Below are positions 1-64,000 of a stretch of DNA of 64,000 nucleotides, piece by piece. Under the pieces are notes generated by a model. The model was given only the letters and a program-made list of their open reading frames with translations. It did not search any database and had not been told where the DNA came from. Within the stretch, counting starts at the first letter, position 1, and every line of letters starts with the position of its first letter. A program made the position numbers and the translations under genes. Source of the stretch: Promethearchaeati archaeon SRVP18_Atabeyarchaeia-1 (GTDB lineage Archaea; Asgardarchaeota; Atabeyarchaeia; Atabeyarchaeales; Atabeyarchaeaceae); the NCBI GenBank assembly GCA_037308085.1, contig CP147779.1, positions 1,472,001 through 1,536,000 on the forward strand, given 5' to 3'.

Positions 1-3000
1 TCTTTGCCGCCCTTTCGAATTCCAGTTTCTGTGCTGCGATTAGCATTTCCTCTTCGAGATTGGCGATTATGATATCTATCTTGTCCTTGGAGTATTGCCG
101 GTAACCCTTTGTCTCTGTGAATGCAGTTGAGGCTTCAGCTATCTTTGCCGGGGTCTCCAGTAGCGCTCTTACTTCTTTCCGCACCGTCTGTGGAGTCACC
201 TCATGCTCTATGTTGTACCGAAGCTGAATTTCCCTCCTTCTTTCTGTCTCCCCTATTGCTTTCTCCATCGACTTCGTGATCTCATCGGCGTACATGATCA
301 CCTGCCCGAAAACGTTCCTTGCAGCCCTCCCCATCGTCTGTATGAGCGCCACCTCCGATCTCAGGAACGACTCCTTATCTGCATCCAGTATTGCCACGAG
401 CGACACCTCGGGCAGATCCAAACCTTCGCGAAGGAGGTTAACCCCAACGATCACGTCGTACTCACCTATCCTGAGATCCCTCAGTATCTCTGTTCTCTTC
501 AGCGTCTCAACCTCCGAGTGAAGGTACTGAACCTTGATCCCTAGCGGCTGAAGATATTCCGTCAGGTCTTCAGCCACCCTCTTAGTCAATGTGGTAACCA
601 GAGTCCTCTCGTTCTTCTCCACCCTCTTCCTTATCTCCTTGAGCAGGTCATCGACCTGTCCCCTTGTAGGCCGTATAATGATCTCCGGGTCAACCAGCCC
701 CGTTGGCCTCACAAGTTGTTCGACTACCTGTTCACTTATCTGGAGTTCATAAGGAGCTGGCGTCGCCGAAGTGTATATGACTTGGTTGATATGCTGCTCG
801 AATTCACTGAACAAGAGAGGCCGGTGATCGTAGGCTGAGGGCAGGCGGAAACCATAATCGATGAGATTCTTCTTCCTCGACCTATCACCATAGTACATTC
901 CCTGCAGCTGAGGGATAGTGACATGTGACTCGTCTATAACCATGAGGAAATCCTTCGGATAAAAGTCGAGCAGAGTGAAAGGCGGTTCACCAGGTCTGCG
1001 ATCGTCAAAGTATCTGTCATAGTTTTCGATGCCAGCGACGTAACCCACCTGCCTTATCATCTCCAAGTCGTACTTCGTCCTCTGCTCAAGTCGCTGGGCT
1101 TCGACAAGCTTCCCGGCCTTTCGAAGGTCTTCAACGCGTGCAAACATCTCTTGCTCGATTTCGCGGAGACTCCTCTCTTTGGTTTCCTGAGGGATGACGT
1201 AGTGGCGCGCTGGAAATATCAGGGTACCGCTCATTTCTTCCAGAGTATTGCCAGTCACGTGGTCGACCCGGATTATCCTATCCACAACTTCGTCGAGCAG
1301 TTCGATTCTGACGATGTTCTCCTCATCAGCCGTACACACCTCAATGGTGCCTCCTCTAGCTCTGAATCTCCCCCTCGCCAAGGCCGCATCATTTCGTTCG
1401 TACTGCATTTCGGCGAGTCTCCGCAGTAGCCCGTCTCTATCCACTCTCTCCCCCTTCTTGACGATTAGCGACATCGCCCTATACTCCTCTGGCGAGCCGA
1501 GCCCATATATGCAGGAGACACTAGCAACAATGATCACGTCCCTCCTTGTAAGGAGGGCTTGAGTGGCCCGATGCCTAAGCCGGTCAATCTCATCATTAAT
1601 GGACGAGTCCTTCTCGATGTACAGGTCAGGCTCAGGCAAGTATGCCTCAGGCTGATAGTAATCATAGTACGACACAAAGTACTCAACCGCGTTCCTGGGG
1701 AAGAACGCCCTGAACTCGCTGCAGAGCTGGGCAGCAAGAGTCTTGTTATGCGAGATCACCAGCGTAGGCCTCTGAACGTTCTGAATCACAGACGCCACAA
1801 CAAACGTATTATGAACAAAGATGTTGCCAAGGCCGGCAATGAAATTTTGGTTTCCCACTACGCCAATGTCATATAAATATCCGTTTGTTGGCTTGACCTT
1901 CCTCATCTTTACTATTCTGCGCAGGTTGAATTTCAGTAGATTGCTGAGCCTCCGCCGATCATTGGTAAGTTCTATTATACTTTTGAAGAGTCTCTTTGAG
2001 GGTAGTCGCTTGTGGTGCTCGATCATTGACACGTGACTTCTATTACAGCCTATCTGTTCTGCAAACTTCCTCTGCGATAGGTTAAGCTGTGATCTAAGAT
2101 CCTTCACGAACTGTGAGCAACCTGGAAAAAGGTCAACATTTGTGTTGGTCTTTTCCGCAATTGTTTCCTTCAGTGCGTGATTCTTGTACGGCAGAGAAAA
2201 CGATATACCGTTCTTGAATTTCAGCAGATTATCCCGACCAGAGATCGCCAGTTCAAAGTATTCTTTCGGGATGATATTACCTTTAGCGTCTCGATATCTT
2301 ATCTTCTTACTCCTGATCCTCGGGATTATGCCAAATCTCAATAGTAGGTTTCTGATGTCGAAGACCAATTCCTGTGACGCGGATAAGTAGCAGACTTCAT
2401 TGGCGTTGACATATCCATCACCATCGAAGAGTGCTCTGAGGAAGACAGAGGTTTGATCTGGTCGCAAGTTGTAAAAAAGGTCAGTCATCCGTTTGACCTG
2501 TGCGTACTTGCCTAGACTTTTGAAGAAGTTCGACAAGATTGAGGAATTAAAGCGCATATCCTTGTAGTTGGCTCGAGTGCAACTGATCTTCAGAGATCTA
2601 GCAAAGCTTTCACAAGCTTTGTGGAGATTCTTCTTGGAGGTTGAGATTAGAACCGTATTTTTCGCGTAGCAACCCTCAGATATGTATAACCCGCAAAAGG
2701 TTAGAAAACTGTAATCTACAGGTATCATGGGTTTGACGAAGTCTTCGCCTTTCGTAATCAATCTAATTTCTCTGTAGACTTCTGAGAAGCTCAGTCCCGT
2801 CACCGATAGGAGCCTCTCCATCTGACCTACGGTGATTCCGCGCATCTTGGTTTCATTTATGATCTGGTCGTACTTCCATTTCGGGGCAGAAAAATCATGT
2901 TTGAGAAGCTCCTTGATCCTTTGGCTCAGCTCTGGATGATTACGTATTAGGTCACTTACGTTCACTTTCACGTGCGGATTGTAGTCAAGGAGATTCAAAT

Positions 3001-3532
3001 GCGATACAAATTTCTCCGGGAACGGGATCGAATTTGCGGTGAGTGTATAGTCACCCACTTGCAGTGATCCTGTATCACATAGTTCCAGCCTGCAGTCTGC
3101 TAAACGAAAGCAATTATGATCCTTGCTCACTCTTATCTTGGATCCATCATCAAGAACGATCTCGGTCAACTCGGATCCTTTATGCCTCGACACTTGAATT
3201 ATTTCTTTTTCCTCAACTTCATATGTCTCTGGGTTGAAGGAAATGATTCTTGAACCTCTCGTCTCTTGAAAAGAAGTTCCATCTGATTCTCTCGATGCAG
3301 TCAACTTCAGATCCACAAACTCACCAATTCTCACCTTTCTTACGTAGCCATCTTCATCAGTGATAAGCATGAATTCATCATGATCCACACTTTTGCCGGA
3401 GCCCGTGACGCCCAGGAGTGTCTGGTGTTTCAGCCCCTTCCTAACTCCTTCCGTCAACATGGCAATTGCCTTTGGCTGGTCACCGCGTGGGATGAAGTCT
3501 GTTACCAGCTTGAACTTCCCGTCGCTAATCAT
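1..3532 (-). CDS. uvrB: Excinuclease ABC subunit B (UvrB), intein-containing; 3' end runs off the window
   Basis: Manual translation from ATG at 3532: MISDGKFKLVTDFIPRGDQPKAI...QTLLGVTGSGK, then after the intein TFVVASVIQNVQRPTLVISHNKTLAAQL...EYFVSYYDYYQPEAY. A C-terminal UVR motif (LEEEMLIAAQKLEFERAA) sits at the window edge. It is absent from the ORF track because there is no stop in the window. Confidence 0.96.
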   Translation of the reverse strand, partial: MISDGKFKLVTDFIPRGDQPKAIAMLTEGVRKGLKHQTLLGVTGSGKSVDHDEFMLITDEDGYVRKVRIGEFVDLKLTASRESDGTSFQETRGSRIISFNPETYEVEEKEIIQVSRHKGSELTEIVLDDGSKIRVSKDHNCFRLADCRLELCDTGSLQVGDYTLTANSIPFPEKFVSHLNLLDYNPHVKVNVSDLIRNHPELSQRIKELLKHDFSAPKWKYDQIINETKMRGITVGQMERLLSVTGLSFSEVYREIRLITKGEDFVKPMIPVDYSFLTFCGLYISEGCYAKNTVLISTSKKNLHKACESFARSLKISCTRANYKDMRFNSSILSNFFKSLGKYAQVKRMTDLFYNLRPDQTSVFLRALFDGDGYVNANEVCYLSASQELVFDIRNLLLRFGIIPRIRSKKIRYRDAKGNIIPKEYFELAISGRDNLLKFKNGISFSLPYKNHALKETIAEKTNTNVDLFPGCSQFVKDLRSQLNLSQRKFAEQIGCNRSHVSMIEHHKRLPSKRLFKSIIELTNDRRRLSNLLKFNLRRIVKMRKVKPTNGYLYDIGVVGNQNFIAGLGNIFVHNTFVVASVIQNVQRPTLVISHNKTLAAQLCSEFRAFFPRNAVEYFVSYYDYYQPEAYLPEPDLYIEKDSSINDEIDRLRHRATQALLTRRDVIIVASVSCIYGLGSPEEYRAMSLIVKKGERVDRDGLLRRLAEMQYERNDAALARGRFRARGGTIEVCTADEENIVRIELLDEVVDRIIRVDHVTGNTLEEMSGTLIFPARHYVIPQETKERSLREIEQEMFARVEDLRKAGKLVEAQRLEQRTKYDLEMIRQVGYVAGIENYDRYFDDRRPGEPPFTLLDFYPKDFLMVIDESHVTIPQLQGMYYGDRSRKKNLIDYGFRLPSAYDHRPLLFSEFEQHINQVIYTSATPAPYELQISEQVVEQLVRPTGLVDPEIIIRPTRGQVDDLLKEIRKRVEKNERTLVTTLTKRVAEDLTEYLQPLGIKVQYLHSEVETLKRTEILRDLRIGEYDVIVGVNLLREGLDLPEVSLVAILDADKESFLRSEVALIQTMGRAARNVFGQVIMYADEITKSMEKAIGETERRREIQLRYNIEHEVTPQTVRKEVRALLETPAKIAEASTAFTETKGYRQYSKDKIDIIIANLEEEMLIAAQKLEFERAAK
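1808..3391 (-). mobile_element. Intein (528 aa) with LAGLIDADG homing endonuclease and XRE-type HTH, inserted in the UvrB Walker A (GSGK|T)
   Basis: Starts with Ser (SVDHDEFMLI) directly after GSGK and ends VGNQNFIAGLGNIFVHN followed by +1 Thr. The 1584 nt are in frame. LAGLIDADG-like blocks FCGLYISEG (~2675-2700) and FLRALFDGDG (~2415-2445); HTH-like LRSQLNLSQRKFAEQIGCNRSHVSMIE (~2020-2100). Confidence 0.92.
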
Positions 3533-3902
3533 GGCTGAACGAGACCTCTCTGCTAGAAGATGGTTATGATCCGATAGAAGCTGGGAACGCCAGTGAATCT
3601 CTGGATATGACGACATTAAGCAAACAATGGCTTAAAACACTTCCATATGAGACAGAAATCTGTTCATGAACCGAGGCTCGGGTTTTCCTGATGTGTGCGA
3701 AACCCATCTTCTTCAATTGGATAGACACATAGGCCCGGCCATTGTCAGATTCATCGTCATTTAGGACATGCCCCAGTTGACCATTGTCAGGTGCTATTGA
3801 CCGAAAACCCATTAGGAACGACGTCAATCGTGGACAAAACCGTAAATAGCGGATCGACGCGTGTACTTTTCTTATCTCCTGGTTGGAGGTGCGCGTTCTG
3901 CC

Positions 3903-4976
3903 ATGGTGACCATTAGGGAAGAACTAATGGGGCTAGCTGCGAGAATAGCTTCCAGCGCTGAAGAGGAGTACGATGGACACTGGTGTTTATTCGCTGGCTT
4001 CGCATTCGTGTTGAATGGTGTTGAAAAGAAGACTTACGATATCGATTTGCTGACTAAGGATGTAGGTGCTTACAGGTACCTCACCGGCTTGCTCCAGAAA
4101 CTGGGACTCAGACTTATGACCGCGACGGAAGGTTACTCATCTTTCAGGGCTGCCGTGACAGACCGGGAACACTCACAACAGCTGACCCTGGATCTCCTAA
4201 GCATAGACAGCGAATGGTTGAAACCCCTGAAGAACATGTGGAGCAAACTGGAGAAGATACGTGTCGGAGAAATCCCCATTCCTGTTGCACATCCGATTCA
4301 CTTGATCCTGCTCAAGATGTTGGTTAACTCTCGCCGCCAATCCGGGGATAGAAAAAAGGAACAAGACTTGGTAGATGTCAAGCGGATTATGGCAATACGT
4401 TCTATCACAACCCCGCAGGTGATGAAGGAGGCATCAATACAGGACATGGAAGACACAGCAACCAAGTTCTTAGAGAGATTGGACGGATTATCGTGTAGCG
4501 GCAGTAATGAAGAGGCAGCTGGACGAATAACCTTGAGGAGGATGACTGAAGCAGACACCGACACTGCCATAGAACTCGCAATGCTGGCAAACCCACTTGC
4601 TGCTAAGGAGAGATATGGGAAGTTCATTATCTCTCAAATGTCGGAGTTCCCGGAGCTCACATTCGTTGCAGCAACTGATGGGGGCAGACGCGTTGTTGGA
4701 TATGTCACATCCGATACTAGCGGTGATGAAGCCTGTATTGAAGACATTGCGGTGGCACCACCATGGCAAAGAAAAGGAGTCGGAAAAATGCTCCTAACAG
4801 AGTCAATCAGACTGCTGAGGGAGAGAAAGACGCGGCTCGTTAAAGTCGAAGTCCACTACAAGTGCTCCTCGGCGATTCCCTTCTACTATGCTTTCGGCTT
4901 CAGGTTTGCTAGCTGTACACGTGACAGGTTCGGGAAGGGAGAAGATGCTATGACTCTAACAAGAGAGCTCTCGTAG
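3903..4976 (+). CDS. Nucleotidyltransferase (DUF6036/AbiEii-like) fused to a GNAT (RimI-like) acetyltransferase
   Basis: N-half has FAGFAF...TYDIDLL...LLKML...KKEQDLVD; C-half has IEDIAVAPPWQRKGVGKMLL...AIPFYYAFGF. ATG at 3903 is preferred over GTG at 3861. Confidence 0.75.
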   Translation: MVTIREELMGLAARIASSAEEEYDGHWCLFAGFAFVLNGVEKKTYDIDLLTKDVGAYRYLTGLLQKLGLRLMTATEGYSSFRAAVTDREHSQQLTLDLLSIDSEWLKPLKNMWSKLEKIRVGEIPIPVAHPIHLILLKMLVNSRRQSGDRKKEQDLVDVKRIMAIRSITTPQVMKEASIQDMEDTATKFLERLDGLSCSGSNEEAAGRITLRRMTEADTDTAIELAMLANPLAAKERYGKFIISQMSEFPELTFVAATDGGRRVVGYVTSDTSGDEACIEDIAVAPPWQRKGVGKMLLTESIRLLRERKTRLVKVEVHYKCSSAIPFYYAFGFRFASCTRDRFGKGEDAMTLTRELS

Positions 4977-5035
4977 TGCCTTGCCTGTTAAGGTTACGGT
5001 CTGTCGGCAAAAGCGGATCCAAGTCATAAGTGCGT

Positions 5036-5623
5036 TTAGATCGAGTACCTCATTATTGGTCGCGTCTCAGAGCGGCGCAGTACTTCGATGAATCCTACTT
5101 TGAGGAATGCGGATGACAAGCCAGTATATGCAAACGCATCGGGAGTCTTTCCTTTTCTGGGCTCCACCGGATAGCCTTCCACGATTTTGCCGCCGGAATC
5201 GCGCACATAACCGATCGCGGTCTCTAACAGCCTCAAAGTGACTCCTTTGCGCCTGAACGGCTTTGCAACGTAGAAGCAGACCACAGACCAGACAGGCTTA
5301 TCATCAACCCGTCCAAGTGTCCGCGAGTTATCTAGGACCAGATAGGTCTCTCTTGGTGCGACGGAACACCAGCCAATCGGTTCGCCTCCCGCGTAAGCGA
5401 GGATCCCAGGCACTTCCCCTGAGTCCACGATCTTCCTCAGCGCCTCCCTGTTGCCCTCCCCTTTCTGCTGGTTGAACAGTGAACGCTTTATTCTCCACCA
5501 CATGCACCAGCAGCCTCCACAAGCTCCACGACTACCGAATAGCTTCTCCAAGTCTGGCCACCGGTCTCGCGTCAGTGTCTGTACCTTGACATCTGCTAGC
5601 TCCGCTTTACTCATTGAAACCAC
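5036..5623 (-). CDS. GNAT family N-acetyltransferase
   Basis: GGCWCMWWR, PIGWCSVAPR, VWSVVCFYVAKPFRRKGV, VEGYPVEP and YTG motifs. Confidence 0.85.
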   Translation of the reverse strand: MVSMSKAELADVKVQTLTRDRWPDLEKLFGSRGACGGCWCMWWRIKRSLFNQQKGEGNREALRKIVDSGEVPGILAYAGGEPIGWCSVAPRETYLVLDNSRTLGRVDDKPVWSVVCFYVAKPFRRKGVTLRLLETAIGYVRDSGGKIVEGYPVEPRKGKTPDAFAYTGLSSAFLKVGFIEVLRRSETRPIMRYSI

Positions 5624-5812
5624 TTCTTATTGCGCGGTCAGGCGCCCCACACAAATGCGAATGACATAACTTGAGTCACCCGGTCCTGCACGAGATGATC
5701 ATCGACGAAATCCTTTTGTTTGACGCACAGAGTATATTCCAAGATTCTTAAGATTGCATCCAGTAAGTGCCTCAGATAAACGGATCCTTGTTTCTTCATT
5801 GATGAATTACTT

Positions 5813-6415
5813 CTATTTCACTCTTGGAGAAGGTGATTGTTTCGCTTCCTGCCGCGTTCGGCGCCAAGAAGACAGATTATTTATCCGTTTTCTCATTCTC
5901 TTGTCCATCTTGCTCAGCTGCGCCGATACGCCTAGCTTCCTAGCAGTACTCCTTAGACCATTAACGTCGATGTGTTGGAATTGCCTGGCGTATATGCCTT
6001 CAGCATCCCGTGTGTCCTGCTCACTCCCCGAGAAAAGCTTGTTAGCGATCATGTCTTCAGGAGATGCCAGATAAATCTCAGTCTTTCCGATGAGGATCTT
6101 CTTCTTTGTGCGCAGGGTTTCAAGCTCTCTCGGTCCATATGCTCCCTTTGCGTCGATACGGAGAAGCGACTTTTCATCGTGTGTGGTGAAGTGTGACTTC
6201 TCTTTGAGAGCCATCATAATGTCGTTCTCTGTCAGTGAGAAATCCCGTTTCCTTAGTGCTCCAGCTAGAACCGGTACATCTTCATCTTTAATATTCATAA
6301 CGACATCGATGCCTAGTGTTGTCCTCACATTTCCCCAACTCGTCGCTGCGATCCCACCAACGATCGCGTAGTCTATTCCGAGCTGGTCTAGGGTCTCTGC
6401 AAGTTCCTTAACCAC
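5813..6415 (-). CDS. DUF6036-like nucleotidyltransferase (first Asp of DxD replaced by Gly)
   Basis: YAIVGGIA...GNVRTTLGIDVV; SPEDMIANKL...QDTRDA. Confidence 0.75.
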   Translation of the reverse strand: MVKELAETLDQLGIDYAIVGGIAATSWGNVRTTLGIDVVMNIKDEDVPVLAGALRKRDFSLTENDIMMALKEKSHFTTHDEKSLLRIDAKGAYGPRELETLRTKKKILIGKTEIYLASPEDMIANKLFSGSEQDTRDAEGIYARQFQHIDVNGLRSTARKLGVSAQLSKMDKRMRKRINNLSSWRRTRQEAKQSPSPRVK

Positions 6416-6419
6416 GTCT

Positions 6420-6605
6420 TCAATGCTTCTTCTCTTCTGCGCTATTTTCAGTCACCTTGTTCATCTTGATTGCAAAGTCGGTCAATTCAGATACGATCCT
6501 CAGAGTTTCCGCTGGACCTATTGTACGGAGCATTATGGCCTCCTTCAACAACTCATGCTCCTTGTCGTGGGCCGATTTCAAGCGCGATACTCGAGGTCGC
6601 CTCAA
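6420..6605 (-). CDS. Small partner protein (putative antitoxin) upstream of the nucleotidyltransferase
   Basis: 61 aa abutting the NTase gene; the ...GPAETLRIVSELTDF... helix resembles small partners of such NTases. Confidence 0.45.
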   Translation of the reverse strand: MRRPRVSRLKSAHDKEHELLKEAIMLRTIGPAETLRIVSELTDFAIKMNKVTENSAEEKKH

Positions 6606-6765
6606 CAGTCAGTATCTCCTCCACACGGCAGGACTATCGATCTGTCTCCATTATTATCTTTATGCAGGCCTGACCTTGGAACAAATATGCATCAACACCT
6701 GGCGTCCACAAAGCTCAAGAACAGAGAAATGCTGGAATGGGTCTTCCAGAAAACAAACCCAGCAC

Positions 6766-7116
6766 TCACTGTAATATTCCTTCGCGGATCGCTGTTCGGT
6801 ATATGGGGTTAGCCTGCGCTTCTTCTCTCGTTGCCAGGTGGATCTCGAAGGGGTGATATAGAGGTAGCCCAGCTAATTCTTCTAGTCTCGCTTTTGCGTT
6901 TCCTCTGCTTTTCTCGCCTTTGGGTATCTCGCGGCAGACTATGAGGATATCAACATCGCTTGCTCCTGTAGCTGTTCCCTTGGCAACGCTTCCGAAGACA
7001 TAGACCTGGCATTCGCCTAAGGTTACTTTCGCGGCGCCAGCTATCTTCTTCGCCCAAGGGCGCCACTTGTAGACTAATTTGCCAACTTCAAGCTTTGCCT
7101 TTAAGATTTTTAACAA
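6766..7116 (-). CDS. Minimal nucleotidyltransferase (MNT) antitoxin
   Basis: VYVFGSVAKGTATGASDVDILIV (GSX10DXD); overlaps the HEPN gene. Confidence 0.88.
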   Translation of the reverse strand: MLKILKAKLEVGKLVYKWRPWAKKIAGAAKVTLGECQVYVFGSVAKGTATGASDVDILIVCREIPKGEKSRGNAKARLEELAGLPLYHPFEIHLATREEAQANPIYRTAIREGILQ

Positions 7117-7486
7117 AGTCTATTGCCTCCTGGGCGAAGTCTACAAGTTCTCTTGTCTCCTCTTTCTCATACTCTCTTGGGGTGTAGCGTGAATTTATGT
7201 AAGTATCCTCAAGTCTGATGAGCAGACTTCTGTTCCTAGCCACGAATTGGTCAATTTGGCTGGGTTTGTCGACTGTGGTTTTGAGCGAGTTCAATAGTTG
7301 CCTCAGTGCGTGGATGCGTGGGATCTCTCCTGCGTACTCTAGGAGGATAGATTTCGCATATAGCTGGATGGATTGTTCTGCCATGAAGGCGGCAATATCG
7401 TAGTCTCCTTTAGCTAGGCTGTCCCTAGCTGAGCTGAGCATTCTCAGCGACCTATCCTTGAGCAGGTCGACTTCACTGCGACTCAC
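7088..7486 (-). CDS. HEPN domain protein (HEPN-MNT toxin-antitoxin pair)
   Basis: YDIAAFMAEQSIQLYAKS...PRIHAL...YINSRY archaeal HEPN pattern. Confidence 0.88.
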   Translation of the reverse strand: MSRSEVDLLKDRSLRMLSSARDSLAKGDYDIAAFMAEQSIQLYAKSILLEYAGEIPRIHALRQLLNSLKTTVDKPSQIDQFVARNRSLLIRLEDTYINSRYTPREYEKEETRELVDFAQEAIDFVKNLKGKA

Positions 7487-7683
7487 ATAAACACCATACT
7501 AGACTGGGTCTCGCATAGCTGAAATACTTATCGCTGGCCCGGCCCGTCACAAGGAGATTGCCATCGAATTTATTCTCGAAGTTGCCTTGGTATTTGCTTC
7601 GCGTGACATTCAGGTCTCTTTTAGAAAACCAAATAACCTTGAGTCACTCTAAGAAGGTGCAAGGTGTTTGGAAGTGATCTGTT

Positions 7684-8421
7684 TTGAGTAGTCAGGAAAC
7701 CGTTCTCTACGAGAAGAAGGGCAAGGTAGCAGTCATCACGCTCAACCGCCCTGAACTGAACTTGGTCAACGGAGCAGTAGTGAGTAGAGTGATGGAAACT
7801 CTAGAAGACGCTGAAGATGACCAGAACATCCGCTGCCTGCTCCTCGCGGGCGCCGGAAAGAAGGCCTTTTCAGCTGGGATAGATCTGAAGCACGTCAGCT
7901 CCCTTACGGGGGATGGCCAGCTGAAGTTCGCCGAGTCAACTCACGATCTTGTCTACAGGATTGCTCGATTCAAGAAACCCACGATTGCAGCCATCCATGG
8001 ACACGCTATAGGCATGGGCTATATGCTTGCTGTGGCGGCAGATATCAGAGTAGTTGCGCAAGACGCAAGCTTCAAGATACCTGAGGTGGAACTGGGAATG
8101 TTTCCAGGCTCAGGCATAACTGTCCTGTCACTGAAAAACGGGTTCCCACCTTCACAGCTGCTTGAGCTGATACTCACTTGCAGAGAATTCGGAGCGGTCG
8201 AAGCAGACAAGCTAGGGTTGGCCAACAGGATAGTGAAGCCCGAGGAATTGGAGGAAGTAGCCCTATCGCTTGCAAAGAAAATCTCTTTGGCGGACTCAGC
8301 AGTTGCGGTGCCAATAAAGCAGCTTATTAGGGACTACGCTGCGGCGGGATTCGACGAATCTCAGAGAAAAGAAACCGAGTTGCACTTCACCTACATGAAG
8401 CGGAGATTTCTAGGCAAGTAG
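7684..8421 (+). CDS. Enoyl-CoA hydratase/isomerase family protein
   Basis: ITLNRPE, AFSAGIDL, KPTIAAIHGHAIGMG, ADIRV, PEVELGMFPG. Confidence 0.9.
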   Translation: MSSQETVLYEKKGKVAVITLNRPELNLVNGAVVSRVMETLEDAEDDQNIRCLLLAGAGKKAFSAGIDLKHVSSLTGDGQLKFAESTHDLVYRIARFKKPTIAAIHGHAIGMGYMLAVAADIRVVAQDASFKIPEVELGMFPGSGITVLSLKNGFPPSQLLELILTCREFGAVEADKLGLANRIVKPEELEEVALSLAKKISLADSAVAVPIKQLIRDYAAAGFDESQRKETELHFTYMKRRFLGK

Positions 8422-8487
8422 AAGAAGGGGGCACCGACGCCGAGCCGAAGAGGAAGTTCAAGGCGATTTGGCTTTAAGGTGCCGGTC

Positions 8488-9588
8488 TCAAGGTGAATTC
8501 ATGCGCTTCAGTCTCTCTATTCTCTCGAACATTGATGGGTGACCCTTCAGGATCCCTATGATCTTCGGAAACTTCATGGGAACAAGGTTGTAATCCGCCA
8601 GTTTTTCCAGCGACGTCGCCAGATCCATGGGATTCGTACATCTAGCTGCAAGTAGGTCCGCTTCATTTTCGAACATACGTCGCAGCTTCAGTAGCAGTAG
8701 ATACAGGAATACGAAAGGCACCAAGTAATCCATGACGATCAATATAAAAAAGACCATTTCATCCGTAACGATAATGCCGGTCCCTATGAGGAAGTAGACG
8801 AGTAGGGAGGCAGCAACTGTAAAGACTGAATACAAGCCGAGCATTAGGGCAATTAGAATTGCAGTTAGCTTCAAAATGTGACGCAGTCTCAGGTGCGCGA
8901 ACTCATGTGCGACTACAGCTTCAATCTCCTTCTTATTCAACACCTTCTCAATATCACCGATCAGGTACACCCTTGCCTGCCTTCTGGAAAAACCTAGCTG
9001 CGCCGCATTCACGACTTTAAAACCCTCAACTGGGACGTGGTATGCGCCAGTAAACTTGCCCTTGATACCCATCTTATCTGCCAACTCTCTTATCGAGTCA
9101 AGCAAGCCTTGGTCTTCGATCTTTTCCTTCTTGAGGATTGATCCGTATATCTTTGGCATCGCCAATCCAATGATCAAAACCATCGCCAAGGTTGTCGCAA
9201 ACGTGAGAAGCTGCGAGTAGTCAGCATCACTGGGCGCAAATAACCAGAAAGCCACAAAGAGCAGTAGAAGCATAGCGAAGGGCATTAGAAATACGAGTCT
9301 CGAACGCAGCTTGTAACCAAGGTATCTTCGAAACCCAAACGTGGTTCTACCATACTTCCTATCAAGCCTGTACTCCAGCGGTGTGACGAGGAACGTCGAG
9401 ATGAGGAATACGACCCCTATTAGCGCTGTTATTGCAATAACCTGAAAATAGTCATCGATCATGAATAGAGGCACGTAGAAGAACAGGTAAATCAGTCCCA
9501 CCAATGAGGTGAAGCAGACCAGAAGCAATGAAAGGAACTTGATTGCATAGCCCTCAAGATAATACTTCCTGATCAATCGTTCATCCAT
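8488..9588 (-). CDS. M48 (HtpX-like) membrane zinc metalloprotease
   Basis: Several TM helices; VNAA, EIEAVVAHEFAH, ENEAD, HPSMFERI. Confidence 0.88.
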   Translation of the reverse strand: MDERLIRKYYLEGYAIKFLSLLLVCFTSLVGLIYLFFYVPLFMIDDYFQVIAITALIGVVFLISTFLVTPLEYRLDRKYGRTTFGFRRYLGYKLRSRLVFLMPFAMLLLLFVAFWLFAPSDADYSQLLTFATTLAMVLIIGLAMPKIYGSILKKEKIEDQGLLDSIRELADKMGIKGKFTGAYHVPVEGFKVVNAAQLGFSRRQARVYLIGDIEKVLNKKEIEAVVAHEFAHLRLRHILKLTAILIALMLGLYSVFTVAASLLVYFLIGTGIIVTDEMVFFILIVMDYLVPFVFLYLLLLKLRRMFENEADLLAARCTNPMDLATSLEKLADYNLVPMKFPKIIGILKGHPSMFERIERLKRMNSP

Positions 9589-9726
9589 GGCTCGAATCGC
9601 CTTGTTTAGGGCCGTTGATTAAGGGAATACCCACAACAAGATGAGGTAATACGGTTTTCTCTCTGGACAAAAAAACCGGGAGTTCATGTAGGAGGCCTGC
9701 AGATCCCTCGGGCACATGAGCTGTTC

Positions 9727-10608
9727 CTAACTCTCTTGATCTAGAGGGTTCTGCCCCTTGCTTACCACCCTGCGGACGGACTGGACAATGACGTTCATCA
9801 CGGAATCCCTGTACACGGGGTCGATGGCTACACAGCCGAAAGTCTTGACTCCCAGTTGCCTTTCGATCTCCTCAGGCTTAAGCCTTCCAGGGAGGTCTTG
9901 CTTATTCGCTATACAGATGATCTGTGCCTTTGGTTCCACCCTGTGGCACAGGTCGAGAAGAGGTTTGCTGCCGACTACATTCTCAACCGTGGAATCCGTC
10001 ACGAAGAGAATCAGTGCAGCTCCCCTTAGGAATATGACCCAAGTCTTGTGGTACTCCTGCTGTCCAGCCAAGTCCCAGATAATCACTCTAGTTCCATCGA
10101 TCTGGAAGAGTTTCCGATCCACGTCTGCGCCTATGGTCGCATGGTAAGCCGCTGGAGATGCCAGCCCCTTGAGCAGGTTAAATAGAGTTGTCTTGCCCAC
10201 AGCGGCACGACCGGCCAAGGCGATCTTAAGTCTCGCGCCCTGTTTGGCCTTCATTCCTTCTTCGAGCGCACCAACCTGAGAGACTAAAACCTTTTCGGCA
10301 GCGGACGATAATGACGTATCGCTTCCAGATACACTCTTGACCGAGTATATGTCTGGCATCTGCTGGGCATCCTGCTCAGCTGTCTGTGTCTGCTCGATTA
10401 TAGGCGGGGCTATCGGTGGAGCAGTAAACGGAACGATCGATGGTGCGCTCGCTGCAACCCCCAATGCTTTTTCGATTTTCTCAACTTCGCCAGCAAAATC
10501 AGCCAAGGCACCTGAAATCTGCCATATGAAAACCCTGGTTGCCCTGATCAATTCTCTCAGTCCTTTATCGTTGGGAACTGAACTCAAGTCACACCCCTCG
10601 AACATCAT
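9727..10608 (-). CDS. Arf-like small GTPase with an N-terminal extension of about 125 aa
   Basis: G1 GRAAVGKTT, G2 YHATIG, G3 WDLAGQ, G4 NKQD; Pro/Ala/Gln-rich linker before the G domain; exact start uncertain. Confidence 0.88.
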   Translation of the reverse strand: MMFEGCDLSSVPNDKGLRELIRATRVFIWQISGALADFAGEVEKIEKALGVAASAPSIVPFTAPPIAPPIIEQTQTAEQDAQQMPDIYSVKSVSGSDTSLSSAAEKVLVSQVGALEEGMKAKQGARLKIALAGRAAVGKTTLFNLLKGLASPAAYHATIGADVDRKLFQIDGTRVIIWDLAGQQEYHKTWVIFLRGAALILFVTDSTVENVVGSKPLLDLCHRVEPKAQIICIANKQDLPGRLKPEEIERQLGVKTFGCVAIDPVYRDSVMNVIVQSVRRVVSKGQNPLDQES

Positions 10609-10876
10609 GAAGATGAAGAAGCGGTCGATACGCCAAATTCTCTCCAGAATTGGACTGGCCTTTTATTCTGCTCCGGTGTACAGAAAAGATGGAGACGAAT
10701 ATATGAACCTATACACTTGCAGTATCCCAGAACTGTGCACCATTGCGAAGTTTCTAAGATCAAGGAAGCTGCCAAGCAAGAAGTAACTAAAACATTAAAT
10801 ATCCACGCGTCATAGGTATAGGTATCAGAATCAGCTGATTTAGAACTCATACATATCACTCTGGAGTGTAGGGAGC

Positions 10877-11968
10877 TTGCCTCAGGGAATAGTCGTAGTA
10901 CGGTGGGATGAAGCTGAGGGCACAATCCTCGAAGCGAAGCATCCCCAGACAGTTGAAATCTCTTCGGATGAGATGATGAGGATTTTTACCAGCCACGCGA
11001 TGGGCGAAGGTAAGCCGGGTTTCCTCGCAATGAAGATCGGCACACTTAACATAGCGAGCTACTACACTGGGCTTGCGCTGAGAGGAATGCCTCAACACTA
11101 CATTGCGCTACTACTAGCTGATGAGGAAGATGCAACAGTCTTCGAGGGGCCCCTAACCGAGACATCAACTGAACTCATGCAGAAAGTGGGTTCCGACAAC
11201 TTCCCAACCTTTCTGGAGGAAGCTTATAGAAAGCTTATCGACTATCTAACTCTAACCGATGAACAGATGACTGCCTTGGTTATGAAGGACCGCCGCCGTA
11301 GCCTTCTGCTCCAGAAGCTCGCTGGTGGCCCGATGAGCAAGGTGGAGGCCAAGGAAATCCTCGAACAGGAGCTTCAGACAGAAATAGTCAATATTGACCT
11401 CCTGCTCGATCCACTCATCAAGATGGATCTGGTGAAGAAAGCGATCGTCGAAGGGATACCTAGCGAAGTACTCTTCCTACTCGAGGACATTTTCTCAGTC
11501 AGAATGCCACCGGATCTAACCGTCGTGAGAGCTCTGAGGAGCAGGATACCTGATAACCTTGCCACGAAGTACGAGCAGCAGGTGGCGAAGTTCTTTGAGA
11601 AGTATAAAGTGCTCGAAGAGGAACCCGAAGCAGTGTCGAATATTCTAACAAACCCAGTTCAATACAAGATAATCGAGGCCTTGAGAACCTCCGTCTATAC
11701 GGTGGCTGAACTGGCCCTGAACCTGAAGATGGAGCCGTCTACTGTCGAGAACGCCCTAAAGGCTCTACGCAAGGCAGATGTCGTGAGCGAGGTCTCCGAT
11801 AGAAGCGGAAACAGGTACATGGTGATCAAGGCTAACCCAACATTCCTTAAATTCTTCCCAGAATACATGGTTAATGTAACGAGGCAGAAGTGGGCGGCAG
11901 GAATGCTGGAGGACTCCATTGCCAGGAAGCACCTCGAACTTCTGAAAGAAACCTACACAACTCTATGA
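10877..11968 (+). CDS. Putative uDENN/longin-like protein with C-terminal winged-HTH
   Basis: N-terminus GIVVVRWDEAEGTILEAKHP resembles the F/W-D-x3-G-x-l-x4-P start of uDENN/NPR2-type longins; C-terminal TVAELALNLKMEPSTVENALKALRKADVV is wHTH-like. Confidence 0.6.
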   Translation: MPQGIVVVRWDEAEGTILEAKHPQTVEISSDEMMRIFTSHAMGEGKPGFLAMKIGTLNIASYYTGLALRGMPQHYIALLLADEEDATVFEGPLTETSTELMQKVGSDNFPTFLEEAYRKLIDYLTLTDEQMTALVMKDRRRSLLLQKLAGGPMSKVEAKEILEQELQTEIVNIDLLLDPLIKMDLVKKAIVEGIPSEVLFLLEDIFSVRMPPDLTVVRALRSRIPDNLATKYEQQVAKFFEKYKVLEEEPEAVSNILTNPVQYKIIEALRTSVYTVAELALNLKMEPSTVENALKALRKADVVSEVSDRSGNRYMVIKANPTFLKFFPEYMVNVTRQKWAAGMLEDSIARKHLELLKETYTTL

Positions 11969-12053
11969 CATTTATGTGAAGAATTGCACGATATTACTTC
12001 AGTCAAGAAAGGTTCATTTAACACGTATCTGGAAAAGGAGCTGAAGTTGCCCG

Positions 12054-15000
12054 ATGGGGGATGTAGCCAGGTCCACAACCAAGAGAATGCTGATTGCTGT
12101 CTTCCTTTTCTCAATACTCGCTGTATCATCCGCTAATCAGTACTACTCACCAGGCTCAACCATGCAGCTTCAAGGTGGCGGATCAGGGCAACTAGGTGGA
12201 GTGGGCCCCCTTTTTGCGTCGGACCCTCAAGCCTCAGCCAGACCGGTGAATGACAGTGCCATCGGCTTCGACTCAGGTGGCGGCTCAGGCAGAACGATAA
12301 ATCTACCGAACCTAGGGACAAGTGGTCTCCCAGTAACCCTGGACTACGGATGGTCTTCAGGCAAGATAACCGCCACGGTTCTCGGCCTCTGGGATCAGAG
12401 AAACTGGATCAGGAACGGAACCTTCGACACGGGAAGAAACACGCCATACCCGCCCATCTCCCCGCCGTGGACCTACCGTAAATGGTACGACACTCATCAA
12501 TCAGGTCACCCCAATGCCAGCATTGACACGGGTAGCTGGGTAAGCTCAGGTAATAGCAGATACATCACTGCAACCATGCCTTGGCAGGGTCTTTATCAGC
12601 TTGGTGGAGGAACTCGTGATTACTATACAGGGGAATACTCAGCTTGGAATGAGACCTTCACCTTACCAAGAGGAACTGTGTTGGCGGCGAATCTGTCCCT
12701 GAACTACAATCCAAGGTTCACTGATATATTCGCGCTTGACGAGTTCCAGATATTTGTTCAAGTGAATAGCCACTTTGTCTACGAGAAGGGCTTTGCTCAG
12801 ATAAAATTCGACGGGGAAAACAACAAATGGAATCTTCGAACGAATATCAATGTCCTGACAGATGTGAACGGCTCGTCGGTTTTCAACACACCTGCACAGC
12901 AGACAATTTCGATCTCAATAGGTGTTATTTATGTTTCACACACTGACCACTGGACGAACTTCGGATCAAGCGATAATGGTTGCTGGTTCGACAACGTGAC
13001 ATTGGCCTTGAAAGCCTTGGTGAGACCGGATCAGGTTCAACTCAAGCTCAGGCAACCTAGCAGCGGAGCTTCAACCAACATTATTGCCTCAAACTATGGT
13101 TCCGGCAACGGCACTCTGACTGGGTTTACAATCGGCCCAGCACCTTCAATAACCACATACGACTTTGGCTTCACTTCAAACGTGACTTCGCCTACAACCG
13201 GCTCTTTCAGCGCAAACGCCACAGTCTATGTCACTCGGCAGAGGACTGCCACGACAACCTTTGTAAGCCAAGGGAATGTCGTCAACTGGAGCATATCACT
13301 GGTAACGGCATTTCAGCAAAGCGGGCAGTTTGTCGGGACAACCAAGTACTCTAGTTACTACTTCAACGTTACAACTCAGAAGGATTGGAACCTCACAACC
13401 TGCTTGGACCCCAGCGGAGGCAGCCATACAATCAAGTCGGATCCGAACTTCAGCAACAGAACGGTCGGCTCGATCAGAATCCTAAAAGTCAACGTGGCGG
13501 GCATAGGTTCATACTCAACGCTACCGAATCTCTACCCATATATCATTCACGCCATATCGAGCAACTACATCAAAAGCCTAACCACACAGCTGCAGAGTGG
13601 TTCGACTTGGGTGAACTCTTCGAATTTCTACCCCACGCAGACAATGAAGTTTGTTGCGTACATCAGAGGGTCATCGCCAATATCGACCGGCATTGCCAAC
13701 CTAACCATCCGAGGACCGCCAACGTACAACGCTTCGCCTGCCGTAATAGACACCATCACTGGTGTTGTCCCTGTCAGCGGGTTTGCCAATTTCACGAAGC
13801 TGTTGCCGACCAGCTATGCTGCCGGCAATTACTCAGCACAAGTTGACTGGGTTGATAGCTCACTTGGCGAGGCAGGTTCACTCACATCCAAGTTCAATGT
13901 GACTCACGTGTTCACCCTGAGCGTCGCATTTCCTGCATCAGGAGATGTTATCTCCAAAGGGACAGTACTTTTCAATCCTCCCACAAGCGTGAGCGTGCGA
14001 GACTTCTACACAGGCCAGTTTGTAACCGCAAGCGTCAAGGGCAGAGCTTCATGGGAAAGCGCAGGAAGATGGGACACGTTCACAACGTTCTCCACGGTAA
14101 ACGCAACTTACACGAACGTAACCTACGTGCCTTCCTCCCTGACTGTCGGAAATAGGTATTGGCTTGCAGCTAACGCCACCAAGCCCTTCTATGACAAGGC
14201 GACCGCGAACAGCACGTTCTGGATAGGTTCGGCAGCTACGGTCGGCACTCAGACCGCCATCAACGTCTACTACACTGAGACCAACACGTTCTTCGTGAAG
14301 CTAGACCAGATACCGTACAAGGAACAGGGTGGTGGTGACATCACAAACGCAACGATATCGCTCAGTGCGTCGATCTCTTCGAACGATACGCTCGTGAAGT
14401 GGAGCACTAGGTTCAGTGCAGACTACAGCCATCAGGGCACGGGCACCTACTCTGGCTGGATATACATAGGGACACTATCACCTTCTGTAAGGGCGATCCC
14501 TCCTGGGACCTATACGGTCTGGTTCAAGTTGTCTCAGGGTCAATACTACGAAACAAAGTTCTTCAGTCTCCAGCTAACAATATTCCCCGCCATATCTTAC
14601 TTAGATCATCTGAGTGGAAGCGATCAATACGTCTTCTGGGGGCAGACTGCGGTCATCAAACTCAACTTCACAACCTACTGGTCATACGGCTCGTACTCGC
14701 TATCCAAAACACCCATAGTAAATGATTCCTCTCCCTATGTGAGAGTCATATGTGGATGGGCTGGAGGTTGGACGGCCACTCATTCCGTACTAGACCCCGA
14801 TGGTATGTATACTCTCTCCGTTGACACGACATCTTTTGCGACTCCAACGGATGATGGCAGCGGGGCTGGAACGACTTCCTTCAATGTGAGGTTCAACAAG
14901 ACGTACTACGTTCTATCCAACTCGGTGCCAATAACCTTACACATCATGAGGCTTACAACTTCAATGACCGGTGCAGTTCGGAATGGAGTAGTCTACAGCT

Positions 15001-16460
15001 CAACGAACACGACGAGCGTGTATTCGGGCGACTCGAAGTCTATCTATGCCTGGTACAATGATACTCACACAGGTCTCCCAGTGGGTATTGGAGGTTCATC
15101 CATCACTTACACTTCATCAGGTGGCAACATACTTGGGTCAGGAACTCTAAACGCCGTAGCTGGCACGCCGGGCTTATACAACCTTACTCTATCTGGGGCG
15201 AGCACGAACCAGATTCCTGGAACCTACCAGATATTTCTGACAGGATCTAACACTCCACACTACGTGACGCGCAGCATAACCTTAACTCTAAATGTTCTTC
15301 CCATACCATCAACATTGCAGACCTATCACCCGCCCACCACTATCTACTACCTAGATCGGGTTGTATTTCTCATCTGGTACAATGACACGCACAATGGTTT
15401 GCCCATAAGCGGCGCCACCATATCCGTAACGGCTCCTGGAGTAACCATCGTCGCTCCATCCGAAGTGCTTGGAACGCCAGGACTATACAACCTCACGATT
15501 CCAGCAGGGCAGACCGTTGGCGACTATAACATCAACGTTGGAACGAACAAGACCAAGTACGCTGACGGCGCAACACTCATACATCTTCACATTACGAGTT
15601 TGCCGACTGTGCTCTCAACATACTCGGTCGTGTCCGGTGGTCAGCCAGTTATCGGGTCAAGTGTAACGGTCCCGCTGGGAGGATCATTCACGATTTACAT
15701 GTGGTTCAATGACACTCACCACGTTGTCCCCATACCTGGTATGCAGAACTTCATCACGTACAATTCCACCGAGTTCGGTCAGTCGTGGGTTACACCAACT
15801 GGCACCCCTGGCCTATACAGAGTGCCAATAGCCACCACTCCGGACGCCGGCATCTTCACAATCACACTCACGGCAAACGCAGCCGGATACGATCCTCAAG
15901 TACTCGTCTTCACGGTGACGGTGCAGGCTCCTGCACCAGGCTTCAGCCTAATCACCCTAATGCTCGTGGGCGTGGGCGGAGGCGGCGCAGTCTTGGTCGG
16001 CGCTTTGGCTTTGTTGTTCATGAGGCGGGCACGTATCCCGTTCATTGTCAAGAAGATTGATGAGTCGATGAAGCTCATCGCCAAGGGCGACCATGAGGGT
16101 GCGACTCCCGTTGCGCTGAGGTCCAGGGAGGAGCTCATCGTAGGCATAACCCAGGAAAGGGTAGATGCCTTCACAGCCAAGAAACCGGCAAAGGGAGAGG
16201 CTACCGAGTCACTCGCTGGGGAACCCCCTGTCGAGCCTCCTACGACTGGTGCATCCGCGGCGCTGAAGACCGAGCTTGAAGCGGTTGAAACCAAGGAGAA
16301 GCCCGGCGAAGCGATAGAAGAGGTTGAGATGGATACCCTGGACCAGGAGCTGCAGAAGCTCGAGAAGTTCGAGGACAAGGAGAAGCTCCCGGACGGCGCC
16401 AAGGAAGTCCGCGACGTCATAGAGAAGTACAAGGACGGAAAGAAGAAGAAGCCCGAGTAG
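12054..16460 (+). CDS. Large single-pass cell-surface glycoprotein (1468 aa) with Ig-like repeats and a charged cytoplasmic tail
   Basis: N-terminal signal/TM; Ser/Thr/Asn-rich with many NxS/T sites; three repeats of about 100 aa (WYNDTH...GTPGLY); TM LITLMLVGVGGGGAVLVGALALLF-MRRAR; Glu/Lys-rich tail. Confidence 0.8.
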   Translation: MGDVARSTTKRMLIAVFLFSILAVSSANQYYSPGSTMQLQGGGSGQLGGVGPLFASDPQASARPVNDSAIGFDSGGGSGRTINLPNLGTSGLPVTLDYGWSSGKITATVLGLWDQRNWIRNGTFDTGRNTPYPPISPPWTYRKWYDTHQSGHPNASIDTGSWVSSGNSRYITATMPWQGLYQLGGGTRDYYTGEYSAWNETFTLPRGTVLAANLSLNYNPRFTDIFALDEFQIFVQVNSHFVYEKGFAQIKFDGENNKWNLRTNINVLTDVNGSSVFNTPAQQTISISIGVIYVSHTDHWTNFGSSDNGCWFDNVTLALKALVRPDQVQLKLRQPSSGASTNIIASNYGSGNGTLTGFTIGPAPSITTYDFGFTSNVTSPTTGSFSANATVYVTRQRTATTTFVSQGNVVNWSISLVTAFQQSGQFVGTTKYSSYYFNVTTQKDWNLTTCLDPSGGSHTIKSDPNFSNRTVGSIRILKVNVAGIGSYSTLPNLYPYIIHAISSNYIKSLTTQLQSGSTWVNSSNFYPTQTMKFVAYIRGSSPISTGIANLTIRGPPTYNASPAVIDTITGVVPVSGFANFTKLLPTSYAAGNYSAQVDWVDSSLGEAGSLTSKFNVTHVFTLSVAFPASGDVISKGTVLFNPPTSVSVRDFYTGQFVTASVKGRASWESAGRWDTFTTFSTVNATYTNVTYVPSSLTVGNRYWLAANATKPFYDKATANSTFWIGSAATVGTQTAINVYYTETNTFFVKLDQIPYKEQGGGDITNATISLSASISSNDTLVKWSTRFSADYSHQGTGTYSGWIYIGTLSPSVRAIPPGTYTVWFKLSQGQYYETKFFSLQLTIFPAISYLDHLSGSDQYVFWGQTAVIKLNFTTYWSYGSYSLSKTPIVNDSSPYVRVICGWAGGWTATHSVLDPDGMYTLSVDTTSFATPTDDGSGAGTTSFNVRFNKTYYVLSNSVPITLHIMRLTTSMTGAVRNGVVYSSTNTTSVYSGDSKSIYAWYNDTHTGLPVGIGGSSITYTSSGGNILGSGTLNAVAGTPGLYNLTLSGASTNQIPGTYQIFLTGSNTPHYVTRSITLTLNVLPIPSTLQTYHPPTTIYYLDRVVFLIWYNDTHNGLPISGATISVTAPGVTIVAPSEVLGTPGLYNLTIPAGQTVGDYNINVGTNKTKYADGATLIHLHITSLPTVLSTYSVVSGGQPVIGSSVTVPLGGSFTIYMWFNDTHHVVPIPGMQNFITYNSTEFGQSWVTPTGTPGLYRVPIATTPDAGIFTITLTANAAGYDPQVLVFTVTVQAPAPGFSLITLMLVGVGGGGAVLVGALALLFMRRARIPFIVKKIDESMKLIAKGDHEGATPVALRSREELIVGITQERVDAFTAKKPAKGEATESLAGEPPVEPPTTGASAALKTELEAVETKEKPGEAIEEVEMDTLDQELQKLEKFEDKEKLPDGAKEVRDVIEKYKDGKKKKPE

Positions 16461-16480
16461 AAGTCAGTTTTAAGGCATCT

Positions 16481-18304
16481 CTAGGCACGCATCTTGCCTA
16501 TTCTTTCTTGTTTTCGCGGTTCTTCTGCATTCTTCTTTGCCCCTTGCACCATCGGGTTAGGTTTCCCCGATTTATCCCACCCTCTTAGTTCATAGTACCT
16601 ATTCACCATTTCTGTGAATCTCGTTCTGTTTACGGTATTGCCACTACTTCCTCCCTGTGGGAGCGGTTGTTCGAAGAATCTCTGTGGCAGGTCATCATCC
16701 TTGGCTGTTATGCCTTCTCTGACGTTGAACAATCTTGTCAGAGTAGCGATCCTGTTGGCGGTTTCTCTTAGCTTGGCTTCGTTTAGATCTGCTCCTGTCA
16801 GTGCTTTCAAGATGTGGGGTAGCCTCTCCCAAGTAGCTATGTCCCGTATGAATCTGCAGATGATGAGGCTGTCGAATATTATGTATCGGTCTTCGAGGTC
16901 GACTACATACTGGGGTTTCTGGTCATACGCGAATCTGTCTATCATACCCCGCAGCTCTTGCACCTGCACTGTCGAACGAAGGTGGCATGCGCCCCTGCAC
17001 GAAACTGCGTAGGCCAAGCCCATGCCAATTACCCCTCGGGGGTCATACCCGGCTGGCTCAAGACCCTTAACTGTCACGTCGAGCCCGGGCAGCCGAAGTC
17101 TCTGAGATGCCCTCCTCACTCCTTCGGCAAGGATGTCTCCGGCACCCTCCCTCTCTGTGATCATCTTGAGGAGTCTCATGGTCTTCTCTAGGTCGCCGTA
17201 GTCCATGCTTATTCCGGTCTTCAGCTTGCCTCGCTTCTCAGCTTCAACTGCAAAGGCAGCCACGTTGCCCGCGGTAATAGAGTCGATTCCCGCTCTATCA
17301 CAGTAGTCGTTAATCACCATGATTGACTCGATGTCGCCGATGTCGCATAGACCGCCGAAGGCATAGACAGTCTCATACTCCGGTCCCTCGACCCTCAACC
17401 CCTTGTATTTTCCCGTTCGAACTTCACATAGCTTTCCGCAGGCGATAGGGCAGTTCCAGCAAGCCCTGGAGCTGAGCAGGACTCTCTCCCTCATGGCAGC
17501 GCCGTTGAACTTCTCCCTGTGAGCCGATACTCCCTCACTCCAGTATCTTACAGGGAACACGCCCGCCTCATTCACGACGTCAACCATTGCCAGCGTGCCA
17601 TAATTCCTATAATTGCTTGTCGCGCTGCTCTCCTTGATTGCCGTGAGGCTCTCTCCCACGACCTCATCCAATAGTGCCTGATCATGAATCGCAGGGTCCT
17701 TGTCGCCTTGGAAGGCGATTGCCTTCAGCTTCTTGGAGCCCATGACGGCGCCACAGCCGCCTCTCCCAGCGCTCCTCCAATAATCATTTTCTATAAGCGC
17801 AAAGCGTACCAGATTCTCACCAGCAGGGCCGATGCACACGACGCCAAGGTTTCTATTACCCAGTTCCCTTCTAACGGCGTCATCCGTGGCAAAGGTATCC
17901 AGCCCCCAAAGTTCACGGGCATCCCTGAACTCCACTCCCTTCTCATTGATGACCAAGTAGGTTCGTCTGCGCGCCTTGCCTTCAATGATAAAAACCTCAC
18001 TGCCTGTAGCCCTCATTCTGTTAGCAACGTGGCCTCCAGAGTAGCTTTCACCATATATCCCTGTCAGAGGCGACTTGAAGAATACGCCGTATCGGTTCGC
18101 CGTGGGATAACTCGTTCCAGTCGCAGGACCCACTGCAAATATCAGTTTGTTTTTCGGCGAGAGAGGTTCTACCATTTCGCTGACTTCATTGTACAGGAAC
18201 CATGTCCCCAACCCTTTGCCACCAATGAGATCTGCGACGAGTTTTCCATCCATTTCTTCCTTGGAGAACTTCATTCTGGCAAGGTTGATCCTCAGGAGCT
18301 TCAT
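16481..18304 (-). CDS. aor: Tungsten-containing aldehyde:ferredoxin oxidoreductase family protein
   Basis: IGGKGLG, KSPLTG, GPAGENLV, AGRGGCGAVMGSKKLKAI, CWNCPIAC, GPEYET, RGACH, YYELRGWD. Confidence 0.92.
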   Translation of the reverse strand: MKLLRINLARMKFSKEEMDGKLVADLIGGKGLGTWFLYNEVSEMVEPLSPKNKLIFAVGPATGTSYPTANRYGVFFKSPLTGIYGESYSGGHVANRMRATGSEVFIIEGKARRRTYLVINEKGVEFRDARELWGLDTFATDDAVRRELGNRNLGVVCIGPAGENLVRFALIENDYWRSAGRGGCGAVMGSKKLKAIAFQGDKDPAIHDQALLDEVVGESLTAIKESSATSNYRNYGTLAMVDVVNEAGVFPVRYWSEGVSAHREKFNGAAMRERVLLSSRACWNCPIACGKLCEVRTGKYKGLRVEGPEYETVYAFGGLCDIGDIESIMVINDYCDRAGIDSITAGNVAAFAVEAEKRGKLKTGISMDYGDLEKTMRLLKMITEREGAGDILAEGVRRASQRLRLPGLDVTVKGLEPAGYDPRGVIGMGLAYAVSCRGACHLRSTVQVQELRGMIDRFAYDQKPQYVVDLEDRYIIFDSLIICRFIRDIATWERLPHILKALTGADLNEAKLRETANRIATLTRLFNVREGITAKDDDLPQRFFEQPLPQGGSSGNTVNRTRFTEMVNRYYELRGWDKSGKPNPMVQGAKKNAEEPRKQERIGKMRA

Positions 18305-18536
18305 AAGACGTGGTCCCCTTTTCTTCCAGTCTACTTTCCCGTCAATCCGTACGCTTACCGTTATCAGCCGGACGTCCTTTAAGGTTATGTGGCTCCCTAC
18401 CGATGAAGTGGAGCTTCAATAAGATATTTATGCACGAAAAGGATTAGTAGATGAAGCCTAGCGGGGGTAGTGCTGCTCTGCCAGAGAGGGCAGATGCCGA
18501 ACTAGAGGTCACAAGGGTCTAGACAGGGGCTTAGAA

Positions 18537-21500
18537 TTGGGAAAAAGGGTTTGCAGGGCATCGCTAGTGGCGATTTTCGTGGTCCTCCTAATGGGGATCA
18601 TTGTCACTGAGGTGCCAAATATCGGGAACGTCACCGACGTAGGCAAGCCCGCCTCGGAGAACCCGCTTTTCAGTCCAGCATTTAATGGAGTCAAGTTCTC
18701 TAGCTCGGGTCCTCCTCGTGGTGTTACAGAGTATCTGTCTGGCAATAAGGATATGACTCAGCAGAGTATCATTTCAGGAGGCACCGATACCCTCGGTATT
18801 GACATACCCAATGGATGGAGCCCGATAGATCTCTCTGCCAAGATCTATCAATTATCGGCAAATCAGAGCTTCCTACGTAACTCAGAGTTCGCAAATGGGT
18901 ATCGTCAGGATGCTACCCACGTGCTTCCGTCCTATTGGACCAACAAGAGTTCAGACGCTCCGGGCATTGCATATAACTTGGCAGAATGGGACAATGGCAC
19001 AGAGCAAGCTGTGTACACAGCTTCAGTCACGGGTCACAATCATCAGACTACAGAATTCGCTGGCTGGACGCAGCTAGTCTACATAAATGGGACCAGCCCC
19101 ACTAATACAATACTTGAATTCAAGATAAAGAGAGTCGGAGACATAGGGAATCCTGATAACCGTCACTTAATTGCCTATGCATATGTCAACGGGATACAGT
19201 TCATGAATTTGGAGTACCGGTACATCAATGCTTCTTATGACAGAGTAGTGATAAACGTGTCCAGTGCTGTTCCGTCGCTTCCAGCATTGGTGGACGTGAC
19301 CCTAATGATGGGCTATTCCGGTCATATGAACCCCAGCCCGAGCGCCTACATATACTTTGACAGCGTCTACTTGCACACGAACTGCTCAGTTGTTCCTAAA
19401 GCCGTAGACTTGAAGCTGAATGGAGCGTCTATTTCGGGTCGGCGATACGGACAAGGGGCGGCGTCCCTCCACGGCGTGCTGGCTACGCCTTTCACTTTCA
19501 CATCCAATACTACTGGCTCTGTTCGCTTCAAATGCAACTCAACCATAGTCATTTTCGAAGCCAAGTTGAGCGACCTAGTTACACTTATCGCCATACAGGG
19601 ATCAAATGTGAGCAACAATGCTAGCAAAACATCATTCTTTGATGCTAGTTCTTGGACTTTAGGTTCCACCCTGTATACCCGAGACGTGCTGAATGTGTCG
19701 ATCCCACATGACTGGATCTATTCTGGCGTCATTTTCCCCAACGGCACCAAGGTGGCGGGAGAAAGCCTTGGTCGCATAAAGAAGTATGACAATGTCTCGT
19801 CTTGGATAATAAGTCTGAACGTAACCTCGATAGGATCCTATGGGCCCAGCCCCTACGTAGTTCAGGCAACCTCGCCAAACTATCTGGGTGCTGTATCCAC
19901 TTTCAGGAAGATCACTGGAGACTGGACACCCGCGAGCTTCTTCGTAAATGGTAGCAGAATAATGATAAACGCAACAGTTCAAGGAGGCAGCTCCTCCCAT
20001 GGCAGCGCTTATGCAGTCTTCTACAACGCTTCCGACTACAGTGTGTGGAAGAACATGAGTTCATACGCAGTGAACCCAGGTGGCACTGGAATCTTATCTT
20101 TCAATTTTGCCTGGTCAAACGCCAACGTCACGGCGTCCAACCTGATATCCCTAGTTCTTTGGAGTAATAGCAGCGAGGTGGGTGTGAATTGGATTCCCAT
20201 AACCTTTGACCTGACCCCGCCTCAGGTGAGGATCGCACTCCCCTACTCCAGCCTATGCGCGGGTGGAACAGCCGACGTAACTGTTTCAAATCTGGATGCC
20301 CATCCGAGGAATATCACCCTCTTCATCGACGGATCTCAGGTTGGAACATGGACTTCTCCCAGCGCCACTTATACGTGGAACACAAGGCTGCTCCCTGATG
20401 GCCTGGTTCAGTTGAAGGTTACGGGATGGGACTGGGTTGATCACGTGAATACTACCACATTTCAGGTAATCGTGGATAACACTCCCCCGACATTGACGAC
20501 CAATTTCCCCGCAAATTACTCTTATGTCCACAGGACGGTTACGTTAACTGCATCGTTCACAGATGCAAACCCCAAGAATGTCACTATCCTCTTGGCGGGT
20601 GTGCCCTCTTTCAGTTCGTCTGGACCTGCTACTTTCTACTGGAACACTAGCCTTCACACGGATGGGCCTGTCGAGCTGACTGCAATATCCTGGGATCAGG
20701 CTGGGAATTTCAACAGGATCAAGTCGCTTGTTACCATCGATAATACTCTGCCGACCCTGCGCGTAAACTTCCTGAATGCTAGTCTATACACCCGCGGGAA
20801 TATCACAATAAGCATCTCATGTACGGATATTAATTTCAAGAACGTGACACTGTCCCTGGGCGGGACCCCTGTTGGCGCTTGGACCTCCGCCAAGCCCAAC
20901 TACAAGTGGAACACTACTACTTGGTTAGACGGCGGATACCCTCTGACTGTGAACGGGTGGGACTTGGCTGGGAACAATAATATGACATCAATGATCGTAT
21001 ATGTCGACAATACTCCTCCAACAGCTCCTACGCTCATCTACCCGAATAACGGGGAGGAATTCAACGTTACAACCCTCACCTCGCCGCTGCAATGGCAAGC
21101 CGCCTCGGATTTTGGTTCCGGCGTGGATCACTATATTCTGCAACTGGATACGTCGCCACTGTTCAGCTCTGCCAACCTCAGAACAATCTCTGTGCCCGGC
21201 GTGAACTACTCGATTCCAGTTGCTAGTCCTCTTTATGATGGAAATTGGTCCTGGCGTGTAAGCGCTGTTGACCGAGTCGGCAATCCCGGAGGATACTCAT
21301 CCCCAAGATCATTTCAAGTGGTCGTCAGGTTGGCTCCCCCGCCTGGAGGTCTACCCATAACTGTCATACTTGGTCTTGGGGTAATTCCTGTAGTAGCGGT
21401 ACTGTCATCAATCATATTTCTGAGAAGAAGAAAGGCTGAACCCGAGGAATACGACAGAAAGAATCTCCGTGTCGCATACGTATTTGCTGGCGACGGGCGC

Positions 21501-22517
21501 GCAATGTTCTCGCATCAGTTCAAGGAAGTCAAGGTGGAGCCGCAGCTGGTTTCAGGTTTTCTCACGGCCATATCGGAGATGATGAAGGAGGTCGTGGGAG
21601 GAGATAGGCGGCCGCTGAAGACCATTGAGAGAAGCGATGCCAAGATAATCATTGAGTTTGGCACTATGGTGACCGGAGCTCTCGTAGCATCGAAGTCATC
21701 TCGCGAATATAGGCGGCGTCTAAAGGCATTTCTGAGAAGATTCGAGGACGATTACGCCGACAGGATCACAAATTGGGACGGAGATCAGTCAATATTCCAA
21801 GCTGCGCCCGAAACAATTGAGGAAGCCTTCAGCGAAAGAGCAAAAACAACAACTTATCCAACTATCGGAGGTCTAGAAGACCTGCTCTTCACGGGTAAGC
21901 TGAGCGGCGTGGCCGTATCTGTAGCCGGCAAGACTGGCAGTGGAAAAACGGAATTCTGCTTGAGATATGCGTCTTCTCTTCTGAAGAGGGGAAAACCCGT
22001 AATAGTGATCGCGGCGTCGCTGGCACCCAAAGATGTAAGAGAAGCGCTGAAGAGCGACGACGTGGATCCCGTCCAAGCAGAGAAGGCTGGAAGCCTCGTA
22101 CTATACGATGCATTTTCCGAAATCTCGGGCGTTCACACCACCGAGAAACTGAGATTCGGCAGCCCTGGAGAACTCAACAAGATCAATCTCTCACTGTCCA
22201 GAAATCTCAGTGAACTCAAGAACGCGACAATAATCTTTGACTCTTTGTCGGCGATGGCCGACTATAGCGAATTGGAGCTCGTAGTTGACTTTGTAAGAAC
22301 TGTCAAAGTGAAAATACTACAGGGTGGACATACGGCCCTCTTCATCGTCGATTCATATGCCCACGACAAGAATCAGCTGAATTACATCTTTTCTGCGATG
22401 GATGGAGAAATCGAGACGGCAACCGAGACCACTAAGAAAGGAGAGCAGGAAATGCTCGTCTCCTTCAAGAGGCTGAAGGGCTTCAAGGTAAAGCCTGGAT
22501 TCCACGAGTTCAAGTAA
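18537..22517 (+). CDS. Single-pass receptor-like protein: jelly-roll/Ig-like ectodomain, 3 Big-like repeats, FN3-like domain, TM, longin-like domain, KaiC/RAD55-like ATPase
   Basis: Signal segment; DxTxP...WNT..xDG...WD repeats; TM ITVILGLGVIPVVAVLSSIIFL-RRRK (~21358-21432); longin-like QLVSGFLTAI...FLRRFEDDY...WDGD (~21463-21837); Walker A GKTGSGKT and Walker B IIFDSLS. Confidence 0.82.
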   Translation: MGKRVCRASLVAIFVVLLMGIIVTEVPNIGNVTDVGKPASENPLFSPAFNGVKFSSSGPPRGVTEYLSGNKDMTQQSIISGGTDTLGIDIPNGWSPIDLSAKIYQLSANQSFLRNSEFANGYRQDATHVLPSYWTNKSSDAPGIAYNLAEWDNGTEQAVYTASVTGHNHQTTEFAGWTQLVYINGTSPTNTILEFKIKRVGDIGNPDNRHLIAYAYVNGIQFMNLEYRYINASYDRVVINVSSAVPSLPALVDVTLMMGYSGHMNPSPSAYIYFDSVYLHTNCSVVPKAVDLKLNGASISGRRYGQGAASLHGVLATPFTFTSNTTGSVRFKCNSTIVIFEAKLSDLVTLIAIQGSNVSNNASKTSFFDASSWTLGSTLYTRDVLNVSIPHDWIYSGVIFPNGTKVAGESLGRIKKYDNVSSWIISLNVTSIGSYGPSPYVVQATSPNYLGAVSTFRKITGDWTPASFFVNGSRIMINATVQGGSSSHGSAYAVFYNASDYSVWKNMSSYAVNPGGTGILSFNFAWSNANVTASNLISLVLWSNSSEVGVNWIPITFDLTPPQVRIALPYSSLCAGGTADVTVSNLDAHPRNITLFIDGSQVGTWTSPSATYTWNTRLLPDGLVQLKVTGWDWVDHVNTTTFQVIVDNTPPTLTTNFPANYSYVHRTVTLTASFTDANPKNVTILLAGVPSFSSSGPATFYWNTSLHTDGPVELTAISWDQAGNFNRIKSLVTIDNTLPTLRVNFLNASLYTRGNITISISCTDINFKNVTLSLGGTPVGAWTSAKPNYKWNTTTWLDGGYPLTVNGWDLAGNNNMTSMIVYVDNTPPTAPTLIYPNNGEEFNVTTLTSPLQWQAASDFGSGVDHYILQLDTSPLFSSANLRTISVPGVNYSIPVASPLYDGNWSWRVSAVDRVGNPGGYSSPRSFQVVVRLAPPPGGLPITVILGLGVIPVVAVLSSIIFLRRRKAEPEEYDRKNLRVAYVFAGDGRAMFSHQFKEVKVEPQLVSGFLTAISEMMKEVVGGDRRPLKTIERSDAKIIIEFGTMVTGALVASKSSREYRRRLKAFLRRFEDDYADRITNWDGDQSIFQAAPETIEEAFSERAKTTTYPTIGGLEDLLFTGKLSGVAVSVAGKTGSGKTEFCLRYASSLLKRGKPVIVIAASLAPKDVREALKSDDVDPVQAEKAGSLVLYDAFSEISGVHTTEKLRFGSPGELNKINLSLSRNLSELKNATIIFDSLSAMADYSELELVVDFVRTVKVKILQGGHTALFIVDSYAHDKNQLNYIFSAMDGEIETATETTKKGEQEMLVSFKRLKGFKVKPGFHEFK

Positions 22518-23307
22518 ACCCGCTCTCTCTGGTCATGGCTAGGGGGGTTCTTCCGATTACTCGCTCGTGAAGGTGAACGGTTATTCCATCTGCGTTGATC
22601 TCGAATGGTCTCAAACCAAGAGTGTGGCTTACCCCCCGCATCTTTCTTACCTCCACAGCTCTGATGCGCTCAGTTGACTGCTCGAGCATGTAAAGAATTA
22701 TGACGCCGTCGGTAGTGAACTCCTCAACGCCGTACCTGCCGAAAGCTTGGGATCCTCTCACTATCTCTGAAGTCAGAAGTGAGGTGCAGCCCATCTTGTC
22801 CAAGACCCTTGATAGTCCGAAGATCTCTTTTCGGACCTCGAAAGGTTCCTTGAAGTGACTCCCGAGTATTGTGATGGGGTCTATCACCACCCTGGTGGCA
22901 TTTACCTCTCGAACCGCCTCCTGTATCTCCTGGTAGAAATCTTCAGCCAGGAATTCCGAGAGCGTGAAAGGCTTGACTTTTGTCGGTATGCTGTTGGATA
23001 TGTCGGCTGGTCTGGCAATCGAAGCGTCAACAATCTTGAGTCTGCCTTGTGCTATTAGGTCAGCTAGATCCCAGCCGAAGCCGAGCTTTGCATTCCTTGC
23101 GATGCTGGAGGGGGGCTCTTCGAGGGTGACGAGGACGCCGTTTTCCCCATAAAGTTCAATGCCCTTTACTAGGAATTGGCATCCGAATATGGTTTTTCCG
23201 GCGCCTGGTTCACCCGCAACCAGGTATGCAGAACCCTTGAGAAGCCCGCCGCCGATCAGTTCGTCCAGCCCTGGGATCCCTGTCGGAACCTTGACAAACT
23301 CCTCCAT
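22510..23307 (-). CDS. KaiC/RAD55 family RecA-fold ATPase
   Basis: VPTGIPGLDELIGGG, GEPGAGKT, VTLEE, RVVIDPI, GVEEFTTDG, RKMRG. Confidence 0.92.
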   Translation of the reverse strand: MEEFVKVPTGIPGLDELIGGGLLKGSAYLVAGEPGAGKTIFGCQFLVKGIELYGENGVLVTLEEPPSSIARNAKLGFGWDLADLIAQGRLKIVDASIARPADISNSIPTKVKPFTLSEFLAEDFYQEIQEAVREVNATRVVIDPITILGSHFKEPFEVRKEIFGLSRVLDKMGCTSLLTSEIVRGSQAFGRYGVEEFTTDGVIILYMLEQSTERIRAVEVRKMRGVSHTLGLRPFEINADGITVHLHERVIGRTPLAMTRESGFT

Positions 23308-23467
23308 ACTACCTACACCCCTACAAATCTAGCATTCTAATTATTTGCAGAGGAAGTAATAAATCTGCCCCCAGAGTGGTTATCATAGAAACTGCCCGGC
23401 TCAGAGTGAGAGCGGCAAAAAAAGGCTCTGTCTTACTTTCCAACTGATCCGAAAGGCACAAAATAGG

Positions 23468-23496
23468 AAAAAGAATGGACCGCTAAGAGTCCATTC
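23468..23496 (-). terminator. Hairpin plus U-tract downstream of thiolase
   Basis: GAATGGAC/GTCCATTC inverted repeat next to an A-run on + (U-run on -), about 30 nt after the thiolase stop. Confidence 0.5.
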
Positions 23497-23522
23497 GCTA
23501 GATTCAACCGGGGGTTGTCCAC

Positions 23523-24722
23523 TTACTTTTCTCTCTCAATTATCGTTGCGATGCCTTGGCCCATGCCGACGCACAAGGTTGCTAGCCCATACTGGACATT
23601 TCTGCGTTCCATTTCGTTGAGCATCGTTGTGATGAGCCTCGCACCCGAACACCCCAGAGGGTGTCCAAGCGCTATGGCTCCTCCGCATGGGTTGATTCTC
23701 TTGTCATTCATGAAGTCGTCGAATTTCTCGCCCCATTCCGAGCCCGTAGCTATGCAGACTGATGCGAATGCCTCGTTGATCTCGATTACTCCCATGTCCT
23801 TTATGGTCAGACCTGCGCGTTTCAGGGCTTTGGCTGAAGACGGTGCTGGCCCGGTCAGAGCGATGACGGGATCCACTCCAACAACCGCCATGGACTTTAT
23901 CGTCGCCCTAGCCTTCAGACCAAGTTCGTCCGCCTTATCGCGTGATCCCAGCAATATTGCGCATGCTTGGTCGTTTATGCTTGAGGAATTTCCGGCAGTG
24001 ACCTTTCCAGTTGGGGGCTTGAATGCCGGGGGAAGCTTCGCAAGTTTTTCTAGTGAAGTCTGCTCTGGGACTCTTCTGGCTCCTTCATCCTTCTCCACAA
24101 CCTTGACGGTGCCGTCCGGCTGCTTGACATCGGGCATGGGTACGATTTCATTCTTGAATTTGCCTGCGTCTTGGGCAGCTACCGCTTTCTGGTGGCTTGA
24201 AAGCGCGAATTTGTCCATTTGTTCCCTTGGAATCTTGTATTTCTCTCCAACGGCTTCGCCAGCAAGACCCATGTTGGTGATTGGGTACTTCTTGTATAGT
24301 TTGGCCGCCGCTAATGAGTTTATGACTCCATCTGCGATTCCCATGGCGAACCTCGACATGTTCTCAACGCCGCCACCTACGGCGAAGTCAGCGTTTCCAG
24401 TCATTATTTCGCTGGCAGCAAATTGTACTCCCGTCATCCCTGAGGCGCAGAACCTGTTGAGTGTGACGCCAGCGACGCTGATGGGGTATCCCGCTTCGAG
24501 TAGTGCTACTCGGGCGAGATTTCCAGCTTGGTCTCCGAACTGCGTGTTGCAGCCAATTACGACATCCTCAATTTGGCTGGAATCTATCTTTGTCCTGTCA
24601 ACTAGGGCCTTTAGGCAGTGAGCTAGCATGTCATCTGATCGAGCTTTGCTAAGTTGCCCTTCTCTCTTTCCAGATGCCGTGCGCACAGCATCGATTATCA
24701 CAGCTTCACGGAGTTCAGTCAT
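23523..24722 (-). CDS. Acetyl-CoA C-acyltransferase (thiolase)
   Basis: NRFCASG, TAGNSS, EINEAFA, GGAIALGHPLGCSG, LCVGMGQG; start taken at MTELREAVIIDAVRT after GGAGG. Confidence 0.95.
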   Translation of the reverse strand: MTELREAVIIDAVRTASGKREGQLSKARSDDMLAHCLKALVDRTKIDSSQIEDVVIGCNTQFGDQAGNLARVALLEAGYPISVAGVTLNRFCASGMTGVQFAASEIMTGNADFAVGGGVENMSRFAMGIADGVINSLAAAKLYKKYPITNMGLAGEAVGEKYKIPREQMDKFALSSHQKAVAAQDAGKFKNEIVPMPDVKQPDGTVKVVEKDEGARRVPEQTSLEKLAKLPPAFKPPTGKVTAGNSSSINDQACAILLGSRDKADELGLKARATIKSMAVVGVDPVIALTGPAPSSAKALKRAGLTIKDMGVIEINEAFASVCIATGSEWGEKFDDFMNDKRINPCGGAIALGHPLGCSGARLITTMLNEMERRNVQYGLATLCVGMGQGIATIIEREK

Positions 24723-25016
24723 TTTTCGATCAATTCCTCCTTCAATCAATTGCCTCGATAGACAAAACAATCCTCAGTCTTCGATCAACCACTCTAATCT
24801 GCTACTTGCAGTCAGATGGTATTATAGCGTTATTTGATCACAAGCAGAATGACGGTCTTATTTAAGCCTTTACTACCACTGGCAGTATGCGAATGATTAC
24901 GGTCGATTTGTGACTCGCGTCTTCAGCTTGGAGTAAAATCCATTCATGAAGACCTTTTGCTGTAACTTTCCTTACATAATCTCATGAAAAAAAGCAGCTC
25001 CGAACTGAGGAATGAA

Positions 25017-25838
25017 TCAAAGCAGCTTCAATGGATCTGAAGTGACCGCTGGTTCTCCCTTAACTTGGTTGGCTATCTCCCATGCTTTTCTGACGTTCTC
25101 TTCGTCTCCCTCAAGCATCAACGTCACTGAACCTTCAGCCCCCGCTATGCCGCCACCTGCCAAGGGAACTGCTTCAACATTTGAGAGGATCTTGAAAGAT
25201 GCTATTTCAGTGACGACTTCGCCGGGAAGAAGGTATATCTTGAATAGTGGCAGTCCCATCTGTTTCCATATCTTCACATTGCCTTCTTCGAGTCTTCTCT
25301 TAACGTAGTTTAGGGACCATGGGATAGTCTTCTCAAGCCCAACTGGTACGACGAGTTTCATCCCGTTGTTCTTGAGGGCCTTCCAGGCTGCTCCTATCGT
25401 TCCGCCAGCTGGATCCACCGTAATCACGCCAGCGTTCCCCTCGTGGTCGATCGCATTGGCACCCTTTATGAAAACGTCCTTGGGACCCATTCCTTCAAAC
25501 AACTTGGGCAAGTCAGCAGGTTTGATCTCTGTTATCTCGCCCCTTCGAATCAGCAGGGGGTAGAGCCTCTTGGAGACGTTTGTCATTCCTAACCCTTGCG
25601 GCGTTATTATTCCCGCGCTGAAATGCTGCTTGTCGATTCTTCTCCCTGTCACTTCCTCGGCTACGAATGAGTTGGTGGTTCCAACTCCAATGAGGACCGA
25701 GCCATCCTTAAGGGCTCCACTCACAACATCCATCTTGGCAACCGCCTTGCCGATGATCCTCTTCGACTCGGAAGGAGTTAGCGTCACAACGATTCTCGCG
25801 ATTTTCGCATTAACCAAGAAATGGTCACCACGCTTCAA
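25017..25838 (-). CDS. Conserved hypothetical protein (possible NagB/RpiA/CoA-transferase-like fold)
   Basis: LTPSESKRIIGKAV, GVGTTN, FIKGANAID, PVGLEK, GGGIAGAEGSV. Confidence 0.55.
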   Translation of the reverse strand: MKRGDHFLVNAKIARIVVTLTPSESKRIIGKAVAKMDVVSGALKDGSVLIGVGTTNSFVAEEVTGRRIDKQHFSAGIITPQGLGMTNVSKRLYPLLIRRGEITEIKPADLPKLFEGMGPKDVFIKGANAIDHEGNAGVITVDPAGGTIGAAWKALKNNGMKLVVPVGLEKTIPWSLNYVKRRLEEGNVKIWKQMGLPLFKIYLLPGEVVTEIASFKILSNVEAVPLAGGGIAGAEGSVTLMLEGDEENVRKAWEIANQVKGEPAVTSDPLKLL

Positions 25839-25879
25839 CAGTTCTGAATTATGTTCTAGCCAAGATAACCCGTAGAGAG

Positions 25880-26542
25880 CTAGATCTTCACGAGCTCGAC
25901 TGTGACCTCTGGCTCCAAGGATACGATTGCTGCTCTGCGTGTGAACGCTGGACCAGGGTTAACTGCCACCGTTGAGTTAATCTTCTCCACACCGGCAGCT
26001 TCATGAATATGTCCACAGGAAGCTAGGATCGGTTTCTCTCTCAAAATGAACTCCTTGACACTCTTGCTCCCAACGTTGGTTCCTATCGTTGTCTTATCAA
26101 GAGAAGTTGAGTTTGGAGGATCATGAGAAACAAGAATTAGCTTGTCTCTGCTCGTAGTGGAGCTGAGCGCCTTGTTCAGTGCAGCCTCGATCTCTTTGTC
26201 ACTAGTGGTGAAAGGAGACCAAAATGGCGCAGGCACGGCACCAGAGACGCCGACAAACGTGTATTCCCCGATCATGTGCGACCTACCGTGGAGACAGAAG
26301 GCGCCTGAGCCGTCAACACCATTAGAGATCTCCGGGGGATCGAAATTGCCTGAAACGTAGAGAACGTTCGGCGTAGCATCAAGCAGCGTATTCAGAAGAT
26401 ACTCAGCGTCTTCAGCTGTTCCCGCATGCGTTATGTCGCCGGAAACAATTATGGCATCCAGATGCTTCTCCTCGAAATACCTGACGACGCCCAAGGCCGC
26501 TTCAACTTCTCCGTGGTAGTCTGCCGTCACGATCAGATTCAT
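25880..26542 (-). CDS. Metallophosphoesterase (calcineurin-like)
   Basis: DYH, GDIT, GNFD, SHDPP, CGHIHE, NPG. Confidence 0.9.
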   Translation of the reverse strand: MNLIVTADYHGEVEAALGVVRYFEEKHLDAIIVSGDITHAGTAEDAEYLLNTLLDATPNVLYVSGNFDPPEISNGVDGSGAFCLHGRSHMIGEYTFVGVSGAVPAPFWSPFTTSDKEIEAALNKALSSTTSRDKLILVSHDPPNSTSLDKTTIGTNVGSKSVKEFILREKPILASCGHIHEAAGVEKINSTVAVNPGPAFTRRAAIVSLEPEVTVELVKI

Positions 26543-26784
26543 CTTTGGCTCCTCCTTTTCGACATGGCTTGATAACTATCCGATCAAGAGGAAAGACGCA
26601 GAGAGCTACCCTGCCTCCACGATCCGCCCAGAACTGATTGGGCGCTTAAGTGTAAGTCGGTGCAGACATGAGATAAAGGCTTTTTCTCCTTGGCTGGGAG
26701 CGCGCTACACGTGAATCCGATGATCAGTATTAATACGTAATGGGCGAGACCACTTGAGGATCTTGCATCGCAAATGTCAGCAGG

Positions 26785-27312
26785 TTAAGCGCCACTTCTT
26801 CTTAGCTTGCCACGCGTGCTTGCTGATCCCTTAAGCGCAGACCTAGCGCTTAACGTGGCCAGCTTGCTTTCGACTTCTGCGGCAGATTCATAGTCACCAC
26901 TCTGCCTGTACAGAGTAGCCGCCTCCACAAGCGCCTTATTTGCTTCTTCTTCCCGCCCAGACTCATGAAGCGTCAATCCCAGCCAATGCCACGCCTTACC
27001 CAGTCCTGGGCGTATCTCGATTACTTTCTTGAAAGAATCTGCTGCACCCCTGAAGTCCTTAGAGTTGTACTTAGTGCGTCCCATATCCATCCAAGTATTA
27101 AGATCAGAAGGATCAAGTTGAGATGCAATGCTCAGTGCCTTTAGCCCCTTCTTGAGGTCCCCCTTGATCATGAAGGCAGACCCCAGGTTCTTCCAGGCCT
27201 TAGCATACTTGGGATCAAGCTCAAGTGCTTTCATGTAACACTTGATCTCTTCATCAATGTTTCCCCTGATACCGTTCTCAACCCCTCTCCTAAACCAAAG
27301 CTCAGATGACAG
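26785..27312 (-). CDS. Tetratricopeptide repeat protein
   Basis: KALELDPKYAKAWKNLG-type repeats. The frame stays open upstream of the track ATG (27234) as LSSELWFRRGVENGIRGNIDEEIKCY; probable CTG start at 27312 after GAGGGGG. Confidence 0.8.
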   Translation of the reverse strand: MSSELWFRRGVENGIRGNIDEEIKCYMKALELDPKYAKAWKNLGSAFMIKGDLKKGLKALSIASQLDPSDLNTWMDMGRTKYNSKDFRGAADSFKKVIEIRPGLGKAWHWLGLTLHESGREEEANKALVEAATLYRQSGDYESAAEVESKLATLSARSALKGSASTRGKLRRSGA

Positions 27313-27562
27313 TTCTATTCAGTCCCCCTCTTGTCGGGATGACAGAAACCCATTTCCACGGTAAGACGCTCAGCGGTTCCCTCAGAGATCGGATTTCACG
27401 ATCCCAGTATCCAGGTTGATATGGACAAACGTGTAGTATGCTACCTTAACATTTCCGACGTAATTTCATATATAGCTTTCTCTCGCACATCTACGCGTCA
27501 CGTCTTTGCATAAGAAGGTTCAGGTGAGATTCCAGATTGCACTCGTTCTACGTGCTTGACGA

Positions 27563-27720
27563 CCGTTGTCCGAAACTTACCCGTTTAGGGCGCCGCCCAA
27601 ACGGCGTTCGGTTCCTGCTTCATCGGCGGGCACCTGCCACGCGGCATGAACCTCCCGCCTCTCGCAGGCGTTTAGCGTCTCCGCCCAACTGGCGGCGACG
27701 AATGCTAAGTTTAAAGCGGC
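27563..27720 (-). ncRNA. Putative omegaRNA (reRNA) scaffold of the IS607 TnpB
   Basis: GC-rich structured stretch overlapping the tnpB 3' end (GAGACGCTAAACGCCTGCGAG...GATGAAGCAGGAA...CAACGG) up to the right end; the guide would be the flank TCGTCAAGCACGTAG. Confidence 0.6.
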
Positions 27721-28773
27721 GTTGAGGTCGCGGTCAGCCTCAAAGCCGCAACGTTCACACCTGAAGGTTCTCTCGGAGAGCGGCATCTCATCCTTCACTG
27801 CTCCGCAGTTGGAGCACCGCTTCGTGGATGGGAAGAACGGGTCTGCTGCGACCACCACGCTCCCATACCACTTCGCCTTATACTTCAGCTGGCGGAGGAA
27901 CTCTCCGATTCCAGCGTCCGCAATCTGCTTCGCCAGGCAATGGTTCTTCATCAGCCCAGCCACGTTCAGGCTCTCCACGCCGACAACTGACTTGGTTCTC
28001 GCCAGCATCGCCGTGGCTTTGTGCTGGGCGTCCCTGCGGATGCAGGCGGTCCTGAACTCGCACCGAGCCAGACGTGACTGGGCATCCGCCCAGTTTCTGC
28101 TGCCCTTCACCTTCCTAGAAAGTGATCTTTGGAGCCGCTTCTTTTTCCCCTCATAGTAGAGCAGCGCTCTCGGATTCTCAACGGTGGTTCCGTCGCTGAT
28201 CGTGGCGAGCTTTGGTATGCCCATGTCGATCCCCACAGTCGGACCGACGTTTACTGGAACTTCAATTTCCTCATCTACCTGAACACTCACAAACCAGCGC
28301 CCCGCCTTTTCAGAGACCGCCGCAGACAGAATGTGAACTCCGTCAGTTGGTAGGTAGCCTTTCTCCTTGAGCCGAACCCTGCCGATTCGGGGCAACTGAA
28401 TTGAATTGCGGGCAACTGTAATGGAACCCGTGAGCCTGAAACCGCCGACTCCACGCCTCCTGCTCCTGAACTTCGGGTATCGGCTCCTCCCCTCGAAGAA
28501 GTTTCTGAACGCCCTATCCAAGTCGCGGAGGGCTTCCTGCGGGGCGCACTTCGAAACCTCGTACATCCACGGGAAGGTCGCGCGCTTTAGCGCATTCAAC
28601 TGCCGGTGCAGCTCGATTGCGTTCGAGGACTTTCCAGTCTTCTCGTATTCCTCCTTCCGCCGGGCAAGCCCCCAGTTGTAGGCAAACCTAGCTACGCCAG
28701 CAGACTTGAGGAGGAGCGTCTTCTGGACGTTGTTAGGGTCTAGCTCCGTCTTGTAAGCACGGTCAACCAGCAT
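27577..28773 (-). CDS. tnpB: RNA-guided endonuclease TnpB (IS607), catalytic triad intact
   Basis: AYKTELDP...GVARFAYNWGL; RuvC motifs GIDMG / VESLNV / DRDLNAALNL; zinc ribbon CSNC...CERC. Confidence 0.95.
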   Translation of the reverse strand: MLVDRAYKTELDPNNVQKTLLLKSAGVARFAYNWGLARRKEEYEKTGKSSNAIELHRQLNALKRATFPWMYEVSKCAPQEALRDLDRAFRNFFEGRSRYPKFRSRRRGVGGFRLTGSITVARNSIQLPRIGRVRLKEKGYLPTDGVHILSAAVSEKAGRWFVSVQVDEEIEVPVNVGPTVGIDMGIPKLATISDGTTVENPRALLYYEGKKKRLQRSLSRKVKGSRNWADAQSRLARCEFRTACIRRDAQHKATAMLARTKSVVGVESLNVAGLMKNHCLAKQIADAGIGEFLRQLKYKAKWYGSVVVAADPFFPSTKRCSNCGAVKDEMPLSERTFRCERCGFEADRDLNAALNLAFVAASWAETLNACERREVHAAWQVPADEAGTERRLGGALNG

Positions 28774-29329
28774 CTTTAGTAGCCTCCATTGCTCTCATAG
28801 CCCTATTCTTCGCTGCTCTCTTCCCATACAGTCCGGCGCAGAAGCTAGTTAGGACATCGATCATATCCGTTACTAGATCGTCCTTGCATTCAATTTCATT
28901 GGCTATCTCTGCTGTCCGATTGGCCGCTTTTAATGCGGCTATGATGTAACCCCATCCAAACCGTGCCAACCTGTCACGGTGTTCAACCACGATAGTGGAG
29001 ACGGAGGGATTTTCTAGAAGTTTGATGAGCCTCTTTCTGTTACCATTTAGCCCCGATCCAATCTCAGAGACCTCCTGAACCACATGGAGTCCCTTTGCGG
29101 TGGCATATTCACGTAGCCTTTGGAGTTGCCGTTCCAAGTCTTCTTTCTGATCTGATGAAGATACTCTGGCATATAGAGCCACGTTGTTGGTAGTTGTTGG
29201 AAGTTCATGTATGAGAATTGTTCCAGTTGGGAGCGGTTGCGTCGGGCATGGAAACTGCCCTGAACGATAGAGACGATAGGCAGTCTTGTAGTCCAGACCA
29301 TTCTTCCTTGCCCAATCTGCCAGCTTCAT
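28763..29329 (-). CDS. tnpA: IS607 transposase (MerR-HTH + serine recombinase)
   Basis: MKLADWARKNGLDYKTAYR, LYARVSSSDQKEDLERQ, EIGSGLN, EHRDRLARFG, LYGKR. Confidence 0.95.
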   Translation of the reverse strand: MKLADWARKNGLDYKTAYRLYRSGQFPCPTQPLPTGTILIHELPTTTNNVALYARVSSSDQKEDLERQLQRLREYATAKGLHVVQEVSEIGSGLNGNRKRLIKLLENPSVSTIVVEHRDRLARFGWGYIIAALKAANRTAEIANEIECKDDLVTDMIDVLTSFCAGLYGKRAAKNRAMRAMEATKDAG

Positions 29330-29571
29330 GCTAAATACCCGACCATAAATGGGTTGTATTGGTTATGAACTAATCTATCTGTTGAAACCCCACCGAAGAC
29401 GTTGGCCCTGGGTCAAGACGGCGATTGCTCCTGAGGGCGAAACCTGGGCAACTAGACGACTCGCACGACGAGCGATCCGGCGCTTATCTATATCCTTATT
29501 ACGTCTCAGAAGGATAGCAGAAGGTGCGGCCATAGTGGACATATAGGCGCAGTTTCAGACGGCTGGTTCCT

Positions 29572-31314
29572 ATGGCTGCCTTTGCTAATTCCCGAATAAT
29601 CGCGGAGGTTGAAACGGTCTTGGTCAATATGAACCCTTTGTTGGCATCAATGTCCGATGTAGAGAAGGAGATATTTGAAATATGGAAGGAATATGAGCCA
29701 GCCCTTGCTTTCGGCAATGGTCTTGAAGAATACGCGGGCAGAATGTTCATACCGACAGAGAGTAACATCAACGAAATGGGAAACAAGATACAATCCATAT
29801 TGAAGAAGACAAGAGAGAAGAACCAGCGGAAACTACTTGAATCAATGGGAGTAATGCTGGAGTTCCAAGAACCATACAAGGTCCTCTCGGTCGCCAGAGA
29901 CATCTTCTTTGCTCACATTGTAAAGGAAGGAATAAACAGTAAACACTTGATGTCGCTGGCGGATGATGCCGAGAAAGCCATAGCAGCAAGCAGAGAGCGT
30001 CTTGCAGGAAAGAAGTGGCCTACTGAAGTTAAGATAGTCACATGTCAGTGCAGTGGGGAACTCAAAGGAATACTAGCAACGATTCGTGAAGAAACGAATG
30101 ATCAAGGTCTGAAAGATAGGATTGATAGGCTCGTTGAGGCGGTAGACGACTACCGGAAGGTCTTCAATGTCGAGGGAATAGTTGAAGGCGATTTTACAGA
30201 GGTCTTCCCCATACTTGAGAAGCTTGGAGGAGACTTGGGGCACAAGAGGATTTACCCTCAAATACTGAAATATGGATTCGACTTCTATGAAACGCCTAGG
30301 CAGATCGAGGAAAAGGCCCTGAAGCAACTGAGAAAGGAATTACCACTATTCAAGGAAATCGTGCAGAAGCTTGCCAAGGTCTACGGTTGTGAGCCAACCT
30401 ACGAGCAAGTCGCGAAGGCGATGAATGAGAGGACTGCGATACCCAAGGCTAAGACGGTCGAGTTTGTTAATGAAATGAGGAAGAAGCTGCTCCCTGTTCT
30501 GGCGAAACACCTCGTAAGAATAACTCCAAAATACGACACAAGGGTAATTGAGACCCCTCCCTATTTGCTCAACTTCATAACCACAGCTGCGACGAGCGCT
30601 TTTGATCTTCTGACTGACAAGCCTTTCTCGATCTTCTTCGTCACAACTGACGAGAAGAGATCCCCCGCATCTGGTGCGGCCGACATCATTCAGACTATAG
30701 TCCATGAGGAGACTGGGCACTGTGTCCATTATCAGAACTCAGCCGCCGGCTTTGGAGCAAAACCCTCTCCTGCTGACCTAATGGATAGCTACCTCTCATA
30801 CGCAGTGAGCGACGGGATATCTTTCCACAGGGAGTACGAGTTTCTGGGGCTCCTGAAGAAACTTGCAGGCATGGACGAAGGCTCTCTTTCAAACGAGGAA
30901 AAGGGATTCCTCGATGCGATGAAGGGCAAAAGAGGCATCAGTGAGTCGTTACTGGAAAATGAGTTTGTGCTGATGCAATGGAGGCTCGTAAGATTCCTCA
31001 GGGCAATATTCGACTCCAGAGTCAACACCGGCAAACAGACAATAATCGAATTCGTGAAGTGGGCAAGCAAAACCACAGGCCTTGCTGAAAAACTGATATT
31101 CAACCAGACATGGATCTTCCTAGACAGAATAGGCTACGCCCCAGTATACTTCATCGTAGGGGACGCGCTGAGGGCTTTGCAGGAGAAAGCAATCAAAAAG
31201 GGAGTAAATGTCATCGATTTCAACACCTACGCTACATCAATCGGTTACGGCGCGAGAACTGTCTTCGAAGAGAGACTAGAGGACTACACAAGAGAGCACG
31301 GCACCAAAAAATGA
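29572..31314 (+). CDS. DUF885-like zinc metallopeptidase-fold protein
   Basis: ETPPYL, IVHEETGHCVH, YAVSDG, RFLRAIFD, GYAPVYFIVG; true start probably 29620-29650. Confidence 0.65.
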   Translation: MAAFANSRIIAEVETVLVNMNPLLASMSDVEKEIFEIWKEYEPALAFGNGLEEYAGRMFIPTESNINEMGNKIQSILKKTREKNQRKLLESMGVMLEFQEPYKVLSVARDIFFAHIVKEGINSKHLMSLADDAEKAIAASRERLAGKKWPTEVKIVTCQCSGELKGILATIREETNDQGLKDRIDRLVEAVDDYRKVFNVEGIVEGDFTEVFPILEKLGGDLGHKRIYPQILKYGFDFYETPRQIEEKALKQLRKELPLFKEIVQKLAKVYGCEPTYEQVAKAMNERTAIPKAKTVEFVNEMRKKLLPVLAKHLVRITPKYDTRVIETPPYLLNFITTAATSAFDLLTDKPFSIFFVTTDEKRSPASGAADIIQTIVHEETGHCVHYQNSAAGFGAKPSPADLMDSYLSYAVSDGISFHREYEFLGLLKKLAGMDEGSLSNEEKGFLDAMKGKRGISESLLENEFVLMQWRLVRFLRAIFDSRVNTGKQTIIEFVKWASKTTGLAEKLIFNQTWIFLDRIGYAPVYFIVGDALRALQEKAIKKGVNVIDFNTYATSIGYGARTVFEERLEDYTREHGTKK

Positions 31315-31348
31315 GAATCCATGGGCACAGCTCGCATCGACCTAGCAG

Positions 31349-32044
31349 CTATGTCTCAATCCTCGAAAGCAACTCGGGCAGACTGTGAATCACATTGATC
31401 CGGTTTGCCCCACGTCTTCTCATTTTTCTCTTTTTTGTTTCGAGAAGGAACGGAACCATCCCAGCTTTCTCAGCTCCGACATAGTCATTATCGTATTCGT
31501 CTCCGACGAAGACAGTTTCGCCGGGGTTGACCTTGAGTCTCTTGATGGCATACAGGAAAACACCGGGGTCAGGTTTCTTTTTTCCTACAGTATCCGCGGC
31601 GACAAGTATATCGAATGCGTCCCCCACATCAAGCTTCGGAAGTATCTTCTCGAGATCCGACTCATACCCATTTGTTACCACGCCGAGCTTCACGCCACGC
31701 TTCTTCAGTGCTCTGAGAACCTCAGACATGCCTGCGTGGGGTTGTATCTCCATGTAGTCGAACCAGTGCTTGTCAATCTCCTCGGCGAGTTCAGTGTCTC
31801 GCTCATAGATCCTGAGTCGATGAAGTATGTTTAGGTTCCATCGGACGTAGTACTCTGCATCTCCGGGAACCTTGCTTCCATATTCCTTCTTCAGCTCTCG
31901 CTCGGCTTCGAGCATCGCTTCCTTGACATCATCTCTGGATCTTCTAATACCCTTCAGCTTCAATATCCTGTGGAAAGTGTCATAGAGCTCAGCCGAGCGG
32001 ATTAGAGTTCCACCAAGATCGAATAGAACAGCCTTGGCTTTCAT
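31349..32044 (-). CDS. HAD-superfamily hydrolase (IA)
   Basis: FDLGGTL, VVTNG, KKPDP, FVGDEYDNDYVGAEKAG. Confidence 0.9.
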   Translation of the reverse strand: MKAKAVLFDLGGTLIRSAELYDTFHRILKLKGIRRSRDDVKEAMLEAERELKKEYGSKVPGDAEYYVRWNLNILHRLRIYERDTELAEEIDKHWFDYMEIQPHAGMSEVLRALKKRGVKLGVVTNGYESDLEKILPKLDVGDAFDILVAADTVGKKKPDPGVFLYAIKRLKVNPGETVFVGDEYDNDYVGAEKAGMVPFLLETKKRKMRRRGANRINVIHSLPELLSRIET

Positions 32045-32227
32045 GAGTGCGTGTTCAACTCCATTGCTCTGAAAATACAGATAGGCTTGCAGAATCTTCC
32101 TGCTTCCCTGAAAAACGCTAATGTCCTTAAATTCGTATCTCTTATCGGTTAACGCTGCAGATAGAAAGCGTTAATATAAGAGAAAGCCAACGTATGGGAG
32201 AAAATAGTGCTAGCTGGGTGAAGTAAG

Positions 32228-32383
32228 ATGGGAATATCGCTTATCAGACTGGCTTTACTCTCGATTGGTTTGACTCTATTAGCGCTTGTAATCAGTTTCA
32301 ATCTTGGCCAAGTGATCAGCGATTTTCTTGGCTTCGCCCACAATATCGCAGCATATCCCGGATATGTTGGCTTTCCGGGATGA
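32228..32383 (+). CDS. Small membrane peptide (51 aa) upstream of the NapH/MauN-like gene
   Basis: Manual translation MGISLIRLALLSIGLTLLALVISFNLGQVISDFLGFAHNIAAYPGYVGFPG*; TATA-like TTAATATA about 55 nt upstream. Confidence 0.5.
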   Translation: MGISLIRLALLSIGLTLLALVISFNLGQVISDFLGFAHNIAAYPGYVGFPG

Positions 32384-32425
32384 GCAAGGTTTCAAGGAAC
32401 TTCTCGCCTAGGGTGATATTCTAGC

Positions 32426-33400
32426 ATGCAGAGTGGAAAGGCTAAGGGAAAAGAAAAGCGCGAGGAACCCGGCGCCAAGTCTGCCACTCGTGAGAATGGA
32501 ATTCATCTTCCCATTCTCAGGATTCTGAGGTTCTTGATACAATTGCTTTCCTTCGTCTTGCTTTATGCCGGCCTCTTCCAACTCACATCCTTTGCATTTC
32601 CAATCCCTGTGGTACCTGTGCTTTCGAGTTCTGGTGCGCCAGGGGCGACGGCGATAAGCGCTTTGGATGCCCTTGAGCACGGATTGTCCGCTGTGATTCC
32701 GCTCCTGCTGGGAGTGGCTGTCGCTGTTTTCCTGTTGTCGGCAGTGCTTGTTGGGAGAGGCTTCTGCGCCTTCGTTTGCCCGTTCGGCTTCGCGCAGGAT
32801 CTTGTAAGCTTCATCAGGCGCCCTTTCCACATGAAGGAGACCACATTCTCAGTCAAGACAACCAAGAGCATTACCAGTTTCAAGTACTATATCGTAGCGG
32901 TGCTGCTACTATTGGTTGGCATAGCAGGGATCACAACGCTGATTGCAGGCAGGGCGTATGCCCTGAGAATGCTCGGAATCTTTAGTGACGTTCCCTTCTC
33001 TACCCTCTCTCCCGCTGACACACTGTTCGCGACGCTTCCAGAGCTGGCCATTCTCGGGGGACCTTGGGTAATGGGTTGGGGTGCCATACTCTGGTCAAGG
33101 GTAATAATCTTGGTTATTTCATTGGGCGCTGCACTATTCATTCCAAGAGCATTCTGCAGATACATATGCCCAATCGCTGGACTGATGGCTCCTCTTAACA
33201 GATACACAGTAATTGGGCTTGAACGAAACCCAGTGAAGTGTATAGGGGAGAAATGCAGGATCTGCGAAAGGGCTTGCCCCATGGATGTTCCCATCTTCAG
33301 CGGTCCAGACAAAAGATTCACTAAACATCCTGAATGCATAATGTGCCTAGTCTGCAAGGATGTCTGCCACAACAAGGCAATCAGGTTCGCGGTGGCCTAG
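32426..33400 (+). CDS. NapH/MauN-family membrane polyferredoxin (4Fe-4S binding)
   Basis: GRGFCAFVCPFG, RAFCRYICPI, CIGEKCRICERACPM, CIMCLVCKDVC. Confidence 0.88.
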   Translation: MQSGKAKGKEKREEPGAKSATRENGIHLPILRILRFLIQLLSFVLLYAGLFQLTSFAFPIPVVPVLSSSGAPGATAISALDALEHGLSAVIPLLLGVAVAVFLLSAVLVGRGFCAFVCPFGFAQDLVSFIRRPFHMKETTFSVKTTKSITSFKYYIVAVLLLLVGIAGITTLIAGRAYALRMLGIFSDVPFSTLSPADTLFATLPELAILGGPWVMGWGAILWSRVIILVISLGAALFIPRAFCRYICPIAGLMAPLNRYTVIGLERNPVKCIGEKCRICERACPMDVPIFSGPDKRFTKHPECIMCLVCKDVCHNKAIRFAVA

Positions 33401-33464
33401 CGAATCCCAGATGGCGAGAAAGACGCCAAGAATTGAGTAGGACAAAGTTAGAGTGGATTTATTT

Positions 33465-34034
33465 TCAGCGGCTCTTTCTATCCTTTTCCTTTCCTTCCTC
33501 TTCCTGAAACTTCCTAACCAAGGATGGCTTCACTAGATATTCCTCGCCCTTCTTGGGTGGCGATGTGGCTGCCTCCTTCACTGAGGCTCCCTTCTTGGAG
33601 GCTTCCAGTTCTTTCGCTTCTTCTTGGGCTGCCTTCGAGAGCGGCTTGACTCTTGATTCGACGAAGGCCATGAAGTTCATAAGCAGCTCAGTCGAAGCCT
33701 CGAAGTTCTTCAGGTAGAGGACTTCCTTATCCTCGGACCTCCGCGACAGGGCATCAAGAACCCACTTCATTACGTCGCCGGTCGAGCGCATCTTAGAGTT
33801 CAATTCACCAACCGACTTCGTGAGCCGCTCCAAACTAACCTTAATTTCGGCGAGCTGCGAACTCAACGCAGCAACTAGGTCCTTCGCTTCGCCCTTGGGC
33901 TGAACGGCAGTACTTCCATTCTGATCGCTCTGTTGCTCATCAGATGACGTCATCGAAATTGCCTCCGAAGAGAGAGAATCAACTGACAGAGAAACTATGT
34001 CTGACATTCTCTTATAATTGATCCCCTTCATCAA
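33465..34034 (-). CDS. Hypothetical coiled-coil protein
   Basis: Heptad LSSQLAEIKVSLERLTKSVGEL; start likely at MTSSDEQ (~33953). Confidence 0.55.
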   Translation of the reverse strand: MMKGINYKRMSDIVSLSVDSLSSEAISMTSSDEQQSDQNGSTAVQPKGEAKDLVAALSSQLAEIKVSLERLTKSVGELNSKMRSTGDVMKWVLDALSRRSEDKEVLYLKNFEASTELLMNFMAFVESRVKPLSKAAQEEAKELEASKKGASVKEAATSPPKKGEEYLVKPSLVRKFQEEEGKEKDRKSR

Positions 34035-34228
34035 ACCCCGCGTCGGCTCCCTGCTCCGGTCGAAGGTCGAGAATAGCAGACGAATGCGATCAGAATAGGG
34101 TAGGCTATTGCGGAGATCACAAGGAGGATGTTACAAACCATGAAACCGATATGAACTAGCAGATATCTTTATCTGTTAACCTCGAAGAATGGCTGAGTAC
34201 AAGAACTGGAAATGGGGTAATTTCGTAC

Positions 34229-36610
34229 ATGAATTCTAAGGCAATGAAGATAGCACCACTGTTCTTCATATTGCTAATGACATTGAGCTCGATAACATAT
34301 ACCCCAGCAGCGGCAACAAGCAACTCAACAACGATTACGTCAACAAATGCTCCAGCACCACACTTCGCTCCTCCTTTGGGTGTACACTGGACCAATTGGT
34401 CTAGCAGCTACGCCACCTATAACGGACACTTCTCCCAATGGAGAAACTCATACGTTGAGCCTAACAATGGAATGGACATCATAATGACAGCCAACTTGAC
34501 CTGCGATCCGCATGTGACTTACTCCAACGTATCAGTTGGGCTTACGGAATTCTTCACAGGCGCCACAGTCCCCAATGCAACAGGGCTGTGGTACGACATA
34601 TCCTTGCCCAGCGGCAACGTCCTCGACTCGTGGATGCACCAAATTGGAATCGACGGTTACCCAATGTTCTTCTACCTGCCAAGCGCATGGACCTATACTA
34701 CCATCGGCAACCACGTCTGGATTACGGCACCTTTCGACAGCTTCTCGCCGATTAACTTCGAAGTCATAGGCTACGACACGGTACTGGGTGTCAACTGCGT
34801 AGTTCTAAACCACGCGGTCAACACCGTAACCGACAATGCTACGTCCGGCGAGCACCACCAGACCGACCAGAACATCACCCTGTGGTTCAACACGAACAAT
34901 GGAGTCGACGGCGGCCTGCTCATGAGAATAATAGGGCACAGCTGGCAATACGATTCATACAGCTATGGCTATTACTGGTACAATAACAACATGGAACTGA
35001 GCATGGAGATAGGCCAGACAAACATCCTGGATCTGACATTGCCCCCAGTTGTGAATGGCATGGTTCCTTGGATGAGCACAGGCAAATACCTGCAATACAA
35101 CATTCAAGGCTCAGGCTACATTGATGCAAGGCTAACAGACCACGCTGGCATGGGAATGAACCTGCAGCTCCCCGGAAACACAAAGTTCAGAACAATAGTC
35201 TCAGCGAATTTGACGTTGAAAGTCGACAGAGGAACATCAGCATACCTTGACCCATACGGCAGCTCGAGGTACGTCTGGGTACTGCACCTGATGCTTAACA
35301 ACACTCAGTTGCTGTTACCAGACCTGCGCCGCACGATACAGTACCTTAATGCGACTGGTCTACCTGTACCTTACCCAGAGGGAGCCGACGAGATAATCGC
35401 GATGCTTGCACCTTTCAACAGGACGGGTCTCGTCGCTGACACATGGTTCCTAGTGGACAACTTGACTGGGCAGATGTACTGGCCAGGAGTCCACTTCTCC
35501 TTGCTCTCAGGATATAGCCCATCAATGACCGCGTCGATCGGAGATCTACTTTCTCAAGGACTCGGACTTCAATTGCTCTCATGGTTCGCGCAGAGCTACA
35601 TGTACCAAGGATGGAGTATCAGCAACCCTCCAGAGACTAGGATAATACACCAAGACGCAAGTGATATCTACACGAATAGAACAATAGATGGAACACTCGA
35701 TGCATCAATCACCTGTGTCGGAACCGAGTACCTCAACTTCCCAGGAGGCGGCGCCGGCAACTGTTGGAGAATCAACTCCAACCTTAACGGCCACATCGTT
35801 GAAACCGCCTTCCGTGATAACAGAAGTATCCCCCCTGGCAGCATGTCCCCAGGAGACTTCCTGGACAATAGCACCATGGCCATAATCGGCAACGGCTTTG
35901 TTGACATAGAGAGAACATCAGGGTTCCCACTCGCGCTTGGGTTGAATTTCCGCTTCACCCTCTCGAGTGAGCCTCGTTTCATGCCATACTACTGGTTCTC
36001 CACGTACGTTGATATAGGCCTTGACCTGTCAATGACGATTCCTCACACGAACATATGGTTCAGCAACCCACCTGTCCAGCTAAGCCTAGGGGCCACCGGG
36101 AACGCCACGACGCCAGGCGACTACTTCGGGAAGTACGGGTTCGCTGTGACGACGACGGGAGCAACTGGAGTCTCAGTCACAAGCTCAGCGTCCGCACCTC
36201 CGGGTGTTGGAACACCGCCGACCAGCAAACTTCCACTAGTCTATCTTAGCATCAACGTGGTTACACTCTCCGGGGGTCAGCCTATTCTCTACGTCTACTA
36301 CAACGTGACAAAGGTTACTCAGCTACACATAGACGAAAACAGCTTGGCAATCTACATCTGGAATACCACGTCATCTAGCTGGAATGCGCTACCAAGCACA
36401 CACTTGAGGCTGAACTCCACAACGGGAGTCATCTTCGCTGTGGTACCTCACTTCAGCTACTTCGCTGTAATGGGATCATCGCCTGGTACTCTAGGAATGC
36501 CGACCATATACGTCATCATCGCGGCAGTAGCAGTCATAGCAGTCTTAGCAGCAGTGGTGTACATAAGGAAAGGCAAAGGCAAGAGCGGGTTGAACGCAAA
36601 ACTCGCTTGA
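34229..36610 (+). CDS. Cell-surface protein with PGF-pre-PGF-like C-terminal domain and TM anchor
   Basis: Signal peptide; NxS/T-rich; IDENSLAIYIWN...W...VPHFSYFAV; TM plus basic tail. Confidence 0.75.
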   Translation: MNSKAMKIAPLFFILLMTLSSITYTPAAATSNSTTITSTNAPAPHFAPPLGVHWTNWSSSYATYNGHFSQWRNSYVEPNNGMDIIMTANLTCDPHVTYSNVSVGLTEFFTGATVPNATGLWYDISLPSGNVLDSWMHQIGIDGYPMFFYLPSAWTYTTIGNHVWITAPFDSFSPINFEVIGYDTVLGVNCVVLNHAVNTVTDNATSGEHHQTDQNITLWFNTNNGVDGGLLMRIIGHSWQYDSYSYGYYWYNNNMELSMEIGQTNILDLTLPPVVNGMVPWMSTGKYLQYNIQGSGYIDARLTDHAGMGMNLQLPGNTKFRTIVSANLTLKVDRGTSAYLDPYGSSRYVWVLHLMLNNTQLLLPDLRRTIQYLNATGLPVPYPEGADEIIAMLAPFNRTGLVADTWFLVDNLTGQMYWPGVHFSLLSGYSPSMTASIGDLLSQGLGLQLLSWFAQSYMYQGWSISNPPETRIIHQDASDIYTNRTIDGTLDASITCVGTEYLNFPGGGAGNCWRINSNLNGHIVETAFRDNRSIPPGSMSPGDFLDNSTMAIIGNGFVDIERTSGFPLALGLNFRFTLSSEPRFMPYYWFSTYVDIGLDLSMTIPHTNIWFSNPPVQLSLGATGNATTPGDYFGKYGFAVTTTGATGVSVTSSASAPPGVGTPPTSKLPLVYLSINVVTLSGGQPILYVYYNVTKVTQLHIDENSLAIYIWNTTSSSWNALPSTHLRLNSTTGVIFAVVPHFSYFAVMGSSPGTLGMPTIYVIIAAVAVIAVLAAVVYIRKGKGKSGLNAKLA

Positions 36611-36617
36611 AGATGAA

Positions 36618-36652
36618 AGATGGAGCCAAGAGTTCCATCCCAAACCTTTTTT
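36618..36652 (+). terminator. Hairpin plus U-tract terminator
   Basis: GATGGAGC/GTTCCATC hairpin followed by TTTTTT just after the stop at 36610. Confidence 0.5.
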
Positions 36653-36792
36653 ATTCCCTATTCTTCTTCTCCAAGAAGTCCTCAGCATCACGCCTCCAAC
36701 TTCTAGGAAGGGCAGCTCGTTACAGGATTAATATAGGCGGCTCGCCACCGTAAGAGCATGCTGCAAAACAAAGGGAGAAGGGCTGCCTCCAA

Positions 36793-37236
36793 TTGACTCC
36801 AAGTCTAGACACCCTGCTGCGCTTGAGTGCTAGCCCAGAGGACTACCTGAAGAAGGTGGAGAAGACCCAGAGAGCGCTTGAATGGCAGAAAGCCATGCAG
36901 GACTTCAACCCCGATCCCAGGATAGTGGAGAGACTGTCGAGGGCAAAAGAAAGGGCTACTGTGGCATGTTTCTCGGCATCTTGGTGTAAAGACTGCCTGA
37001 AGCATGTCCCTGCACTAGTGAAGACGCTTCAGAAAACAGAAAAAAGTAACATAAGGCTCGTGATGCTCGACTACGACCAGAACAAGAAGATCGCTGGGGA
37101 GCTCGGGGTGGAAGCGATACCCACATTCATAGTATTCGGGGGAAGTGGAACTGAGATCGGAAGGATTATCGAGAGCCCGTCCCCACCATTCAAATCCGTC
37201 GAGGATGAGCTGGCCTCCAAACTCAGTCAAAGGTAG
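36793..37236 (+). CDS. Thioredoxin family protein
   Basis: SASWCKDC, VEAIPTF, EIGRIIESP. Confidence 0.85.
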   Translation: MTPSLDTLLRLSASPEDYLKKVEKTQRALEWQKAMQDFNPDPRIVERLSRAKERATVACFSASWCKDCLKHVPALVKTLQKTEKSNIRLVMLDYDQNKKIAGELGVEAIPTFIVFGGSGTEIGRIIESPSPPFKSVEDELASKLSQR

Positions 37237-37343
37237 TGGCTGCGTTTCTGCGGTGGCGATCGGGCTCGCGGCGTTTCCATGCGGGAAAACGCCAATACGG
37301 AACAGAGTTGGAGAGGCCTTGGATCGTATCTCCTCGTAGGCTT

Positions 37344-38066
37344 TTACTCCACGACCAGCTTTCCTTCTCGAACTATGTAGGAGAACTCTCTAGTGGAGAA
37401 CTCGCGGCCTACCAGTTTCTTGATCTGAAGAATGGATCGCCAGTCTCTATAGTACCGCTCCTTTCTCAGCTCAAGAACACCGTCCACTATGTGTTCGATG
37501 GCTGAAACTAAGTGGCTGGAGTGAGCCTTGGTGTGAAGTGTGAAGAGGATTATCCCGCCGTACTTCTTCTGGAGGATAACTTGGTTCCGCATGAATGGGA
37601 ACACGCCTGTTGCTTCCGCTGCGCATAGGATTATCGTTGATAAGCTGTCAACAATGCCTCTAAAACTGGATGGGGGCTTTACCTTTTCCGAGTACGCCTT
37701 TAGGTTGTTGTGAATCTCCCGTAGGTCTGAGACATTATGGATCACGGAGTAGGGCTTTTCGGTTGGGGTTTCCTCGATGCCGAACGCGTTCATGAAGGTG
37801 AGTTTTCCGCTTCCCTGAACCTCTTCTAAGTTTATTCCCTGGTTGGACAGCAGTTCCTTGATAGTAGACGGAGGATAGTCAGTATTGAGAACAAATACAT
37901 TTTCATCTTTGTGCAGACCGCCTGCGACAAAAAGAGTGACCAATACGTCTGAGCTCAAACCGGTGTCCTCCTCAAGCAAGAGCACAGAACCCCGAGGGAC
38001 ACCTCCTCCCAAAGCCTCATCTAATACTGGTAAGCCAAACTCCCCACTCAACTTTGAAATCACCAC
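37344..38066 (-). CDS. KaiC/RAD55-like protein with degenerate Walker A
   Basis: FGLPVLDEALGGGVPRGS; EEDTGLSSD replaces GxxGxGKT; GIVDSLS; HIVDGVLEL. Confidence 0.8.
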   Translation of the reverse strand: MVISKLSGEFGLPVLDEALGGGVPRGSVLLLEEDTGLSSDVLVTLFVAGGLHKDENVFVLNTDYPPSTIKELLSNQGINLEEVQGSGKLTFMNAFGIEETPTEKPYSVIHNVSDLREIHNNLKAYSEKVKPPSSFRGIVDSLSTIILCAAEATGVFPFMRNQVILQKKYGGIILFTLHTKAHSSHLVSAIEHIVDGVLELRKERYYRDWRSILQIKKLVGREFSTREFSYIVREGKLVVE

Positions 38067-38297
38067 TTCAAAACCTCATGATTCACGTAACATCAGGGCA
38101 GACCCCAGTTAAATCAAGGGGCAGGACACAAGCTACTACAACATATCGTACAAATGTATTTATACCTTGACTTATGGCTCCCAACACCCTTTTCGGTGAC
38201 ATTCGTACACCGAAACGCAGATAAAAAGCTCGGGGTGTAAAGTCAAATGCCGTGCAAGTGAACTTGCGAGCTTTGCATAATCACCCGCGAGGGAACC

Positions 38298-38687
38298 ATG
38301 TTGGATTGTAACCGTTGTGGGAAATGTTGTGCTGATACATCTATGCAGCTTTCCCCACAAGATATCAGGCGACTGCAGAGACTAGGTTACGACCCCTCAG
38401 ACTTCACTACCAAGAAGGGCGGGTTCGACACGCTGAAGAACGTCAACGGAGTATGCTACTTCTTTGAAGCGAAATCAAACGCTTGCAAGGTATACGCGTG
38501 TAGACCTGAGGGATGCAGATACTATCCAATAGTGTACTCCATCGACGAGAGAAAGCCAGTGATTGACGGAGAAGTATGTGAAAGAACCTTCACGATAACG
38601 GGAGAAGAGATTAAGAGGGCTGCTCCAAGGCTGGCTGAGCTAGCAAAGCAGCTCATGCGCAAGGGTCTCAAACAACAGGAGGAATAG
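38298..38687 (+). CDS. YkgJ-family CxxCxxCC cysteine cluster protein
   Basis: CNRCGKCC...CYFF...CKVYACRPEGCRYYP. Confidence 0.88.
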   Translation: MLDCNRCGKCCADTSMQLSPQDIRRLQRLGYDPSDFTTKKGGFDTLKNVNGVCYFFEAKSNACKVYACRPEGCRYYPIVYSIDERKPVIDGEVCERTFTITGEEIKRAAPRLAELAKQLMRKGLKQQEE

Positions 38688-38689
38688 TC

Positions 38690-39154
38690 TTGCTATTGGA
38701 GGAAGATGCTGAGAGGCACATGAAGGATGGATACAACTGTGCAGAATCCGTTCTGCTCGCGTTTATTGAAAGCTGGGAAAAATACTTCAGATCCGGCGTA
38801 ACCTCGGCGGCCGCCACGGCGTTCGGAGGTGGAATAGGTAGAAGTGGGAACATCTGTGGCGCCCTATCTGGAGGCCTGATTGCCCTCGGGCTGGCGGTCG
38901 GAAGAACCGACGCAAAAGATGAAGAAGGAAAACAACAGGCGTACCAAGCTGCCAGAGAGCTACTGCAGGGCTTCCGAAAGCAGTGGGGCGCACTTACGTG
39001 CAGGGAGCTGACTGAATGCGACCTATCAACTCCGGAAGGCTACGAGAAATACCGCGAGTCGAAAATCCATGAGACAAAGTGCAGCAAGATAGTCCGAGAG
39101 ACAACCAGGACAGTAGCAGCCATCATAGATCGATTCAAGAAAGATCCCATCTGA
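38690..39154 (+). CDS. C-GCAxxG-C-C family redox protein
   Basis: GYNCAESV, FGGGIG, ICGALSG, TCREL, KCSKIV. Confidence 0.9.
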   Translation: MLLEEDAERHMKDGYNCAESVLLAFIESWEKYFRSGVTSAAATAFGGGIGRSGNICGALSGGLIALGLAVGRTDAKDEEGKQQAYQAARELLQGFRKQWGALTCRELTECDLSTPEGYEKYRESKIHETKCSKIVRETTRTVAAIIDRFKKDPI

Positions 39155-39654
39155 GGTCGCTAAGAGCTAATGTAGGGCGCTCTTCCACCCTTCTGGGACA
39201 CGCCCACGATACATCACCTCTTGGGCACCCAGGAACGCACCCAATTCCTCGATGGCACTGGCTACAGCTCCGCCTGTCTCCGGCGTCATAGGCGCGTCCT
39301 GCTCTGCGTAGACCGCGTTTATGATAAGCTTCTTCTTCAATCGATCCATCGCTGGATCAACTCGGCCGATTATGCGATCCCCGTGCAGAATAGGCATAAC
39401 GTAATAGCCATACTTCCGTTTCGCCGTATACAACAGCCTCGGAATTCATGGGCTTAGGTAGGCGTAGACAGGAGGATGGCCGTTTATATCGAGAATCCTC
39501 GCACGCTAGTATTGGTAAGGATAGGCTCCTATCCAGCGCGGATGTGGCGAGGAATGGACGAGCCGCCTATGAAGGTCGCGGCGGAGAAGCCACTGTAGGC
39601 ATGTCCGCTGAATCAGAAATCTTCCGAGAATGAGAACCTGCAAACACAGGGGGT

Positions 39655-40929
39655 TTGTTGAAAGCGCTAAGGACCTACTCGCTCAGCCATAACCAGGGCG
39701 AAGCACTCAGCGACCTGATGTCTGCATATAACTCCGCCCTCAACGAGATGCTGCAGCGCATCTGGGGAACAATACAGTGGAGGAAGCATCAGATCAAGGG
39801 CAAGAAGCAGCACCGGCTCTACCCTCGTTACAGGAAGGACAACGCCTTCAAGCGCGGGCTGAGAGACACATGCCTGGAAGGGTGGGTCTACGCTGCTCAC
39901 TGGGTTGACTCCGCCTTGAAGACCGCCTTCAGCATCATGGCTTCCTGGAAGAGGAACTACGACAAGGGTGAGAGGAGGAGGGCGTGCCCACACGCGGGAA
40001 GGCTCTTCCTGCGGGCAAAGCAGACCCTCCTCAAACTTGAGGGTGAAAAGCTGAGGGTCACCGTGAAGCCACGCGAGTTCGTTTACATCGACCTGTCCCG
40101 GCGCTACTTCAAGCTGCCCAGAAACGTGTCCTCCGCAGGCATAGGTGAACCCATCATCACGCCCGATAGAATACACCTCCCCGTCCACGTACAAGAAGAG
40201 CCGCAGAAGAAGCCAGCCGAGAAGACAGCGTGGGACTCGAACATGCTCAGCATGGATGGGTACAGCCCTGAGACTGGCTGGGTGAAGATTGATACGAGGA
40301 GGCTCGCCTCCGTCCACATCTCGGCCTTCGAGAAGAGGCGCAGCGTGCAGAGGAAGGCCTCCAACTCGAAGCGGGCGAAGAGAGCCCTCACGAAATACGG
40401 GAGGAGGGAGAGGCACCGCGCGAGCAAGCACCAGGTGGAGATAGCGAGGGTGATTCGCTCCCTATCAGACGAAAACGGCTTCGAGGAGCTTCGCAAGGAG
40501 AGGCTCTACTCCAAGTCGAGCGTGTGGAACAGGCGAGTAACGCGCACGGACTGGCGCGGAATAAGGAGACTCGCGGACGGCGTTGAGGTGCCTCCCCAGT
40601 TTACCTCGAAGACGTGCTCCAGATGCGGGTGGACGAACAAAGACCTAAGAGGAGGAGTAGCGGTCTTCGAGTGCGGGAAGTGTGGGCTGCGGATTGATAG
40701 GCAGCTCAACGCCGCCATCAACCTCTACCTGAGGATGGAGGGCGTTCCCCACAGGAAGGAGTGGTGGGATGCAAGCATCCTGCCTTCCTTAGTGGGTGGG
40801 TACGCCCTGACGGGGGCGGAGCGGAGGGGCGCCGATGAACTCGTGAGGCGCCTATATGATGCGGTGAAGCCCCAGATCTACGCAGCATACGACAGGTACG
40901 CTGACGCGTACCTACCCATGCCTACGTAG
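39655..40929 (+). CDS. tnpB: TnpB-like protein with RuvC-III Asp replaced by Gln
   Basis: AWDSN / GFEEL / FTSKTCSRCG...CGKCG / IDRQLNAAINL. Confidence 0.8.
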   Translation: MLKALRTYSLSHNQGEALSDLMSAYNSALNEMLQRIWGTIQWRKHQIKGKKQHRLYPRYRKDNAFKRGLRDTCLEGWVYAAHWVDSALKTAFSIMASWKRNYDKGERRRACPHAGRLFLRAKQTLLKLEGEKLRVTVKPREFVYIDLSRRYFKLPRNVSSAGIGEPIITPDRIHLPVHVQEEPQKKPAEKTAWDSNMLSMDGYSPETGWVKIDTRRLASVHISAFEKRRSVQRKASNSKRAKRALTKYGRRERHRASKHQVEIARVIRSLSDENGFEELRKERLYSKSSVWNRRVTRTDWRGIRRLADGVEVPPQFTSKTCSRCGWTNKDLRGGVAVFECGKCGLRIDRQLNAAINLYLRMEGVPHRKEWWDASILPSLVGGYALTGAERRGADELVRRLYDAVKPQIYAAYDRYADAYLPMPT

Positions 40930-40937
40930 GTTGAAAC
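40750..40937 (+). ncRNA. Putative omegaRNA overlapping the 3' end of the second tnpB
   Basis: GTGGGTGGGTACGC (40792-40805) pairs with GCGTACCTACCCAT (40906-40919) using G-U pairs on +; inner GGGGC/GCCCC and GGCGCC hairpins; ends GTTGAAAC at the element boundary. Confidence 0.55.
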
Positions 40938-41358
40938 CCTTCGGCACATAGATCTCCAAGCTGAACTTAGTTGGAGAGCTACTCTGTTCGTCTCCGATCG
41001 CGTATGAGATTGTCAAACGGTGAGAGCAAAGTCGTTCGAGGCTCCCAGAGACCAGACTTCAGTTTGTCGAGTAAGACAGTCCTCCATGTGGATATACCAT
41101 GTCCCGCCCACCACGTCGATTGGATCAATCTTTATATACCCGATATCGCGCACGACATCGACTATGCCATCAGAGGTGGCTGGTGGACAAAGACCCGCGA
41201 GTCGTTGACAAGCAATTGCGAGCCGGCGAGCGATCGTGGGGGAGATGACTCTGGCTGCGACTTCCTTCTCTGAAAACGAGTCCAATCCTCCTCTCCTCGA
41301 CAACAATTTCATTGAGTTCCTCCAAAGGTAGGTCTAGGACAATTCCTTTGACTCTGAG

Positions 41359-42924
41359 TCACTTCTGGGATGGGTAGACTATTCTGCCATCCTGTATTGT
41401 GAGGCTGACTTTGATCTCCTTGATTCGCTTCGGATTTTCATACGGATCTTCAGCGAGAGCGACCATGTCAGCGAGCTTCCCTTCCTCAATCGAGCCCTTT
41501 ATGTTCTCCTCGAATGAGGCAAATGCAGAGTTCCTGGTGTAGCATTTTATTGCTTCGTGCACTGATATTCTCTGAGATTCCATCGGTGCATTCACGGCCC
41601 AATGAATCCCGTATAGCGGGGAGAAGGGCATGCAATCCGACCCGAAGGCTATTACTCCTCCTTCATCGAGTATCTTCCTGTAGGGGTTGTTCTGCTCGAC
41701 CCATTGCTTTCCTAGCCTCTCCTCATACATGTCACCTGGCAGGCCCCATTCTCCTATGAAGTTGGGTTGCATGGAGGCGACTATTCCAAGTTCAGCAACC
41801 TTGCTGATCTGATCGTCGGTGACCAGTTCCATATGCTCGATTCTGTGGCGGTGATCCTTGGTCGGTCTGGATTTCAATGCGCTCTCAATTGAGTTCAGCG
41901 CCACCCCTATTGCTCTATCGCCTATTGCGTGTATGGCGACTTGGATCCCCGCATTGTGTGCCTTAGCCACAACTTGCTCCAACCTGCCCGTTTCATACAT
42001 TAGCATTCCGTTGTTGCCCTTCTCATCTGCATACTCTCCATAGAGGGCTGCAGTTCTTGATCCAATTGATCCATCGGAGAATAGCTTGAGGGCGCCCAGT
42101 TTCAGCTTGTCATCTCCAAACCCCGTTGAGAGTCCAATCTTGATGACATGGTCAAGGAGCTCCTCTATGAAGTTCATGTAGACCCTTATTCTCAACTTTC
42201 CTTCTTTCAGCGCATACTGATAGGCGACGATCTCGCTAGACGAGACAGTATCGTTGACCGAAGTCACGCCGAGGCTGTGAGCGTGGTCAGTCGCTTTCTC
42301 CAGAGCGTTTACAAGGGACCTAGGGTCAGTGGGAGAAAAGTTCTTGACAAAATCAGCAGCTTCTTCTTTCAGGACGCCAGTTGGTTCACCGCTGGCATCG
42401 ACTTCAACGCCGCGCTTTTCACTCGGTATTTTGATTAGCTTCAGTAGCGGCGAGTTGACCGACATCATGTGTCCGTCTATTCTGACCAAGGCGATCATGT
42501 GGTCTGTTGTGACGCCATCCAGGTCCTTTCTCGTGATGTATCGCTTCTCGGGCCACTTGCTCTCATCCCAGCCCGTGCCAATGATGAGCTCGCCCTTAGC
42601 CGTCTTGGCTGCGCGTTCGGCGACTCTCTCAAGCGCTTCCCGCAAGGACTTTGCTTCCCTCAAGTTTACTGCATCGAAAGTGACGCCCATCTGGATAAAA
42701 TGTGTGTGGGAGTCGATGAATCCAGGCAAGAGCACCTTGCCCCTCAGATCCACAACTTTGGTGGATTTGCCTACAAGCCTCTCTGCTTCCTCGTCTGAAC
42801 CGACAAAGATGATCATGCTTCCCGACACGGCTACTGCCTCGGCGGGGGTATCCTTGCCGTCAAAAGTGGTTACTTTGCCATTCAGGAGAATGAGATCCGC
42901 ATCTACCCTTTTCAATTTGTCCAC
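41359..42924 (-). CDS. Amidohydrolase 3 (YtcJ-like)
   Basis: PGFIDSHTH, KLFSDGSIGSRTA, HAIGDRA, HRIEH, GSDCMP, GSIEEGKLAD. Confidence 0.92.
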   Translation of the reverse strand: MDKLKRVDADLILLNGKVTTFDGKDTPAEAVAVSGSMIIFVGSDEEAERLVGKSTKVVDLRGKVLLPGFIDSHTHFIQMGVTFDAVNLREAKSLREALERVAERAAKTAKGELIIGTGWDESKWPEKRYITRKDLDGVTTDHMIALVRIDGHMMSVNSPLLKLIKIPSEKRGVEVDASGEPTGVLKEEAADFVKNFSPTDPRSLVNALEKATDHAHSLGVTSVNDTVSSSEIVAYQYALKEGKLRIRVYMNFIEELLDHVIKIGLSTGFGDDKLKLGALKLFSDGSIGSRTAALYGEYADEKGNNGMLMYETGRLEQVVAKAHNAGIQVAIHAIGDRAIGVALNSIESALKSRPTKDHRHRIEHMELVTDDQISKVAELGIVASMQPNFIGEWGLPGDMYEERLGKQWVEQNNPYRKILDEGGVIAFGSDCMPFSPLYGIHWAVNAPMESQRISVHEAIKCYTRNSAFASFEENIKGSIEEGKLADMVALAEDPYENPKRIKEIKVSLTIQDGRIVYPSQK

Positions 42925-42932
42925 AACCTCTT

Positions 42933-44111
42933 CTAGCTCCTAGCAAATTGCCTTAGTCTTCTAATCGAGCTAACCCTATCTTTTTCGCCGAGCCTAGATC
43001 TATTAATCGAGTTCTCTAGTATTTGTGTTGCTTCGTCCATTGCCTTCCTCTCAACGGGAAAAGGCACTCCATCTTTTCCTCCAAAGGCGAAGCTGAACTT
43101 CACAGGATCTCTCCAGCTTGGCGGCTCGCCATACAGCAACTCTGAAATCAAGGCCAGCCCTCGAACCGTTGCGGGCCCGACTCCCCTCAAACCAATAAGT
43201 TGCTCATAGTTCTGGGGGCGGATGTCATACACCTCTTTCAGAAGATCCCAATTCATTCTTGTTGGGAGAAGCCTATAATGAGTGACGAATCCACCAGCAG
43301 CATAAGTTTTCCCGCCCATCCATTTGTCAAGGGTTGTTCTCGACTCTGCATACGACTTGATCTCCGAGTAAGCTCTCATGATCTTCTCGACACCCTCGTT
43401 AGCGAGGTCAGTGCAAGTTTCTCTGCACCCCCCGCTTGCCTTAGATGTCATATCAAGCACGTCATCACCGTGGTTTCTCGCGCATACGATTCCTGTGTGA
43501 GGCTCCTCCACAAAGCTTCTGACATTGTCTGAGAGCCAGTGGTACCTTCTAACCATTCTAGTTTTGGTGTTCATGCCTTGCTGTATGACCGCCCATTTTC
43601 CGTCCTCTGCCAAGAGGAATGCGTGATGGTAAAGGTGATAGCCATCTTGAATTGCCGCGTTGTCAACCTTTGCAGCCATCCTGCTGGCGTACTTCAAATG
43701 GTTTACGTCGTCAATTGAGAAATCAAAAGACTTCGGCACTGCTTCCTCCAATTCCTTCTGGGTTCCGGTGGACTTCCTTCCCTTACCGCCGCAGATAATC
43801 AAGCCATGCTCCGAGGAATTGAGAACTGTCTTCAGCACTCCACAAGTTACAGTTGTTGTTCCGCTGGAGTCCCAGTCGTAGCCGAGAACGCAGGAGAAAG
43901 CTTGGAACCAAAGCGGGTCAGAGAGTCTTGCGAGCAACTTTCCGGTCCCAAATTCATCAACGAATACGTCAACGATAGCACCAGCTAGCTTGATCATGCG
44001 CCTAACTAGGTAGTCTGGAGCAACTCCTCCATGAAGTCTGAGATCTGCAACGCCTGTTCTCGTTAGCCCGCCCATGCAAAACACAGTTCTCCGATTGACC
44101 CATATAGACAC
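42933..44111 (-). CDS. DUF763 domain protein
   Basis: RTGVADLRLHGG, SDPLWFQAFSCVLGYDWDSSGTTT, AKVDNAAIQDGY, FAFGGKDGVPFPV. Confidence 0.9.
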   Translation of the reverse strand: MSIWVNRRTVFCMGGLTRTGVADLRLHGGVAPDYLVRRMIKLAGAIVDVFVDEFGTGKLLARLSDPLWFQAFSCVLGYDWDSSGTTTVTCGVLKTVLNSSEHGLIICGGKGRKSTGTQKELEEAVPKSFDFSIDDVNHLKYASRMAAKVDNAAIQDGYHLYHHAFLLAEDGKWAVIQQGMNTKTRMVRRYHWLSDNVRSFVEEPHTGIVCARNHGDDVLDMTSKASGGCRETCTDLANEGVEKIMRAYSEIKSYAESRTTLDKWMGGKTYAAGGFVTHYRLLPTRMNWDLLKEVYDIRPQNYEQLIGLRGVGPATVRGLALISELLYGEPPSWRDPVKFSFAFGGKDGVPFPVERKAMDEATQILENSINRSRLGEKDRVSSIRRLRQFARS

Positions 44112-44151
44112 GACAAGTTTAATAACGATCCATATGCTGGAGAGAACAATA

Positions 44152-44460
44152 CTAGCCTAGTCTATTCTTCGCTAGGTAGGCAATGAGCGCTAGTTCAACT
44201 ACGACGTTTCCAAACGCGAAGAGCAGGTATGAACCTAGATTGATGGACACGACATAGAGAAGGAGCAGGCCTAGCAAGACCCAGACAAAAATGAAGTTCC
44301 CTCCAAGGCTCGCTTTCTTTCCAGTTGCGCTAGCTGCTTCTCTTCTTCTACTTCTGGTGTTAGAGTAAAGAAAGATGGCGACCGCTGTCATGAATACTAT
44401 GCTAGAGCTGATGCTGATGACCCACCATTCGAATAGCCCAGGATAGTATTGCATAGTCAA
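44152..44460 (-). CDS. Small membrane protein (3 TM) downstream of the P-type ATPase
   Basis: Hydrophobic helices; GGAGGAG RBS; 8 nt after the ATPase stop. Confidence 0.6.
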   Translation of the reverse strand: MTMQYYPGLFEWWVISISSSIVFMTAVAIFLYSNTRSRRREAASATGKKASLGGNFIFVWVLLGLLLLYVVSINLGSYLLFAFGNVVVELALIAYLAKNRLG

Positions 44461-44468
44461 CTCCTCCC

Positions 44469-46985
44469 TTAGAATTTACAGACTTTGTAGAAGAACACTT
44501 TGCCGGCATCGACCAGAAGCAAGTACGTGGCAACCATTAACACTAGGAGTATCCAATATTCTGGCGGAAGCTGCGTGAAACCGAGGAAGCCCCCCAGAAC
44601 GGTGAATGGAAGTATCGTGCCAAATGCGACGCATGAGATAGTGAGCAATGCGAGCCATTTCCCAGGCCGGCTTCTTGCGAATGGAATGCGCCTGGTTCTA
44701 ATCACGAATATTACCAGAACCTCAGTCCAGAATGACTCTACAAACCATCCGCTCTGGAATAACGTTTCGGAAGCCCCGAAAATGAAGAGCATGATTCCGT
44801 AGGTAAGAAAGTCATAGAGCGAGCTGAAGGGGCCGAAGAATAGCGTGAATTTCCTTATGAAGCCTATGTCCCAGTGTTTTGGCCTCCTTGTATCCTCGTC
44901 ATCAACGTGGTCCGTTGGTAAAGTCATATTCGATATATCGTATAGCAGGTTCATGAAAAGTATCTGCATGGGAAGCATGGGGAGGAATGGCAGGAATATC
45001 GATGCAGCAGCTGCACTGAACATGTTTCCGAAGTTGGAGCTCGTTCCCATCAGAATATACTTTGTAGTGTTCCCGAAGATCTTGCGTCCTTCCTCAATGC
45101 CATTTGCCAGCGTGAGCAAGTCTTTCTTTAAGAGCACGACATCAGCCGCATCCTTGGAGACGTCAGCCGCCGTGTCAACGGATATGCCCACGTCTGCTTC
45201 GTAGAGCGCGGGCGCATCGTTGACCCCGTCACCCATGAAGCCTACAACATGACCGTTGGACTTCAAGGCCTTGATGATATCAAGCTTCTGTTCGGGTGTG
45301 ATCCGAGCAAATATCGAGGTTTCTTCAACGGTTTTCTTGATTTCATTTGAGCTCATCTCAGTTAGGTCCGATCCGAGAACTACTCTATTGAATGGAACCT
45401 GCAACTCCTCACAGATCTTCTCTGCGACAAGCTCGTTATCTCCCGTAAGGATCTTCACGTCGACCCCCATCCCTCTTAACTTGGCTATTGCCCTGCGGGC
45501 GTCTTCCTTCGGAGGGTCGACGAACACGAGGAATCCGAGGAAGGTCAGATCAACTTCATCATTTGACGAATAAGATGCCCGAAGTGGCGGATTCCGATAT
45601 GCAACTGCGAGGATGCGGTAGCCTACTCGTGATAGCTCGGACAGCTTGCCCTCGATTATCTTCAGAACTGAGCCTATGGGCTCCTTCTTCCCAGTCTTCT
45701 CCGCGTCGATGCATCTTGGGAGCACTGATTCCGGAGCACCTTTTGCTATTAGGACTAGCTCATCGTCCTTCTTGACGACAGTTGACATCATTCGCCGCTG
45801 GTAGTCAAATGGCACCTCGTCAATTCTCTGGTAGATTTTCAGATGATTCTGTGCGTTGTTCTTGATGGCGTAATCCCAGATCGCCACATCCATGGCGTTG
45901 CCTGTAATCCTATCTCCCACTAATGCTGAATTACACAGCAATCCATAATGTAGTATCCTCGGATCCTTCTCTTCATGAGGCGACCAGTAGTCCCTGAGCG
46001 TGATCTTGCCTTCGGTGAGTGTACCAGTCTTGTCGGAGCACAGGACGTTCATGTTTCCAAAATCCTCGATTGAGAGCAACCGTTTGGCAATTACCTGAAC
46101 CTTCCCCATTCTTCGGGCTCCTTGGGAGAGGCTGATCGTGACGATGGCAGGCATCAGCTCTGGTACGAGTCCGATTGCTACTGCGAGCGAGAATAACAGT
46201 GAATCGATTATCTTGTGTCCAAGCAGGGCGTTTATCGCAAATATCCCGATCGCAAGGGCAAGAGTAAGTGTGATTAGCATCGTGCCATAGCTTTTTACTC
46301 CCCTTTGGAACTCGGTCTCAGGATGGGGCCGAACAAGGCTCCTGGAAATTGAGCCAAACTCAGTGTTCCTACCGGTGGAGACTACTACGCCACGGCCACC
46401 CCCATGCATAATAACGGTTCCCATGAAAAGGTAATTGGCCAGCTGCTGGGGAGTTGGGTGCTCGAGGATGAGAGCTATTGGGCTCTTCTCAACGGGAAAC
46501 GATTCTCCAGTGAGGGAGGATTCATCAGCCTCCATCTCCTTACACTCAACTATTCTCATGTCGGCGGGCACAATGTCCCCAATCGAGAGCGAAACCAGAT
46601 CTCCTGGAACCAACAATCTTGAGCTTATCTCGGTAGTCTTGTGTTCTCTCGTGACCACGGCCTTCATGGTTACCTTCTGTCGAAGGTCTTCAACGATCTT
46701 CTCAGCCCTGTACTCGTTGTAGAAGCCTAGGAGGACGCTTAAGCAGATCATTGTGAGGATGACTATTGACTGCTCAGGCTCCGCAAAGAAGAATGCCACG
46801 GCGGCACATGCGATTAGAATAGCGAATATCGGGTTCTTGAACTGCCGACCAAGCAATTTGACTAGGCTGAAGCCTTGAGTTGGCAATTCGTTGTACCCAA
46901 AAGTCTTGATGCGTTGCTGGACTTCTCCCTCAGTCAACCCATGCTCTCGCGTGTCGAGAGCGCGGTAGACTTTCTCGGGTTCCAC
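44469..46985 (-). CDS. mgtA: Magnesium-translocating P-type ATPase (MgtA-like)
   Basis: TGES, AIGLVPELMP, DKTGTLT, KGAPE, TGDN, GDGVND, TSSNFGNMFS, QSGWFVES. Confidence 0.9.
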   Translation of the reverse strand: MEPEKVYRALDTREHGLTEGEVQQRIKTFGYNELPTQGFSLVKLLGRQFKNPIFAILIACAAVAFFFAEPEQSIVILTMICLSVLLGFYNEYRAEKIVEDLRQKVTMKAVVTREHKTTEISSRLLVPGDLVSLSIGDIVPADMRIVECKEMEADESSLTGESFPVEKSPIALILEHPTPQQLANYLFMGTVIMHGGGRGVVVSTGRNTEFGSISRSLVRPHPETEFQRGVKSYGTMLITLTLALAIGIFAINALLGHKIIDSLLFSLAVAIGLVPELMPAIVTISLSQGARRMGKVQVIAKRLLSIEDFGNMNVLCSDKTGTLTEGKITLRDYWSPHEEKDPRILHYGLLCNSALVGDRITGNAMDVAIWDYAIKNNAQNHLKIYQRIDEVPFDYQRRMMSTVVKKDDELVLIAKGAPESVLPRCIDAEKTGKKEPIGSVLKIIEGKLSELSRVGYRILAVAYRNPPLRASYSSNDEVDLTFLGFLVFVDPPKEDARRAIAKLRGMGVDVKILTGDNELVAEKICEELQVPFNRVVLGSDLTEMSSNEIKKTVEETSIFARITPEQKLDIIKALKSNGHVVGFMGDGVNDAPALYEADVGISVDTAADVSKDAADVVLLKKDLLTLANGIEEGRKIFGNTTKYILMGTSSNFGNMFSAAAASIFLPFLPMLPMQILFMNLLYDISNMTLPTDHVDDEDTRRPKHWDIGFIRKFTLFFGPFSSLYDFLTYGIMLFIFGASETLFQSGWFVESFWTEVLVIFVIRTRRIPFARSRPGKWLALLTISCVAFGTILPFTVLGGFLGFTQLPPEYWILLVLMVATYLLLVDAGKVFFYKVCKF

Positions 46986-47135
46986 TGACCAGTAATCCGT
47001 ACGGGCGACTTGAGCGTTTTGCTTCTGCGTCCCTTTAAATCCGCCTCACGAAGTCGTCGTGTAAGTGTGAATGACGAGATATAAGGCTTACGTGAGTACT
47101 CGTCGAAAAGAAAGTGTGATGCGTGCCTCACGCTT

Positions 47136-47912
47136 CTATGCAGGCTCTTCGTGGATGTCGACTCTTTCGATCCTGGGATACTCCTTCTTGATTGCTTGTT
47201 CGAGCTCACTTGCGATTGCATCCGCCTTGCCTATGCTGATGTTCGGGTCAAAGTGACATCGAAGGTCAACATGCAGGTTTTCGCCTATCCTGTGAATTCT
47301 TATTCTGTGCACAAGCTTGATCTCGGGAAAAGATTTCGCCGCATGCTCAATATACGACTGTAATCCAGTGTCAACTCCAGTCAGTTCTCTAGACAGTCGA
47401 TCTGACGCAGATTCAATATGAATGTCGATCTCAGAGAAGCTCGGGTTAGCAGCCTTGAGCTTCCTCTCAACCTGCTCTGCAACTTTGTGAGCCTGTTTCA
47501 CAGTCATGTTGGCGCTCACTTCAAGGTGAAAATCGACGCATAGTTTTCGGTCAATGTACTGGACATGAATATTGTGAACATCTCTTGAGCCAGGTACCTG
47601 TCCAGCAACCTGTTTCACGATTTTCCAAATGCTCTTCTGACCGGTGAGAGGCTCCGTGTTTACAGAGATAATCGCATTAGGGACAACTGCCTTCACTTCG
47701 CTCTCGATCCTTGAGGCAATCCTGTGCACATCATCAAACTTGAGATTATCGTCTAGGGAGACAAGCATGTCCACCTCAAATCTCTTGCCCGTCATGCGTG
47801 CACTCAGCTGATCGTAGTTCCTAACTCCCTTAATCGCCTCTACTCTCTTCCTAATTAGCTGCGCGATCTCTTCCTGTGAACGTTCCAACATAGGTACAGG
47901 CAAACGATGCAC
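47136..47912 (-). CDS. Stand-alone triple CDF C-terminal (ZT_dimer) domain protein
   Basis: Three repeats of about 80 aa ending VNTEP / IHIES / IHEEP, with VHNIH and AHKVAEQVE motifs; no TM segment. Confidence 0.8.
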   Translation of the reverse strand: MHRLPVPMLERSQEEIAQLIRKRVEAIKGVRNYDQLSARMTGKRFEVDMLVSLDDNLKFDDVHRIASRIESEVKAVVPNAIISVNTEPLTGQKSIWKIVKQVAGQVPGSRDVHNIHVQYIDRKLCVDFHLEVSANMTVKQAHKVAEQVERKLKAANPSFSEIDIHIESASDRLSRELTGVDTGLQSYIEHAAKSFPEIKLVHRIRIHRIGENLHVDLRCHFDPNISIGKADAIASELEQAIKKEYPRIERVDIHEEPA

Positions 47913-48105
47913 CTCTAATGCTCAGAGGCTGGCACTGATTCAGCATATATCTTATTCAAATCTGTCATAATCTCAATATTAAGATTGCCTTATCAAGCTT
48001 CATCATTCCTATATAGGATGGCCGCAGCTCTAACAAGTTTGAGGTGCCGCCGGAGAGAACAGGGCTGCTGATCAGAACCGTCTTTCGCTTGAGAGATGTC
48101 TCCTC

Positions 48106-49965
48106 ATGTCAGTCGAGAAGATAGTTGAAGGCATTCCTGAGTCGCCTGGCGTCTATCTCATGAAAGATGACCAAGGGCACGTGGTCTACGTTGGGAAGGC
48201 GAACAACATCCGAAAGAGGGTGATCTCACATTTCCGAAGCACGGAAAGCGTCAAGGATCTGACTCTCTCATCAGTCACTGCCAGCGTGGAGTTCATCGTC
48301 GCGCCAACCGAGGTTGAAGCACTTCTTCTCGAGAACAATCTTATCAAGAAGCTGAAACCTCGCTACAATATTCGCCTAAGAGACGACAAGACCTATCCCT
48401 TCATAAAGCTCTCCACGGCCGAGAAGTTTCCACATATCTCCATCGTCAGGAGAATAGCTGATGACGGCTCAATATACTTTGGCCCTATGGGTGACGTTGG
48501 AGGGGCAAGAACCACTCTGAAGCTCATCCGAAGAGTCTTCCCCATCCGAAACTGCACGAAGCCAATTGACGTAAGGGGAAAGAAGGAGAGACCGTGCTTA
48601 GAATACCAACTTAAACAATGCTCCGCCCCGTGCGCACAGCTGATCAGCGAAGATGAGTATCAAAGTCTCGTCGATGGCATTCGCAAGATTCTAAGCGGCG
48701 AACTTGACGAGTTAATGATTGAGTTCAAGAGAAGAATGGATGAGTCATCTCAGAAACTCGAATTCGAGAAAGCCGCTTACTACAGAGACAGAATCAAGGA
48801 CCTCGAGAGAACAACACTGAAACAGGTAATGGTATTCTCCGCAAAGATCTCAAAAGATGTGCTCGCAGTTGCCAAAGAGGGAGACGACGCATGCATCCAA
48901 CTTCTCATGATCCGAGGAGGAAAACTGATCGACCAATCACATTACCTCCTTGAGGGGGCAGGGGGAAGCTCTAACGAGGAGATTCTATCGGAATTCATAA
49001 ATCAACACTACCAGTCCGCGGCACCCTCATCGATTCCACAAGAGATCATGGTAGACAGAGACTTGGAGGAAAGGTCTCTCCTAGAGAAGTCCTTGACCAT
49101 GAGAAAGAAGAACATCCCCCAGGACGTTGGCGCTGGTCTCGTGAAGATAGTCATCCCGAGAACCGACGAGGATTCGAAGCTATATGAAATGGCGAAGAGC
49201 AATGCCAACGCGTACTTGAAACAGAGTCTCGACCAAGAGGAGAGAAGAAAGGTTAGAGCCCAACAAGCTCTTGCTGAGCTAAAAGTCAGGCTCAAATTGC
49301 CCAAAGTGCCTAGCAGAATAGAAGTCTTCGATGTATCAAACATTGGAGGAGAAGCGGCAGTCGGGTCAATGATAGCACTAGTCGACGGTGAGCCAGCGAA
49401 ATCCATGTACCGAAGATACAAGATCAGGACGGTTAGGGGACAAGATGACTTCGCTATGATGAAGGAGATCGTTAAGAGAAGATACAAGAGACTCCAGGAG
49501 CAAAAAGAAAAGAACGTTACGACCATGCCCGACTTGGTAATGGTTGACGGCGGAAAGGGACAACTTAGCGCGGCGCTAGAAGCGGAGAGGGAACTGGGGC
49601 TCTCAATACCTACAATTGGACTGGCAAAGGAGTTCGAGGACGTGTATGTTCCCTACCAGCCAAACCCAGTGGATATACCGAAAGATGCCAAGGCAATGCT
49701 CATCCTGAAAAGGGGAAGAGATGAAGCCCATAGATTTGCAGTGTCATATCATAGAAAGAAGATGAGGGAAAAGACACTAGAATCTATTCTGGACAACGTT
49801 CCTGGAATAGGACCAAAAAAGAAGATTCTTCTTCTTCAGAATTTCGATTCCGTTGAAAAGATCAGAATGGCAGAAGATCAGGAACTGTCACAAGTCCTTA
49901 AGGTAAGCAGGGAGACAGCGCGGAAACTAAGAGAGCATATCCTGCAAATGAGAAGAGAAGAATAG
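48106..49965 (+). CDS. uvrC: Excinuclease ABC subunit C
   Basis: PGVYLMKD...YVGKA (GIY-YIG), PRYNIRLRDDKTYP, LEFEKAA, RIEVFDVSN, DGGKGQL, RDEAHRFA, HhH. Confidence 0.97.
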   Translation: MSVEKIVEGIPESPGVYLMKDDQGHVVYVGKANNIRKRVISHFRSTESVKDLTLSSVTASVEFIVAPTEVEALLLENNLIKKLKPRYNIRLRDDKTYPFIKLSTAEKFPHISIVRRIADDGSIYFGPMGDVGGARTTLKLIRRVFPIRNCTKPIDVRGKKERPCLEYQLKQCSAPCAQLISEDEYQSLVDGIRKILSGELDELMIEFKRRMDESSQKLEFEKAAYYRDRIKDLERTTLKQVMVFSAKISKDVLAVAKEGDDACIQLLMIRGGKLIDQSHYLLEGAGGSSNEEILSEFINQHYQSAAPSSIPQEIMVDRDLEERSLLEKSLTMRKKNIPQDVGAGLVKIVIPRTDEDSKLYEMAKSNANAYLKQSLDQEERRKVRAQQALAELKVRLKLPKVPSRIEVFDVSNIGGEAAVGSMIALVDGEPAKSMYRRYKIRTVRGQDDFAMMKEIVKRRYKRLQEQKEKNVTTMPDLVMVDGGKGQLSAALEAERELGLSIPTIGLAKEFEDVYVPYQPNPVDIPKDAKAMLILKRGRDEAHRFAVSYHRKKMREKTLESILDNVPGIGPKKKILLLQNFDSVEKIRMAEDQELSQVLKVSRETARKLREHILQMRREE

Positions 49966-49987
49966 AAATCGGTTAGCTCTCCTTTAG

Positions 49988-50467
49988 CTAAACTATCTTG
50001 TAGATGTCCGGGAATAATGTCTGGAAATCTTGAATACTATCACTATTAATGATTACCATCTTTCTATTGCAGGCTAGGCAGACGGTTGTTCTCTCAGTCT
50101 CAACCGACGTGAAGGTCAGCTTAGGCTCGGAGCAGAATGGGCATTCGCCTCCCGACATGAGAAGCTTCCCAACAAACTCTTTGCCGCTATTCGGCTTTAT
50201 CCTCACCTTGTCGGAATCGACTATTTGTGCGCTTTTTACTATCTCTTTGACTAGTATCATACTTCTCTCTTGGAAGTGATACTCGTGCTGACTTGTCACG
50301 TCCTGAACCAAGTCCTTAGTGGTGCTCCTCATCTTGTCCCACATTGAGGTCGGGCAGATAAGCAGATGGCTGTCAACTCGGATGAGGTGATAAGCTTTCT
50401 TCATTAGCTCAACAAGTCTGTCTGGAACCCTTGTATCAACCGCCACGATTCTCATCGGATTCAACAC
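49988..50467 (-). CDS. Hypothetical protein with C-terminal zinc ribbon
   Basis: CPFC...CLAC. Confidence 0.55.
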   Translation of the reverse strand: MLNPMRIVAVDTRVPDRLVELMKKAYHLIRVDSHLLICPTSMWDKMRSTTKDLVQDVTSQHEYHFQERSMILVKEIVKSAQIVDSDKVRIKPNSGKEFVGKLLMSGGECPFCSEPKLTFTSVETERTTVCLACNRKMVIINSDSIQDFQTLFPDIYKIV

Positions 50468-50712
50468 TCGCGATTTTGGGATTTTCCGTGGGACTAGCCA
50501 AACACAATGGAGTCCATCTTAGATATAAAATCAAGCTTGATGTAATAAACTGAACCACTCGTTCTCTGCGAATTGCGCAACACAATTAACGCCAAGATTG
50601 AAGAGATTTATTCCGTGTTTTTCAAAAGAGCCGGAAGATAGGGAGCCCCATACGCCTCAATGAGTCTCCCCATCATGCCCAACAGAGGACGGTGGCGTCC
50701 TTTTCTTGGGTG

Positions 50713-51939
50713 CTAGATTTGTGGTGCATCCTTGCCTTCGTACTTCAGTCGGAATCCCGTGTCTTTGTTGGCGCACTCCTTGATTACGGCCGCGCCTGAC
50801 ACTATCCTCTGCACCTCATTCGTACCTTCGTAGATCTGAAGGAGCTTTGCTCCCCGCATTAGTTCTTCAAGTGGATACTCCTTCATGTACCCATAGCCAC
50901 CCATTATCTGCATGGCGTCCACGGCGTTCTGCATTGCTGAGTCTCCTGCGAAGGTTTTCGCGAACGCTGACTCCTTAGAGTTCGGCAACTTGTGATCTGC
51001 TAGCCAAGCAGCGTAACGCGTGAGCCAACGGGCTGCCTCTGCTCTGCAAGCCATGTCAGCGATCTTGAAGCTTATTCCCTCGAAGTTAGAGATGGGCTGT
51101 CCGAACTGTTTTCTTACGCTTGTGAACTTGGCTGCCTCGTCAACAGCCCTCTGGCAAACGCCAGTCGCTATCGCACCGATGGCTGCCCGCGTCTTGTCCA
51201 AGGTCATCATAGCAAGCTTGAATCCTATACCTTCTTCACCGACAAGGCAGTCCTTCGGAACTCTTACATCCTTAAAGATGACTTCGCTTTGAACCGAAGC
51301 TTTCTGCCCCATCTTGTGTTCAATGTGCCCAATCGAGACACCAGGCAAGTCAGCTGGGACCATGAAGACTGATATGCCTTTGTGTTTCAATGTCGGGTTA
51401 GTTGAGGCGAACACTGAGAACAGAGATGCGACTGGTGCGCTCGTGATGAAACACTTCATCCCGTTTATGACATATTCGTCTCCAACCTTGTCGGCTTTGG
51501 TCTGGACGCTAGCAGCGTCGGATCCAGACATTCTCTCAGTTAGGCCAAAGCCAGCTAGCTTCACCTGCTTTCCAGTTACGAGAGGCTTGATGTACTTCTT
51601 CAGCTGATCCATGTTTGCGCCAAGTAGGATCGGGGCAAATGCAAGGTTGTTGCAGGCAACAGAAGTCGCCACCCCCGCGTCTCCATATCCAACTGCCTCC
51701 GTAACTAGGGTTTCCTCAACGAGCGTTCTCTCAGGTCCACCAGCGGCTCTTGGCACGTGAAGATTCATTAGTCCCATTTCATAGGCCTTTTGGATCACTT
51801 CCATAGGGAAGTCGTCCTTGTCGTCCAATTCTAGGGCCATGGGCGTAACGTACTTGTAGGTGTACTCCTCAGCCTTCTTTTTTATCTCCAACTCTTTTTC
51901 ATTTAGAGCGAAATCCACCAACTGATAACCAACCTCCAT
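50713..51939 (-). CDS. Acyl-CoA dehydrogenase
   Basis: FGLTERMSGSD, NGMKCFIT, KMGQKAS, RKQFGQPI, GGYGY, IYEGTNEVQR. Confidence 0.95.
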   Translation of the reverse strand: MEVGYQLVDFALNEKELEIKKKAEEYTYKYVTPMALELDDKDDFPMEVIQKAYEMGLMNLHVPRAAGGPERTLVEETLVTEAVGYGDAGVATSVACNNLAFAPILLGANMDQLKKYIKPLVTGKQVKLAGFGLTERMSGSDAASVQTKADKVGDEYVINGMKCFITSAPVASLFSVFASTNPTLKHKGISVFMVPADLPGVSIGHIEHKMGQKASVQSEVIFKDVRVPKDCLVGEEGIGFKLAMMTLDKTRAAIGAIATGVCQRAVDEAAKFTSVRKQFGQPISNFEGISFKIADMACRAEAARWLTRYAAWLADHKLPNSKESAFAKTFAGDSAMQNAVDAMQIMGGYGYMKEYPLEELMRGAKLLQIYEGTNEVQRIVSGAAVIKECANKDTGFRLKYEGKDAPQI

Positions 51940-52170
51940 CTAAGCTGATTCTATGAGAAGGTGATATGCAATCTATCTATGGCGCAACGCGTCATGCAAT
52001 ATGCCATGAATCGTTTTCAATTTATCTTCCTTTTAAACGTTTACCATGAAGAGAAGTGATGTGTCAAAGCTTCAAAGTAGGCGGAGCGTCTGCAGAATCA
52101 GGTTTCATTGCTGCCTCCATTCTCAGCCAGCCAGTAAGCAACTGTCTACATGTTTCTCGGCCAAAGTGGT

Positions 52171-52827
52171 TTACCGCTTCGGCAGAGACTGGAAAACTGA
52201 GAGTACTGATGCCTGAACCTCGTCTATCGAGCGCGAACCGTCTATGTCCTTGAGGAGTTTCCGTTTAGCATAGAACTTGAGAAGGGGTTTTGTCTGATCT
52301 GAATAGACCTTCAGTCTCTTCTTGACCACATCTTCCTTGTCATCGTCGCGTTGAATGAGTTCGCCGCCGCAGGTATCGCATTTACCGTCGACTTTGGGTC
52401 GGTTAAGAAGGAGGCTGTAGACGGAATTGCACGATTTGCATACTCGTCTTGAGATGGATCTTTTGATTATCTCCTTGTCTTTGACTTTCAGGTTGATCAC
52501 TTGGGTCACAGGAGTTCCTCTCTTCTCAAGTAGCTTCTCCAGCGCGTCTGCTTGTGCAATGGTTCTTGGAAAACCATCCAGAATGAATCCATTTGAACAG
52601 TCTTTCTCCTTGATTCTTTCGTCAATTATGCCTATCACAATTTCATCCGGAACTAATCCGCCGCTATTCATATAGGATTGCGCTTCCCTGCCGAGACTTG
52701 TTCCACGTTTAACTGCATCTCGAAGAATGTCTCCCGTCGATATCTGAGGAGTATTGAATTTCTCTGAGAGGAATTTGGCCTGGGTTCCTTTACCAGCGCC
52801 TGGAGGACCGAACATGATAATCACCAT
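52171..52827 (-). CDS. adk: Adenylate kinase (long, zinc-lid type)
   Basis: GPPGAGKGTQ, ISTGDILR, LDGFPRT, CKSC...CDTC lid, QRDDD. Confidence 0.95.
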   Translation of the reverse strand: MVIIMFGPPGAGKGTQAKFLSEKFNTPQISTGDILRDAVKRGTSLGREAQSYMNSGGLVPDEIVIGIIDERIKEKDCSNGFILDGFPRTIAQADALEKLLEKRGTPVTQVINLKVKDKEIIKRSISRRVCKSCNSVYSLLLNRPKVDGKCDTCGGELIQRDDDKEDVVKKRLKVYSDQTKPLLKFYAKRKLLKDIDGSRSIDEVQASVLSVFQSLPKR

Positions 52828-53108
52828 CTGCAATTTCCAAAAACGCCCCCTTGAAATGCAGTTCTGCAAGGTACATAGAAAATCTCGTCACATATTGACT
52901 CTATCCATTTTTCATAACGCGAGAACAGAGAGGAGTAGAATGCATAAGCAATATAAAGCTTGGCGAAACGCAGAGAGTTTCAGGTTTTCATGCTCTACCT
53001 TTACAAGACACCTACACCGATTACTTCCTGTGTGCTAGGGGGATCGACTGGCATCTCGACTATCTTATATCTTGATGACCCAATAGAGGTAGTTGAGGGT
53101 GAGTATTC

Positions 53109-54257
53109 TTGGCAGAAGATGCTGAAATCCTAACCAAGCACATAGAATCACTGAGCAAGCATTTAGCTGACATGAAGTCAAAGGTCAAAGTCACAATCAT
53201 GCCAGATTTCTTCTTTGATCACCTCATCTTTTTCGACGGCTCATTCAAGTCTCTTCAGGAGCAGATTGAAACTGTCGCCAACCAAGGTGGAGGTAACATC
53301 CCTTCCACCACTCAATGTGTAATGCGCGGGGGGAATTCCGTCAACTGCGTATCGGCGCTGGCTGTTCTCGGCGCCCAGGTCACATTTATCGGTCGTACAA
53401 GCGGTCTGGGTCTGCATCTTCTCAAGTACTTACTTCCGTACGAGAATGTTGATCTATCAGGCGTGAAGACAGATGGAGAGCTAGCTTTGACTGTGGCTCT
53501 AGAGGCCAAGGTCGGGGGGCGCAGATCAAACGTTATGTTGAACTATCCGGGCTCGGTTTCGGATTTTGGACCAGAATCTCTAACGGGGGAAGACTGGGAG
53601 AAGATACTCGGGGCTGATATGGTTTGTTGCTTCAACTGGCTGCAAAACAGGAAAGGGACAAAGCTGGCTGAGGCAGTATTCAGAAAGACGAAAGCTGAGG
53701 GCGGGGGCAAAACATACTTCGACACATGCGACCCATCCTCTAGAAGCAAGGACATCGATGAAGTGATGAAAGGAGTTCTAAAGAAGCCTTTTGTCGACAT
53801 CTTCGGAATGAATGAGAACGAAGCATGCTGGTTCGCGGCGTACTTCGACAAATCATTCAGCAAAAGAAGAAAGACACAGAACCCGAACAAACTAGCGATT
53901 GAAGCTGCAGCGCTTCTATTCGACAAGCTCAAGCTAAGAATAGATCTTCACACCATAGACTACGCAGCCACATTCTCGCAGGGCAATAGGTTTGTGGCTC
54001 CCGGCTTCGACGTCAAGGTCGGGCGTGTAACCGGAGCCGGCGACGCTTGGAATGCAGGTAACATATTCGGGGAACTCGCCGGCATGCCTCACATCGAGCG
54101 GCTCCTTCTTGCAAACGCTGCCGCAGCATACTACATCGAGAACTCTGAAGGAAAGCACGCGACAAGGGAAGATCTTCTCAGCTTCCTGCAAAAGGCGAAG
54201 GCGAAAGCGATCCGCGTTGAGAGCATCATTGAAGGCGAGAAGACAAGCCCAGGATAA
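53109..54257 (+). CDS. PfkB family carbohydrate kinase
   Basis: GGNSVN, NENEA, TGAGDAWNAG. Confidence 0.88.
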   Translation: MAEDAEILTKHIESLSKHLADMKSKVKVTIMPDFFFDHLIFFDGSFKSLQEQIETVANQGGGNIPSTTQCVMRGGNSVNCVSALAVLGAQVTFIGRTSGLGLHLLKYLLPYENVDLSGVKTDGELALTVALEAKVGGRRSNVMLNYPGSVSDFGPESLTGEDWEKILGADMVCCFNWLQNRKGTKLAEAVFRKTKAEGGGKTYFDTCDPSSRSKDIDEVMKGVLKKPFVDIFGMNENEACWFAAYFDKSFSKRRKTQNPNKLAIEAAALLFDKLKLRIDLHTIDYAATFSQGNRFVAPGFDVKVGRVTGAGDAWNAGNIFGELAGMPHIERLLLANAAAAYYIENSEGKHATREDLLSFLQKAKAKAIRVESIIEGEKTSPG

Positions 54258-54350
54258 GAAATGCCCCCAAGAGGCTATCTTGCCAATTTCAATCTGCAAG
54301 CGCAGCAGAGATGCGCCTACCCACAACCATCCAAGGTTGGTCAGTTCAAA

Positions 54351-55192
54351 ATGAAGAGCGCCGAAGAGTTCTATGCGGCAAATAGGAGCAAATGGCATGC
54401 TTGGCTTCAGAAGAACCACAAAGCCAAGACAGAGGTCTGGCTAGTCTTCTAGGTTCTGTCGAGTCTTCGGTTGAAGGCCCAACTGAGTAGCATCGACTAG
54501 GCGGATTACCCTTCCTTCGGAACAGGGGTTCCGTTACCATCGCTTCACCTGCTACCCCCAGCAGGCTGAACCGCAACCCTGCGCCTATCTGCTGCCTCTG
54601 TTCCTCTCCCGTATTCGGCTATAAAGCTACATGTCGCGGGAATGAGGAAATGCCTGGGGTCTACTACCGTTTTCCGATATATAAATCAACCATAGACTCG
54701 ACAGCACCGTCTTTCTACAAGAAAGAGACTGGCAAGGCCAGCATACCATATGATGAGTCAGTTGAAGAGGCATTATGCTTTGGTTGGATTGACAGCATAA
54801 TAAGGAAGATGGATGAACAGAGGTTTGCTCGCAGATTCACGCCCAGAGACTCGAGTAGCCGATGGTCTAAACTGAACATGGAGCGGGCAGAGAAGATGAT
54901 GAAGGAAGGGAAAATGGAGGAGCTGGGAATGTCTAAGATAATGGATGCAAAGAAAACTGGAGAATGGTGCTCTTCTGCGTCGCCACCAGGAAAGCTTGAA
55001 ACCCCTCTGTTCATGAAAGAAGCGCTCGCTGAAAACGAGAAAGCCTCAAGGAACTTCGATAATCTGGCGGAGTCCTACAAACGGCAGTATATCGCATGGG
55101 TCGCGAATGCAAGAAGGAATGAGACTCGAAGGAGGCGCCTCGCCGAAGCTATCGAACATCTTGGAAAAGGCGAGAAACTGGGCATGAAGTAG
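54351..55192 (+). pseudogene. YdeI/OmpD-associated family gene interrupted by a MITE
   Basis: MKSAEEFYAANRSKWHAWLQKNH...VWLVF|YKK...YDESVEEALCFGWIDS...RFTPR...WSKLN; continuous once 54452-54717 is removed. Confidence 0.85.
54452..54708. mobile_element. 257-bp MITE with IS6-like terminal inverted repeats
   Basis: TIRs GGTTCTGTCGAGTCTTCGGTTGA / TCAACCATAGACTCGACAGCACC (20/23 match); flanked by GTCTTCTA (54444-54451) and GTCTTTCTA (54709-54717), i.e. an 8-bp TSD with +1 T. Confidence 0.85.
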
Positions 55193-55196
55193 AGAC

Positions 55197-56648
55197 CTAT
55201 GAGATATCAAGTATTTCCTTCACGAGCTTCTTCTTATCTTCGAGATTCGCTTGTCTGGCAATCATGATTCTCTGTGCCTGGGGTGAGCCAGCTCCATGCA
55301 AGGATTCGGTCTTGTAACTCAGCGAGGCCACACCCATCGAGATGTTTTCCAGGAATCTCAGAAGCTTGTATCGGTCCTGTGGAGACACATTGTCGCAGGT
55401 TGAGAGATACTTCTTCACCAGCGGACCAATCTTCGGGTCATCAAAATCTGCTTGGGAGGGCATTGTACAGATGATGCCTCCGGCAAGATCTTCTGCCAAT
55501 CGGCTGATCTCATAGGGAAACCTGGTGACATTCTGCTTATTGACATTGGCAAGCAACATGTCCATTTCATAGTTACCCGCCTCTCTTTGAAAACCCTTGA
55601 CGCTGCATGCGAGGCTGCAGCTGAAAAGAGTTTCATTCAGATGAACCATTTCCACGAGTTTCTCTCTCACATGTGGAGCGTCTTCAACACCGTTGTACTG
55701 TGCGCTCAAGGCGGCTGCGCCAATCAGCACATCCCCCACGCCAGTCTTGCAGGCATAGGATTGCCTGTGAAAGCCCGCAAACCTGTTGACCAGCTCACCG
55801 GTGAATTCAACCTCCCCTTGCATGAACACTTGTTCACGTGGAATGAATACGTCATCAAAGATCACGAATATCTCCTGTCCACCATACTTCCAGTTGCCAA
55901 CGTCAAGCTTGTTTTCCTCCATTTTCCGAGTATCAGATGTCTGCCTCCCATAGATCATAGTGATTCCCTTTTCATTCGTATCAACTCCAAAGCTTACGGC
56001 ATATTCCTCTTCTCCTGGTCTCATAGCTAGTGTCGGCATCACAATTGCCCGGTGAGAATTCAAGAAGCCAGTCTGATGAACCTTCGCGCCACGCACTACG
56101 ATACCATCATCGTTCGAATCCACAATGTGAAGATATGCATCCGGATCAGTTTGCTTACTTGGCCTCTTGCTTCTATCTCCTTTCGTGTCAGTCATCGATC
56201 CAGCCACAAACAAATCCTGTGTCTGCACTTGGGTCCAGTATCGTTTGAATCTCTCATGGTAGCTTGAGCCACGTTTCTGGTCAATGTCCCAAGTTATGCT
56301 GTAAAGGGCGTTTGCCGCGTCGAAACCGACGCAACGCTGGAAGCAGCACGCAGTCTTCTGCCCAATCAACCGCTGCATTTCCACCTTTTTGACCAAATCA
56401 TCCACTGACTGGTGGATATGCGTGAACCTGTTTATGGTTTCACCAGTCAGGTTTGATTTTACTGTCATCAGATTCCTGTACTGGTCCATCTGCGCAAGTT
56501 CGTAGGTCTTTTTCGCAGAGTTGATCGAGGGCTCCATAATCTTGTAGTATGGGTGCTTCCAAAACTGGGTAATCTTTTCCCCGAACATGTAGAGGTTTAC
56601 TTCTCTTCTAATGCTCTGCAAGTACTCCTCTGGTGTCTTTAGCGGCAT
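55197..56648 (-). CDS. abfD: 4-hydroxybutyryl-CoA dehydratase (HpaB/AbfD family)
   Basis: TACCFQRCVGFDA, MTDTKGDRS, VRGAKVHQTG, FHRQSYACKTG, ESLHGAGSPQAQ. Confidence 0.85.
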   Translation of the reverse strand: MPLKTPEEYLQSIRREVNLYMFGEKITQFWKHPYYKIMEPSINSAKKTYELAQMDQYRNLMTVKSNLTGETINRFTHIHQSVDDLVKKVEMQRLIGQKTACCFQRCVGFDAANALYSITWDIDQKRGSSYHERFKRYWTQVQTQDLFVAGSMTDTKGDRSKRPSKQTDPDAYLHIVDSNDDGIVVRGAKVHQTGFLNSHRAIVMPTLAMRPGEEEYAVSFGVDTNEKGITMIYGRQTSDTRKMEENKLDVGNWKYGGQEIFVIFDDVFIPREQVFMQGEVEFTGELVNRFAGFHRQSYACKTGVGDVLIGAAALSAQYNGVEDAPHVREKLVEMVHLNETLFSCSLACSVKGFQREAGNYEMDMLLANVNKQNVTRFPYEISRLAEDLAGGIICTMPSQADFDDPKIGPLVKKYLSTCDNVSPQDRYKLLRFLENISMGVASLSYKTESLHGAGSPQAQRIMIARQANLEDKKKLVKEILDIS

Positions 56649-56784
56649 GTTTGACCACTCAGCTCAAAACACTTCCATTGTATGAGACTAATGATATTCT
56701 CTTAAATCTCGCGCTGTGCTTATTGTTCATTGGCTCCAGCGTCTAGCTAGGATGTTGGCACGTTGAGCTAGCGGGGTGCAGTGA

Positions 56785-57234
56785 ATGGGTGCGGAAGGAA
56801 ATCATGCTTGGAAAAGGTTCGTGTTGCATGAACATAGGGCCAAAAGGGCCGGGCTGCATTATGATCTAAGGTTAGAATGGGATGGTCAGTCAGTAATGTC
56901 CTTCGCAATGCGCCACTCCCCTCCGACGGAGTCCGGGGTCAAGCGACTTGCCATAGAGCAACCGCTTCACAGGGGCGCTGCGAGGCAGGGCAGGCTGCTC
57001 GTTGAGGTCGATCCCAGGCACACGTCTCTGTCGTGCCCCTACTGTGGATACACAGGTAGGTCGAACCAGGTTGGCTACTCCTACTTCAGGTGCAGGGCAT
57101 GCGGCTTCGAGGCGAACCGTGACCGCTTGGCGAGCCTCAACATCGCCCTCAGGGCGGCCCAAACAAAAGACACATCCAGCACCTACAAGATGGGCCAGTT
57201 TCCTGGGGGGAGCGCCTCCGTCAGTACGTGCTGA
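56785..57234 (+). pseudogene. Chimeric relic: LigD 3'-phosphoesterase N-terminus joined to a TnpB C-terminal zinc ribbon
   Basis: RFVLHEHRAKRAGLHYDLRLE...KRLAIE then VEVDPRHTSLSCPYCG...FRCRACGFEANRDRLASLNI. Confidence 0.7.
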
Positions 57235-57382
57235 CAATTGCTGTGTGTCAGTAGGCAACCTTCCTTTCTAACTCCTGCAGCTTACTCATGCGCACCCAAT
57301 GGGGGTTGATATGTCTTATTACACTGAGCTCTAAGCACCCATTGCTTCGGATGATTCGCATAAGGTTACTTATCGCATCTTT

Positions 57383-58231
57383 TCATAGTTCCGTGTCCTT
57401 TTCTCGTGATTTGCTCCAAAGGTAGAACCAAGCTCCGGCGTTAAACCTCGCTGCCGGCAGATTTTTGTCTCTTATCTCTTTGTTCATCATGGAGAACGCA
57501 ATCTTCGCTATCCAAGTGTCGATAGGCTGCCCGTATATCTGATCGTCGATCGAGATCTTCGCCTCCAAATCATAAAGCAGTGTTATGTCTCTCAGCAGGA
57601 AGGATGATATTTTTGGTCCAATGGAGACGATGGAATTTAACTGATTGTAAGCTTTCTCGATATCGCCCTCTTCAATCATTCTCTTGCAGTATTTGACAAT
57701 ATTTCTTTCCGGGATCTCAGTAGCAAACGAAAGCAAATTCAAGACCATCAATCTATCCCTTTCCCTTCCAGTGCTGTTTTCCGTACCAGAGCGTCCTTTC
57801 TCCAGTTCTTTGATGATTGGGTTTCCCCTCGCTACTTCTTCTTGGTAGATCTTATGGGCCTTCTTTTTCTTCTTGTGGGTTTTCACGTACTTGTCAAATG
57901 ATGCCATGTCAAGAAATCCTTGCTTCTTCAAACTGTTAATTCTATCTTCGATCTCCGCGTTGATGTTACCGAAGAACCTCTTCAGGATTGCGAAGGTGCT
58001 TGACTCGAACTTTGAAGACAACTCATCCCTTCTTCCTTGCGCAAAGCATCTTCCGCAAAAGAACCTGAATGCGATCCACCAATCATTCAGCAGGCTTCTG
58101 TTGGTCCATCCCTTCCTCTTGATCTCCTCGTCCAAGTTGATCCTCTTGTACTTGTTCCCGTACTCGGCGACCTTGTCGAACCCCATTTTCAAAATGTCCT
58201 CAACTTCGAGAACCGATTTGTCCATATACAC
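57383..58231 (-). CDS. HhH-GPD-like DNA glycosylase/lyase-fold protein
   Basis: LNSIVSIGPKISSFLLRD (HhH with Lys) followed by QPIDTWI (catalytic Asp position). Confidence 0.55.
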   Translation of the reverse strand: MYMDKSVLEVEDILKMGFDKVAEYGNKYKRINLDEEIKRKGWTNRSLLNDWWIAFRFFCGRCFAQGRRDELSSKFESSTFAILKRFFGNINAEIEDRINSLKKQGFLDMASFDKYVKTHKKKKKAHKIYQEEVARGNPIIKELEKGRSGTENSTGRERDRLMVLNLLSFATEIPERNIVKYCKRMIEEGDIEKAYNQLNSIVSIGPKISSFLLRDITLLYDLEAKISIDDQIYGQPIDTWIAKIAFSMMNKEIRDKNLPAARFNAGAWFYLWSKSREKDTEL

Positions 58232-58326
58232 ACCTCCAAATAGCCTCGAAACGTCACGCTAACTGTGCATGAACAGTTATGCCGAACACCATTGGGGACT
58301 CTTGGTGAATGTTCGAGTGAGGATCG

Positions 58327-59112
58327 CTAGTATCTGGATCTGAGTTCTATTACTATCCTATTGGATTCCTCAGCATATCTCAAGGCAAGTTGGGAAACCC
58401 TATCTCTGTCGCATTGCGAACCTCTTCGACACGAGTAGAAGGGTTCATAGAATACTCTCGAACCTCTGCAGCACTGCCTAACCTCAGAGTTGGGAATTCT
58501 TAGGATCTGGCTGACTCCACTGTGATGACGTGGCCTTCCGGGATACGTCTCCCCACTTGACCTGGCTAGGAGTTCTTCTATCTCGCTAACCATTAAGAAG
58601 CAGTCAAGGGGTGGTTTGACATTCTCATCTACCATAAGGTAGTATGCGCTTCTCCAATACTGGCGGAACCTCGCGAGCTGGTTTATGTCTCTCTCTCCAA
58701 ATTCGAAGAAATCCTTAGCCCTGTTGCGCTTCGTCTGCACTGCTGTGACTCCCCTAGTGACGCGGCTTACTTCCTTCGAAATGAAAAAGTCAGCTCCTGT
58801 AAGTCTTTCTCCCCGGCCTGGGTGGAATATCCGTTTGCTGACTGTCACCCCACTAGTTTCGAATTTCCAAATTGGCTCCAGCCCTGCATCTCCTTGCAGG
58901 TAATCCTGCCTAGGCACGGTTCCAATCTGAGCCGCTTGTATAATAACTTGCCTGAATATGTGTTGCGACTCATCTGGCATTGCCTTATTAAATGCCGCAA
59001 ACCCAGTAACGAAGTGTTTAATGTCGCTGACAACACCTTCATTATCGCGTTTGAACTCGGATATCTTACGGTCTTCTACATCATGGAAAACGTTCTTTCG
59101 GTCTGCGTCCAA
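58327..59112 (-). CDS. Putative PD-(D/E)xK nuclease (QxK variant)
   Basis: GERLTGADFFI...AVQTKR. Confidence 0.5.
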   Translation of the reverse strand: MDADRKNVFHDVEDRKISEFKRDNEGVVSDIKHFVTGFAAFNKAMPDESQHIFRQVIIQAAQIGTVPRQDYLQGDAGLEPIWKFETSGVTVSKRIFHPGRGERLTGADFFISKEVSRVTRGVTAVQTKRNRAKDFFEFGERDINQLARFRQYWRSAYYLMVDENVKPPLDCFLMVSEIEELLARSSGETYPGRPRHHSGVSQILRIPNSEVRQCCRGSRVFYEPFYSCRRGSQCDRDRVSQLALRYAEESNRIVIELRSRY

Positions 59113-59746
59113 TTAGATCAATTCTCCATTTTATTTTTCACCTATTATTAAACGCTGCTTGACTTGAATTGTTCGATATGAATCGCACGATTATACGTCG
59201 TACTTCGGAAAATTAGTATTCCTCTTGGATTTCAGTCTTGCTACTTCTGGTGATAGGATCCTTGGATTTTTGCTTTGACGTAGAGCCTACCTGGAGTCAC
59301 TTCCAGATCAATGTCTCCACGAAGTAACACCTTCGCTTGGAGAAAAGGGTAACGCGTAGCGCCATTCTCACTAGGCATCATTCTGACAAATTAGCTGCAA
59401 GCTGAGAATACCTATTATTCCTTTTCTTTGCTGTTTTTCTTAGTGACGGAAGCCGTGCCCATAGCTAATCCAAGTCTTTTGATAGCTTGTACCACTGTAC
59501 CAGTCCTCCCCATTGTGGCATTCCAGATACGTTCGGATATACAAGTGATATGTTGGTCAATTCGTCATCACATTTGAGGCAGGCTCTTGCTGATCTGAGC
59601 ATTTTATTCTCCCTCCACAATTGAGTGAGTTATTGACGAAGGAATACTTCAATTCTCTCCCAAGGCTATCGAAAGTAATAAGTTTAGGAATCATGATCTA
59701 AGTAACCATAGGGATCAAGGATTTTTCGTGCTTGGGAGGGACGCTG

Positions 59747-61720
59747 ATGTATCTCAAGAAAGTGACTATTCGTAACTATGGAAGCTTGAAAGACGTATCT
59801 TTCGACGGGGCACCGTTTCTCATATTCATAGGCCCGAATGGTGCTGGCAAGTCCTTGATCTTTGAAGCTCTACACAAATTCTTTAGTGAATTCTCCTTAA
59901 CTGGAGGGCACTCGCCTGCACCAGACCTTCTATGGTACAGAAGAAACAAGGATCTTCCTATAGAATTTGAGGTCTCAATAGAAGCCAGTGACGTGGAGAT
60001 TAAGGAACTGATGCATCTTGATGACAAGTATGCGGAGATCTTGAAGCAGGCCCCACCCGAATATGGTCGCATTGAAATCAAGAGGGTGCTGTTCCCAAGC
60101 GGAGTGTGGTTGACGAAAGAAGTCCTCTGGGCTGGATCGGCTTTGGTCAAGGAAGACGCTGTTGTGACCGACGGGATACTGTCCATTCTCATACCTAGAC
60201 TTTACCCAGATATTCAGTCCTACTATAAGATGTACTCATTTCAAGAGAAGCTCTCTCCGGATGTCACCAAGACAGACACATTGATTGTGGACCTCAAAAG
60301 CAAGAAAGCTTATGGACCTGATCGCGTGTTCGATGAGTTGACTGGAATTGGATTGATATCTCAGTCCGGGGCGAAAATTGATGAGAACAGAGAACAGTGG
60401 ATAAGAAAGAATGGATACGCTTTCTCTCAATCACCTCCTGAAGAAGCTGGAAAGATCTCGCGATTTATCTCAGATTTGAGGCCTAGGAACGGTGAATCAC
60501 TGTCAGGATTGAAGACAATGTTCAAGTTTCTGCCGGCTTCCAGGGATATGAAGGCAACATCTGGCTCACGCGAATCTCTGCTGGATGGCGACACTTTGAG
60601 GAGGATGACAGATCTATCCTTTGATGAAGATACAAACGCGGAACAAAAGTGGGAAAGATACAGAAACATTGTAAGAGAAACTCTTGACTTGCAGCTTGAT
60701 CACAGCAAGACCGAGCTCAAGATAAAGGAGAACGGTCTGGGCCTCCCACCGAGTCATATTGGTGGCGGAGAGCAATCAGTGCTCGGGCTTATTTGGGAAA
60801 CTCTTGACGCAAATGGTATCATTGGGATCGAGGAACCGGAAAACCATTTGCACCCAAAGTTGCAGAGAAGAGTGCTTGAGCATTTCGTGCGCTTATCTGA
60901 GAGAATGCAGGTTGTCGTGAGCACTCACAGTCCCATTTTTGTTTCGCGATCTGACATAAGAGGAGTCTATGCCGTTTCCAAGGACAGCGAAGGGAGGACA
61001 AATTTAGCACAATTGACAGACCAAAATGTGTACACACTTATTGATGAATTGGGCGTAAGGGCAAGCGACGCATTCGACTTCGACGTAATCGTCTTTGTTG
61101 AAGGTCAGACTGATGTCCACGTACTTGACGGGTTAAAACGTTCACTTCTTAGGAACCCACAAACCCGAATTGGTTTTGTGGAGGCGCAAGGATGGACAAA
61201 CATGGTTTACTACGCAAACGCAAGAATAGTGAAATCGATGAGACCTCCGAGACCTGTCTTCATAATCTTCGACGGTGACACGGACAAGAAACAGAGAAAT
61301 AAGGAGATAAAGGATCGCGTTATGAAGGATCTCGACATACCTGAGGAAAACATCATTACACTGAAGAAGAACTGTATAGAAGCTTACTTACTAGTTCCAG
61401 AAGCCATCAAGAAGGCCTATCCAAGGATCAGATATTCAACAGAACAGATTGCCAGAATAATCGAAGATCATGAGGGAACTCAGAACAAGAAGAAAGTCCT
61501 GTCAGAAATCCTTGCAGGTGGGAACGCGGGTTCCTATGATCTAGAAAAAGCGAGAAGGATTACTGAATCAATTCCGCCGGACAAGATTGACGGAAATATA
61601 AAGGAGGCATTCGAACAGATCGAAGGAGCACAGATTCGAATTGGATCTTACAACAAGCCTATTAGGACCTCTGACAAGGAAGAACCACCGCTACCGAATG
61701 ACTCCAAAACCCGCAAGTGA
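59747..61720 (+). CDS. OLD-family ATP-dependent nuclease (ABC ATPase + TOPRIM)
   Basis: IGPNGAGKS, IGGGEQ, IEEPENHLHP, STHSP; TOPRIM VFVEGQTD...IFDGD...CIEAYL. Confidence 0.88.
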   Translation: MYLKKVTIRNYGSLKDVSFDGAPFLIFIGPNGAGKSLIFEALHKFFSEFSLTGGHSPAPDLLWYRRNKDLPIEFEVSIEASDVEIKELMHLDDKYAEILKQAPPEYGRIEIKRVLFPSGVWLTKEVLWAGSALVKEDAVVTDGILSILIPRLYPDIQSYYKMYSFQEKLSPDVTKTDTLIVDLKSKKAYGPDRVFDELTGIGLISQSGAKIDENREQWIRKNGYAFSQSPPEEAGKISRFISDLRPRNGESLSGLKTMFKFLPASRDMKATSGSRESLLDGDTLRRMTDLSFDEDTNAEQKWERYRNIVRETLDLQLDHSKTELKIKENGLGLPPSHIGGGEQSVLGLIWETLDANGIIGIEEPENHLHPKLQRRVLEHFVRLSERMQVVVSTHSPIFVSRSDIRGVYAVSKDSEGRTNLAQLTDQNVYTLIDELGVRASDAFDFDVIVFVEGQTDVHVLDGLKRSLLRNPQTRIGFVEAQGWTNMVYYANARIVKSMRPPRPVFIIFDGDTDKKQRNKEIKDRVMKDLDIPEENIITLKKNCIEAYLLVPEAIKKAYPRIRYSTEQIARIIEDHEGTQNKKKVLSEILAGGNAGSYDLEKARRITESIPPDKIDGNIKEAFEQIEGAQIRIGSYNKPIRTSDKEEPPLPNDSKTRK

Positions 61721-62246
61721 GACACTCTGGTTAAGTGTAACACCTCACAGAATTGCTGCCATGAGTTGGCTTGGCGCTCACGACGCGAAGGTTGGGCGTC
61801 TCGCCAAGCAGGTGGAGCTATTCGATAAGAAAGAGAAGAGGCCCCGCAGTGATGCTATCGAACGCGAGCGCGCTAAGCGGCATCGAATAGAGGTAAGAGA
61901 TTTTGGCTCCGAATTAATATAGCTGGCTTCGTTTTAGAAGCATGTCTGGAACAGTCAAATTGGAACATAACTGGAATTCTGGTCTAATGGAAGCAAACAT
62001 CCTCTAGGGAACGGGAGAGCGCGAAAGCTATTAATATCTATAAGACCTAACTTCAGGCGATCGAACCGCGTACGGAGGGGCGACAACCGCCAGAACTCTG
62101 GCTTTCGGAGGGGCAAACTGGTTTCTAGTTTCTTTACATCTTTGAAGGGGGGGGGGTCCTAACGATCGGCGCTGTTCCTACGGCGCCTGCCTGAAGTGAC
62201 TCGGTTGGGAAGATGGAAGGTCTTGTAACTTCTGGGGGTTAAGATC

Positions 62247-63635
62247 TTGTGGGAAAAACCTGTGTACAGATTCAGAGTTCCTACTAAGGAAGAGTCTGAT
62301 GAGCTACAAGAGATTGTGCTCGATGTAACTGGTTCTGCGCCACCATTCACCGATGTGAAAGATACAATGAAAGGCGTTTTCGAGAAGCTATTGTCGGAAG
62401 AGGGTAGGCGTGCTACTAGTGTTTTGGATTTCGGGGCAGCCAAATTGAGAAATACTCTCTACTTTCTGAATAAGGGCAAGAAGGTCTGCGCAGTAGAATT
62501 CGAAGAACTTCCCAAAAGATCAGAGGATGCCAGGATGATTCTTGAAGAATGCCAGAAGAATGTGAATTTTGAAAGTCTGGTGTTTCCACACCCGTTCATA
62601 GAACATGATGGAAGATATGATTTGGTTTTGTTAATCAATGTAATTCCTGTCATGCCAGTTTTTGCGGAAAGGCTCCTCGTTCTTCAGATTCTGTATGAGA
62701 AGGTGAATGACGGAAAATACGTTTTGTGGTATGCACAAAAGGAGGGCTCTTCATACAAGAGAATTCGAGAAGCTGGAGAAAATGATCTGGGCGATGGAAT
62801 ATGGATGGGTACCACCAGAAGATTCAAGACATTCTACAAGTATCACGCAGTTGAAGATGTTGATGAAATGATGTCTTTAGCTGGTTTTGAATTCATTAAG
62901 AAATTCGCAGGGAAGGGGAATGACGTAAGGCTGTATCAGAAGACTGAGCACAACATTTTCAAAGGCGTAATTGAACAGGAAAACGTCGCTGAAACTATAC
63001 CCACAGATTTAACGATTAAAGATCCGGAGGATGCAGAACTAAAGGTGATAAAAGGTGGTCGCGGAGTCATGGAAATCATCCCAAACCCTTCTTCTTTGTC
63101 CTTAGAGAACCTATACAAAAAAGCACTCGTACAAGTGGCGCCTGGGCCTGAAAATGCGGAAAGATACCACAGACTGGTCTCCCGAATAGTCTACCGCGTT
63201 TTCAGAGGATCCCTAAGAAATATGAAAATCAAACAGGAAATGAATGAGGGCCTAAAGGTAATCGATACTGTCTATTTGAACAACGCGGAGACAGGGTTCT
63301 TTGCCAAGTTGGCAAGGAATTTTCAAATCAAATGTCCCTACATAATAGCTGAGGCAAAGAACTATAGCGTCGATCCGAAAAACCCAGAATTTGACCAATT
63401 AGCAGGTAGATTGAATAATGATGTCGGTAAATTTGGTATTCTAGTCAGTAGAAACATTGAAGACGTTGAAGCTGCTGAACGAAGATGCCAAAGCTACTTG
63501 AGTGATGGCAAATACGTGATTTTCTTCGTCGACGCAGATTTAACGAACTTGCTGGAACTGTACCAAGATGGAGATACTGAGGGAATAGGCGATTTCATGG
63601 ATGGGAAGCTAAGACCTTTGGTTTTCAGGTCATAA
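62247..63635 (+). CDS. Class I SAM-methyltransferase-like domain fused to a restriction-endonuclease-like domain
   Basis: VLDFGAAKLRN...YDLVLLINVI; C-terminal EGLKVIDTV...IIAEAKNY...DQLAGRL...FGILVSR. Confidence 0.7.
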   Translation: MWEKPVYRFRVPTKEESDELQEIVLDVTGSAPPFTDVKDTMKGVFEKLLSEEGRRATSVLDFGAAKLRNTLYFLNKGKKVCAVEFEELPKRSEDARMILEECQKNVNFESLVFPHPFIEHDGRYDLVLLINVIPVMPVFAERLLVLQILYEKVNDGKYVLWYAQKEGSSYKRIREAGENDLGDGIWMGTTRRFKTFYKYHAVEDVDEMMSLAGFEFIKKFAGKGNDVRLYQKTEHNIFKGVIEQENVAETIPTDLTIKDPEDAELKVIKGGRGVMEIIPNPSSLSLENLYKKALVQVAPGPENAERYHRLVSRIVYRVFRGSLRNMKIKQEMNEGLKVIDTVYLNNAETGFFAKLARNFQIKCPYIIAEAKNYSVDPKNPEFDQLAGRLNNDVGKFGILVSRNIEDVEAAERRCQSYLSDGKYVIFFVDADLTNLLELYQDGDTEGIGDFMDGKLRPLVFRS

Positions 63636-64000
63636 CGCTACTTGTTGAATCAATGAGAATGTGTGCGAGGAGACCCTGCCTCAATTTGTCACCGTAGACG
63701 GATTCCAAGGAGTCTCCCCTTTCTCTGTTTATCTGATTCATGGCTTCTATTCATCTCTGCATAAGATACAAGGCTGGATTCAACGGCTCCTAAGTCTTTT
63801 CTGTCTCATCGAAACTTTCAAAACCGTTGGCATGATCATACTGTATCACAGTCGCGAATGGGGGAGGGTAAACAAAAGTCGAGGGTGTTGGATAGACCCA
63901 AGCTCAGACGTGTATTTTCCATCTATGAAGACATGAGCGGGTGAATATTCCATCCGGGGCGAGACTATGAAGCCGGAGATCATCTTCTTGGGGATCGCGA

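Follow-up and report, generated by a model that had tools for sequence, protein, structure and literature searches.

A tnpA-less insertion sequence inside an AlkZ-like gene

The window (the whole stretch of 64,000 nucleotides that was analysed) carries, from position 39424/39426 to 40939, an element of 1514 bp, with a further CC dinucleotide shared between its junctions. It comprises a left end (LE), a leader, a tnpB gene, an omegaRNA scaffold and a right end (RE), and splits an AlkZ-like gene in two (Table 1).

Table 1. Features of the element, its host gene and the neighbouring IS607 used for comparison (window positions)
Feature	Positions	Strand	Basis or remark
Left junction: host TTTCG and CC crossover dinucleotide (39424-39425)	39419..39425	+	presumed TAM of the empty site
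Left end (LE), beginning GTATACAACAG...	39426..39480	+	homologous to LEs preceding tnpA in full-length relatives and to the LE of copy c3
Non-coding 5' leader at the usual place of tnpA	39426..39654	+	common only to copies c2 and c6
tnpB, 424 aa, TTG start	39655..40929	+	PF07282, PF01385
omegaRNA scaffold overlapping the tnpB 3' end	40739..40939	+	covariation and fold; 5' limit approximate
Right-end terminus: inner half-site GTTGAAAC and CC core (40938-40939)	40930..40939	+	loss of similarity after CCC
Presumed guide-encoding flank (TTCGGCACATAG...)	40940..40959	+	inferred from OMEGA architecture; differs in every copy
Host AlkZ-like gene, C-terminal piece (orthologue residues ~345-429)	39170..39425	-	PF06224, E 5.7e-4
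AlkZ-like gene, upstream remnants, now a pseudogene	40938..41285	-	tblastn pieces in different frames
Canonical IS607 for comparison	27563..29390	-	NCBIfam transpos_IS607 E 8e-53; IS607_TnpB/IS200_TnpB

The exact boundaries, which the first-pass annotation had drawn from the alkZ frame and a 2-nt CC core, are upheld by the common end of the copies, by the restored frame and by empty sites in other genomes. In the same genome the element is found in eight complete copies and as some six 3' fragments, whose matching ends exactly at the equivalent of 40939, after ...GAAACCC; beyond it the flanks are entirely unlike between copies, and the same sharp drop in similarity after CCC is seen in all copies and at about 50 loci of other archaea. 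On the other side, a left end starting CGCCGTAT is common to three copies. Deletion of 1514 nt, with one CC left, restores the AlkZ frame (...EIYVPKAKRKYGYY...), and empty orthologous sites were found within the genus and within the family (genomes G012 and G023), where the flanks abut at a common CC, as tttgG-CC-tttgg in G012 and ttatG-CC-tcggc in G023. CC is thus present at 39424-39425 and at 40938-40939 and only once in the empty sites, without target-site duplication. The G012 orthologue is an intact AlkZ-like gene of 429 aa (PF06224, E 3e-53), and a tblastn search with it gives 65% identity over the C-terminal piece of the host gene; the remnants beyond the RE correspond to orthologue residues 8-66, 299-333 and 335-350, with residues ~67-298 missing and several frameshifts. 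In the course of events that we propose, the element would have inserted by a serine-recombinase crossover at a G|CC site within the AlkZ-like glycosylase gene, no target duplication being made and the CC becoming common to both junctions, and the host gene would have decayed after the insertion.

Ends of the element and their recombinase

At 37 of the 81 related loci, tnpB is immediately preceded on its own strand by a TnpA gene or remnant of the MerR-HTH plus serine resolvase type. Among PDB structures, the lineage TnpA is closest to MJ0014 (E 3e-45), ISC1904 ORF1 and ISC1926 TnpA, and the N-terminus of the TnpB under study carries the precomputed Pfam match PF27234, 'MJ0013'. These structure matches and PF27234 indicate kinship with MJ0012-MJ0014 and with Sulfolobus ISC1904 and ISC1926, which have in common with the lineage the tnpA-tnpB order, the lack of target duplication and GG/CC termini, the present copy differing in being without tnpA (PMC4058570, PMC6188088); a Sulfolobales relative (L107) has DRQ at RuvC-III and a right end terminating ...GACCC. 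The lineage is multi-copy and mobile in many phyla, with multi-copy occurrence also in other MAGs. The element is a tnpA-less copy of this widespread archaeal IS607-type insertion sequence: blastx against TnpA detected no remnant in the 39426-39654 leader, other copies keep tnpA remnants, and copy c3 has a frameshifted tnpA with a TAG stop. Because that sole cognate tnpA is broken, the copy is probably now immobile in this genome.

The serine TnpA of the relatives and the shared CC bear out the original assignment to IS607-type serine-recombinase ends with a CC core, and together they would argue against an IS200/IS605 (Y1) element. In the contigs of four metagenome DNA runs, both junctions are bridged, with no joint across the element and no empty-site variant; loose contig ends at 40939 in these runs are flanks of paralogs. 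As a side observation, the age of the paralogs and the lack of an empty-site variant in the four runs give nothing that points directly to recent mobility or homing.

The first-pass annotation had also noticed that the terminal decamer GTTGAAACCC at 40930-40939 recurs at 29381-29390, and both locations were verified. The second belongs to the neighbouring IS607 (tnpA 28763-29329; tnpB 27577-28773, with DRD), whose ends are placed by the alignment of related loci at GG|GTTTCAAC for the LE and ...GGACAAC|GG for the RE, with a left flank ending in TG; with 13 related loci, the decamer there is the true left terminus, GG core (29390-29389) first. What is the significance of one decamer closing the tnpB side of one element and the tnpA side of another? 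The explanation offered at first was that the cassette is inverted with respect to ancestral IS607 ends, the tnpB-proximal end deriving from an IS607 LE, and that the neighbouring TnpA could act on it. It is true that the RE, when reverse-complemented, matches the LE terminus of the neighbouring IS607 at all 10 nt and that, given the asymmetry of the core, the end reading 'half-site-CC' is the right one in this element and the left one in its neighbour. Set against this, the LEs of both lineages lie upstream of tnpA and are alike past the half-site (XX|GT-N4-5-CAACAG, then an A/T-rich stretch before tnpA): the LE of the element, CC|GT-N5-AACAG..., is homologous to those of its full-length relatives (consensus CC|GT-N5-AACAGTTTCAAAAT) as well as to that of the neighbouring IS607 (GG|GTT-NN-CAACAG). 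A GT...AC half-site is moreover found at both ends of each element, as expected of a dyad crossover site, and the decamer is unconserved in both lineages, the Gln-type right ends varying among GTT/ATT/ATC/AGC/AGT-GAAACCC and the left ends of the neighbouring lineage being mostly GGGTTNNCAAC. Genome-wide it occurs 14 times against about 5.4 expected, with four occurrences at Gln-type right ends.

A change of the core dinucleotide accounts for all of this in fewer steps, and a true inversion seems very improbable. The decamer is the core plus a common inner half-site, and neither lineage conserves it as a unit; the genes stand in canonical order with respect to the ends, the Gln lineage using CC, not GG, as its coding-strand crossover dinucleotide. 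The comparison of homologs thus confirmed the lineage and its tnpA linkage but not a reversed orientation, for the full-length relatives read LE-tnpA-tnpB-RE with homologous LEs and only the central dinucleotide complemented. The description of the ends as lacking terminal inverted repeats holds roughly, the only repeat being an imperfect 8-9 nt inverted half-site beside the core (GTATACAAC on the left, GTTGAAAC on the right); IS607 elements in general lack long terminal inverted repeats and have just short, imperfect ones near their ends (PMC6188088). The neighbouring TnpA (28763-29329) may be noted separately as a candidate for cross-mobilisation: the terminal half-site matches, its identity to the cognate TnpA is about 41%, and the subterminal sequences differ.

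OmegaRNA, guide and TAM

The omegaRNA-like fold that had been seen to close at the right end is well supported, both by its stability and by covariation. The segment 40735-40939 folds at -95.8 kcal/mol (z = -3.9), and the RNA, of about 200 nt, ends exactly at the right end, where a terminal hairpin is followed by a single-stranded GUUGAAACCC tail. RNAalifold shows compensatory changes in 15 of 21 pairs, and in a covariance model with 82 matches the paired cells amount to 94%, compared with 71% in shuffled and 37-54% in slid controls, with 237 double changes against 72. In tnpB itself, dS is lower over the omegaRNA-overlapping part in most paralog pairs. An Rfam scan of 39300-41100 returned only a sub-threshold, spurious match to mir-7563.

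These features are reminiscent of bacterial-type IS607, IS1535 and CboIStron, which likewise combine a serine TnpA, a 2-nt core common with the target, an omegaRNA reaching to the RE and a TAM made of left flank plus core (PMC10690162). The 3' part of tnpB would be the source of the omegaRNA, and since this RNA ends at the RE, the guide would be supplied by the right flank, from 40940 onwards. By analogy with the TGGG TAM of CboIStron (PMC10690162), the TAM would consist of left flank plus core, TTTCG+CC. Thus, of what had been proposed at the outset, a guide in the right flank stands, and the TAM near TTTCG becomes more specific: TTTCG+CC fits a Y-G|CC motif, the base before CC being G in 14 of the 15 defined left junctions. 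A CC crossover on the coding strand in turn predicts a TAM of the Y-G-C-C type and, at the base preceding the core, a clear contrast between self and non-self. Such a contrast is indeed present, with G in the left flank versus C in the RE. In CboIStron, the base before the core discriminates the TAM (TGGG) from the RE (TCGG), and the contrast seen here falls at the same position (PMC10690162). On this analogy, the predicted target after excision is the donor joint ...TTTCG-CC-TTCGGCAC..., its TAM coming from left flank and core, and the occupied site would be spared, its RE presenting AAC-CC and not YG-CC.

The bacterial-type IS607, represented in the window by the neighbouring member with its TG|GG flank, differs in several respects: its coding-strand core is GG where the present element has CC, its TnpB has DRD where the present one has DRQ, TnpA identity is about 35-41%, and TnpB identity is confined to the zinc-finger and RuvC-III stretch.

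The RuvC-III glutamine and the action of TnpB

The protein is a recognizable TnpB, with matches to Pfam PF07282 (E 1e-13) and PF01385, 40 bits against NCBIfam guided_TnpB (cut-off 100 bits), and an AF2 model (pLDDT 88) whose best Foldseek matches are Cas12f, TnpB and Fanzor2 with probability 1.0. RuvC-I D194 (40234-40236), RuvC-II E277 (40483-40485), which ends a predicted beta-strand in the AF2 model as in ISDra2, and the zinc-finger cysteines C321/C324/C340/C343 (40615-40683) are invariant in 66 aligned homologs. RuvC-III reads DRQLNAA in place of DRD, as originally read, with Q350 (codon CAG, 40702-40704) aligned to D361, the second Asp of DRD in ISDra2 TnpB. With that protein (PDB 8BF8, 8EXA, 8H1J) it has in common the order of domains, with the RuvC-I Asp, the RuvC-II Glu and a C4 zinc finger, and a 3'-overlapping omegaRNA; it differs in Q350 versus D361 and in a C-terminal extension of about 70 aa in the Gln lineage, sequence similarity is weak (E ~1e-3), and ISDra2 has a Y1 transposase partner and IS200/IS605-type ends.

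The substitution is no peculiarity of a single mutant. All eight paralogs of the genome have DRQ, and in a set of 120 homologs gathered without reference to the motif, 117 have DRQ or NRQ (85 DRQL, 31 NRQL, 1 DRQV) and two more have DRHI, and Gln is conserved to at least 90% in the clade; frequencies rest on this set and on 42 distant representatives, DRQ counts among the 81 fetched loci being biased by a search pattern that held the motif. Among the 42 representatives, aligned with the two TnpBs of the window, the RuvC-III column contains Q 23, D 10, H 8 and N 1, that is, almost exclusively side chains of the metal-ligand type, with D194 invariant and E277 present in all Q- and D-type and 88% of H-type proteins. 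The paralogs are old (dS 0.3-1.0), and intact ones show dN/dS of 0.20-0.28, which speaks for purifying selection. Judged from the paralogs, the homologs and dN/dS, the glutamine is a trait of the lineage and not a sign of decay.

The first pass had likened the protein to TldRs; might this copy, going further, be a nuclease-dead, RNA-guided repressor recruited by the host, with a guide that regulates a host gene? TldRs resemble it in their TnpB fold, in a RuvC triad that departs from the canonical one and in having kept a guide RNA; they are immobile, stay in the same setting of host genes, in many cases lack part of the C-terminus and use guides to host promoters, none of which applies here (PMC10705468). 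An intact tnpB frame in a copy without tnpA, together with the replacement of one of the three RuvC residues, the RuvC-III Asp, would suit domestication. The wider evidence contradicts it: the eight paralogs have diverged, and their flanks and guides are unrelated; members of the genus and of the family have the site unoccupied; and the guide would have no match except what is left of a decayed AlkZ pseudogene. The protein is not truncated at its C-terminus, and the mobile clade, which has its own TnpA, inherited the Gln from its ancestor. Domestication of this copy is thus exceedingly improbable.

A Gln that is normal for a whole mobile lineage does not by itself settle whether its TnpB cuts. 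Replacement of a catalytic carboxylate Asp by Asn or Gln usually cripples RNase-H-like nucleases. The canonical third carboxylate is absent clade-wide, and about 26% of homologs (NRQ), including an autonomous one with intact tnpA (L071), have also lost the neighbouring Asp, so the motif itself supplies no substitute carboxylate. When Q-, D- and H-type proteins were compared for a compensating acidic column, only D201 and D348 emerged; D201 (100% in Q-type versus 40% in D-type) probably lies away from the metal site, and no compensating acidic residue was identified. The SisTnpB1 papers, to which no weight is given here, name only D187 and E271 as catalytic. Processing of omegaRNA by the RuvC domain of TnpB is established (PMC10278001), and Cas12/TnpB relatives that bind without cutting exist (PMC10691335, PMC10705468). 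Perhaps, then, the Gln-type TnpB of this same lineage makes no double-strand breaks and binds or at most nicks the guide-matched empty site, or uses its RuvC pocket for nothing but the processing of its own omegaRNA, aiding the transposon by marking or blocking the donor joint or by modulating TnpA. We regard this as unlikely, if worth keeping in view, and give slightly less credence still to the broader claim that TnpB across this archaea-wide mobile clade may make no double-strand breaks and be limited to guide-directed binding, to nicking or to the processing of RNA. The lineage is, after all, mobile and multi-copy in many phyla, D194 is strictly and E277 nearly invariant, and the third position is confined to D, H, Q or N, without drift. 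The dead derivatives described so far have usually lost several catalytic residues and become immobile (PMC10691335).

Precedent exists in the survey by Altae-Tran et al. (2023; PMC10691335), who interpret the conserved substitutions at RuvC-III in mobile branches as a rearranged site that is still active. Its 'RIIIr-#' and rearranged 'Ser-#' branches, some of them archaea-only, likewise have a conserved non-Asp RuvC-III and are mobile and linked to serine recombinases, and its authors consider altered-RuvC-III branches probably active; the text of the paper names only the D-to-His case and describes no Gln branch. The literature searched contained no experiments on any Gln-type TnpB. We lean towards an altered but active nuclease site. 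The reading that we favour, and consider probable, is that of a non-autonomous archaeal IS607 copy (LE, tnpB, omegaRNA, RE) with a still-working RNA-guided TnpB. This enzyme, from a large, mobile, archaea-wide clade with Gln in place of the RuvC-III Asp, would have an altered D-E-Q metal site and would act on the empty site, like other IS607 TnpBs.

For the annotation of the window, the result is one more tnpA-less IS607-type element, inside an AlkZ-like repair gene that is now a pseudogene. More broadly, hundreds of archaeal TnpBs have a RuvC-III Gln that is ancestral and under selection, and its presence should not be taken for decay or domestication. The question of cleavage by a D-E-Q TnpB matters for how far the maintenance of a transposon depends on a nuclease, and also for the search for new compact editors or natural dead binders. 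Break-and-repair homing is the current explanation of TnpB. If the Gln-type proteins in fact make no breaks, selection would be keeping an RNA-guided protein in a proliferating element without such homing.

Boundaries and polarity of the element

The limits set by the first-pass annotation for the tnpA-less IS607-type copy that carries the Gln-type tnpB (39424-40939, +) take in both copies of its 2-nt CC core. A DNA search of the genome of the window returned eight full-length copies (73-89% identity) and about six short fragments keeping only the last 85-280 nt, in all of which similarity ends exactly after ...GAAACCC (position 40939), with unrelated sequence downstream; at the left end, CGCCGTAT onward is common to three copies. 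Excision of 1514 nt, with one CC left behind, restores an AlkZ-like minus-strand frame (...EIYVPKAKRKYGYY...), and real empty sites, at which the flanks abut with an overlap of exactly CC, occur in a same-family genome (tttgG-CC-tttgg) and in a same-genus genome (ttatG-CC-tcggc). Matching copy ends, frame restoration and empty sites therefore establish these coordinates as correct. The same-family orthologue of the interrupted gene is an intact 429-aa AlkZ-like glycosylase (PF06224, E 3e-53); the pseudogene of the present genome has lost residues ~67-298 (an internal deletion of ~230 aa) and suffered several frame changes. Metagenome contigs, searched for an empty site, contained only the occupied one.

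Coordinates of features in the window (slashes delimit the core)
Feature	Position	Strand	Remark
AlkZ-like pseudogene remnants	39170-39425 and 40938-41285	-	struck by insertion
tnpB ORF	39655-40929	+	424 aa
Q350 codon CAG	40702-40704	+	RuvC-III Asp position
Neighbouring IS607, left end	29390 downward	-	GG/GTT-NN-CAACAG..., flank TG
Neighbouring IS607, right end	27563	-	...GTTTCGGACAAC/GG

A decamer common to 40930-40939 and 29381-29390 had suggested that the tnpB cassette is inverted relative to its ends. The second of these sites is truly the terminus (core plus 8 nt) of the neighbouring IS607, whose ends were set from 13 related loci. In full-length relatives of the studied element, however, the left end (LE) reads (C/T)G/CC/GT-N5-AACAGTTTCAAAAT... 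and lies upstream of tnpA, ~60 nt ahead of its start, with tnpA upstream of tnpB on the same strand. The LE of the studied copy, CG/CC/GTATACAACAG..., belongs to the same sequence class as these and as that of c3, a paralog with a broken tnpA, and the order is therefore the canonical LE-(tnpA lost)-tnpB-RE (right end). Past the decamer, the LEs of the two lineages are alike (XX/GT, 4-5 nt, CAACAG); the central dinucleotide of the coding strand is GG in the neighbouring lineage versus CC in the Gln lineage. A dyad crossover site should present its GT...AC half-site in opposite orientations at the two ends, and both elements do so; an RE of one lineage, read as its reverse complement, can therefore look like an LE of the other. 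The 10/10 identity between lineages is not conserved, right ends being GTT-, ATT- or ATC-GAAACCC in this genome and AGC-, AGT- or CAG-AACCC elsewhere, and left ends of the neighbouring lineage being mostly the 11-nt GGGTTNNCAAC. The decamer itself occurs 14 times in the genome versus ~5 expected, nine of them at unrelated places. We conclude from these comparisons that the match probably combines a short terminal motif in common with chance, which had been named as its possible source. An inverted cassette is very unlikely, given the like LEs of both lineages, their core-only difference and the variability of the decamer.

In 14 of 15 defined left junctions a G stands directly before CC, mostly with C or T ahead of it; in the RE of the Gln lineage, AAC precedes CC. 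CboIStron, studied experimentally, has TGGG for its TAM and an RE terminating in TCGG; its last two scaffold bases equal the core, and discrimination falls at the base before it (PMC10690162). The studied lineage would separate TAM from RE at the corresponding position (G versus C before the core). By this analogy its TAM would be approximately YGCC and its guide would start after the core, not in it as in the earlier proposal (which had a TAM near TTTCG). The neighbouring IS607 (27563-29390, -) is single-copy in this genome, with an intact TnpA and a DRD-type TnpB; its RE terminates ...CAAC/GG, and since a TG flank precedes its GG core, its left junction is TGGG, identical to the TAM determined in CboIStron.

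Family and mobility

When one genome from each prokaryotic species was scanned, 80 related loci emerged, all archaeal (81 with the additional locus L032). Of these 81, 37 have a MerR-HTH plus resolvase gene or its remnant directly upstream of tnpB, same-stranded and ending at the tnpB start; c3 retains such a tnpA in a frameshifted form containing a TAG. Among solved structures, the Gln-lineage TnpA is closest to MJ0014, ISC1904 ORF1 and ISC1926 TnpA, a kinship that likens the lineage to the MJ0012-14/ISC-type archaeal IS607 elements, whereas the TnpA of the neighbouring IS607 is closest to IS1535. Judged by these relationships, the Gln lineage is the archaeal branch of the IS607 family. An IS200/IS605 (Y1) identity, foreseen as a possible objection, is unlikely in view of the upstream linkage to a serine-type TnpA and the shared CC core.

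No intact cognate tnpA stands beside any Gln-type tnpB in this genome, and the paralogs are old (dS 0.3-1.0). Mobility, which had been proposed for the element, holds for the lineage, multi-copy and with its own TnpA, but the studied copy is probably now stranded. Outside the window, at 1259030-1259635 (+), the genome encodes a MerR-HTH serine recombinase (206 aa, intact) that shares 43% identity with the Gln-lineage TnpA and has no tnpB after it; it may supply transposase in trans or belong to a different element. Besides the Gln-type family there are some 25 more distant TnpB-like ORFs (~260-440 aa, 25-38% identity), a heavy load for a 2.8-Mb archaeon.

The omegaRNA

An alignment of forty 3' regions taken from diverse archaea shows clear compensatory changes, for example in a 6-7-bp stem that closes the invariant loop GAUGAACUCGYGA, and RNAalifold finds such changes in 15 of 21 pairs. 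A covariance model built on the last ~130 nt of the element has 82 instances in the sequences searched, five of them tnpB-less fragments of this genome. Pairing is kept in 94% of cells of that alignment, versus 71% when shuffled and 37-54% with partners slid, and double-sided changes number 237 versus 72 expected from shuffles. Folding of the 205 nt from the window gives -95.8 kcal/mol (z = -3.9), with the terminal hairpin followed by single-stranded GUUGAAACCC. The 3' region is an omegaRNA at the usual place, as the first-pass annotation had supposed of a fold closed by the right end, and its presumed guide is the right flank, different in every copy.

The five tnpB-less fragments (L010-L014, outside the window at ~1944941, 1708728, 742779, 697732 and 1437529) each retain the 3' omegaRNA module in full, up to the exact right end, and score 50-86 bits against the model; they are orphan guide-RNA genes on which intact TnpB paralogs could draw in trans. 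A Nitrososphaeria contig (L041) has a second omegaRNA/right-end module at 1314-1443 (-), located 1.6 kb upstream of its tnpB and on the other strand from it; this may be an adjacent copy or an orphan.

The Gln-type TnpB

The tnpB product is a divergent TnpB: it matches PF07282 (Cas12f1-like TNB zinc-ribbon domain, E 1e-13), with sub-threshold matches to OrfB_IS605 and NCBIfam guided_TnpB; the TnpB N-terminus of the lineage falls in PF27234 'MJ0013' (precomputed Pfam). Its AlphaFold2 model (66 homologs as input, mean pLDDT 88) has Cas12f, mimivirus Fanzor2 and TnpB ternary complexes as top structural matches, each with probability 1.0. In a phmmer alignment of P0002, the TnpB of the neighbouring IS607, to ISDra2 TnpB (chain numbering placing D191 in GVDVG), ISDra2 D361 is the second Asp of DRDENAA. 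The DRD of P0002 aligns with the DRQ of the studied TnpB, as do NADYNAA of Cas12f and DRDENAA of Fanzor2, and Q350 therefore stands in for the RuvC-III Asp.

This is a lineage trait, as had been proposed. All eight paralogs (67-89% protein identity) read DRQLNAA, and 117 of 120 homologs from a motif-blind, word-indexed search (identity at least 54%; Thor-, Frey-, Mars-, Nitrososphaeria, Methanosuratincola and others) carry DRQL (85), NRQL (31) or DRQV (1), two more having DRHI. Across 66 aligned homologs, RuvC-I D194, RuvC-II E277 and the four zinc-finger Cys never vary. When 1.8 billion cluster representatives were searched exhaustively with HMMER, 42 full-length relatives came up, the most distant at 27% identity; in these plus the window's two TnpBs the RuvC-III column holds Q 23, D 10, H 8 and N 1, D194 is invariant, and E277 is present in all Q- and D-type and 88% of H-type sequences. 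Among five intact paralogs dN/dS is 0.20-0.28, and synonymous rates are reduced across the last 79 codons, which overlap the RNA, in most pairs. By these rates the TnpB is under purifying selection, its Gln not decay.

Does such a protein cut DNA? The first-pass annotation took it to be probably nuclease-dead and perhaps TldR-like. Host domestication of the studied copy in the manner of TldR is very unlikely, because there are eight diverged paralogs, guides vary, related genomes have empty sites and its guide would match a dead AlkZ-like gene. That the protein only binds, nicks or processes RNA is the less likely reading. Such a role would suit the absence of a carboxylate at the third position across the clade and the loss of the adjacent Asp in about a quarter of homologs, autonomous L071 included; comparison of Gln-, Asp- and His-type sequences revealed no compensating residue, such as the alternative catalytic Asp once envisaged, and a literature search found no published cleavage assay of a Gln-type TnpB. 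Activity is favoured by an invariant D194 and nearly invariant E277, a third RuvC position confined to D, H, Q or N, and a mobile lineage under purifying selection whose ends keep a self/non-self contrast; moreover, Altae-Tran et al. regard TnpBs of mobile branches as still active when their RuvC carries conserved rearrangements (PMC10691335). We lean towards an altered but active nuclease. L071 (3978-4100), L091 and L105 are autonomous relatives with intact tnpA and an NRQLNAA TnpB, apparently complete elements without either acidic residue of the DRD motif.

IS607 elements of archaea and TnpBs whose RuvC-III is rearranged are known kinds; added here, as modest gains, are an exact empty-site proof of boundaries, a view within a single window of two IS607 lineages that differ in core polarity (CC versus GG), a predicted YGCC TAM and an omegaRNA model supported by covariation.
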